Source: Eledone cirrhosa (taxonomy: Eukaryota). From it: a stretch of 64,000 nt of DNA. Both the position numbers and the translations under genes were made by a program. The stretch spans positions 200,508,001-200,572,000 of the forward strand of contig OZ024742.1 in the NCBI GenBank assembly GCA_964016885.1, written 5' to 3'. Below the pieces are notes generated by a model, which had not been told where the DNA came from, ran no database searches, and saw only the letters and a program-made list of their open reading frames with translations. Shown here in pieces: positions 1 to 64,000 of the stretch; position 1 is the first letter of the stretch; each line of letters starts with the position of its first letter.

Positions 1-400
1 TGCAAGACTGATGAAAACATATTGTCAGAGAAAAAGGTGTATGTATGTGCACATGTGCATGCGTGTACATGTGCGCTTGTTCGTGAATGTATGTGTATGG
101 ATATAATGTAGAAAAAAAAAATGATTCATTGTAAAATAACCACTTGAAATATTTTAGCATCTTATTTACGGAGAATTTAAAGTTGGTGAAATTCGACAAA
201 ACATTGACCACGAATATAAATCCTGCCCACCCATTTTTCCATCTATTTTTTGGTCAGATATTCATCGGCTTATATTCCAGTATATACAGTATATATATTA
301 AAACACTCACACACACACATATATATATATGAAGACTAAAATCCGAAGAGTGCTCGGTAAGGATTATATATATATATATAATAAACCGTACAAAAATATA

Positions 401-508
401 TATTATAAGTAAAGATTAAAGTTTAAGCAAAGAATCGCTGCTTTCACTCTTTTAACTTCCCGTAAAAGGATGAAAGTTGCGATTCTTTGCTTACACTTTA
501 ATCTGTAC

Positions 509-515
<7 letters not shown>
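401..515. repeat. Imperfect fold-back hairpin island between TA tracts
   Basis: tattataagtaaagattaaagtttaagcaaagaatcgc...gcgattctttgcttacactttaatctgtacttataata; arms about 55 bp with a few mismatches. Confidence 0.8.
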
Positions 516-561
<46 letters not shown>

Positions 562-564
<3 letters not shown>

Positions 565-822
565 TGGTAACACAACAGTTAGTTCACCATACAGAGAACA
601 ACGGTCCTCCGCAGAAACGGTCATTTCACCCAGGGTCAAGTGACCGACTGTTTCTGCGCAGGCGCGTTCATACGGTTGTCCTTCCAGTTCCGTATAACCA
701 TGTCCATTACGAGCTGAGGATCCGCTAAGGTGAAACAATTTTTCTCGGTATGGTGAACTAACTGTTGTGTTACCATTTCCACCTAAATCGTCGCATGGAC
801 TGAGTTTTATACCACTACGGAT
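562..822 (+). mobile_element. Short non-coding PLE pLTR-like element with HHR and a 5' inverted segment (family A, copy 1)
   Basis: 564-599 is the reverse complement of about 741-776; contains an HHR core; homologous copy at 12160-12345; flanked by (TA)n and (CT)n. Confidence 0.7.
710..747 (+). ncRNA. Minimal type I hammerhead ribozyme (family A), stem III mismatch
   Basis: CGAG-CUGAGGA-UCCGCUAAGGU-GAAA-C-AAUU-U-UU/CUCG; palindromic loop III; G16.2 of copy 2 is U here. Confidence 0.65.
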
Positions 823-847
823 ATCTCTCTCTCTCTCTCTCTCGCTC

Positions 848-4633
<3,786 letters not shown>

Positions 4634-5010
4634 ACGCAAGCATACACACACACACACACACATACACACAATCATATATACATACATGTGTGTATACAAA
4701 CGAAAGAAAGGGGCAAGTAACACATAAATTGAAAGTTGAGAGTATTTGTATTAAAAATTTAACTTTATTTCTGCAATTTGTGGTTTCACAAACACAAATA
4801 CATCAGACTCAGCTAGCCTGGAAAATGGTTACTTTTCCAACCATCTAAAATAGTCTATGAAACAACTGATAAAGCAGAAATAATTAAAACAGGTGTGTTA
4901 ACACACATGTATACACACACGCGCATACACACTTACAGACACACACACACGCTCTCTCTCTCTCTTTCTCTCTCTGACACACACACACACGCGCGCGCAC
5001 ACACACACAG

Positions 5011-5072
<62 letters not shown>

Positions 5073-5227
5073 TTATGCTTCATACTGTTTTTATTCAGTT
5101 CGTTGATATAGACGATTACGGTTACACAAATCTGTGTATCTGTGCGTATATATAACTATAACTATATATATATATCGTATAATTAAAAGCGAAGTAGTTT
5201 CAGATGTTCAAGTCCTTTAATAATAAT

Positions 5228-5301
5228 GCTGCGATATATATTTCAATGACGACACTGGCCACACTGTTCTGTGTGCGAGTGTCGTGACATCATCAGACAG
5301 C
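5228..5301 (-). ncRNA. Type I hammerhead ribozyme with long stem II
   Basis: GCUGU-CUGAUGA-[45 nt incl. ACGACACU/AGUGUCGU and CACAC/GUGUG]-GAAA-U-AUAU-AUC/GCAGC. Confidence 0.8.
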
Positions 5302-6103
5302 TTGTTACATAATAAGGTTATGTTTCCGAGGCAATCCAAGTTAAATCGACATGGGAACGGACGAAGTGTGTGCTTTTGGGTTCTTCATCCGTTCCCCTGT
5401 GAGTACCAATTCACCCCCACCGATCTGCGCAGGCGCATGTCCAAAGGAAGTTGACCATTAGCTACCGCAGATTTCAACGAAATTCGCTTAGACAGTTCAC
5501 CTTCTCAGCCAAACGATGACCCATTTAGGCCTGTACCATAGTTTACTGCTACCCATCCCGACTGTGGCAGTCAGCCGAAAGCCAGAGGAGATGGGAGAGT
5601 GTTAGTTTTTACAGGTCACAATACTACCTCTCACCAAGCGTGGACATTACGACTGACCATCAACTCCCAAGAGAAAATATACTTAATTCTAGGTATCATG
5701 GTTTTACATTGGAAGTTATGAGTGAGAGTTGGAAATAAAAATTAAAATCCTAAATCAAAAATCAGAAATTATAAATTAAACAATAAAAGCATTAACAATT
5801 AGAAATTAAAAAATGTTTCAAGTGAGAATCCGGATTGAGGCGAGTAAAAAAACATATAGATTGAAGTGAGTAAATAATATGAAGAGAGATGTTTAAGTAA
5901 GAAGTTCTGAGAGGGGTTCCAATGTCACAGTTACTCTATCCACATATTGAACGATAGTGCCGTACATTAGAACGGAGGGTAAACTACAGTATTCAAGGCA
6001 GTAGTCAATCTGGTACACAGTCATAATTTCCATCACATGGAACAAAACCAAAGAAAAACATATATATATATATATATATATAACTGTATATATATATAGA
6101 TGA

Positions 6104-6152
6104 GATTCTACAGGACTAGAACTGTTTCATTTTTTAGAAATCATCAGGAATC
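6104..6152 (-). ncRNA. Minimal type I hammerhead ribozyme in a small palindrome
   Basis: GAUUC-CUGAUGA-UUUCUAAAAAAU-GAAA-CAG-UUCUAGUC-CUG-UA/GAAUC; core repeated inverted at 6152-6175. Confidence 0.75.
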
Positions 6153-6204
6153 TGATGATTTCTAAAGAATGAAACGTATATAATATATATATATATATAT
6201 ATAT

Positions 6205-7719
6205 ATTGTTATACTTTGGGAGGGTCATGTTGCCAATAAGAAACACACGCACCAGTTGCTTTCACTTCAATTTATTATATATTTATAAATTCATAAATTT
6301 ACAAATCTACAAACTTATAAATTATAAATTTCTGGTTGGTTGGTTGGTTCCACAACCAGATAGTTGTTTATATATATAGTCATAGTCCTTTCGTCACACA
6401 CTCTGTGACCTCTTCAGTGACTGGGGATTCCTTTCTTCGTTTCTGTGCCTTTTCTTTCTTCTATCCTACGCCATTTTGTTTCTGTGTGTGTGTTGTGTGT
6501 CATGGTAAATAATGACATAAATGGGACCTGCCCCTTGTATAGGAGCAAATTTTGGAATAGAATAGAAAGAACTAGGAACAAGGCCAATAGAATAAACTCA
6601 TGGTATGATAGCAATAAATACCAGAGTGTAATGTTCATCAATACAACCCCTAGAGGCGAACTAGCCTACAAATTTAGAAAGGCCCTAAATAAACATAATC
6701 TCAATATTAAGATAGTAGAAAGACCTGGTACCTCCGTAAAAGCACTTATTAGCAAGACATACCCGTTCCAAAGACCCTCATGTATAGATAAGAAATGTAT
6801 AACCTGTAAAATAAGCCCCCATATTAACTGTAAAACTAGAAATGTAGTGTATAGCATAAGATGTACTGAAGGACAATGTAGAAACAAAAATATAGTGTAC
6901 ATAGGTGAGACAGCTCGTAGTATAGGGGAACGAATAAATGAACACTGGCGAGACCTCCAAGATAATAAAGAATCATCTGTGCTCTACCAACATGCTAAGA
7001 TAGAACACAGGGGTAGATTAGAGAGCATAGAAATAAAAATAGAATCCACGCACAGAAAAGACGCAATGTTTAGGCAAATTACAGAGGCAGTAAGCATAAA
7101 AGAATTAAAACCAAAATTAAATAGAAAATATGAGTGGAACAGCAACATCACAACTTACAATTAAGGACAAAATGAAAACACACACACACATAGAACAAAC
7201 AACTTAGAATTGAAAACACACACAAAATGAAAACACACACAGGACAAAATGAAAACACACACACACATAGAACAAACAACCAACCAACAATAAATAAATA
7301 AACAAATAGAAAAATGAACACAAACACACACAGACACCCGGATGTGGCACATGCGCAAACTGAGCACACAACACACACACAGAAACAAAATGGCGTAGGA
7401 TAGAAGAAAGAAAAGGCACAGAAACGAAGAAAGGAATCCCCAGTCACTGAAGAGGTCACAGAGTGTGTGACGAAAGGACTATGACTATATATATAAACAA
7501 CTATCTGGTTGTGGAACCAACCAACCAACCAGAAATTTATAATTTATAAGTTTGTAGATTTGTAAATTTATGAATTTATAAATATATAATAAATTGAAGT
7601 GAAAGCAACTGGTGCGTGTGTTTCTTATTGGCAACATGACCCTCCCAAAGTATAACAATATCGGTTTCAACACACGATTTCAGATAAAGAATCTTGCTAA
7701 ACAAATTCAGAAACGAAAT
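6205..7719 (+). mobile_element. 5'-truncated Penelope-like (Neptune-like) element with inverted pLTR
   Basis: Open frame to 7164 with CIDKKCITC linker and GIY-YIG (VVYSIRC..VYIGETARSIGERINEH); 6205-6499 is the reverse complement of 7365-7659 (295 bp, no difference seen); flanked by (TA)n. Confidence 0.92.
7442..7486 (+). ncRNA. Type I hammerhead ribozyme in pLTR (inverted twin at 6378-6422)
   Basis: AGUCA-CUGAAGA-G-GUCACA-GAGUG-UGUGAC-GAAA-G-GA-C-UA/UGACU. Confidence 0.75.
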
Positions 7720-8173
7720 ATATATATATATATATATAAATGTAAGTATGTATGTATACGTACATACATATATGTATACAGACGTACAGTAGCATGCATA
7801 TACATATATATATATATATATACATATATACATACAGGTACACATACATATATGTACGTATCAGTTTAGCGGACGCTTATTATAACGCCCGCTTTGTTCG
7901 TTTGTAAACAAACTGAACAGCCTGAATTTATGCCGTACGGTGTTAAGGCAACCACGTCACCTTTTTTTTTTTTTTTTTTTAATATATATATATATTTATA
8001 TATATATGTATTGAGTACCTTACTTACTGTGATTACCTCCGATTCAACCCGGAATAACGTATATATATATATACACACATATATATATATATATATATTC
8101 TATCATACTCTGCTCTGTAAGAGCATAGAGTGGTCAACCGGCATACCGCCTATGGAAGCATCTTAGCTAACAT

Positions 8174-8219
<46 letters not shown>

Positions 8220-8229
8220 CCGTATATAT

Positions 8230-8323
<94 letters not shown>

Positions 8324-8675
8324 GTGTGTGTGTGCTTATATGTATATGCGTGATTATGTATATGTACATGCGTATTTGTAAGTTTAAATGTCTATATGTG
8401 TGCATGTATGCTTATATGTAGGTGTATGTCTGTGCCTATGTGTATGTGTTTATTTATGTATGTGTGAATGCGTGTATTGTGCTTGTGTGCGTGTGTTTGT
8501 TTGAATACATAATCAAGATAGAGCAAATTGCACCATTCCGTATCCATAGAAACGATGTAAAAAATACAAAATATAAAAAAATATAGAAAATATGTGGATT
8601 TGCTAGTAATTTCTCAAAGATTAAAAATAATTAAGGCTTATTTTCCTGAAGAATTGAATTTAATTTCCGTTCCAA

Positions 8676-8676
<1 letters not shown>

Positions 8677-8739
<63 letters not shown>

Positions 8740-9200
8740 ATCATCATCATTATTATTGTTGTTGATATTGTTGTCGTTGTTGCTGTTGCATATGGTGATT
8801 ATTATTGATAGCTTGCGCTGTAAATATGAGCAATATTGGATCTTCTGCTGTCTGTCGAGTCTCAACAAGGATCTTAGACAGACGGTACTTTCCTGCATCT
8901 ATGTACATTGATCAGCAAGACTGACGCTTTTTAGGAGAACAATTTGTACGTGATCATCTATTTGCTGAAGATACCTTCTTAGTTTTTATGGTATCGACGC
9001 CAAATCTCCAATGATAACTGGAGCTCTCTCATTGTTGTTGGGTTTTATTGACCACATTCATGCAAATTGATCTTCAAGCGTGTATATTTCATTATACTTT
9101 CGATTTCCTTCAATGTTATGTTTTGGTTTCCTTTCGATGATAGCATCAATAATCTATCATACAAGCCTATTTCCGCACATAACTCAGGCCTGTTGTACTC
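8677..9200 (-). mobile_element. Degraded R4/Dong LINE 3' end with (TAA)n tail
   Basis: Minus-strand remnants YNRPE, NITLKE, MKYTRLKI, APVIIGDLASIP resembling the RLE endonuclease end; followed by (TAA)n at 8677-8733. Confidence 0.55.
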
Positions 9201-9365
9201 AAATCTGCGTCTCGTTTAGATAGTTAAGCTCCACAGTGTCTTGGGTTAGTCTGTGTTATGGAATATGCTCGGATGTGGGCTTCATAGCGAGAACAAGACA
9301 TTGTTTCAGTGTAGACGTCAGAAAACCCAAATGCCTTATATGTGGGGCCACAAGGCGCCTACAAA

Positions 9366-9396
<31 letters not shown>

Positions 9397-9469
9397 CTTC
9401 TTCTTCTTCTTCTTCTTCTTCTTCTTCTTCTTCTTCTTCTTCTTCTTCTTCTTCTTCTTCTTCTTCTTC

Positions 9470-9930
9470 TCAAGAGCAATTAAAGAGGTCAAATGTGATA
9501 AGGTTGGTTGTGAGGATGAAATTCGGCCCGAGATATTAAAAACATTAAATAGAGAAGGTATTCCCTGGTTGACTCATGTGTACCGGTTGGCTTGGATCTC
9601 TGGAAATGCACTTAGACAATGGCTATCAGAAGTGATAATCCCAGTTTCCAAAAAGGGAGACAAGAGAGATTGCCCCAATTATAGAGGGATCTTTTTGTTA
9701 AGCTACCCATATAAAGTCTATGCTAAATGTCAAGCAAAGAGGTGTAGGGGATATTTTCATGTCTAAGCTAGCTGGCGAACAGTGAGATTTTCGTCCCGGA
9801 CGTAGCACAACCGACCAAATATTTACACTGCGGCAGGATCAGTCGACTGGAATATGCAGACGACATGGTATTATGTGGTATTATGTAACTCGTCAGAAGG
9901 TGATCTCCTTGATAGGTTTGCTGCCGACTG
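9470..9930 (+). mobile_element. RTE-clade LINE RT fragment
   Basis: GxDEIRPEILK..IIPVSKKGDKRDCPNYRGIFLLS..KVYAK, then FRPGRSTTDQIFTL and EYADD remnants; preceded by (TTC)n. Confidence 0.85.
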
Positions 9931-10010
9931 TTGCACCTACCAGATAATCAAAAATAAAAACAAAAAAAAAAATGGGTGAAAAGAGGCCACATCTACGGTA
10001 GCCAACGATG

Positions 10011-10216
10011 GGTTGGCAGTATCGGTAGAGAGTCGGACACCATACTTTGAAGCATAGAGTTACGGTGATTTACGGTCTGAGTTCAAATCCCACCGAGGTT
10101 AACTTAGCCTTTTATCCTTACGGGGTCGATAAAATATCAAGCACTAGTAATGTACTGGGGTCGATTTAATCGACTTTCCCCTCCCTCCTAATTACTGGCC
10201 TTGTGCCTATACTAGA
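10011..10216 (+). mobile_element. tRNA-headed SINE with Nin/Deu-type domain
   Basis: tggcagtatcggtag A box, gagttcaaatcc B box, gcctttYatcctt..ggggtcgataaaa..cactag core; many copies in the window. Confidence 0.85.
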
Positions 10217-11322
10217 CATCAATATTATTTTTACAACCATTACTACGCATGTCATTGCTCAACTAATCATTTTTACACAATGTAAGCCCCCGCATTAATT
10301 TATTTGGCCGTTTCCTATGTAGTGTTTTTAACCCTCGTTGACAATAAAAGAAATGTTTACTCTAGAACTAGAGAACTATTTCTTAAACTGATTAAGGTAG
10401 ATAATAATTATCAATATTAATCATCGTTTGAGAAATACTTTAGTAATTTCCTTTCTTCGAAAAAGGAATTAGCTATATATAGATGTTGGGTGGGGATGGG
10501 GCATGCAAAAAAACATGTTCGAGGTGAACAAGTTCTATCTGAGAATGTCATAACAATATTTACAGATATTAGTGATGATATTTTCTGGAATGTGGCTATT
10601 CTTATCCTTATATGTGGAATAGAATGGAAGGGGACTTCACCGGTTACAACGATGAGTGTCCCAGTGGTTTAATCAACGGAACGACCTGGTCGTGAAATAA
10701 CGTGCAAGCGGCTGAGTATTTCACAGAGGTATACACCTATAACGTACTCCTCACTAAGGATGCCTCTTTGAGTTACAAACAATCTATTTGCTTTTATTTA
10801 AGTGCATGAACCTGAGCATTCCAAACGCACACACACACACATACACACGTACACACACACATACGTAACCTTAACGTAATCCTCACAGAGTGTGATAATG
10901 CAAACCCTAGTTACAGTCCGTCGTACACTACAGTGTAAGTGGCTGAATATTTCCCAGACGTATACACCCTTAATGAAGAAGAATCAACAGGACACAATAT
11001 ACGACAAGTATGGACCTTTGAAATACAGGTAAACTCCACCATTAGCTCACCCCCTCACGCGCGCACACACATACTGGCACCATATTTATATATTAAATTT
11101 CTGCTAAAATCTCAAATTAAGGGAGTATAAGTGAGACCTCATTTAATCATCTCCCTAACATGGTTTCTAGAATAAAGAAACAATATCAACTATTTCAAAT
11201 CACTGGAATAACCGATGCTGGAAGGACGTATTCTCTCATCAAGGGAGATATTCTTTGGAACAAGAAGTTATATTGATCATAAAGTATACAGACCTTTTCG
11301 TTGACAAATAACTTTTTTATTA

Positions 11323-11379
<57 letters not shown>

Positions 11380-11650
11380 TTGAAAAAAATGAAAACGAAA
11401 TTTCATTTCTCACTCTTAGTATGGCACTTACTTAAATGTAAGTATGTATGTATACGTACATACATATATGTATACAGACGTACAGTAGCATGCATATATA
11501 CATATATATATATATATATACATACAGGTACACATACATATATGCACGCATATATGTATGTGTACCTGTATGTATATATATATATATATGTATATATGCA
11601 TGCTACTGTACGTCTGTATACATATATGTATGTACGTATACATACATACT

Positions 11651-11756
<106 letters not shown>

Positions 11757-12009
11757 TATGTACACGTACATACATATACGTTTTCAGACGTACAGTAGTA
11801 TATATATATATACATACATGCACACATATATATATGTACGTATGGATTCACCGAACATTTATTATAATGCTCGGTGTGTTTGTAAACCAACATCCCGAAT
11901 TAAGCCGTACAGTGTCTAGCAACCATCGTTGCTCATTTGTTCAACCCTGACAAAGGAACGCTGTACTAGGTATATATATATATATATATATATACCTATA
12001 TATATATAT

Positions 12010-12084
<75 letters not shown>

Positions 12085-12097
12085 TTTCTTGGTGATG

Positions 12098-12159
<62 letters not shown>

Positions 12160-12345
12160 AGTAGTAACACAACAGTTAGTTCACCATACCGAGAACAATT
12201 GTTTCACCTTATGCGGATATTCAGCTCGGACTGGTGATGGTTATACGGAACATGGTTATTCTCGGTATGGTGAACTAACTGTTGTCTTACTACTTCTACC
12301 AATCTCGTCCCATGGACTAAGTGGTCTACCACTGCTGATATTACC
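12160..12345. mobile_element. Family A HHR element copy 2 (HHR on minus strand, 12189-12229)
   Basis: CCGAG-CUGAAUA-UCCGCAUAAGGU-GAAA-C-AAUU-GUU/CUCGG; inverted arms 12160-12195 / 12259-12294; same 3' tail as 777-820. Confidence 0.7.
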
Positions 12346-12393
12346 TTCCGGTGTTCTACCCCCCCCTCTCTCTCTTTCTCACTCTCTTTCTCC

Positions 12394-12441
<48 letters not shown>

Positions 12442-12538
12442 TATATATATTAATAAATATTTGCTCTATGGTTATATATTTGATATATATTTATCCTTAT
12501 CGAGCCCTCTTTGGATTTTAGTCTTCACATTTATTATT

Positions 12539-12618
<80 letters not shown>

Positions 12619-12674
12619 TTAAAACGACAACAGAAGGCCGGACTGGAAGATATGCTGTAAATTTTAATTCCGTA

Positions 12675-12753
12675 AAATCACTATACATATTTCAATGGCC
12701 CTGCTCCATTATCCATTTATGTTGCAAGACAGGACGGAATCATCAGGTAACTT
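12675..12753 (-). ncRNA. Type I hammerhead ribozyme with long stem II
   Basis: AAGUUAC-CUGAUGA-[46 nt]-GAAA-U-AUGU-AUA/GUGAUUU; 7-bp stem I with two G·U pairs. Confidence 0.75.
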
Positions 12754-13247
12754 CGACAGAATTATAAAACAAGGTTATATAGAACCTATACTTATCATGG
12801 AAGATAGGTAAAAGGTAATAGGAAATAGGTAATATATACGACGGTCTTCTATAGTTTTTCTGCCTACCAAATTCCACACAGAAAGCAATGGTCAATTAGA
12901 GGCTAAATTGAAAGACCCTTTCTGATGGTCCCACATTCTTATCTCCTTAATCACCTATTTTATTTAAATATTTGGTCCATCAATTTGCGAGTTCTAATCT
13001 CCCCGATGTCAACTTCGTTTTTCACCCTTTTATAAATTACCAGTTCAGAGCAATCAGTGAATTGGTGGAATTGTTAGAAACTCGTCTGAAATACCCTGTG
13101 GTGTTTGTTTGGCTCTATATGAACGATTAAGTCTATATATCCCAAATAAACAACAATCAACAATTCACTGAACTTGTGTAATAGAGCGGGACGGTTTCGT
13201 TAACATAGGGAAGAAGAAGGGCATAATAAATTAAATGAACCATAATT

Positions 13248-13925
13248 GACTGGTACAATATTTTATTGATCCCACTTTGCAAGAATGAAAAAGCAAAAGC
13301 AAGGTTAATCTCGGTCGGATTCGAAATAAGAGCGCGATAAAAGCTGGAACAAATACCACCAGGTGTTTTGGCCAACACATTAACAATTCTGCCAACCCAT
13401 AACTGTTTCAACTTTAGGCACAAGGCCAGCAATTTGAGGGGGATGGGGAAAGTCGATTAAATCGACCCCAGTGCATTACTGGTACTTTATTTTATTGACC
13501 CTGTAAGGATGAAAGGCAAAACTAACCTCGGCAGTGAAAAAGAAGGATAAACAGAGGAGGAGGAGAGGAAAGAGAGGAAAAAGAAGATGAAAAGGATACA
13601 GAAGGAAAATAGTGAGAAAAAGTTCAGCCTGAACAACACCAACAACAGCACCAAGATGCCACTATCACTAAAAACACTATCACCAAAAGCAATAATAACA
13701 AGAACATCAACAATAATGATTTCTAGTATAGGCACAAGGCCAGTAATTGGAGGGGGGGGGGTTGATTAAATGGACCCCAGTACGTTGCTGGTATTTTATT
13801 TTATCGACCCGTAAGGATGAAAGGCAAAGTTAACCTGGGTGGGATTTGAACTCAGAGTGTAAAGGACCGTAACTCTATGCTGCTAAGCATGGCGTCCAAC
13901 CCCCTACCGATACTGCCAATCCACC
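13248..13925 (-). mobile_element. Cluster of three Nin-domain SINE copies
   Basis: Repeated ctggtact..tttatcgacc..aaggatgaaaggcaaa..gggatttgaactc. Confidence 0.75.
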
Positions 13926-13929
13926 GCCT

Positions 13930-14560
13930 TCAGAACATCAACAATAATAACACCAACAACAAGAGCAGCGAGACTACCACCATCAACAGCAGCAGCAGCA
14001 CCACCACCACCGCAAACACTAACACCACAATTACCACTACCACCACTACCTCCACCACCACCAACAACAATAACACCACCATCACCACAAACAACAATAA
14101 CACCCCCTGCCATCACCACCATCACCACTACCATCTTACTACCACCATCACCACAAACATCACCATCACCACCATCACCAACATCACCACAAACAACAAT
14201 AACACCCCTGCCATCACCACCATCACCACAATCATCACCACAATCATCACCATCACCACCATCACCAACATCACCACAAACAACAATAACACCCCCTGCC
14301 ATCACCACCATCACCACTACCATCTTACTACCACCATCACCACAATCATCACCATCACCACCATCACCACCATCACCACAAACAACAATAACACCCCTGC
14401 CATCACCACCATCACCACCATCATCACCATCACCACCATCACCACAAACAACAATAACACCCCTGCCATCACCACCATCACCACAATCATCACCACCATC
14501 ACCAACATCACCACAAACAACAATAACACCACACTGAACAGCAACAAAAACAACAAAAAC
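13930..14560. repeat. (ACC/ATC/AAC)n trinucleotide array with higher-order units
   Basis: Recurrent acaaacaacaataacacccctgccatcaccacc blocks. Confidence 0.9.
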
Positions 14561-15062
14561 AGCCGCAATGAATTCTTAAAAATTGCTTTCAGAAACATTT
14601 AGGGCAAACTGGGTCAACTAGGTGTTAATGGTGGTAATAGTAGCGGTAGTGTTATTGGTAGTTGTGTTGGTGATGGTGTTTAAGATGTTGTTATTGTTGG
14701 GGTGGCGGTGGTGTTTGCTGTCATGTCAAAGTCTTTAGTTTCAAGAATCTCTGAGACTGACATTTCATTTTAGGCAGAGGAAGATGTGCAATTGAGTAAC
14801 ATTTATACAACACTACGTAGGCGTGTGATACATCCTATTGTACGTACGCGTGCATGTATGTATGTATGTATGTTTTCTCTTTCTCTTAATTTCGAGTATA
14901 TTTTTTTGACCGGCCACCTTCCTGGTATGTATGTATGTATGTATGTATGTATGTATGTATGTATGTATGTATGTATGTATGTATGTATGTATGTATGTAT
15001 GTATGTATGTATGTATGTATGTATCCAATGATACATTGTACGTACGCATGTATGTATGTATC

Positions 15063-16245
15063 CAATGGTATCCAATGATGTTGACTTGTTCTTCTTTTTG
15101 GTAAATATCATCTTGGTTAAGAGAGTGGGACTGGCTTTGTGCAGTGCCTTTGCTCACTATAAAAGCTTCACGGCACAGGCATTGCTTTATATCTGGAGAT
15201 CTCTCTGCACTTGTCATCACATGGTACCATGGGCCCAGCACTATGTGTCAATAATTGTCACAAGTGTAGTGTTTGTACCAGAGTTTTCAAGTCGCTGGCT
15301 GGATTAAAAAGTCACACTCGTTCAGCGCATCGGTAGGGGTTCTCCTACATGGATATAAAGTAGTGGCCGTACTCGAAAACGAGTTGGCAGCCACTATGTA
15401 TGTATGTATGTATGTATGTATGTATGTATGTATGCATATGTCAGGTCACCAGTTGGTGCTACTGGTAACATGTATCCCAGTACAACCTGTCTCATGGTCG
15501 GGTCGCTGGCGTCTAAACTGGCAACCCCACCAAGGTTTCTTGGTGAGGAGGGTGACTTTGGACATCCTACAGGACTAAAAACAAAACCTGTCAAAGGGCA
15601 AAGGAGCTCTTAAGAGTCAATGGCCATCCAAAATCACCGGGAGAGATGACCCCTTAGCCTTTGTCAAGGCAGAATTCTAGGAGAAGGAAAACTCTGATAT
15701 AACACCTGCAACCCTGATGGTATCCAATGATGTTGACTTGTTCTTCTTTTTGGTAAATATCATCTTGGTTAAGAGAGTGGGACTGGCTTTGTGCAGTGCC
15801 TTTGCTCACTATAAAAGCTTCACGGCACAGGCATTGCTTTATATCTGGAGATCTCTCTGCATTTGTCGTCACATGGGCCCAGCACTATGTGTCAATAATT
15901 GTCACAAGTGTAGTGTTTGTACCAGAGTTTTCAAGTTGCTGGCCGGACTAAAAAGGCACACTCGTTCAGTGCATCGGTTGGGGTTCTCCTACATGGATAT
16001 AAAGTAGTGGCCGTACTCGAAAACGAGTTGGCAGCCACCATGTATGTATGTATATCAGATCACTCTTGAGTGTTACTGGCAACATGTAATCCAGTACAAC
16101 CTGTCGCATGGTCGGGTCGTCAGTGACTAAACTGGTAACCCCACCAAGGTTACTTGGTGAGGAGGGTGATTTTGGACACCCTGTTGGACAAAAAACAAAA
16201 CCTGACAAAGAGCGGAAGAACTCATAAGAGTCAACAGCCATCCAA
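15063..16245 (+). mobile_element. Tandem array of short bipartite RTE-derived retroelements (3' piece, full unit 15441-16040, 5' piece) separated by (TATG)n
   Basis: RTE-type 5'UTR motif ctaggagaaggaaaactct fused to a 3' end encoding CSVCTRVFKLLAGLKRH; (TATG)n tails; no RT. Confidence 0.7.
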
Positions 16246-16319
16246 AAATGTATAAATATATGTATACATGTGTATATATGTATATATGTATATACATGTA
16301 TGCAGGTGTATGTATATGC

Positions 16320-16532
16320 GCGGGGACATAGAAATAATCTGACTGGATATCCGATCGCGCGGTTAAACCCCTGGGAGTGAAGGACCCCTAGCCCTTGTCA
16401 GGGCATACTTCTAGGAGGAGGCAACTCAGGAAACTGGGATAACTCCGACATAAAATCTGCGGCTCAGTAGTTACCGATGATGTTGATCTTTTCTTCTTTC
16501 CGAGTTATAGCTAATGTCGCTCTGAGAGTGGG
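16320..16532 (+). mobile_element. Second bipartite RTE-derived subfamily, 5' part
   Basis: Shares ccctagccYttgtcagggca..ctaggagRaggcaactc; fuller copy on the minus strand at 54410-54770. Confidence 0.6.
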
Positions 16533-16533
16533 A

Positions 16534-16602
<69 letters not shown>

Positions 16603-17454
16603 CATGCACATACACACGGCATATACATAACAAGAAACATACCTGCAGATGTGAGTATCGTACGAGCAGTATGTTTCTATTGGCCCCAAGGGTGTATGTT
16701 TTTTAAGCACCAATAGCAGCAGCTTAATTCATTAACATGTTTGTATAGGGTAGTTTTTCACGCCGGGAATCTAGTCCTATCTCATCGTTAAGATCTTGGG
16801 TGTGTGGTGTAGATTATATGAATATATGTGTTTATGTATGTATGTATGATGTATATATGAATGGATGTATGTATGTATGCATGTACGTATGTATGTGCCT
16901 ATGTATGTATGTATGTATGTATGTATGTATCTATGTATAAATGCCTATGTATGTGTGTGTGTATGTGTGAGTGTGTGTGTGTGTAAGTAATCGGAACCTG
17001 ATGCGGGAAAAATGCCAAAAAGAAAAAAGAAATTAAGTGTGAAATGATATATATATATGTACATCGACACACACACACACACACACACTCACACACACAC
17101 ATATATATATATATATATTGAACACACACACATACCTATATATATGTGTGTATGTTTCTATGTACATACATACATGCACACACATACATACATATATACA
17201 TAGACATACATACATTCAAAGCTGAAACTAAATATCTTGCAGCTTCAAATGTAGGGTTTCTTCTTTTAGTTCTAGCTTATAGGTTTAGCTCTACATTTAA
17301 AACACATCAAACGGTCATCAAATCTGCTTATTGCCCTCGAAGGACTGACAAGTACACGACCGGAACGCCGAACGTCGGTACAAATAGTTATGTTATGAAA
17401 TATAATATAATATATATAAATATATATATATATATATGTGTATATATATATATA

Positions 17455-17500
<46 letters not shown>

Positions 17501-17504
<4 letters not shown>

Positions 17505-17703
17505 AACGTGTAGGACCCCGACGGCTAAGCTCAAGCCGTTTCGACGGCTAATTCTGGACAGAATTAGTCCAGAATTAGCTATCGAAACGGCTTGAGCTCA
17601 GCCGTCGGGGTCCTACTCGTTCCTATTACCCACTCTACTACCCTAAGTATTGAATACTTTGGTGCGTTATGGTCCATCTGGTTCCTTACCACATTTCCTT
17701 CGT
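17501..17703 (+). mobile_element. Fold-back element with half-hammerhead (palindrome 17501-17625 plus tail)
   Basis: GAAACGGC-UUGAGCUCA-GCCGUC-GGGGUC on both strands; second inverted copy at 18139-18344. Confidence 0.7.
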
Positions 17704-17713
17704 TTTCTGTGTA

Positions 17714-17851
17714 TTACTGGTACTTTATTTTATTGGCCCCGTAAGGATGAACGGCAAAGTTAACCTCGGCAGGATTTGAACTCAGATCATAAAGTGCCGT
17801 AACTCTTTGCTGCAAAGCATGGCGTCGGACCGTCTACCGATACTGCCAATC
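17714..17851 (-). mobile_element. Nin-domain SINE
   Basis: ctggtactttattttattggcccc..ggatgaacggcaaagttaacctcggcaggatttgaactc..accgatactgccaa. Confidence 0.85.
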
Positions 17852-18005
17852 CAATATGTGTGTATGTGTAGGTATATCTATCTATCACTTTCTCAAGTGT
17901 TGCTATCACCTATCACTTATGTTCTGCTTATTTTCATTTTTTCTTTCTTATTGCTCGTATCGTTTCCTTGTGGGAAGAAATATTAATATATACACACACG
18001 CACAT

Positions 18006-18371
<366 letters not shown>

Positions 18372-18377
<6 letters not shown>

Positions 18378-19372
18378 AAATGTGTGTAATCCTTGGTACA
18401 GTTAGATATATTAAGACAGGGGGGAAGAAAAAATGGCTTCACTTGTGCTTTCAACAAATTTATTTTCTTCACAAAATCCAAAAAGAATTTTTTTCTCTTA
18501 AAAAAATTTATTTTATAAATTAAGTTAGGTCTTAGGAGTTCTTGGTTAACGTAGGAGGTATTGTTTCGTTTTTAGAACGACCTTTCACGCTGAGGTGCGC
18601 TTGTCAAACTGATGTGTATGTGGTGTGTTGTTCTATATATAGGGATTTAACATGTCTGTGGTGTGGTGGAGGGTTTTTTCTCCCCCTTTTTAATAAGTGT
18701 ATGGGTGTAGGTGTGTTGAAAAAGTGTTAATAGCAGTAATGAGTTGAGACGGTGAGTAGGGTTGGGTGGGGAGAAATGTAGCAAGTGCGGCCTGCCCCCG
18801 TCATTCTCGAAAAATTCCTTTATTCAGAGGATTCCTTTGTGTTGAGAATGGTCACAGGCAAATCGCACCTGCCAAGTTTGTAAACAATTATTTTTTTCTG
18901 AAGAATTTTTCTACGTCCATCCCAAAATTAGTCCTTTGTTCAACACACACATATGTGCGTATACACGTACATACACACACGGGCATATGTAGGAATATAT
19001 AGGCACACACCATCAATCACACACCCATGTACATATACATTCACATACATACACAAAAACATATAAAGACACATATAAAAACACATATACACATACGTAC
19101 ACACACGAATATGTACTCATACCTCCACATGGGTATATATATATATACATACATACATATAGATACATATACACACATAAAGATACATAACTAAATATAC
19201 ATATATACCCATACACGCACACATACACACACACACACACACACGTGTACATACACACAGACACACACACACATATACATATGTCCGTATATATACCTCC
19301 GTTCACACATACATGCATACACACACACACATACACACATACATATATATACATATATATAGAGAGAGAGGC

Positions 19373-19423
<51 letters not shown>

Positions 19424-19516
19424 CATATATACATACATATATGTACACATACACACATACAGACACATACACACATATACATACATATACACATATACAT
19501 ATATCTATATATATAT

Positions 19517-19553
<37 letters not shown>

Positions 19554-19664
19554 CACATACACATACACATACAAGTACATACATACACACATACATACAT
19601 ACACACATACATATACATACATACATATATATATATACATATATATACATACACACACATACAT

Positions 19665-19710
<46 letters not shown>

Positions 19711-19736
19711 ACACACAAGCACATAAAGACACATAT

Positions 19737-19813
<77 letters not shown>

Positions 19814-19957
19814 TATACATACATCTACATACATACATACATATACACATACAGAAACATACACATATGTACACACATATATACATATATGCACATACAT
19901 ACACACACACACATATATATAGATACATACATATACATACACACACATATAAACATA

Positions 19958-20023
<66 letters not shown>

Positions 20024-23000
20024 TACACAAACATACACATACATACATATATATATATATATACATATATATACACACATACACATATATATAATATATA
20101 CACACACACACATCCAAACATACACACATCCATACATACACATACACATACACACACCCACATACATATATACCCCCACGTACATACATCCATACATACC
20201 TACACACATATATGTGTGTGTCTCACCGTTCACTCAGATATTCATGTGTACACATAAGAAGAGGGTGGGGGGGGGGGTAGTGAAATGGAATTTTACCTCC
20301 GAGTGTTAATTCATTTTTTCGTGTTCAGTAGTGGTTTAAATTTTTCAATGAAGAATTCTTCTTTATATCTGCGGAAATGTTCGTTATCCGACCATATCTT
20401 GAAGAAAGGGAAGATTGTGAATTTTCCCTTCCCGCATGATGCAAAGTGTGCGCTACATGTGGTATTTCTGACTGTGGGGTCTTTAATTTGTTGTTTATGT
20501 TCCCGGACTCTATCATGTAATCCCGTCCGGTTTCCCCAATGTAATACTCTTTACACTGTGGACATGTTGCGCAATATATTAGGTTTTTCGTTTTGCAGTT
20601 CATGTTTGCATTGACCTTGAAATTATCATGGTTTTTGAAGGACAACTGTTTGCCCTCTTCGATGAGTTCACAGGTTCCACATCTAGAGTCCCCGCATTTC
20701 GTCACTTGCATTGATTCCATGTTGGTCGTAAATTTTGCCTTGGTAATTGGTTTTTTACGGTTTGGTGCTTGGCGTCTGCTATAAATTATCTGTGTGTTTT
20801 TTAAGAGTGCATTCATTTTGGTAGATTGCTGTAGAATCGGGATATACTGCTTAGCAGTTTTCACAATGTTGATTTTCCCTGCGTTGTGAGTGATGACAAA
20901 AGAGATAGCAGGGTTTTCTTTTTTATGTTGTGGGTTTGGTTTTCTCAGTGTTGTTATTGGGATGTTCTTAGCCTTGGAGATGGCTGCGTTGATGAGTTTC
21001 ATCGGGTATTCTTGTTTTTTAAGGAATTTTTTCAGGTCACATAATCTTTTTTCTTGTAGTACGGGGTGTGTTGCTATAGTGCAGATGCGCCTTGCCATGT
21101 TGAAGGGAATGTTCCTTTTCGTATGTGAGGGGTGTGCTGACCAGAAATTTAAGTATTGGTGTGTGTCAGTGGGTTTGCAAAGTAGGTCCGTTATGATATT
21201 TTCCCCTTCTTTAATGATGAGGATATCTAGAAAGGGCAGTTCCTTTTCGTTACATTCCATAGTGAATTGTATAGCTTCATGAAGCCTGTTTAAGATCGAA
21301 TAAAATTTGTTGTAGGTCTGTTTGGCTTCTGTTCCAGAAGATGAAGCAGTCATCTAGGTAACGTTTCCAGTTTTTATTAATGTAGAAGGCGAAGTCGTGA
21401 CTAAATGTTATCTGTAGTTGGGAATATAATTTTGCCTCTAAGTGACCCATAACGAGCGTTGCATATGTAGGGGCCACTTTGGTACCCATGGCTGTTCCTT
21501 TTATTTGTAGATAAAGTTCGTTTTCAAAGAGGAAGTGGTTGTTTTCCAATACTAATTTAAGTCCTTCCAAGATGAATTCTTTGGGGAATCTTTCTGAAAT
21601 GTGACTTGAGTGTTTTGTAATCCAGAAGTCCACAGCTTCAATCCCTAGGTCGTGTGGGATGTTAGTGTACAGGCTTATTACATCAAAACTGACTAGGATT
21701 GTATCCTGGTGTACTTTTTGGGGGATATAGTTAAGGAATTCCATATCATCTCTGATGTAGCTTGGAACTTTTTTACATAGGGGCTTGAGTATGATGTCTA
21801 ATAGGTTGCTAAGACGTTGTGTGCTTGAGGCTGGGCCAGCAATAATGGGGCGTAATTTTAAGTCTGTCGGTTTTGGTGCTTCGATGTATGATGTATTTTT
21901 CCCTTTTATGTTGTTTTGGATTTCTATGGATTTGTGAATTTTTGGTAATCCATAGAAATTGCTGGTTTTCATTTCGAAGTTGGTTAGGTAATCTACTTCT
22001 TTTGGTGTTAGGTTGTTTTGGTACTTTGTTGTTAGTTTGCCAATTTGGTTCCTCGATTTCCTTTCTTCGTTTTTAGTGATTTTCCTGTAGAAGTTTTCGT
22101 CATTCAAGTGTGCTAGAACCATATCTTTGTAGTGGTTTGTGTCCATGATGACGATTGTTCCACCTTTGTCCGCTTCTTTTATTATTATTGAGGAATCCCT
22201 TTGTAGCTTGTTCAATGCTAGTAGTTGGTCTGTAGGGAAGTTGCGTTTGTGTTTCGTCTCGGCCGTATTTGTACGTGCTGATCGGCGAAGGCAGGTTATG
22301 TATTCCTCCAGGTATTTATCTCTATTTAGCGGGGGTGTGAAGTTCTTTTTGTTTTTCACCAGTGATTCTTCCTCGTATTGTACACCCTGGAAGAATTCTC
22401 CTAAGCGTAATTTTCGACAGTATTCTTCTGTGTCTTTTATAACATCGGCTGTATCTGCTTTCGGGGTGGGAGTGAACTTCAGTTCATTTTCTAACAGTTG
22501 TATTTCTGGTTGTATTAATTTCTTGGCTGATATATTGATTATTTTTGGTTCGATTGGTTCTTTCTCGTCAGGTGCCACTTGAAAGGTGGTGCTTTTTTCT
22601 TTTTTTCTTTCATTTGGTGCGAGGCCCCTAGTCCTAAAAAATGGGTGCCATTTGGGATAGGGGTGTTTCTGTTGTGGTGAAACCTTTGGCCCGCCGGAAC
22701 TTCATGCCGGTAACTGGTTGGGCGATAGATTCTTGCGTGGTCGTTGCTGTATGGGGGTCTGGTTCTTCTGTTGTTTCGTTCAGTATTCATGTGTCTTTGA
22801 TTTTGTCTCCGGTAATTGTTCTTGGTGTTATGGCAGTGGTTGTATCTGGTTCTGGTGTTGAGTATTGGGTCTGTATGTAGTTGTGTGTTTGGGGTTACCC
22901 AATATCTGGTTGTTGTTGGTTTATTGTGTGTGGGTGCTTCATTTCTTGTGTTGTTGTATTTTCCTGAGTTCTGGGGTTTCCTATGGGTTTGTTTTCTGGG

Positions 23001-23793
23001 TTTTATTTGGTCTTTCCCATAGTTATCTTCATATTCTTGAAGCCATTGAGTTCTTGACTCCAAGATTTTCTTTGATTTTAACTCCTCTCTAGTTGTATCT
23101 GTCTGCCATAGGTTAAGGAGTTTTTCACGTACATTGCCGCTGCTTCTTTTGTTTATTTCCTCTTGGATGGTGGTGCCGCATTTTTCAAATTTCTCTTTGA
23201 ATTTTGTGTGTATGTACGTATATACGCACATATGTGTGTGTTGAACAAAGGACTAATTTTGGGATGGACGTAGAAAAATTCTTCAGAAAAAAATAATTGT
23301 TTACAAACTTGGCAGGTGCGATTTGCCTGTGACCATTCTCAATACAAAGGAATCCCCTGAATAAAGGAATTTTTCGAGAATGACCGGGGCAGGCCGCACT
23401 TGCTACATTTCTCCCCACCCAACCCTACTCACCGTCTCAACTCATTACTGCTATTAACACTTTTTCAACACACCTACACCCATACACTTATTAAAAAGGG
23501 GGAGAAAAAACCCTCCACCACACCACAGACATGTTAAATCCCTATATATAGAACAACACACCACATACACATCAGTTTGACAAGCGCACCTCAGCGTGAA
23601 AGGTCGTTCTAAAAACGAAACAATACCTCCCACGTTAACCAAGAACTCCTAAGACCTAACTTAATTTATAAAATAATTTTTTTTAAGAGAAAACATTTTT
23701 TTTTCTAATCCGGAAAAAAATTCTTTTTGGATTTTGTGAAGAAAATAAATTTGTTGAAAGCACAAGTGAAGCCATTTTTTCTTCCCCCCTGTC

Positions 23794-23797
<4 letters not shown>
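18372..23797 (-). mobile_element. Near full-length Neptune-like Penelope element with inverted 5' pLTR, frameshifted
   Basis: RT motifs YGLPKIHK, RPII, SFDVISLYTNIP, GTAMG, RYLDD; linker CGDSRCGTC; GIY-YIG NLIY..YYIGETG; ORF split at about 22560, 21310 and 20525; 23205-23797 is the reverse complement of about 18410-18980; in (TA)n. Confidence 0.95.
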
Positions 23798-23854
<57 letters not shown>

Positions 23855-24114
23855 TAAGAATAATGAGTTCTAAACTCAAGCAGTCCTTTACAATGAAATA
23901 GCTCAAAGAAAGAAGTATTTCTGAGCCGTGTAATACAAGTTAATATAAATTAATATATATGATAAAACACAAATACCAACATATAAGTGTTCGTATTGTA
24001 AATGACTCAGTTAGCTAGATTGAAAAATACTAATTATAATAATACAGTTTGCCTGTCTCGATTTAAAATAATAAATCAATAAAAACAAACGATATTGGCA
24101 AATGGCCGTGGTAC

Positions 24115-25866
24115 TTAGACAAATGCATCTTTTGTAATGGAGTATGATCTTTTGATGCTTTCGTGTTTCAAAACGAGTTTGATCATCCAATCATGTGATT
24201 CCCTTAGATATGTAGATAATCCAATTGTTGCAGTTTTCAACGCAATATCTAACTGGATTAACCCACGTCCTCCTTCTTTCCTAGGGAGATATATTCTATC
24301 TGTATCTGCCTTAGGGTGATACATTCTGTGCACGGTTAAGAATTTTCTAATTTTTGTATCAAGCCTACGGATCTTTGTGCTTGACCAGTTGATGTCATTG
24401 TAACTGTAGGTTACTACTGGTATGGCAAGCGTGTTTATGGCATCGATCCTATTCCTTGCATTCAATTCCGTTCTTAAGATTGCTCTTACTTTGCGGTAAC
24501 ATTCCTTCCTTATCCTTTCCCTAATTGTCGAGTGCTTGATTCCGTCTCCTTCACAAACATCTAGATATTTGTAAGTTTCCTCTTGATCAAGTTCTCTTAT
24601 CACATTCCCCCGATCAAGATTAATGTCTGAACTTTTCAGCAGCTTTCCTCTGGTGAACGTTGCTTTGGCGCATTTATCTAGTCCAAACTCCATTTTAATG
24701 TCATCACTGAACTGCTCCACAGTGGATAATAGCCCTTGCAATTGTTCATCATTTTTTACAAATAGTTTCAGGTCATCCATGTAGAACAAGTGATTAATGG
24801 TTTTGTCATAGACTTTATATCCATGTTTTGTTTCATTGAGCATTTTACTTAATGGTATACGTGCGATGCAGAATAAAAGCGGTGATAAAAAGTCACCCTG
24901 AAAAATTCCACAATTAATATTAACTTCTCCAGCTTCCAGTGATTTTTTTTCACTATTCAAATGGAGTGTCGTTTTCCATGTCTTCATACTGAATGACAGG
25001 AACCTCCTGACAACGGGGGATATTTTGAAAATCTCTAAACATTTTTCAATCCAACTGTGTGGCAAACTATCGAATGCTTTTTTATAATCTATCCAAGCAA
25101 TTGATAGATTTTTGTGTCTATTATGACAATCTTCCAGTATCATTTTGTTAAACAAAAGCTGATCCTTACAGCCATATGAGCCTCGTTTACACCCTTTCTG
25201 CTCATTGGGAAATAGGTCATTTGTTATCAGGTGGTCATATGTATATTCAGTTAGGACTGATGTTAACATTTTATACATTGTAGTCAAGCAAGTTATCGGT
25301 CTGTAATTTTTGGGATTGTTTGTCTCATCATTCTTCGGAAGCAGGAATGTAATGCCGTTAACTAGCCATGAGGGTATCTTTTCTGGCTCCTTAACTATTT
25401 CATTGTAAAGTTGGGCTAACAGCTCATGAGACTCTGTGAAGGCATTTATCCAAAAATTTGGTATTTTGCCTTTTTCTGGGGATTTCCATTTGCTGGTTTT
25501 TCTAAGAGCCAAACGTAACTGTTCAACTGTTATATTTTCCTATATTTGTTCCTCAAGGTGAGCTGTATCTTTCATTTGTCTGTCTACCCATGGGGCATGT
25601 ATATTATGAACTTTTTCTTCGGCCCAGATCTTTTCCCAGAACTCTTGCACTTCCTCCTTGGGTGGTATTGATTTAGCAGTTATTGTTGACTTGCCAATTT
25701 TTCTGTAGAAGTTTCTTTGGTTGTTTTTGAACATATTATTGTCCTTATAGAATCTAGATCGTTTTTCAAAGCGCCTTATACGAGCAGCTTTGGCCGACAC
25801 TTTTTTCTTGATTATTTCTATCAGCATGTCTATGTCACTTGTTGATTTTATACTGTATTTTCTTTT
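24115..25866 (-). mobile_element. R4/Dong-clade non-LTR retrotransposon RT fragment
   Basis: NYRPITCL, EQKGC..GCKDQL, WIDYKKAFDS, GIFQGD, HLFYMDDLK, GGRGL; in-frame stop at 25540; 5' junction at (TAA)n. Confidence 0.9.
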
Positions 25867-25945
25867 TATTATTATTATTATTATTATTATCTTTATTATT
25901 ATTATCATTATTATTGTTATTATTGTTATTTTGTCGTTGATCTAG

Positions 25946-25990
25946 GATGCCAAAAGCCAGGTAATGACAACGAGTGTATGGCTTAAACAT
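25946..25990 (+). CDS. nAChR alpha subunit, 45-nt exon (beta1-beta2 loop / loop D: DAKSQVMTTSVWLKH)
   Basis: ctag|GAT...CAT|gtaagt; 45 nt, phase 0/0; matches the conserved DEKNQxMTTNVWLKQ mini-exon of nAChR genes; not in the ORF track. Confidence 0.9.
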
Positions 25991-26959
25991 GTAAGTATAT
26001 GTTTTTTTCAATTATTTCTGTGTCTGTAAAATTGTTAATATTTCTTAGGGCTTTTCAACACTTAAAAACAAATTTCATATTTTAACAACAAATTGAATAA
26101 ATCCTCATAAATTTGTAACAATTAAGAGAAGTGTTAATAGATTTTAATAACAATTTAATAAGTCATAATACATTTTAATACCAAATTAATAAGTATAAAA
26201 TATTATTCATATGAAAATGAGAAAGCTTATCGTGCTAGAACAGCCGTTATAACAACAACTAAATGACAGCGATGGGCAAAAATGCCTCAGAAGACGGTGA
26301 TCAGCGGTCGGCAGAGAGACAATCCGCGAGGTGGGTAACAAGAAGATGAAAGAGGAGGAGTACAAGGAGAGGTGTGTTGGTGCATAGAATTGACTGGAAG
26401 AAGAAAATAAAGAAGGGTGATGTACAAGACAAGTTCACACACACGCAGCTTCACCCTCATCAGCTCTCAAACCAGCAAAATGGTTTCGCACGATTTAATT
26501 GAACAACGGTACTAAGTACTACCATATTTTAACAGTAGTTCAATACTAACACATTTTAACAGCCATTTAATTCGTACTAACATATTTTAGCAACAATAAA
26601 GATAAATGCCAATGATTAAATTAAATGAGTAACAGTAAATTATTTAAGTATCAACATATTTCACAATCATTTAAATATCAACATATTTAACAATCATTTA
26701 AATATCAAGGAGATACTGTAGTGTTTACATAGAAGAGTATATAGACATGCAAGTATGTAGGATTGATGCTGGAGTTGTGAAATCTTGCATGCATTAATTT
26801 CAACTCTTCTTATTAATAACTACATCGTTTCTTTCTTTGGACTATATAGAAAAATATACCTCATTTTGTTATTCCATGAGAGTATATTGGTCAGTCTATG
26901 AACTTTTCAGACGACCCTCATATGATAGTCTAAAGATATATAAACATATTGTTGATAAA

Positions 26960-27140
26960 TAGTTAGAAAAAAAAGGCTAAAACCAACCGGCAGGAGACCC
27001 AGGGGTAGACCCCGAGTGAGATGGTTAGATAACATCCATGAACTCGGTTGGTCTTGTTTGGAGTCCAGCCGGATTAGTTGGAAACGGTAGCTTCTGACAG
27101 GACCCACTGGAAGGAGTGTATGTTGACTCTGCCTCCACGA
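26960..27140 (+). mobile_element. RTE LINE 3' fragment
   Basis: KPTGRRPRGRPRVRWLDNI motif. Confidence 0.7.
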
Positions 27141-27900
27141 GCCAAGATTAAATTTGCATTTCATCCTTATGGAGCCGATGAAATCAGTAACACACAGGGA
27201 CCGATTTAATCGACAATCAGCTCCCCCAAATTGTTGGCCTTGTGTCTAAATCAGAAACCATTATTATCCAATCTTTGTGATGGTAGATTGACAGTATGCG
27301 TAGAGGGACAGCATGCTTTGAGATATTTAGTTACGACTTTCTACGTCCAAATTCCACCCAGAGCAACTTTGCCCTTTACCCTTCAGGAGTCGATGAAAAC
27401 ATTACAGTAAAGTAGTGAGGTCAACATAATCGATTTTCCTCTTCACCAAATTTGTGGACTTGTGCCTAAATTAGAACAAAGGTGGTGGATTGGCAGTATC
27501 GGAAGACTGTGTGACAAAATGCTTTGTGATATTTAGTTATAACTGCTTACATTCTGAGTTTACATTCCACCAATGTCAACTTTGCCTTTCATCCTTCGGG
27601 GGCCGGTGAAATAAAGTAATAGTTAAGATTTGGGATCGATGTAACCGACTTTGCCTTTCCCCCAATTTGCTGGCCATGTGCATATGTTAAGAACCATTAT
27701 TATCAAATTTCGGTATATTGGCAGTATCGGTAGAGGGTTGGACGCCATACTTTGCAGCATAGAGTTATGCACCTTTACAATCTGAGTTCAAATCCCGCCG
27801 AGGTTAACTTTGCCTTTCATCCTTACGGGGTCGACAAAATAAAGCACCAGTAATACATTGGAATAATTGCTGGCCTTGTGCCAAAAGTAGAAACAATTAT
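27140..27900 (+). mobile_element. Head-to-tail array of about four Nin-domain SINEs (more at 28150-28510)
   Basis: Four repeats of tttgcctttcatcctt..ggggtcgat..aaattgctggccttgtgc. Confidence 0.8.
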
Positions 27901-27958
27901 TATCAAATCTCTCCAGGTCTGCGCTTAAACTAATTAACATTCTCTGTTCTATTTTTAG

Positions 27959-28068
27959 GAATGGTACGACAAAAGACTATCATGGGATGCAAAAGAATTT
28001 GGTAATATTAAACACATTTATATTCCATCAGACGACTTGTGGAGACCCGATATTGTACTTTATAACAA
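27959..28068 (+). CDS. nAChR alpha subunit, 110-nt exon (loop A: EWYDKRLSWDAKEFGNIKHIYIPSDDLWRPDIVLYN)
   Basis: tttttag|GAA...AA|gtaagt; 110 nt; WxPDIVLYN motif; joins in frame to both neighbouring exons. Confidence 0.95.
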
Positions 28069-28664
28069 GTAAGTTGATTTCATTTGAAGAATTTTGCTGC
28101 CCCAGAAAAAATGGCATTGTCTTCTTTCTTTACATGTTTTTATAAGCGGGAGATTAGTAAAATTGTTATAGTATGTCGGATAGAATGCTTTGCAATATTC
28201 GTTTTAGCCCTCTGCATTCTGATTTGTAATGCCATCGAGGTCAACTTTGCTTTGTTTCATCTTTCTGGGGTCGATAATATAAAGTACCAGTTAAGTATTG
28301 ATATGGATATAATCGAATTTCCCCTTCCTCCAAATTGCTGGCTTTGTGCTTAAATTAGAAAAAGGGTGGCAAATTAGCAGTATAGGTAGGACGTCGGACA
28401 AATTGCTTTGCAGTATCCGATTTGGATCTCTGCGCCCTGATTTCTAACCCACTGCTTTTCATCCTTCTAGGCCCGATAAAATAATGTACTACTCCAGTAC
28501 TAGCATCGATTCTTTCTCTCTTCTCTTCTTTTTTGGAAAAAATCGACTGAGTTCCAACCTAGAGAAGGATGAGTTCCGCCACATTTTAATGCCGAAGAGA
28601 TTTATGCCAGGACGACATACCTACGACTCTATCAAGAATTAAGATCCCATGGAATGGCACAACG

Positions 28665-29230
28665 TTAACACAGCGTGATTCTGAATAAAGGCGTATATGA
28701 ACTCATATGCATATTAAATATATAAGCTTTACCGATAGTGTTGATTAGCAGTGACACTAACACAGCAGGAATCAGAATAAGGACATATATGAATGCATAT
28801 ACAATATGTTTACGTATAACCAATATATATTTAGTCTCGCTATTGGTATTCTAAGCTACCATCATGCTACAGTTACCTCAGTATCGGGTTAAGAACGGTG
28901 CATGTATGCATTACCCTGTCATTACAGTTCGGTAGGATTCGCTTACTTACTATCATATATTGAGACATGGGAGATAATATCTTATAAATTTAGTAAACAA
29001 ACTATTCGTAGTGAAGTCTTACTTACCAGTGATATTTCCCTAACATGAGTTAGCTGTGACATGATCTCAACTTAAAATACATTATGGGTTCATATACACC
29101 CTTATTCAGAATGATGCTGTATTAGTGATATCAATAATTAATACTAGACAGTGAAACTTGCATTGCATGTATAAAAGCGTTCAACAAATGTAAAAAAGCG
29201 TTCAACAAGAATAGTTTGTTTACAAAATTA
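28665..29230. repeat. Old inverted-repeat element; related sequence at 35430-35680
   Basis: 28665-28707 vs 29083-29127 imperfect inverted repeat; 28820-28900 matches 35595-35670 inverted. Confidence 0.5.
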
Positions 29231-29534
29231 TATGACTTTAGCGTCCTTGATATCTCTCTATCTGGGTTTAGATAATCATGTGCAGAAGAAGAAGAATCAT
29301 AGCTCTGAAATACATCTGTATATAATTGTTAGCCAGATACCAAGGTAGCTTTGATATGATCCTGTTTTTAACCCTTAAAATTGTGAACCACATTAAATCG
29401 ATAAAAGATATTTTTGAAAAGTACAAAAAAGCATTGTGGTTTGCATCACATTAAACAAATTGTTGTCTTTACTTTAATGTTTGATAAATGTATGTATGTA
29501 TGTATGTATGTATTTATGTATGTATGTATGTACG

Positions 29535-30011
29535 TCAGGTCACTCTCGAGTGCTACCGGTAACATATAACCCAGTACAACCTGTCTCATGGTCGTCGGCG
29601 ACTAAACCGGCAATCCCACCAAGCTTGCTTGGTGAGGAGGGTGATATTTGGACACCCTGCGGGATGAAATAAAAGACCCGGCAAAGGGTGGAGAAACACA
29701 GCAGTGTCAACGGCCATCCAAATAGTATTTTTTTTCTTTCACCTGGGAGTAAAAGGCCCCCAGTTGTTGACACAACACCTTTCTAAGAAAGGGAAACTCT
29801 AAAAATAACCTGCAGCTTCGGAAACATCTGATGATGTTGACCATTTCTCCGTTTTGGGTAGGGTTTTCCCCATTAAAAAAACCTTCAAAACACAGGCATT
29901 GCTTGTTCAAAATCTGGTACAGGTTCGTGTGGCTGGCCGTAGCCTAAAAGAGCACCATTTTCTGTAATCTGACAAGCGATTGCAATACTCTTAGCAGAGT
30001 TTGTAGCCATT
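29535..30011 (+). mobile_element. Bipartite RTE-derived element in (TATG)n
   Basis: Homologous to 15441-16040. Confidence 0.7.
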
Positions 30012-30174
30012 ATGTATGTATACATGCATGATGTATGCATGTATGTTTTAATGCATTCATTCATTCATTCATTCATTCTTTCTTTCTTTCTTTCTTTCCT
30101 TCCTCATGTATTCTCTTCTACTCCGTCTCCAGATTTCTCTCCTTCTAACACTCCTTTTTATGTCTTTCTTTCAG

Positions 30175-31231
30175 TGCAGATGGTGACTTTGTCATCACGA
30201 TGACAGCAACAAAAGCCACCGTATACCATACCGGCAAAATCTCCTGGGAACCTCCGGCAATCTATAAAACATACTGTCCAATAGACGTGGAATACTTCCC
30301 GTTCGACATACAGCAATGTGTAATGAGGTTTGGTTCTTGGACATACAGCGATCAGGAAGTTGATTTGGTTCACTTCTGTCACGAGCAAGGAACGAACACT
30401 ACGGATGGAAACATCATGAACTTCATGGGAGTTGATTTAAAAAGTTACCAGCAAAGTGTCGAATGGGACATTTTGGATGTCACTGCTGTTAGGGTCGCCA
30501 GACGTTATACTTGTTGTCCTGTAGCCTACATTGATATTAGATTTATTTTGTTGCTCAGACGGAAACCCTTATTTTATACTCTGAATCTAATAGCTCCCTG
30601 TGTTTCAATTTCGTTATTAACAGTTATGGTATTTTACCTGCCATCAGTCACTGGAGAGAAGATCACGTTGTCCATATCTGTGCTACTAGCACTTTCTGTG
30701 TTCTTTTTGCTTCTAGCTGATATAATTCCACCTACCTCACTTGTTATACCCCTAATCGGCAAGTACCTCATGTTTACCATGTTTATGGTGACAGCGTCTC
30801 TCTTTTTAACTGTATATGTTCTCAATATTAACTATCATAAACCAACCACGCACACCATGTCGAACTGGGTGCGTTATTACTTGCTGGAAAAACTCCCACC
30901 TTATATCTGGATGAAACGACCTGACATCAACGAAAAACCTCTCGCTGAAATTGGCCAAGTGGCCGTACGAACGATGAATGGGATGGAAGTTCGTGAACTA
31001 ACATTAGAGCCGAACACTTCATCTTTGCTTCGAAGCGACGTACATACGTACGAAAACATGCGGGACCGACATCCAACGGAAGAAATGGAACCATCGAGTT
31101 GTCATCAACATCAAGCCGTCGAAAATCCAGTTCATTATGGATCCACTAAAGATGTGAAAGTCGTCAAAGACATCATTGACAACATCAAATATATTGCTAA
31201 CCATATGAAGGAATCAAACGAAGATGAGCAA
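30175..31231 (+). CDS. nAChR alpha subunit, large exon (Cys-loop, loops B/C, M1-M3, cytoplasmic loop)
   Basis: ttcag|T GCA GAT GGT (N-ADG); Cys-loop CPIDVEYFPFDIQQC, GSWTY, loop C YTCC (alpha type), RRKPLFY, GEKITL cation-type M2; donor CAA|gtgagt. Confidence 0.97.
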
Positions 31232-31282
31232 GTGAGTTAGTTATTTACAGATGATTAATTATATATTGAATAATTATATTAC

Positions 31283-31580
31283 AGAGTACACTTTGTAAAT
31301 TGATAGTGCCGGTACCATGGTCAAATGTATCCAGTGCATACTGTAAATTGTTAGTGCTGGTGCTATAATAAAATGCATCTAGTATACTCTGTAAACTAGT
31401 AGTGCTGGTGCCTCGATAAAATGCATCCAGTACACCCTTTAAAGTAAGTGTACTGGTGTCATGATAAAATGTACTCGGCATATGCTGTAAAGTATTGGTG
31501 TTGGTACCACAATAAAATGTACCCAGTACATTCTGTAAAATTGTTGGCGTTCTGAAGGTTACCCAGCTGTTGAAATAGAA
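31283..31580 (+). repeat. About 48-bp degenerate tandem repeat (5-6 units) in the last nAChR intron
   Basis: Units like cagtacactctgtaaa..gtgctggtgcc..ataaaatgcatc; 16-aa periodicity in minus ORF 31245-31667. Confidence 0.75.
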
Positions 31581-31853
31581 CGTATGTACAAGACTAGGTA
31601 TCTTCGCTCCAGCTAACTTCGGAACATGATAACCCAGCCAACCTACGCCAGCATAGAAAGCTGACACAAAATACTGCTGCTACTGATGATATTACTGTTT
31701 TTATTAGCCCCAACCCCACCTAAACATCTCCCTCTATTATTAATGTATTATTGTTCTGTTTTAGTTCTCTAGACTCACTTATTGATATTTTAGTACTGTA
31801 TAATTATTTATAACATGTTTGATTATGATTTTTCTTTTTTTATATATTTTCAG

Positions 31854-32027
31854 GTTGTTCGTGATTGGGTCTACGTAGCAATGGTGGTTGATAGAATTCT
31901 TCTGTATTTATTTAGCCTTGCAGTAACGATTGGCACAATGGGATGTTTCCTTTCAGCCCCTGCTCATTACGATACAATGATGCCATTAGAACCATCAGAC
32001 TTCGAGAATACTAGTTGTACCTATTAA
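31854..32027 (+). CDS. nAChR alpha subunit, last exon (M4 and C-terminus)
   Basis: ttttcag|GTT; VVRDWVYVAMVVDRILLYLF...SCTY-stop; canonical DWxxVAMVxDR motif. Confidence 0.95.
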   Translation, partial: VVRDWVYVAMVVDRILLYLFSLAVTIGTMGCFLSAPAHYDTMMPLEPSDFENTSCTY

Positions 32028-32514
32028 ACACCCACACATAACACATACGTGTAACACACACAATGCACACACACATATATACATACGTAAAAGTGAAACC
32101 GTACTTCTAACTTCTCTCTATTTCCATTAACAGAAACAAGACAAAGCAACAGAAACGAAAGCTTTGTGTTAGCAAAATGGCGACTACAAATTCTCATTGA
32201 AAACGCTTGATTATTATTTTCCCCCATGTGTCCTTAGCGGGAGTAAAAAAATTCTTGATAAAAAAAAAGAAAAAAGAAAATAACAAATTGAAGTTTTGAG
32301 TTGTATGAAGTTCCAGATATATACACATTGCCGTCAGCTAAATTATTTATTGGCAGCTGTGAAAATTCGGAGCAAAAATCTGTGATTATATTGTTTGTTA
32401 ATGGATTAAAATATCTTATTTCTTTGCGTTATGCTTTAATAGAGTCCGCTTTTAGATGGAGCGTGAGAGTGTATGTATTCATAAGCGAGTGAATGTTAAT
32501 ATATATACATATAT

Positions 32515-33585
32515 GTGTGGACTCAGCATAGCTGAATGGCTAAGAAGTTCGCTTCGCAATCATTAGGTTCCGGGTACAATCCCACTTCGTAGCACCTTGA
32601 ACAAGGATAAATTACCAGAACATCAAGTTGACGTAAGTCTTGTGAATGAAACCGAGTACACAGAAATTGTTTGGAAGCCCTTCCAATGTATTTGTAATTC
32701 AAAGGTCCAGTCTTATACACAATGTCACACTGCATCACCCTGACAATTTGTGCTACGTGACTGTTCCATAGTTTCCAACAATTGGAACATTCATCTTCGA
32801 AACCGATGGAGGTCCAACAATGCTACTTCACCTAATGCTTTGTGGTTCAACTTTGCCTTTATTCATTTCAAATCAGTTAGGAATCTGAGTTCTTCTCTTT
32901 GCAAATCAGACAAACGAGACCTACAAATACTGAATCTGTAGAATGCCGGAGATAAAAATTTAAAATGTTTTTTTCTCATTTTTGCTCTTTAGTCAGGGAA
33001 TAGGTAGAGTATTCGTTGAATAATCATACTGTAAGCGCATAGCTTTGTCGTTAACGGGTTTGGACTGACGGTCATAATATCATGAGTTCGATTCCTTGGC
33101 ATGACGGCGCGTTGTGTTCCTGGTGAAAATACCTTATTTCGCGTTGTTCTTTCTGTCAGCTGCTGCATCTGGTATATAGCAAATAGAACCAACAAAAGAA
33201 ACATTGTTTCCTTGGTGTTATTTGACGATCAACTCCTTTCCTCTAATTTTCCTTTCGTAGAACGCCGGAATATTTACACTGTTAATTAGTTTCGTACTTT
33301 TAATACATGAGTTCAACTCCCGCACCGTTTCTGTTTGTTTGTTCATATGTTCATAGCTATCAAATTGGTTGGACAGAAACTGTGTAGAAGCCCGTTGGAT
33401 TGATTCTATCTGTAATTCAAATGTCCGGCCATGTCAAGTTGTGCCACGGTCTCTCGGCCTGGGAATTAAGGATACAAGTGTCCCTGAAATACTCAACCAC
33501 TTACACCTTAATTCCCAATTTGGACGTCCAGTTGATCGAACAACTAAATGCTCATCGTCGAAATCGATAGAAGATCCAATATCAT
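32515..33585 (+). mobile_element. Degenerate copies of a second tRNA-headed SINE family (others at 10660-11040 -, 41130-41350 +, 47415-47640 -)
   Basis: tRNA-like A/B boxes followed by cttgagcaa..actttatttcacgttgctccag and tgtaattcaaagg..cag modules. Confidence 0.55.
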
Positions 33586-34007
33586 CATCATCTTCATCAT
33601 CAACATTATCATCTATGTAAGCATTATAAACAGATAATTTATGGACGTTTTCTTTTACAAAAATGTACGAAAAATAATAATCAATTTTAAAGAAATACTT
33701 ATAATATTATTTGAAATTTAATATTTTAAAACAAACGTTACTGTGTTATAATTCATTCCGAATTTATTCCAAATCCGAAATATTTTGTTGTCTAGCAAAA
33801 AAAAAAAAAAAAAAAAAAGTAAACTTACGAAATCTTTTTTTAAAATCCCCGAAAACAATTTTAAATGCTATTGCAGTTGCATGTAATTATCTCTTGTTTA
33901 ATTGGTTTTACTTTATTATGCACCTAACTATGTAATTTATCATGTAAATGAAAAAAAAAATGAAAAAGAAAAACATAAAGCAATAGACACAAATATATAA
34001 ATGCATG

Positions 34008-34147
<140 letters not shown>

Positions 34148-34202
34148 TATATATATATACATGCATATATATATTTGTGTCTATTGCTTTATGTTTTTAT
34201 AC

Positions 34203-34625
<423 letters not shown>

Positions 34626-34663
34626 TTGAATATGCATATATAATATGTATATGTAATATGTAA

Positions 34664-34783
<120 letters not shown>

Positions 34784-36084
34784 TTGTATTATATATATAT
34801 GTTTATATTATATAAATAGCACAGCAGCAGTAATATAACAACTATTTTATATAAATTTAAATATAAAATAAAAAATGAAATAAAAAATAAAATAAAAAAA
34901 GAAAAGTACAAAACGTACTGTAATATGCCACACAACAGTCATATAGCAGCTAAGAAACTTTAGTATTTTGTAGGGCCTGCTCTTTGAAAAGTTTTTGTCA
35001 ATATGTTGCGTGTTCTTTTATAAGACGTCCAATTGGCAAATATTCTTCAGAACGTCGGATAGAATGCTTTGCAATATTTTCTCTGTCTTGCTTTGATTTC
35101 GAATCCCGCAGAAGTCTACTTTGCCTTTCATCCTTTCAAGTTTGCTAAACAAACTACCTTTATTGGGGTCTATTTTTCCACACACACACTCTCCCTCTCT
35201 CTGTCTCTCTCTGTCGCTCTTATCTTTCTTTTTCTCTGGAAGAAATCGTGCTAGGTTTACATGTCCAAGAAACATCGTATGTCACGACGGTGCCCCTTCA
35301 TCTCTACCAAGTGTTCAAGTCTCATGAATGGATGGATGCATGTATGCATATATATTATTAGGAAAGTATATAGGAATTATCTATAGTCCACATCCTTCCC
35401 AAATCATTTCAAATGTATCTATTAGTGAAAGCACTAATACAGCTTGATTCTGAATCACGCTATGTTAATGCCATTATTGATTAATACTAACCGGTCATAG
35501 CTGCATTATAGGTCTTCAAGAAGAATAGTTTGCTAACAAAATCTATTAAACGAATTTGTCTTCCATCCCTTGGCACCTGTGTAAGCGAGTGCTGATGAAC
35601 AGTTACCCCAATACCGAAGTAGCTGTGATATGAATACAGCTTCAATACTCACAGCGAGACTAAATATATGTTATATATAAAAGTATTCTATTCTTTAGTA
35701 AGTAGGTAAACAGGTCTTTGTTTACTAAATTCAGCTATGTAGGCCTGACAGACTGAAGGGTTCACAGTCTTGTAGAACTCAAATATTTGAAATCCGTTCG
35801 TAAGGATCCCGATGTCTTCCTTTTCTAAATTAGAACTAGTTGACTGTATCACCCTGAGTAGTCTGCTTAGAGATTGGCCTTGTGTACCACCCTTTATCAT
35901 GTGGTTTCTATATCTAGTGCTAGATAGAGTGTGGCCATATATCAATATAAAAATGAATATTGAAAATATGCGAAGTCATGGTACAATGAATGAGTAGATG
36001 TCATTTTATTTTTAATTAATATTTCTATTTCCATTAGAGTCGGAAATGTCAGGAACATCTTTTCTCTATTTATCCCCGTTTGTG

Positions 36085-36200
36085 AATGACATTGTGACTG
36101 TTTTAGGATCTGGTCCCTCCATCTACCATTGAGGCGTCCTCGATTTCTCTTTCCAGGCATCATACCCTCTAAACAGACTTTAGAGAGGCCGCATGTTGAA
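36085..36200 (-). mobile_element. RTE LINE 3' fragment
   Basis: LEGMMPGKRNRGRLNGRWRDQI. Confidence 0.6.
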
Positions 36201-37305
36201 CATGTTGTGAGGCCAGAGTGGTTAAGAGATTTGCTTTTCATTTCATTTATATTTTTATCTTCTTGTATCGTTTCTTTTAGATGTAATATTTGAAACTCTG
36301 TCAGTTATGTATTTACAAGTAATAAATCTCATGACATAGTTTTGAAATACTTTAGTTTTGAAGTTGGTTTTGCAGACTAGGTTACACAATTTAATTCAAT
36401 GATTTCCAAGCTCCTATTTGTATCCAGGGCACACTTTAGAACAACTAAAAATATTTTGGTGCACGTTGCCACCATATTCGAAAGGTTATTCAAAGAGTTA
36501 TTAAACGAATTTGTTATATATAAAAGTATAAAATAGCGATAGAGATAATTAAGAAAGTAAAAAAACCTAATTTTACTTTCTTTTTTTAATCAATAAATGG
36601 AGCAAACCTATTAATGACAAACATGGACTTGGAAATTTGTGTCAATTTTCATTCTTAGATTAGTTGTTTCCCATTTTGACAGTTATCTATGAACTGCATT
36701 ACGAATTTCATTTAATATTTTTCATATGTTGAAATAGAATCTTGCTATTTCACGGCAAACTTAATTACATCCCGAGGTGCATCACTGCGCCGAGAAGTAC
36801 AGTTTGGAAACCACTAATCTAATTCAAATACCAGTTGACACCACATTACTCTTAATATTTCACGAAATCTCTTTTACATTCGGACCCCACTTCCGGTAAG
36901 ATGTTACCGGAAGTTGTCACGTATTGCTTCTTCATGAAAACCTTTCATTAGAGGTATTCAAGTGATCATTTAAGGATTCCAATATTAACCCTTTTGATAA
37001 GCGGTCTGCAACCGCCCGGGTTCGACGATTGTAAGCTATATATTTCAAAGTGCTTATGTTTATATAAAATCTTTTTATCATAATTTTATATAGGAAAGTT
37101 GGTTAAGTTATGCTCCAAACACCAGATTAATAATGAGAAAGTTATTTTAAATCCTTCCACATTCTTGACTATTTTAAAAATTGTTTTAAATTAATATGCA
37201 GTGTCTTTCATTAGAAATAGGGAAATGAAATAGATAAAAATATCATTCATATGCTAACGAATGCATGTTAACAATTTCCTACTAACAATTTTTTTTTTAT
37301 TATTG

Positions 37306-37355
<50 letters not shown>

Positions 37356-37539
37356 TATTTGAATTTTGATGCTATTTTAATTCTCCTTCCCTGATCACTA
37401 AACAACATATTTCGATTTTTTATATTCTAAAATCCCGTAGTTTAAATGTATGTATCGTATTTTCCAGTGTATATAACGCACTTTTTTTTATTCCATAACA
37501 TTTGATATCAAAATCTGTCTGTGTTCTATATATCTAAGT

Positions 37540-37591
<52 letters not shown>

Positions 37592-37865
37592 TTAAAGTGG
37601 GAGATAAAAAGGATTTGGAACTGCCATGAAGTCAGAATCGTCCCGATTGTCATAGGCGCACTAGGTACTATCTCAAAGAGTTTCCAAGAATGGTTAAAGA
37701 AAATTAGTCCAGCCCCGCTTTTTGGAACACTTCAAAAGGCATGCTTGCTGGGAACAGCAAAAACCCTCCGATACGTCCTGAATATCTGAGGCTGCAGGTA
37801 GCGGCTTGATATTCATTTCAACAAACTTTCCAGTTAAACAACATCAATGACCGAGACTCAAAGAA

Positions 37866-37868
<3 letters not shown>
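37592..37868 (+). mobile_element. R4/Dong LINE 3' end inserted in (TAA)n
   Basis: LKWEIKRIWN..IVPIVIGALGTI..LQKACLLGTAKTLRYVLNI-stop; (TAA)n on both sides. Confidence 0.9.
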
Positions 37869-37938
<70 letters not shown>

Positions 37939-38958
37939 TAGATAGAACAATCTCTACATATACCCCTATAGAATAAGCTCCTACTATTATAAAACAGAAC
38001 TCAGCATAGTTAACCATGAGGTTAACACCCAATGAAATAACACAACTCGCATTACACATACCATACGCAATAGAACAAATAGAAACATAACACAAGAAAC
38101 TCCAAGTTAAATCCCATACCAATGTACACCTGATGCAATATAGTAACAGAAGGAATCTATACTCCCCTGCTCACAAATAACAACTAACAACACACGCTTC
38201 AGAAACACGGAGATGCACCAGGTGATGTAGAAGCAAGAAGCTGTCGAAGAAATAATAGTGATAATTAATATTTATTAATAAGATTAATAATAATGATATT
38301 AATAATGATGATAATAATAAAAAAATAATAATGATAATTCATGTATGTTTATTAGATAAAAAGCTGTACATTAAAAAACCATTCATATTTTAGTTTATAT
38401 CAATAGCAATATTGAAATTCATCTTCTAAAAAAATACCAGAATTATCATTGCTCCTTAATTCACCAAAATAAACATGCATTATGGGTAATTGTCGTGGAT
38501 AAAAAAGATATTTGTAAATATGCAATAATTACAGGTAATAAACGCGGGGAAAAGCATTTGTAAATATTCAGTAATCTCTGTTAAACGCAATATCAGGTTG
38601 AAATTTCTATAAAATGAAAATCATTTAAATACTATAATTACATCACTAACCTCAAACGTTTTTTCTTCAAAATAAAGGTGCGACTTATATACAGAAATTT
38701 AATGTAAATTTATTAAGAATTGTGTATAAAAACCGTTTAGAAACATGGCTAAAATACTCATGAGAATTAAACAACAAAAACAATGGTAGTTTAAATAAAA
38801 TATCATATATAAAAAAGATAAAAAAAGATAATAAAAATATAAAATTCTACAAAAACAAAAAAAAACAATGATCTCGAATACCCCAAAAGTAAATATTTTA
38901 TAAGCTTTCTATAGACTAATTTATGCTAATTTGCTTATCCTCGTGCTTTTGCCTCCCA

Positions 38959-39020
<62 letters not shown>

Positions 39021-39196
39021 CATGAACGGAGAAAGCTAATAGCGATACTTCGACCATTTTCCAACTCACTCAACAAACTTTAGGAAATACCGGAGTATTT
39101 TCCCAAATTCTACGTTTGGGGTACTAACTATATTGTATTATGTGGATAATTGGGTGTATATAGACATATATGTATATATATATATATATGTATATA

Positions 39197-39246
<50 letters not shown>

Positions 39247-39364
39247 AATATATATATATACATATATATATATACAAATATATCTATCTATCTATCTATC
39301 TATCTACCTATCTATCTATCTCTCCCTCTCTCTATACACACACACACACACACACAGACACACA

Positions 39365-39464
<100 letters not shown>

Positions 39465-39921
39465 CATATATATATTTATATATATCCATATTTATTTAGA
39501 TCCACACACACGTATGTTATATATTATATTGCGAAAATTACACTCTCATGCAACTCCGAGTTTCACGAATTTCTGGTGTAGTAACAGAGTGTATTCTCAG
39601 AAATATAAAAAAAATAAATAACATTCATAGTATGCTATATTCCAATTGTTTTAAAAAGGTAATTGTTTAAAGTATCTCTCTTTCCAGCTTGGGTAGCCTA
39701 TGATAGAAAATTTCTATTTCTTGCTGCTATTGTTGGTGGAAGTAATTACCTCCCCTTGCATCATGCACACCTATCGCTAAACCTATAAATGTACCCCATT
39801 TTCTACGCAATACCTTTGGGCCTTCTAATCGAAACTATGCTAGCATTCATAACTGTTTATTCAGTTATGGAACCAAACCAAACCAAACCAAACCAAAGTA
39901 TATGTATATATATATACACAC

Positions 39922-40041
<120 letters not shown>

Positions 40042-40056
40042 AACACCGACACACAA

Positions 40057-40117
<61 letters not shown>

Positions 40118-40359
40118 TCTATGTATGTATATCTATCTATATATATATATATAACATTAAAATGTCGTTACAGATAGATATATGATTCACTCTATACAAA
40201 CTTTTCATTCGCTTGGAAAGCTCGTACGGACCGAATCCTATGACCGTCTATTATAAAGCACATTTATTTGAATATAATACATAATCATGTTGTACACGGC
40301 GTCTAACTTTGTATTGAGTCCTTCAATTGAAAATAGCTTTTAGTTGATGATGATTAGCC

Positions 40360-40408
<49 letters not shown>

Positions 40409-40419
40409 GTGTGTGTATG

Positions 40420-40450
<31 letters not shown>

Positions 40451-40465
40451 ATATGTGTGTGTGTG

Positions 40466-40522
<57 letters not shown>

Positions 40523-40559
40523 GATTATGAGTTCATGCAATTGACTTATGTTTCGTCAC

Positions 40560-40668
<109 letters not shown>

Positions 40669-41073
40669 TATATACGTGTATGTGTGTGTGTGTGTGAGAG
40701 AATGTATGTATGTATGCAGCCCGTTGCAAATGATTATATAAATTTCGATCACTAGAAATAATAATTGAAAACTCGTGTAAAGTTGGCCTGGATTATATAT
40801 TTTTTTCATTTTATATGAAACCGTTCACTGTGCACCATCTCAAGAAGTCATCTAGTAGCAAGGGAGGTTCCAACCATAGCCGCTCTGAGTAAACTCTCGC
40901 ACGACCAACTGAACTCTTCAAACGGTGCATTGTGAAACTTTTGATATAAAATAAAAGAAGGCACTTCCTCTCATGTGCCTCTCATTCATTTATTCCGTCT
41001 CCGGAGTTACTTAGCCTGATTTTCTCAACTATTATTTAGAATGATCGATATCATAATGCCATTTCTGTTGGGA

Positions 41074-41109
<36 letters not shown>

Positions 41110-41404
41110 CATATATATATACATACATATGTGGAGGCACGTGGCTTAGTGGTAAGGGTGTTGGAGTTGAGCAAACACTTGAGCAAAACACTTTATTTCA
41201 CGTTGCTCCAGTATACTCAGCTGAAAATATGTACCAGCAATAGCTGGGGGTCTAACGCTGCGATGGATTGGCCAGGGGGGACTCTCGTACTCTCAGTCGC
41301 TTCACGCCATGAAACCGGGATAAGCACTGGCCAAATGAGCCTTCTGGCTTAAGACAGACCTTAGACTTTTTAGATACATACACACACACAGGCACACACA
41401 CACG

Positions 41405-41444
<40 letters not shown>

Positions 41445-42009
41445 AGTATTTATGTATGTTTATATTTGAATAAACATTTGTTTATGAATATACCTTGTCA
41501 CAAGATTACGGTCTGTTTCGCTCATCCGCGCTCTTCATGGCATGCGCACCCATATACATACATACACAGGGAAACACCTATAAATGCACATACACATACA
41601 TATACACACACATCTATACGTAAGACTTGTTTCATTTGTATTTATTAATGTATTTACGTTATGTGTTTTATAAACAATACTTAATGTTGATTATATATGC
41701 AACAAAGACACGAAATATAAAAAAAAAATGTAAAAAAAAAAAGACTGGCTAATGCTAACAACAATAAAATTGATACTGTTAAACATTGTACGGTGTTTTG
41801 TTTTCTGTCATTGAACGTTGAATTAAAATATTCTTCTTTTAATATTAAATTTGCTGGATTTCATCTGTTAAAGAGCTCTAAGTACCAACTGGTGGTGTTT
41901 AACCAGATGCCGAATTGAGTCCGCAATTTATGTAGGTCACAGCGGGATTTCTACCCAGCACGAACCCCCCCCCCCCCCCCCAAAAAAAAAGCAAAAGCAA
42001 AAATAGAAT

Positions 42010-43950
42010 CGGAACAAACACCTCACAGTGTTTTTACCGACGTCCTAACAATATTGTCAATTCGCCGACCTGGACTAGTATTTTATTTTATCGATTCCAA
42101 AAGAATGAAAATCGTGGCTTGAATCGTGGCAGAATTTGAACTCAGTGTTACAAGCCGCAATAAAAATTGAATTTTTATAAGAATATTTTTTATCGAGTGT
42201 TGTCTCATTATTTGGATTGGCAGTATCGGTAGAGTTACGGCCCTTTACGTTCTGAGTTCAAATCCCGCTGAGTTCAAATCCTGCCTTTCATCCTTACGAG
42301 GTCGATAAAATAAAGCAATAGTAATGTACTGGGATAATTGCTGGCCTTGTGCCAAAAAAAAAATACAATTATTAGTGAAAAAAAAGTGCGTATCAGCATC
42401 ATTTGGGGTAGTTGTTGTTGTATGTTCTCCAGGGGCACTAGGAACGTTAAAAACACCTAGAAGTACGATAACATATTTATCGATACATTTTATGTTATTG
42501 CTTTCTAACTTAGGAGCAAGGACAGCGATTATTGGGGGGGGGGGGGGGGGGGGGGGCAAGGCTGGTTAATTTAAACTCAGTACTTGACTAATACTTTATT
42601 TTATTGACACTGGAAGGAGAAAACACAAAATCGACCTTGGCGGGATTTGAAGTTAGAATGTAAAGAAGCAGAACAAATACAGCAATGGCATTTTATCTGA
42701 CTTTCTACCAATTCTGCCACTCCATCACACTTATTAATAACAATTGTATATAAGAGCAATAATAGGCATTTTGTTCCACTTCCCAACGTCTCTGCCAATT
42801 CACCGCAAAAGTTACTTCCATCGTAAAATTAACCAATTGCTTATCTTGGCTTGGCTGGATTTAGCAATGCCTGGCTTAGTTTGGCTTGCGAAATAAAAGA
42901 AGCCTTAGCATTTTCTAGTACAATCACAATCAAAGCACATCTAAGCACATGAAATTAAATATGTAACAATGCTTGCTGTGAATCAATAGGTTGTTGACGT
43001 TAAAAACTAAAAATCAATGATATGAATAATTAAACTTGCATTAATCCTTCTTATCCTTACTTACAATTCTAATAGTCAGTTATCATACATTATCATAAAT
43101 TATCATAAATTATACTGGTTATAAAACATCAAACGCTCTGTCAGTCGAATATTGAAAACGTATTAAACTAGGTTAAACATTCTTTGTATTTGTGATTGTG
43201 TGGGCGAAGGCCCACAGCAAGAACGTGTGGAAGCGTTCATAGAATAGTTTCAAGTTTGATATTATGGTTTTGTAGGAGAACGGGGTATCACTTGGTTCAT
43301 CCGTCGAAGAGGAGTGCGGTTATCAACGTGAACTGATGAGAATTGCAAGAATTGCAAGTGAGTGAAAATCGACATCTCAAATGCAATCTGGGTCCCGGAA
43401 TACTTTCGCCTCGGTGGCCACGTTCTCATTATTGATGGCAAATTGGTAGAATATATAGAGAGTCAGTTCAAATGCCTCCGTATTTGTTCAAATTTTCGGC
43501 ACTCTGGTTTAAGTCCCACCGAAGTCAACTTTGTCATTCATTCTTTCGAGATAGACAAATAAAGTACCATTCTATGGCGGTGGATGGGCAGAATTTTTAA
43601 AGCTTTGGAGAGCATAATTTGCGATAACTGTTCCGTTTTTTGCAATCTGTTTTCAAATACCGCCCCGCTGTCATCGGGAAAGCAGCGACGCTTCTGCCAA
43701 TAGTTGCGACAGACAATGGAAAGATCAATGAACATATAGTTTCTTAGGTCAATCTGGAAGACCGACATCTTTTATAGAAGAAGAATGGGAGGTACTATTT
43801 TTTTCTGTCGCCTCCGGAATGATGAAGAGCAAAGTTGACCTGGGCAGGACTTGAACTCAGAACGTAAAAAAACACAAAAAATAACAAAAAAAAAAAAAAC
43901 GGTAGAGATACAGCATAACCCTTTGTCTAATGCTCTAATCACTTTGGCAA
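42010..43950. mobile_element. Several Nin-domain SINE copies in both orientations
   Basis: 42010-42160 -, 42217-42352 +, 42505-42720 -, 43435-43570 +, 43790-43950 -. Confidence 0.65.
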
Positions 43951-44275
43951 TCGAACACCAAAACAAAACTATTAATATTTCATAAAGTTTCTTCGCTCCA
44001 TGGATAGAATTCCCGATGTTGTGATCATGACCCCATCTTAACGAATACGTCATGTGTTTTAATACATACACACATTCTTGTGTATATATTGTTGTTATTT
44101 TCTGTCCGAACTTTACATGCTGTCCATGTCGTCTGCTCACACCCGTTTATAAATCGAATTATTTGTTGCCACTCTGAGACTTCGAACCCATTTTGTGTAT
44201 CATTGAATATTGATCTGGTAACTCCGATATATCGACTCGTGTTTCATTTGTACAACTATGACTGCGATAAATGCC

Positions 44276-44321
<46 letters not shown>

Positions 44322-44323
<2 letters not shown>

Positions 44324-44602
44324 GGGAGGAAGAACTCATAAGAATCAACGGCCATCCAAAAGTGTGTAAATATGTATATATACATGTACCGCGCGGTACA
44401 TATTTATATATATATATTTATATATATATATTTATATATATATATGCAACCTGATGCAGGACCTCAAGCCAGGGATATCCATAGTTGTCGTCAGTGTGTG
44501 AAGGAGTGCAAGTCTCTAGCCGGCTTGAAAAGCCATATCCGAGCGTCACACTTCTGAATCTGACAAGCGATTGCAATACTCTTGGCAGAGTTTGCAGCCA
44601 TC
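44322..44602 (+). mobile_element. Bipartite RTE-derived fragments after (TATG)n
   Basis: gaactcataagaatcaacggccatccaaa and CRQCVKECKSLAGLKSHIR terminus. Confidence 0.6.
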
Positions 44603-44607
44603 ATATG

Positions 44608-44700
<93 letters not shown>

Positions 44701-45629
44701 TTATTCTATCGACCTCACCCTCAGTATTCCACTGGTATATATTCACATGTTCTATCGACCCCAAGAAGGAGTAAAAGGCAAGTAACATCTCCCCCGTTTC
44801 TTTTATGCTCAACTTGATAACTCACTGACCTTATCATTGATAAAGCAAAAACGATAAATATAACCAAAGAAGCGGTAAATTTTCATTAGCAAAAATCGAG
44901 TTTTGCGAAGAATGCCTGACTTTCTTCCAATTCTGCCATAACATTTACTTTTCACCCCGTTCCACACCACACTCAATATTTCTTTTCACCGTAAGTTTCG
45001 CTTCCTGCCATTAACAACTTTTCTTTTATGTTCTTCTTATTCTTCTTCCTCTCCTTTAACAGCGCAGTAAAACCATCAACCACCCAACCTCCCAAACCTT
45101 CCGCAAACCCCTACGCCAAGCCAAGCGATGACGACCACGGCGGCTAACAAAACCATAGCCACAACCACCACAAAACCCACCACCAAAACCACCAGCACCA
45201 CCACCACCACCACCGCCGCCACCACCACCACCACAAAGAACAGCAGCAACAATAACAACACCACAACCAACACCAACACCACCACCAACAACAGCAACAC
45301 CACCATCACCACTACAACCCCCACAACCACCACCACCACCACCACCACCACCACCAACAACAACAACACCACCACCAGCAACAACAACAACAACAGCAAC
45401 AACAACAGCACCACCACACCAACACCACCACCGCCGCCACGCAATCATCGACTTTTTCCTTCTCTTTATACTTCGTCAATCCTCTTTTGTCCGACACTCC
45501 AGTTATTTCTTCTTCCCCACCATTTGTCTATTGGAATTTTACGTTATGTTGTGTTATGTTATTAAAACAAGTATAATATATATCATATATATAACATATA
45601 TAACATATATATAATATATATATACATAC

Positions 45630-45712
<83 letters not shown>

Positions 45713-45797
45713 TATATATACATACATATATATATATATATATGTATGTATATATATATATATATACACACATATATATATGTGTGTGTATATATAT

Positions 45798-45896
<99 letters not shown>

Positions 45897-45899
45897 TAT

Positions 45900-45933
<34 letters not shown>

Positions 45934-45981
45934 ATACATATATGCATGTTTATATACATATACACAAACACACATTTTTTT

Positions 45982-46043
<62 letters not shown>

Positions 46044-48079
46044 TTTACATATATGTATATATATGCATACAAATATATATAGACACACATGTATATATAT
46101 AATTGTGTGTATGTATGTATATGTATGCATGTATGTACGTATATATGTATGTATGCATGTATGTATGTATGTATTATATATGTATGTATATATTCATATA
46201 ATCCATAATTGCATGAAGTAAATTGCCTTCTGGCTTAAGAAAAATGTCATCCTGTAATAATGGAGAATATTTTGCTCACTTTTAATAAATGGAAGAAACG
46301 ACCAACTAATCGATCAGTAACTCAAAAGACATGATTGGTCGAAAAAACAAACAAAACAAATAAATAAATACATATATAAATAAACAAATAAATGTATAGA
46401 GAGTTTTTCAAACAATGTAGCGTAAATTTTAAGATGGATATTTATATAAAGATCAATACAAGTAGGGTGATGGAGAAGAGCGAGCAGTTACTATTATTAA
46501 TAAAACCTAAATGAAATATTCCAGTACACCGAAAATAAATTAAACCCTAATTCTTCGTAATTGAAAAGAATTTGTCATTTTTCTCAATTATGGCCACTTA
46601 CATGTATTTATTATCTGATCTTTTCTACATTTCTTATGAAATCATATCAATTATATTCATAAGTTAGTGGGATTTTCTTTTTACATTCTGGGGCACCGTA
46701 TCAACCCTTTCGTTACCATATTTCTAATGATAGTCAAAACCTATGATTTTTAAATCCTTTTGAAAATGACCAAGAATTTTGAGGAATTTAGTAAAACAAC
46801 TAACTTTGTCGTTATTTGTCTTGTGTTTGGAACATAATCTAACAAAATTTCTTACATAAAATTATTATGGAATTCATTTTTATATTAAATTGATTAAAAA
46901 ATAAACAGCTTTGCAGAAGTATTGTACAACCAGGGCCGTATTCAGGCGACTAAGACTCAAACCACTACACGTTTTATTTTGTGTGTGTATAGTTCTAATT
47001 CGGACGGAAAAAACCCTTGGTTTATTTTTCTGCTAAGTTCACCGCATAAAGGAACACAGAAAAGAAAAAAAAAAGAGAACTAAGACTGGAATGTATCTTA
47101 AAACCCCAAATAAATATACCATTTCAATCTAGAGCCCTGTACTTTTATTGTGTCTGCTGTTGCCATTAACCTGGTGCTTCTCACTTGTCCCCTTCTACTT
47201 TCAGCAATATGTAATGGTTACTCAAGTAGATTTTAACTTTGTATCGTAAGAGATTTTCCACTCATATTTCTCGTTTTGCTAAAAACGAATCCCTTATGAT
47301 GAGAACGGACTGGAAACAGGAACAGAGAACAACCTGTATTTTCCTGCCTGCATTAGAAATATTTTATTCTGTTGTTTCCGACGACGAGTGATGTAATTGT
47401 TTGATCAATATAACAATCTGCGAGTGAAATTAACGTGCAAGTAACTGAGCTTTCCATAGACAAGTATACACTGAACGCAATTCTCAGAGAGATTCAGTGA
47501 GGCATAGTGTGTAGCATAGCTGACCTTTGAATTACAGGTACAACTCATTTTCTCCAGTTTAGTGCAATAAATCATCTTACTTAAGAGCACAACTTGCCGT
47601 CGAGAATCGAACTTGTGCGTGAAACATGACTTCCTCCTCAGAAAGCCAGGCGCCTTCATGAATATAAATGTACGCAAGAAAAATAAGTAGTGGTTTGCAG
47701 TGTTTACAATATGGCCCCGGTATGTGTTTCCACACATGTACTCATTAACGTATGAATTCATAATTCATATTTCCGAAACACCAGATAAATGATTATACGG
47801 TTTAATTCGAGAACTCTGGACCTTTCAACTAATAGCGACTTCGATCAATTTAAATGAATTTTCCCAACGGATCCCAAGCATTTGAAAGATCTGTCTAAAA
47901 ATGATAGCAAATTAGTTTTCCTTAATCTGGCTTCCAAATTGAAAGATATAGGTAACTGAATATTGGTTTCTAATTTAAGCACCAGGCCAGCAATTTGTTT
48001 TTGGTGGTGGTGGTGGTGGTAGTGGTGGGGGAAGTTGGGTGGGGTAGTATTATTTAAATCGACTACAGTACTTCACTTC

Positions 48080-48395
48080 AAGGACCAACTCAAGTGTCAG
48101 CTGATCCAAGGCAATATTGATCACAGGGAATAGGAACATCTGGCTGAAGACAGAGAGAAATAGAGAGTGACCATCAAAACAGCTGTAGCCAGCTTTGAGC
48201 AGGGCAAGAAGGCAGCAGCTGAAGACAAACATCAAAGAAGAAAGCTGTCCACCACCCAACCAACAACTGACCAAGTATACACTTGCCCCAACTGTACCAG
48301 AGCCTGCAGGTCCAGGATTGGCTCTACAGCCACCACACGGAACAGGACAACAATTCGTCCCACTGATCTCGAGCGAAGAATTCGCCATTCCTTCA
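48080..48395 (+). mobile_element. RTE/BovB-like LINE 3' end interrupting a minus-strand SINE
   Basis: YTCPNCTRACRSRIG motif; SINE halves at 47965-48070 and 48398-48460. Confidence 0.7.
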
Positions 48396-48987
48396 CTTGA
48401 CTGGTACTATATTTTATCGACCTAGGGTGGATGAAAAAAACAAAACAAAAAAAACGGAATTTGATAAAACCTTTTCATAACAACACTCCCAGAACCAACC
48501 CTGTTTCTATGATAGCAAACTACTCCATTTAAAGGTTCATATCCATATTTAAGTTAAAATATTCCAGCATAACTATCTAGGAATCTTTTGTTAAGTTATG
48601 TTACAAATAATATTTTCTTCAGTAATTAACTGAAACATTGGATGTATTTCATTACAAAATATGGTCACGGAAGGATTAATGAGATGGCTGATACGGCATT
48701 ATTGATACTGTTGCAGATTTCAAGGTTCAGTAAAAGAGAGTTTTAAGCGTAGACCACATTAAAAAAAAACTGATCATAGTGTATTAGACTATTCTTATAG
48801 ATTTGGAAACCATTTTGAAATTTTGAAAATTTATTTTTTATGTAAGGGGTATTATAAATTTTGCACCGCAACATCTTGAAACGTTAAATTAAGCTCACAG
48901 ATCCAGCAGCAGTACCTTTGTGGATCCTTAGGTAACTAACCACGGGTTTGATTCAAATATTTAGTGAACCTCATCGGAAACAATATT

Positions 48988-49099
48988 TCTTCTTCTTCTT
49001 CTTCTTCTTCTTCTTCTTCTTCTTCTTCTTCTTCTTCTTCTTCTTCTTCTTCTTCTTCTTCTTCTTCTGCTGCTGCTGCTACTGCTGCTGCTGCTACTG

Positions 49100-49160
<61 letters not shown>

Positions 49161-49685
49161 CATCGCCACAAACTCGCATCACTAAACCAACCATCAATGC
49201 CACCGCTTCTTCCATCATGACAAACACCACTAACTATCCTCAATCAAACCAAACAACTAACACTAATACATTCTCAGGGCCACCACCAACGCCACCACCA
49301 CCTCGGCCAACACCGGCACCACCACCACTACAACCACCACCACCACCACCAACATAAACACTACGACCACGACCACGATCTTCACCACCATCATCACCAC
49401 CATCACCACCAACTACCACCACCACCACCATCACCACAAAACTCATTACCACCAACCTCCACCATCACCACTAACGCCGCCACCACCACCATCACCATTT
49501 CCACCACCATCTCACCACCACCATCATCACCACCACCACCACTACCGCGACTACCAGCAGCACCACCACCAGCACCACCACCACCACCAGCACCTACACA
49601 ACCACCACTACAACCACCACCACCACCAGCAGCACCAGCAGCACCAGCACCACTACAACCAACAGCAACATCATCATCACCAACC
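48988..49685. repeat. Compound trinucleotide tract (TTC)n(TGC)n(TAC)n(CAC)n
   Basis: Directly visible. Confidence 0.95.
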
Positions 49686-50124
49686 ATTTGCTCACCTCGT
49701 CTGCCTCAGCAGGAATTCGAATATAGTTGCCTTGGCAACGGTTGTGAAAACTGTGGAGTCTATTGAAAGTTCATTCTTTTTTGTTCTTGCCCTTTTGTCA
49801 TTGGCGGCGGCGGTGATGTCAGTTTTGTTGGAGGTGGTTATGGTGAAGATAGCGTAAAGTTTTGAAGTTTTGTGTGTTTGGGTGTTGTTGGTAGAGTTGG
49901 CTGTGGTTGGGTGTTGCTATATATATATATATGTGTGTGTTCGTGTCCCATGTACATCAATACTCATCCTTTTTTCAATTAAAAGTTGTTTTTTTTATCC
50001 CAACTAACAGACTAATTATTTTTAGTCAAATACGGGGTAAGCACATGTTACTACCTAATTTTCAAATTCGCTCGCGTTTGTAAACAAAGCCTGCTTTGGG
50101 ACTCCTTAAATATATATATACACA

Positions 50125-52566
50125 ATATATTAATAAATGGAACCTATATTTATAAAACCATATTTATTTTATTATATATATTTCAAGGGCAACCAAAGCA
50201 AATTATGGTGCGCTTTCATCAGATAAGATACAGATTTGTTTTATAAATAAATATTGACATGCCCGGAAAAAGACAACCTTAACGGTTGCAGCTTCCTGGA
50301 TAGTGGAGATAATATTTTATTGAGGGTAATACAAAGTTATGAGTGAGTATGCAAATGAGTGTCCGAAACGTTGAAAAGATAACGGTTTATTTAAATTAAA
50401 CTGCTAGAAGGGGATGATATGTAAGGGAGAGAGAAAAAAAAAGAAAAAAAGAAAAGGAAGGAGAAAGAGAGAAGAGGAAAGAAAGAACGATTATACAAAG
50501 TGATATTGAAGAAAGTCAGAATGAATGAAGAAATAAGTTTTAATGGAAAAATATACATAGCGTAAATATATCTAAGTGAAAGAAGAAGTGAAAGAAGAAA
50601 TAAGATTAACGTGGAAAAATAATATTTAGAATGTAGGGTTCATTACGTTGTGATTATAATATTTATAATGATAGGTTGAAAAATTATATTAAAATTAAAA
50701 ATTAGAAATCAAAATTAAAGATTAAAATTTGACTTAATATTAAAGATTTAATTTAATAATTTAATATTAATATTAAAAATTAAAAAATTAAAAAATTAAA
50801 AATTAAAAATTAAAATTAAAACAGAAGTATTTATATTATATTAAGATGTATTAGTAATAATATATTGGTTTATAAGGATTATAAATTATTTAAATAAATA
50901 TATAGTATTTTACATTAGAGAATAATCTAGTATAGTTTATTTTATTAAAGTAAGTTTGCAAAATTATATTTATTAATAGTTGTAAGTCAAAATTTAAACA
51001 TCCAAATAATTCTAAATTTATGAAAATTTACGAGAGTTTACAAAGGAATAACTACTTAATTATATTATAAAAACAGTAAGGAAGTATAAAGGAAGTTAGA
51101 AGTGATTTTTTAAGATCTCAAATGATTCCAAGGATTAAATGTTATAAAGTTAAAAATGTTATCTTAAGAATGTAATTATAAAACATATGTTATTTTATAA
51201 GAAGTCATAAATTTATCTTAAGAATATAATTAAAACATAAACCATAGGTTATTTTATAAAAAGTCATACTTGCTATAAAGTTAAAAAAATTATCATAAGA
51301 ATATAGTTAAAACATAAACCATAGGTTATTCCACATATATATAAAAAACCTATATATAAAAATCATGTTATTCCACATATATATAAATATTTGGATACAT
51401 ATATTAAAAATGTTTGAAGATATAAAAATATTGGAAGATATGAAAATAATGTTTTTTTCATATCTTTCAAAGGAACTTTCAAAGAATTTTCTAAAACCTT
51501 CCGAAAGTTTTTCAAGGAAAATTTTCCTTAAAAGAATTTCAAGTAGTCATATAAAAAAGGTTATAATCTATTGATAAGTGTAATAATATATTTATGAGGT
51601 AGAGATAATAGAAAGCAAATTAAATATATATGAATCATATATAGATATAATCTGAAGGATGATGTTGTAGGTGGTTGGATATAGAAAACATTATGTAAAG
51701 GAGATTAACCATATATTACCTTTTATATATATATTTAAAAGTTGAGTTTAAACGATGTCTGCAAGAACTAAATAAATTATTTCGCAAATTAATAGAGTTC
51801 TTACTTTTTAGTATAAAGAATATTTCTTCAACGTAAAGGGAGCAATTTTTGGATAGAGCCGTGTATGAAGGAGCTTTGGAGATAATTTCCCAAAATAAAG
51901 AATAGTTAATAAGTTCCATAATAAACTGAATAGAGAAGTTGAAGATTTTTTACGAATATTCGCAAAGGAACATTTATGGTTGAAACGAGATTTGAAGTCT
52001 GTAGAAGTTAAAGGAATTTTCATTGGTTTTGACATTACAATTGTATACTATATTTTTAACTAAACAGTTATTATTTAGGGGACAGTTAGATTTATTTCTA
52101 CAATTACATTTATCTGATTTTATATTATTAGGAGCGGTAATATTATATTGGATATTGCTAGAGGTATTAATGCCGTTCTGGTTAGGTTTTAAGTTTCTAT
52201 TATTAATTCTATTAATATTCTGCGCTAAATTCATAGTGCTGGAATATGAGAGTTTAATAGTATGTCTATTAAAGATTGAGTAATATCTGTGTGTCTTAGG
52301 AAAGCACTTATCTAGAGCTTTAAAAAATAATTTAGCTATAGGAGTTTTAATAGTTAATGAGAAAGGGGGAGCGAACAATAATATATTTCTAGTTCTATTT
52401 CTTCTTTTGATTTTCGAGTTAGTGCAAAGTTTCCTATTATAATTATATTTATAGTTATGGTTAATTGGCACATCCTTATTATCAATGTATTTAATTTCAT
52501 TACTATAGTCTGCTCTACTTAACGATTTTTAAGCTTGTTGAATCCCAACAAATTAAATATAAACTC

Positions 52567-52570
<4 letters not shown>
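50125..52570 (-). mobile_element. 5'-truncated Penelope-like element, family B
   Basis: Frameshifted GIY-YIG region (FAPPFS, CNCRNKSNCPLNNNCL..IVY, FKSRF.NH, CRH) at 51716-52534; long AT-rich 3'UTR; HHR at 50165-50230; short inverted tail piece 52535-52570. Confidence 0.88.
50165..50230 (-). ncRNA. Type I hammerhead ribozyme (family B)
   Basis: UAUCUUAU-CUGAUGA-A..U-GAAA-U-AUAU-AUA/AUAAAAUA. Confidence 0.75.
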
Positions 52571-52634
<64 letters not shown>

Positions 52635-52635
<1 letters not shown>

Positions 52636-53122
52636 GATATTAATAAATGGAAACTATATTTATAAAACCATATTTATTTCATTATACATATTTCAGGGAT
52701 ACCACAATAAATTATGGTATGCCTTCATCAGACAAAATACAATATATAACAGTTTTACAAATAGGTTTGACGTACCCTTTTAAAATACAATCATTACTTT
52801 TGGAGGCTGTCTGGATAGTGATTTGTTTATATAATTATATAAACAAATCACTATCCAGACAGCCTCCAAAAGTAATGATTGTATTTTAAAAGGGTACGTC
52901 AAACCTATTTGTAAAACTGTTATATATTGTATTTTGTCTGATGAAGGCATACCATAATTTATTGTGGTATCCCTGAAATATGTATAATGAAATGAATATG
53001 GTTTTATAAATATAGTTTCCATTTATTAATATCGTATATCTACTCCAAAAATTTGTCGAGTGCTTTATATCAGTTATAAAAATATTTACTTGTTGTATCC
53101 CAACAACTTTAAATAGAACTTT

Positions 53123-53126
<4 letters not shown>
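52635..53126 (+). mobile_element. 400-bp palindrome of family B pLTR plus 3' tail
   Basis: 52635-52834 is the reverse complement of 52835-53034 with no spacer and one mismatch seen; in (TA)n. Confidence 0.9.
52930..52994 (+). ncRNA. Type I hammerhead ribozyme (family B); twin on minus strand at 52675-52739
   Basis: UAUUUUGU-CUGAUGA-AGGcAUACCAUAA-uuua-UUGUGGUAUcCCU-GAAA-U-AUGU-AUA/AUGAAAUG. Confidence 0.85.
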
Positions 53127-53196
<70 letters not shown>

Positions 53197-53494
53197 AAAG
53201 AGGCGGGCCCCGAGGGCTGAGCTATTGTCATTTTGACAGCTAGTTTCAGCCTGGAACAACCTGTCAGGCCCTGTCTCTTTCTAATGTAGGGACACTCTAC
53301 TATCCTAAATACCGAATACTCCGTTAAATAATGGTCTAACTAGTTTGATACTGGTTTAATCCTGATACACACACACGCACACATAGATATCAGAACTCCT
53401 TTTGGAGTTGTAGAGTCACTTTTAAACCTGGCGGATCCCACCCCTCTCCAGGTCTGAATACAGCTGATTTTTTCTAAAGAGGAAGTATCGACCT

Positions 53495-53905
53495 CAGTAC
53501 TGGACTGGCACTTCTTTTTCCGACCTCGAAAGGATGAAAGGCAAAGTTGATCAGAGCGTGCAATGAGGTCGGACGAATACCGTAAAGCATTCTATCCGAC
53601 GTCTTAACGACTCTGCCAATTCGCCACCTATATATTCTTCAGGAAAGTTAACCAGGAACCTTTAAAAAATCTCCCCATCGAAGTTAACAAAGAACTTACT
53701 AGAACTGCAAAACCAAATTGTAAAATTATAATATAATTGTTTCTACATTTGGCACAAGGCCTGCAATTATCCAGTGCATTACTGGTACTTTATTTTATCG
53801 ATCCCGTAAGGATGAAAGGCATAGTTATGTCCCTTTACTCAGGCCTTAAAGGGACATAACTATGCTGGAAAGCATGGCGTCCGACCCTCTACCGATACTG
53901 CCAAT
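53495..53905 (-). mobile_element. Two Nin-domain SINE copies
   Basis: aaggatgaaaggcaaagtt core; accgatactgccaa head. Confidence 0.75.
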
Positions 53906-53968
53906 AATATAATAAAATAAAATAAAATTGTTTAGAACTACAAGTGAAGTCATTCTTTTCCCTTTTTA

Positions 53969-54017
<49 letters not shown>

Positions 54018-54409
54018 CCTTTGCGGTGGGGGGGGGGGGGGATTAAAAAGCACGTAACAGATAGTTCCACTTCGGTTTAATAATTAGTTTGGTGACTAAT
54101 GCATTCCTTGGTTAATTTAGTAACTCGGTGGCTATTTGTCATGTTTGTCTTGTTATGGCTTTGTTACATTTACTCCCTCCTTTCTTTAGAGACTGATAAC
54201 GATGATGATGATGATGATGATGATAATGTTAATAATGGTGATTATTATCATCATAATAATCATTATCATCACCAAGTTATCAAGACGGTGCCATACATTT
54301 TTTTGAATGTGTATAATATTATTGTTTGTAATATTTGATTTTGAGTATATACATACATACATAGGTATGCACGTACGAATGTACGTACGCACATACATAC
54401 ACACACATG

Positions 54410-54770
54410 ATGGCTGCCCCTCGTTATCGAGTATGGCCATTGCATGATTACTTAATTACTAATTATTAATTAATGCTATCGTGCAATGTCTGTGCGTAAA
54501 GATCTTTTTTAAAGTAAGAAAAGACTGTGCACTGAGCCGAACCCACTCTCTGAGCAACAGAAGCTATAACCTGAAAAGAGAAAAGATAAACATCATCGGT
54601 AACTACTGAGCCGCAGGTTTTATGTCGTAATCCCAGTTATCCCAGTTATCCCATTTTCCCGAGTTGCCTTCTCCTAGAAGAATGCCCTGACAAAGGCTAG
54701 GGGTCCATCACTCCCAGTGGTTTAACCGCGCGATTAGGTATCCAGGCCAATTATTTCTATGTCCCCCGCA
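54410..54770 (-). mobile_element. Bipartite RTE-derived element (second subfamily) in (TATG)n
   Basis: Homologous to 16320-16532; 3' end atggccatactcga..ggcagccat. Confidence 0.65.
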
Positions 54771-55244
54771 TACATACATACATAAATACATTCACACATG
54801 ATGGCAGCAACTTTGCGCTCGAGTATAGCCATCGTTAGAATTTTCAATGACGCTTCTGTATGTGTGTAGCACGCTTGTGACTTTTTAGGCCAGCAAGAGT
54901 CTTACATTCTTTGGCACAGATGTTACAGATATAGACTTTAGCTGATTAGCAGACTTTACAGCATCGTTGGCAGATAGTTATACCATACACACCATCGTAA
55001 TCGTCATCAGACCTATTCACATGGCCTCTTTTTGTGAATCTTTAATACAGCTTTGGTGAGACAGGTTCTCCCAGACTCATTGTCAGCTCAACTAGGTCTC
55101 CCACGCTTCCTGGCAATTCCACTTTGAAGCCCTTCTTCACATCACAACATGCATACATACATACATAAACCATGTATTTTCATGCATACAGATATAGATA
55201 CATACATACCTACTCACACACACACGCGCGCGTACCCTAGCTCA

Positions 55245-55324
<80 letters not shown>

Positions 55325-55331
<7 letters not shown>

Positions 55332-56021
55332 AATGAAAGGTATATAAAGTATTGTGGCAAGAAGCCAACAGTATTCCATAATATATAAGTGACTATAGCG
55401 TCAAAATGGGAAAATAGTTAACGTAAGATGTGGGAAAAATAATATAGATTTATCCAACAGAATTTAGTGAAATCCAGGGAAAAATCAATTGAGCCTTAAC
55501 TCATGATAAAATAAAGTTTAAAATACTCATCCTTCAATTTGGGACAACTACAAATGCTCTGTATAGTCTTGAAAAAGACTATTTCACGTAAACTTTCAGT
55601 GGAGATGGTCACGGTTGGAAGACGATCCTCAGCAGAGCTCAACACGATAGCTAGATTCTCACTGATTAATATGCCAAAAAGGGAATTTAAAAGCAGTCTA
55701 GTTTAACATCATGAGTGATTATGAAAATAAAACGCACATGTGGAAAAACAGGACTGGTGACGTCAGAATGAGACGAATGTCTGTTTACATGAAACAACAG
55801 TCAAAAACATTCCGAAAAAAACTCTACAATAAGGAGTTCAGCAACAAGCAATATTATCGCGGTTTTTAAAAAAAAAATACCGGGATTAGTCACAAATAAT
55901 TTAAGCACTCTAGGAAAGAAATCCGAGTATAAATATATAAATGAAAGTATTGTAGCAAGAAGCCAACAGTATTCCATAATATATAAGTGACTATAACATC
56001 AAAATGGGAAAATAGTTAACG

Positions 56022-56023
<2 letters not shown>
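55325..56023 (-). mobile_element. Non-coding HHR-bearing unit with 80-bp direct terminal repeat (retrozyme-like or partial-tandem PLE)
   Basis: 55346-55425 and 55944-56023 differ at 3 positions; period 598 bp; internal HHR; (TA)n on both sides. Confidence 0.75.
55556..55638 (-). ncRNA. Type I hammerhead ribozyme with stable stem III
   Basis: GCUCUG-CUGAGGA-U-CGU..ACG-U-GAAA-UAGUCUU-uuuc-AAGACUA-UA/CAGAGC. Confidence 0.88.
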
Positions 56024-56093
<70 letters not shown>

Positions 56094-56119
56094 CACACAG
56101 ACACACACAGACACACACA

Positions 56120-56213
<94 letters not shown>

Positions 56214-56229
56214 CACATATATATATATA

Positions 56230-56403
56230 CAGGTAAATTCAGTTATAACGAATACCATTATAACGAATTTTTCAGTATAACGAAATGTTTGACAATCCCC
56301 TACCACACCCTCAATGTGTTAGGTCGATTTCGTTACAACGAATTTTCCGTTACAACGAATTTTTTTTATAGTCCGTGAATTTCGTTATAACTGAATTTTA
56401 CTC
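56230..56403. mobile_element. Tigger/pogo-like MITE
   Basis: TIRs caggtaaattcagttataacgaa / ttcgttataactgaattttactc; internal ttataacgaa subterminal repeats; TA flanks. Confidence 0.75.
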
Positions 56404-56454
56404 TATATACCACATATATGTATATATATGTATATATATATGTATATATATATA

Positions 56455-59007
56455 CGATATTAACAAATGGAAACTATATTTATAAAACCATATTTATTTC
56501 ATTATACATATTTCAAGGATACCAAGTTAAATTATGGTATGCCTCCATCAGACAAAATACAATATATACCAGTTTTATAAATAAACATTGACGTACCCTT
56601 TCAAAATGCGACCGTTACTTTTGGAAGACATAAGGATACTGGTTTGTTTATTTTAGTAAGTCGTTGTTAAGGATAAGTAAAAAGACGGAGAGAGAGAAAC
56701 GTGGAGAAAAGAAAGGGAGAGATAAATAAAGAAAAAGAAGAAAGAAAAAAAGAAAAAAAGAAAAAAGAAAAAAGAAAAAAGAAAAAAGAAAAAAGAAAAA
56801 AGAAAAAAGAAAAAAGAAAAAAGAAAAAAGAAAAAGAAAAAAAAAAGAAAAAAGAAAAAAGAAAAAAGAAAAAAGAAAAAAGAAAAAAGAAAAAAGAAAA
56901 AAGAAAAAAGAAAAAAGAAAAAAGAAAAAAGAAAAAAGAAAAAAGAAAAAAGAAAAAAGAAAAAAGAAAAAAGAAATGTAGTTTATAATTGTAATGTTAA
57001 AACTAATTTAAATTCATTTAATTATGTCGGTTCTACCTCTACAGAATTTAAATCCCGCTTCAATAATCATAAAAACTCTTTTACAGATCCAAACAAAAAA
57101 TCTTCAACTTCGCTATCTAGCCTATTATGGGACCTAAAACGAGATAATGTTGAATATTCGCTGATTTGGAATATTATTTCAAAAGCTACTCCTTTTAACT
57201 CCTCTTCAGAAAATTGTGATCTTTGTATAGAGGAAATATTCTTTATATTAAAGACCAAAAATTCCCTTAATTTAAGGAATAATTTATACAGTTGCTGCAG
57301 ATATAGATTGAACTCAACGTTTAAATATAAATATAAATTTAAAATGTAGTATAATTAATTAAGTAATTTGGTTAATATATGAAACCTGTCGATAAATCAT
57401 TAGATTCCTTCACCTTTTTCATTTTCTTTGGTTAAGTACTCAAGTATAAATTTTCTTCCTAAATATAAATATAAATATAATAAACTATTCTAGAAAAGTT
57501 TAGCCTTTCAATATCTTGAATGAAATATACGTAAGATAAATCTCTATACTAAATATATTAAACATATTATTTTAGCTTAAAATATTCTATAATATTTTGA
57601 TATCTGTAGAATCCTTGTTTTTTAAGTTATATTGATATAATATGTTATTTATTTTTTATTAGGTTTGTTTTTATTCTGATAGCTTCTCATAATTTTCAAA
57701 AGTTTATCCTTTCAATATCTTGATTAAAATATACGTAAGATAAATTTCTATACTAAATCTATTAAACATATTATTTTAACTCAAAATATTCTATAATATT
57801 TTAAAATATTTTAATATTTTGATATTTGTAGAATTTGTTTGTCTTTTAAGTTATATTGATATAATTAGATTTCCAAAATATAATCCTTTTGTATTTTATA
57901 TACTCAATTGTACTATGTAATATATTGATGTATACTTATCTCTATACGATTATGTATCTATATATGTGTATTAACATACATATACATATGTTATATGCTT
58001 TTTTATGAGTATATGTCTGTCTGTATATATGCATGAGTGACGCGTGTCTACCAATTGGGTGAAGATGCACACACATATTTATATATATATAGCTAAGAAT
58101 TGTGTGTGTACATGTACATGCTTACCCATGCAGTTTTGATTGCAGATATGCATAATTTAACAGCCATAAATGCATGAAAGTTAATCCTATATATTTATAT
58201 ATATATATACTAAACATTTTTTATTTAATAACACAAGGAATGTATAGCAGTAATAAAAAAAAATCACTTATGCTTTGTATGTATACATTATGTGCGGGAG
58301 TAGATATAATGTGTATTTTCTGAGTGTGTGTGTATATATATATTTATGTATATTTGCCTATATGTACGTGCTATACGATAGGTAATTTCTCTAGCAATAT
58401 ATATATTTTGTAATGTTTAAATTCCAATTTTTAATATATTGATCTCAATTTTTAAACTAAATATCTAATCATAATTAAACAATGATTAATTTCTCATATT
58501 ATATATGTATATTCCATTCATGAGTATTAATATTTCTAATTTTATTTATTCATTTCATCTCAATTGTTAACTCAACTTAATATGACATGACTTAAGGTTT
58601 TCGTTCTCTCCCCCTCTCTCTATCTCTATATTTCTCTCTCTTGAGTTTTTTCTCTCTGTCTGGTGGTTTGATATCTCTCTGTTGTTTTCCTCTGTTTTCT
58701 TTTTTTCTTTTTTTCTTTCTTCTTTTTCTTTATTTATCTCTCCCTTTCTTTTCTCCACGTTTCTCTCTCTCTCTCCGTCTTTTTACTTATCCTTAACACA
58801 ACGACTTACTAAAATAAACAAACCACTATCCAGACAGCCTCCAAAAGTAATGGTTGTATTTTAAGGGTACGTCAAACCTATTTGTAAAACTGTTATATAT
58901 TGTATTTTGTCTGATGAAGGCATACCATAATTTAATGTGGTATCCCTGAAATATGTATAATGAAATAAATATGGTTTTATAAATATAGTTTCCATTTATT
59001 AATATCG
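56455..59007 (+). mobile_element. 5'-truncated Penelope-like element, family B, with inverted 5' pLTR
   Basis: GIY-YIG VVYNCNVK..YVGSTSTEFKSRFNNHKNSF..CDLCIEE at 56978-57349; 56455-56765 inverted vs 58697-59007; HHR cores at 56495-56559 (-, CUGAUGG) and 58903-58967 (+). Confidence 0.9.
58903..58967 (+). ncRNA. Type I hammerhead ribozyme (family B)
   Basis: UAUUUUGU-CUGAUGA-AGG..CCU-GAAA-U-AUGU-AUA/AUGAAAUA. Confidence 0.85.
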
Positions 59008-59018
59008 TATATATATAC

Positions 59019-59112
<94 letters not shown>

Positions 59113-59116
<4 letters not shown>

Positions 59117-59971
59117 ATTTACATATACACAAACTAGACAATATCATAGATAAATATATATATATATATGTTTTTGGCAACCATTCACGATGTGGCTTGA
59201 TGACGAATTAATTAATTAAATAATCAACAATCAGAGCAATATACAATAAAGTATGTCCATAGAATCATTTGAAAAATATACATACACTATCTCCTCCCCC
59301 AATCAGCATAATCAACCACATAAAAATCAATTAAACCAGGCTATAAGATTAAAAGGCACCTATGAAGAAATAATAGATAAATAAACGACACCCATCTAAT
59401 CGCGATCAACAGCTATAGAATATTTATCCAGCATTTCAATAGCACGTGGAAATCGATTAAATATATCATCAACCATACACAATTAGGTATAAAATCAAAG
59501 TTAGAAGAAAAAATGTATATATACATACCAAAATTACGTTTCTACCCCATGGGTTTTCATTCGCTTTTGGAAATATCCGATCAAGGATAAATTCACGAGC
59601 TTCGTAATCATTAGGAAACAAACTCACTTGGACGAAGATTTTTCTTAAATGATCCCCGCCAGAAACGAATTCAAAATAGCTAAGAACTGTGACGTGGCAG
59701 TGGTCACGTCAGAACGAATGAGATTGGTGCCTTACGGCAAGTGGGCTGGTTGCTAGAAAGCGCAGCCTAATATTGCCTAAATTGCATCTCAACCATATGG
59801 GAGATTATCAAATATAAAGATTTACATATACACAAACTAGACAAAGTCATATATATATATGTTAATCTTATAGCCTTTTTTAATTGTTTTTTTGTGTGGT
59901 TGATTATGTTGATTGGGAGAGGAGATGGTGTATATATTTTATCAAATGATTCTATGGACATACTTTATTGG
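59113..59971. mobile_element. Non-coding unit with 29-bp direct repeat (period 703) and an inverted copy of an internal segment
   Basis: 59113-59141 = 59816-59844; 59244-59352 inverted at 59862-59970; in (TA)n. Confidence 0.6.
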
Positions 59972-59974
59972 ATA

Positions 59975-60009
<35 letters not shown>

Positions 60010-60406
60010 TATATATATATATATATATACATATATATACACACACATATATATATATGCGTACATATATTTATTTATATGTGTATATATATATATATAT
60101 TTATATATATACATACGAATTGGTATGGTAAAAAGCAAATGAATTTTTGGCATCTAAAAGCATACATCTCCTTCTCACTAAAATACAAAAAAACAAAAAC
60201 GTAGGCAAAAATACAATCACAAGCAAAATACAACTCCCAACAGCCTAGAAAGGAATTCTGATCCCATCGTATGTACACGAATATCTGTATTGCATTTTTC
60301 TTTTATCTTTTTGCAATAGTCGTTATACATACATACACACTCACATTTATTAATATATCTATGTATATATGTATAATATATGTATATATATATATACACC
60401 CATTTA

Positions 60407-60451
<45 letters not shown>

Positions 60452-60619
60452 ATCTACATAACACATACATATATACACCTACATACATATATATATGCAT
60501 ATATATACATTTATATATACATATATATTTATGTTATCAATTAATGTTATATATATATACATACGATATATATATTTAAATATATATATATACTTATACA
60601 CACACACATATATATATAC

Positions 60620-60681
<62 letters not shown>

Positions 60682-60727
60682 GTGTGTGTGTATAATACAT
60701 ATATATATATAATACATACATACATAC

Positions 60728-60983
60728 ATGGTGGCTGCCAACTCGTTTTCGAGTACGGCCACTACTATCCATGTAGGAGAACCCCTACCGATGCGCTGAA
60801 CGAGTCTGACTTTTTAGTCCAGTCAGCGACTTGAAAACTCTGGTACAAACACTACACTTGTGACAATTATTGACACATAGTGCTGGGCCCATGGTACCAT
60901 GTGACGACAAGTGCAGAGAGATCTCCAGATATAAAGCAATGCCCGTGCTGTGAAGCTTTTATAGTGAGCAAAGGCACTGCACA
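60728..60983 (-). mobile_element. Bipartite RTE-derived element 3' part in (TATG)n
   Basis: Near-identical to 15138-15395 inverted. Confidence 0.8.
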
Positions 60984-61024
60984 ATGATACATACATACAT
61001 ACATACATACATACATACATACAT

Positions 61025-61115
<91 letters not shown>

Positions 61116-61462
61116 TACACATATATATATTTCCGTGTTTTGGTGGCTCGCAGCTACACCACACACCACATCATATTAGCAGATTTTAGCGTAGTGCCAA
61201 CTAATTGCTTTTTATTTTCTTAATAATATATAGTAGTTTAATTACTCAACTGAATTATATAATGTCTTTTTTTAAATGTCTACGTCTGTGTTTTCTGAAA
61301 GGTGTGTAGGGTGGATGTAGGAAAGACAGGCGCCAGGAAAATGTGATAATATTATATCATTTTATCACATCTCATCTCCTCAACATAACCTCTCAGCTAA
61401 AAACTCATACACACATTCATACCGCACACTCATATATATAATGAACACACACACACACATAC

Positions 61463-61535
<73 letters not shown>

Positions 61536-61817
61536 TCCACACCCACACTCATACAGATAAACACTCATACACACATACGCACACATTCATACACACACAC
61601 ATTCTTACACATAGACACTCATACACAGACACTCACTCATGCACACACACACTCATATACAGACACACTCATAAACACTTACATTCATACATATACACTC
61701 ATATACACTTACATCCATATACACTTACATTCATACACTTACATTCATACATATACATTCATACATATACACATACACACATACGCACACACACGCACAC
61801 GCACGCACACGCACACA

Positions 61818-61882
<65 letters not shown>

Positions 61883-62040
61883 ACATACGCAGACTTAATA
61901 CCTCCACCCGTCTTTTCCTCACGCAATATAACCCGCTTGGGGAAAAAAATTGAATAAAAGATAACATTTTCTATTAGATACTCATAAACGATGTTGAAAT
62001 TGTGTATGTTATATATGTATGTTTGTGTTGTATGTGTATA

Positions 62041-62192
<152 letters not shown>

Positions 62193-62245
62193 TATATATA
62201 TACACATATATATATATATATATATACATACACATACATATCTAT

Positions 62246-62281
<36 letters not shown>

Positions 62282-62355
62282 GTGTGCATATATATATATG
62301 TATATATGTATGTATGAAATCTGCATATGCATATATATATAAATAAATATATGAA

Positions 62356-62392
<37 letters not shown>

Positions 62393-62865
62393 GTGTGTGT
62401 GCGTGTGTATGTGTGTGTGAGAGGGGGAGTGTGTCTGCGCGCGTGCGTGTGTGTGTGTCTGTGTTTATATAGATATATATGTTTATATATGTGTTTATAT
62501 ATATATATAGTTACACACACATATGTATATATATTAGTGTATCCGCGATTTTCTCTTTCATTAAGGAATGTTTAGTTAACAAAATATGATAATACTCCCT
62601 CAGTACGCTCTGATTATTTTTACAGATGTAAACGATATTTGCAGTTTATCCTATTCCTTATTACTTTGTTTTTCGCGTTAGCGTAGTAAAATAATTTAAA
62701 ACCTTCCGTGCTTTAACTCTGACTACGGCGACGGCAGAGCCGAGTCACTCTCCCTTATGAAAGAACGTACGCTTCAACATTTACCTGGTTAATAGATATT
62801 CCAGAAAATGGATTCAACTGAAAACGTATACGTAAATATATATACATGCACACACACATATACAT

Positions 62866-62912
<47 letters not shown>

Positions 62913-62983
62913 CGTGTGTGTGTATTTGTGTGTGCACATATATTTACGTATACATGTATATATATATATACATATGCATACAG

Positions 62984-63015
<32 letters not shown>

Positions 63016-63484
63016 GTATATGTAAGCACATGTAGATCTATATGCATGTATGTATGTTCTGGCTTTATTATTCATAAATTTCCTCCAATAGAGCGAGCGA
63101 GAGAGAGAGAGAGAGAGACGGGGAGAGAGAGAGCGAGAGAGAGAGAGCCGGTTTTAACACAGAAACAAGACTCTTTCATTGGAATTTATACAGCGCCAAC
63201 TAGGTAAATACGTGTGTATATCTACATGTGTGTGTATGTGTGGGGAGAGAGAGAGAAAGAGAGAAAGAGAGAAAGAGAGAAAGAGAGAAAGAGAGAAAGA
63301 GAGAAAAAGAGTGTGTGTGTGTATGTGTGTAGGAGAGAGAGTGTGTGTATGCAGGTATGAATTGCCTGTGTAGATTTCTATGTTTTAAGTTATATGTGTA
63401 CACGTGCGTATGTTTCTGTATCTCTACATGTGCATATGCATATATTACATGCTGAATTTATGAAATGTTTTACATATTTTTCAG

Positions 63485-64000
63485 TTACATTAACTGTATT
63501 TGCAGTTTCCTAATCAGCCATGCTCTTTCTGCTTCTGTGAATCCAAGCTTCTCAAGATTTTTATTGGAGTAGTTAGTAACATATTTCAGAACCCCAATAA
63601 ACACAGGCACAAATCTAAAAGTATAGTCAGGGTGGAGTATCTGCAGATTCCTCATTAGTTCAGAATAAATGTTCTTCTTTTTGCTAATCTTTAGCATTAT
63701 AATGACATCTGCTGGGCAGCTGATTTTTCTACAGTGGATGCCTTCTTTTCTCTGTTCAGTATCTCTATGTCTGATTCGTTGTGTTTGCATTTTATTGGGG
63801 TTTTCACAGGAACATTTCAACAGTACTCTTTTATATTATGTGTACGTATGTCCTCCACATCGTTGTAACATTATATATTCTACGGCCTGCATTGCATAAT
63901 GAGGTAGAGAGTATCATGAAGACATCTTTGAACTGTTGTTTATGACGTGGGTGACAACCTCGATGTTTATTCCACAGTCTACATCTGCTGTCACATGGAA
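63485..64000 (-). mobile_element. Degraded R4/Dong LINE endonuclease region
   Basis: ISCPADV..K..K.NIYSEL.RNLQILHPDY.F.FVP..IG motif. Confidence 0.65.

Follow-up and report, generated by a model that had tools for sequence, protein, structure and literature searches.

Within the stretch of Eledone cirrhosa DNA analysed here (64,000 nucleotides of contig OZ024742.1, positions 200,508,001 to 200,572,000; hereafter the window), a hammerhead motif lies in a short sequence bounded by direct repeats. The question raised by this locus is whether it records the reverse transcription of a circular RNA or is a truncated piece of a Penelope-like element (PLE) in partial tandem. A sequence-only reading had proposed a 598-nt circle and had set the PLE truncation against it as the alternative. 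We found that the two are not exclusive, because the footprints described below match what PLE-type copying of a template one unit long would leave.

A custom motif scan located the hammerhead on the minus strand with the features ascribed to it, namely a 6-bp stem I, an 8-bp stem III with a UUUC loop, and an AUA triplet at the cleavage site, together with an intact CUGAGGA/GAAA core. The predicted cleavage position, 55562/55561, was assigned from the general hammerhead consensus. An Rfam search over the window and the element gave no match to a hammerhead family. The element was correctly described as lacking an ORF, since even in a circularised unit no ATG-initiated frame is longer than 52 codons, and as being inserted in (TA)n, which is found on both flanks of the copy. 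The TA tract is interrupted by a G on each side, which points to a target-site duplication of about 15-23 bp whose edges are ambiguous in TA. The 5' end of the partial unit is a truncation point, random in position and showing TA microhomology to the target. The positions of these features are collected in Table 1.

Table 1. Coordinates of the window copy and its parts, given as positions in the window, and of related arrays elsewhere in the genome
Feature	Position	Strand	Remarks
Whole insertion, full unit plus 5' partial unit, ~1.15 units	55331..56023	-	Non-coding hammerhead repeat family
3' full unit, 608 nt	55331..55938	-	637 nt in the subfamily; lacks ~28 nt near 55441; GC 33%
Fixed 3' end of the family	55331	-	Inferred start of reverse transcription; same register in 39/43 junction-defined loci
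5' partial unit, 85 nt	55939..56023	-	95 nt of unit minus 10-nt deletion
Direct repeat, copy 1	55346..55425	.	77/80 identical to copy 2; 598 bp spacing; E 1e-32
Direct repeat, copy 2	55944..56023	.	77/80 identical to copy 1
Probable target-site duplication, left	55310..55330	.	(TA)n, lone G at 55321; sequence read directly
Probable target-site duplication, right	56024..56044	.	(TA)n, matching interruption, G at 56035; sequence read directly
Type I hammerhead	55556..55638	-	Custom motif scan
Predicted self-cleavage site, after AUA	55561..55562	-	230 nt upstream of fixed 3' end; would-be circle ligation point
TGACGTCA palindrome	55758..55765	.	Invariant in 7/7 subfamily consensuses
Conserved predicted hairpin	55896..55934	-	Directly 3' of inferred reverse-transcription start
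47-unit, 30-kb satellite-like array	G000:C2:378112500-378142100 (L160-L164)		6.9% mean between-unit divergence
Young-subfamily loci (L230-L313), examples	G000:C2:117169600-117173300; C2:1950600-1955600; C3:279647000-279656500		

The 80-bp direct repeats reported at a spacing of 598 bp are real, but neither figure describes the unit. The full unit is 608 nt here and 637 nt in the subfamily, the spacing of 598 bp results from the 10-nt and ~28-nt deletions in a unit of the 637-nt type, and the length of the redundancy differs from copy to copy, being set by wherever copying stopped. A circle would thus be of ~637 nt rather than 598 nt. Judged from its sequence, the window copy is an ordinary mutated, decaying family member, and with its one hammerhead it would count as a monomer derivative. 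The TGACGTCA palindrome, which is CRE-like, is a candidate internal promoter element.

A search of the genome with the element gave 3414 candidates, of which 40 were scored, and the closest copies among those 40 have a 637-nt unit. Across the family the unit is 628-637 nt, a length maintained in several subfamilies up to ~18% apart. An exact 37-letter motif from the 3' end matched 478 times and a control 0 times, giving the family at least 478 exact 3' ends. For analysis of the ends, the first 100 of the 478 matches in genome order were fetched with 5 kb upstream as 99 regions, of which 98 were analysed. The 3' end is common to this set by construction, the loci having been chosen on the 3'-end motif; in an independent set picked by the internal junction, 39 of 43 loci ended at the shared 3' register. 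The 5' ends are scattered: of the 98 copies, 53 measure at most 60 nt, with 43 of these halting at a single internal TA stretch; the cleavage site is passed in 29, and 7 are longer than one unit. Copy length across the family runs from 30 nt to 47 units. The 5' flank is a TA repeat at 70 of the 98 loci, and a target-site duplication was discernible at 6, the others being masked by (TA)n.

With the 3' end fixed and the 5' end alone varying, the copies are not free permutations of the unit, as in target-primed copying, and random circular permutation was rejected. The sequence-only reading had anticipated genome-wide copies with a constant period of 598 nt and permuted starts; the period is indeed constant within each array and the 5' end does vary, but the period is not 598 nt and the 3' end is fixed. 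Its proposal that the locus derives from copying beyond one full unit is supported. Two separate insertions of the young subfamily described below (L252 and L294) end at unit position 202 and then continue into (TA)n, which marks a possible second, minor start of reverse transcription. The 5' flanks share sequence in 12 pairs of loci, and we read these as other repeats hosting insertions at TA tracts because the unit is met at differing positions. Of the sequencing runs listed, none was recorded as RNA; the unit was present in contigs of two runs of unknown kind, which bear neither on its expression nor on circles.

The family bears the insertion signature of PLEs, in that its 3' end is fixed, its copies are truncated at the 5' end and form partial tandems, and its target is a microsatellite, and we consider it very probable that this is a PLE-mobilised non-coding hammerhead family. 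Inverted arms of the unit upstream of the main copy, which are PLE-like structures, were seen at L053, L107, L113 and L301, and at 3 of 98 loci in the unbiased set. According to PMC8557442, PLEs are marked by a fixed 3' end, by 5' truncation, by a (TA)n target and by occasional inverted arms, and these features speak for a rival reading in which the element is just an autonomous PLE's truncated 3' end (pseudo-LTR) in partial tandem and no independent family. Copies of that origin would be expected to extend into a PLE ORF with no fixed period, but none of the 98 copies is joined to a same-strand PLE ORF and the period within arrays is constant. Moreover, junction-containing loci run on into the next unit, ORF-free arrays reach 47 units, and subfamilies as much as ~18% apart retain a unit of 628-637 nt. 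The comparison of sequences thus leaves the pseudo-LTR reading largely refuted, and we regard it as highly improbable.

We searched the genome for GIY-YIG domains, obtaining 10,597 candidates, and compared 50 of these loci with the unit. Those with long ORFs encode a reverse transcriptase, a CxxxxCxxC linker and, at the C terminus, a GIY-YIG endonuclease, a layout that Craig et al. 2021 associate with Neptune and Nematis elements as well as with (TA)n targeting (PMC8557442). PLEs are abundant and recent in this genome, with near-identical tandem copies (99.9% identity within one tandem pair). A U.U at the base of stem II is found in several of their hammerhead-like motifs too. No autonomous partner or pLTR homology was found in the 50 of 10,597 GIY-YIG loci, a sample far from complete, or in three window elements, and a nested stub was the sole match of a six-frame tblastn search of the unit against the PLE loci. 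Two leads were set aside. An antisense 21/23 match lay in the part of one PLE family that encodes the endonuclease; it showed no extension and scored 77.5 against 73.8 +/- 7.6 for shuffles. A loose contig end turned out to belong to a young subfamily of the unit that is more distant.

The window itself holds truncated Penelope-like elements with endonuclease-like remnants at 57000-59009 and 51200-53040, which carry dimer-type hammerheads (58911-58959, and an inverted pair at 52683-52986) and have no similarity to the element at 55331-56023. The stretch 6090-7660 contains a GIY-YIG ORF (6421-7164) between inverted repeats and, near 6090-6170, two paired hammerhead-like motifs that are decayed. 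Two reverse-transcriptase ORF fragments are found on the minus strand (21277-22701 and 24115-25539), accompanied by 525-bp inverted arms at 18455-18979 and 23205-23729. The open frame at 30149-31240 (363 aa) matches Cys-loop ion channels in both their ligand-binding and their membrane domains, with no intron between them.

We then considered whether the hammerhead of the window copy could be expected to act as a monomer. The contrast drawn earlier between its stem III and those of the other hammerheads in the window holds, as the three others each have a stem III of 3 bp. The claim of monomer activity, however, rested on stem III and overlooked a weak stem II, and on the folding predictions we consider it doubtful. 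Stem II of the window copy has a U.U mismatch at its base, followed by 3 standard pairs and a loop of ~32 nt, as against 4-5 standard pairs in the other four sequences folded. In the predicted ensemble, the first pair of this stem has a probability of 0.000. Imposing the active fold costs a predicted 5.3 kcal/mol in the window copy, from which a pair has been lost, versus 0.4 in the young subfamily; in none of the sequences folded is the active fold the predicted ground state. A U.U base accompanies weak monomer cleavage in the axolotl motif described in PMC7229834, which also renders the predicted monomer competence of the window copy doubtful.

The pattern of variation among copies indicates that the ribozyme fold is kept under selection, but with a weak stem II. 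Among core positions compared over 87 insertions, N7 alone varies freely (G37, T30, C19, A1), and the others are conserved in 83-87 of 87. In stem II, the pair 316-353 is CG in 61 insertions and TA in 9, and the pair 318-351 is AT in 46 and TA in 22; because the copies are related, these counts amount to about two covariation events. In one branch (9 of 87 insertions) stem II lacks a base at its foot. In the seven subfamily consensuses, 72 of 84 hammerhead columns are invariant as compared to 367 of 500 elsewhere (p 0.014, the sequences being non-independent). Past the fixed end, the first 60 columns form a predicted hairpin and include 52 that are invariant in the same seven consensuses. This stretch is missing from every less-than-unit copy yet is conserved, which suggests that it is needed on a template running past the start site. 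The predicted hairpin in the window copy (Table 1) is a candidate recognition element for a borrowed enzyme. Elsewhere, we observed an unrelated hammerhead tandem of ~1.8 units of 459 nt in (TA)n (L211:5510-6419), with a U.U stem II base and a long loop II, which by its sequence is a second retrozyme-like family of the same layout.

The nature of the template was approached through variants within arrays. The 169 arrays (292 units) fall into several subfamilies 4-10% apart. The young subfamily has a 628-nt unit that is ~18% from the window's subfamily and diverges by 0.3% among its 30 best matches; from array to array its period ranges over 628-633 nt. It gave 234 junction matches, its stem II is of 5 bp, and its arrays reach 9 units; for experiments it is better suited than the window copy. 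Where an allele was present in at least 5 insertions, the last two units shared it in 420 cases and only one of them had it in 73, the 73 cases being scattered and with no position-specific recurrence. Private alleles of the older subfamilies (single-unit 116 versus 17) are uninformative because their pattern matches mutation after insertion.

For the young subfamily, 56 insertions were scored with three duplicated loci dropped, and 41 were informative, having variants in overlapping units. In 29 of the 41, a variant was present in every unit covering it. In 14 insertions an array-wide variant was absent from the other sampled insertions, and is private in the sense of this sample. Six of these 14 consist of one full and one partial unit, and tandem duplication cannot account for them. 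Variants confined to one unit number 147 in this subfamily, and those present in some of the units 31; among the 31 are two-unit alternations in 4 arrays, which show duplication after insertion.

One reading of these data is that the same family, with a borrowed PLE enzyme, was copied from uncut linear multimers transcribed from homogeneous arrays that are regenerated by unequal crossover, with no circle involved. Arrays of 8-47 units do exist, and as a point against a circle the long ones (8-9 and 47 units) could yield uncut multimer transcripts; the two-unit alternation attests to duplication after insertion, and stem II is weak. In addition, PLE insertion in vitro used unprocessed RNA and hammerhead cleavage was dispensable (PMC11167929), which keeps the uncut template alive as a rival. 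With such a source, however, a new mutation in a single unit should recur at one position in sister insertions, and none does. There are instead many small lineages, each homogeneous across its units, and the covariation speaks for a ribozyme fold under selection. We thus consider an uncut multimer an unlikely template. The 47-unit array retains an intact hammerhead core in 35 of its units, and likewise begins mid-unit and finishes at the common 3' site; the other long arrays have 8-9 units. Given the mean difference between its units (Table 1), the young homogeneous copies do not come from it, and with units on their own branch it is unlikely to be a current master.

A circle could also be mimicked if the template were a hammerhead-cut linear monomer on which the reverse transcriptase jumps from the 5' end to the 3' end. 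Jumping would explain the array-wide variants equally well and would make a ligase unnecessary, but we would expect it to show at the cleavage site, either as indels or as an accumulation of 5' ends. The cleavage junction was exact in 114 of 121 young-subfamily units with 0 indels, and no pile-up of 5' ends was found there, making this template very unlikely.

The footprints are best explained, and in our view probably so, by a non-LTR retrozyme copied by a PLE endonuclease/reverse transcriptase round a circular, unit-length monomer RNA from a fixed internal start. Arrays of at least two units would be transcribed and cut by the hammerhead to ~637-nt monomers, which a host ligase would circularise, by analogy with published retrozymes. 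A PLE protein would then bind near the conserved hairpin, nick a (TA)n tract, and prime where two units meet, on an AUAU stretch of 4-6 nt. From there copying would go upstream, leaving the observed footprint that is clean across the cleavage junction and has a variable stop, often at an internal TA stretch able to pair with the target. The products would be the insertions seen, which measure from 30 nt to several units, are fixed at one end and have a duplication of ~15-25 bp, some long arrays later expanding by tandem duplication. In vitro, PLE reverse transcription begins inside the RNA, downstream of the hammerhead, at AT-rich targets (Frangieh et al. 2024, PMC11167929), and such internal initiation fits the fixed end of the family. 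Several points speak against this explanation: no autonomous partner was found in the loci compared, the active fold is not the predicted ground state of any sequence folded, published PLE priming lacked homology to the target whereas microhomology is seen here, and 8 of 9 Xenopus retrozyme dimers are reported not to have cleaved in vitro (bioRxiv 2026.07.22.740005). On a more specific proposal our judgement is evenly balanced: the copies may be a rolling-circle record, in which a PLE-type enzyme would pair (TA)n to the AUAU beside the hairpin and copy a 630-nt circle for up to several rounds, stem II being kept weak so that the circle survives. If so, the young subfamily is recent enough for in vitro reconstitution.

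Known systems share much with this family. It was rightly called retrozyme-like, for by the sequence-level definition the element is a non-LTR retrozyme, a known kind. Like the metazoan non-LTR retrozymes described by Cervera and de la Pena 2020 (PMC7229834), it has dispersed, non-coding tandem units of low GC with a type I hammerhead, in copies from monomers to multimers, and no true LTR; the probable window-copy duplication of ~15-23 bp compares with >4 bp in that account. The U.U pair at the base of helix II recalls the axolotl HHR_Amex2 (PMC7229834). Unlike the elements described there, the unit is of 628-637 nt rather than the 170-400 nt of those expressed, with a stem III of 7-8 bp and a loop II of ~32 nt. 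The vertebrate non-LTR retrozymes of Li, Clavereau and Pollet (bioRxiv 10.64898/2026.07.22.740005) have a consensus range of 51-972 bp that covers our unit, and likewise form monomers, dimers and multimers and co-occur with PLEs. In Xenopus, 24 of 57 families in that preprint have pLTR homology, whereas none was seen here in the 50 PLE loci and three window elements.

With Poseidon of Anolis (PMC11167929) and Neptune-type PLEs (PMC8557442), as presented in those papers, the family shares an internal start downstream of the hammerhead, an AT-rich target and a fixed 3' end, and with EN+ PLEs in the same sources it shares 5' truncation, partial tandems and occasional inverted 5' arms. It differs from EN+ PLEs in being without an ORF and in having no 30-40-bp optional tail as a rule. 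The start site is followed here by 4-6 nt of target-like sequence, in contrast to the non-homologous site of the Anolis enzyme (PMC11167929). The large helix III, for which no loop-loop contact is obvious, is like that of the PLE hammerheads from fungi and protists that cleave as monomers in the account of Cervera and De la Pena 2014 (PMC4209133), and with 7-8 bp it is unlike the 1-2-bp helix III of most metazoan PLE hammerheads, which act as dimers according to the same source. Plant LTR retrozymes, with a type III hammerhead in their LTRs and a 4-bp duplication, differ from this family with its type I motif and no fixed LTR, as does an autonomous PLE with a reverse transcriptase and GIY-YIG ORF between pseudo-LTRs, since no ORF is joined to any of the 98 copies.

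The model of spreading by a circle plus a PLE enzyme was put forward for metazoan non-LTR retrozymes by Cervera and de la Pena in 2020 (PMC7229834), and the spreading of animal retrozymes is still termed unresolved in the 2026 preprint (bioRxiv 2026.07.22.740005). Li, Clavereau and Pollet favour unequal crossover for tandem growth, in a main text that is without an analysis of ends or of within-array variants. Across the literature covered, mostly outside subscription journals and supplements, we found no report of a fixed start together with array-wide variants for animal retrozymes. As compared to PMC7229834, both are shown here. The nearly undiverged young subfamily offers material for a direct test of the mode of spreading, and the family as a whole, with its fixed start, private array-wide variants and clean junctions, provides countable genomic support for the mode proposed.
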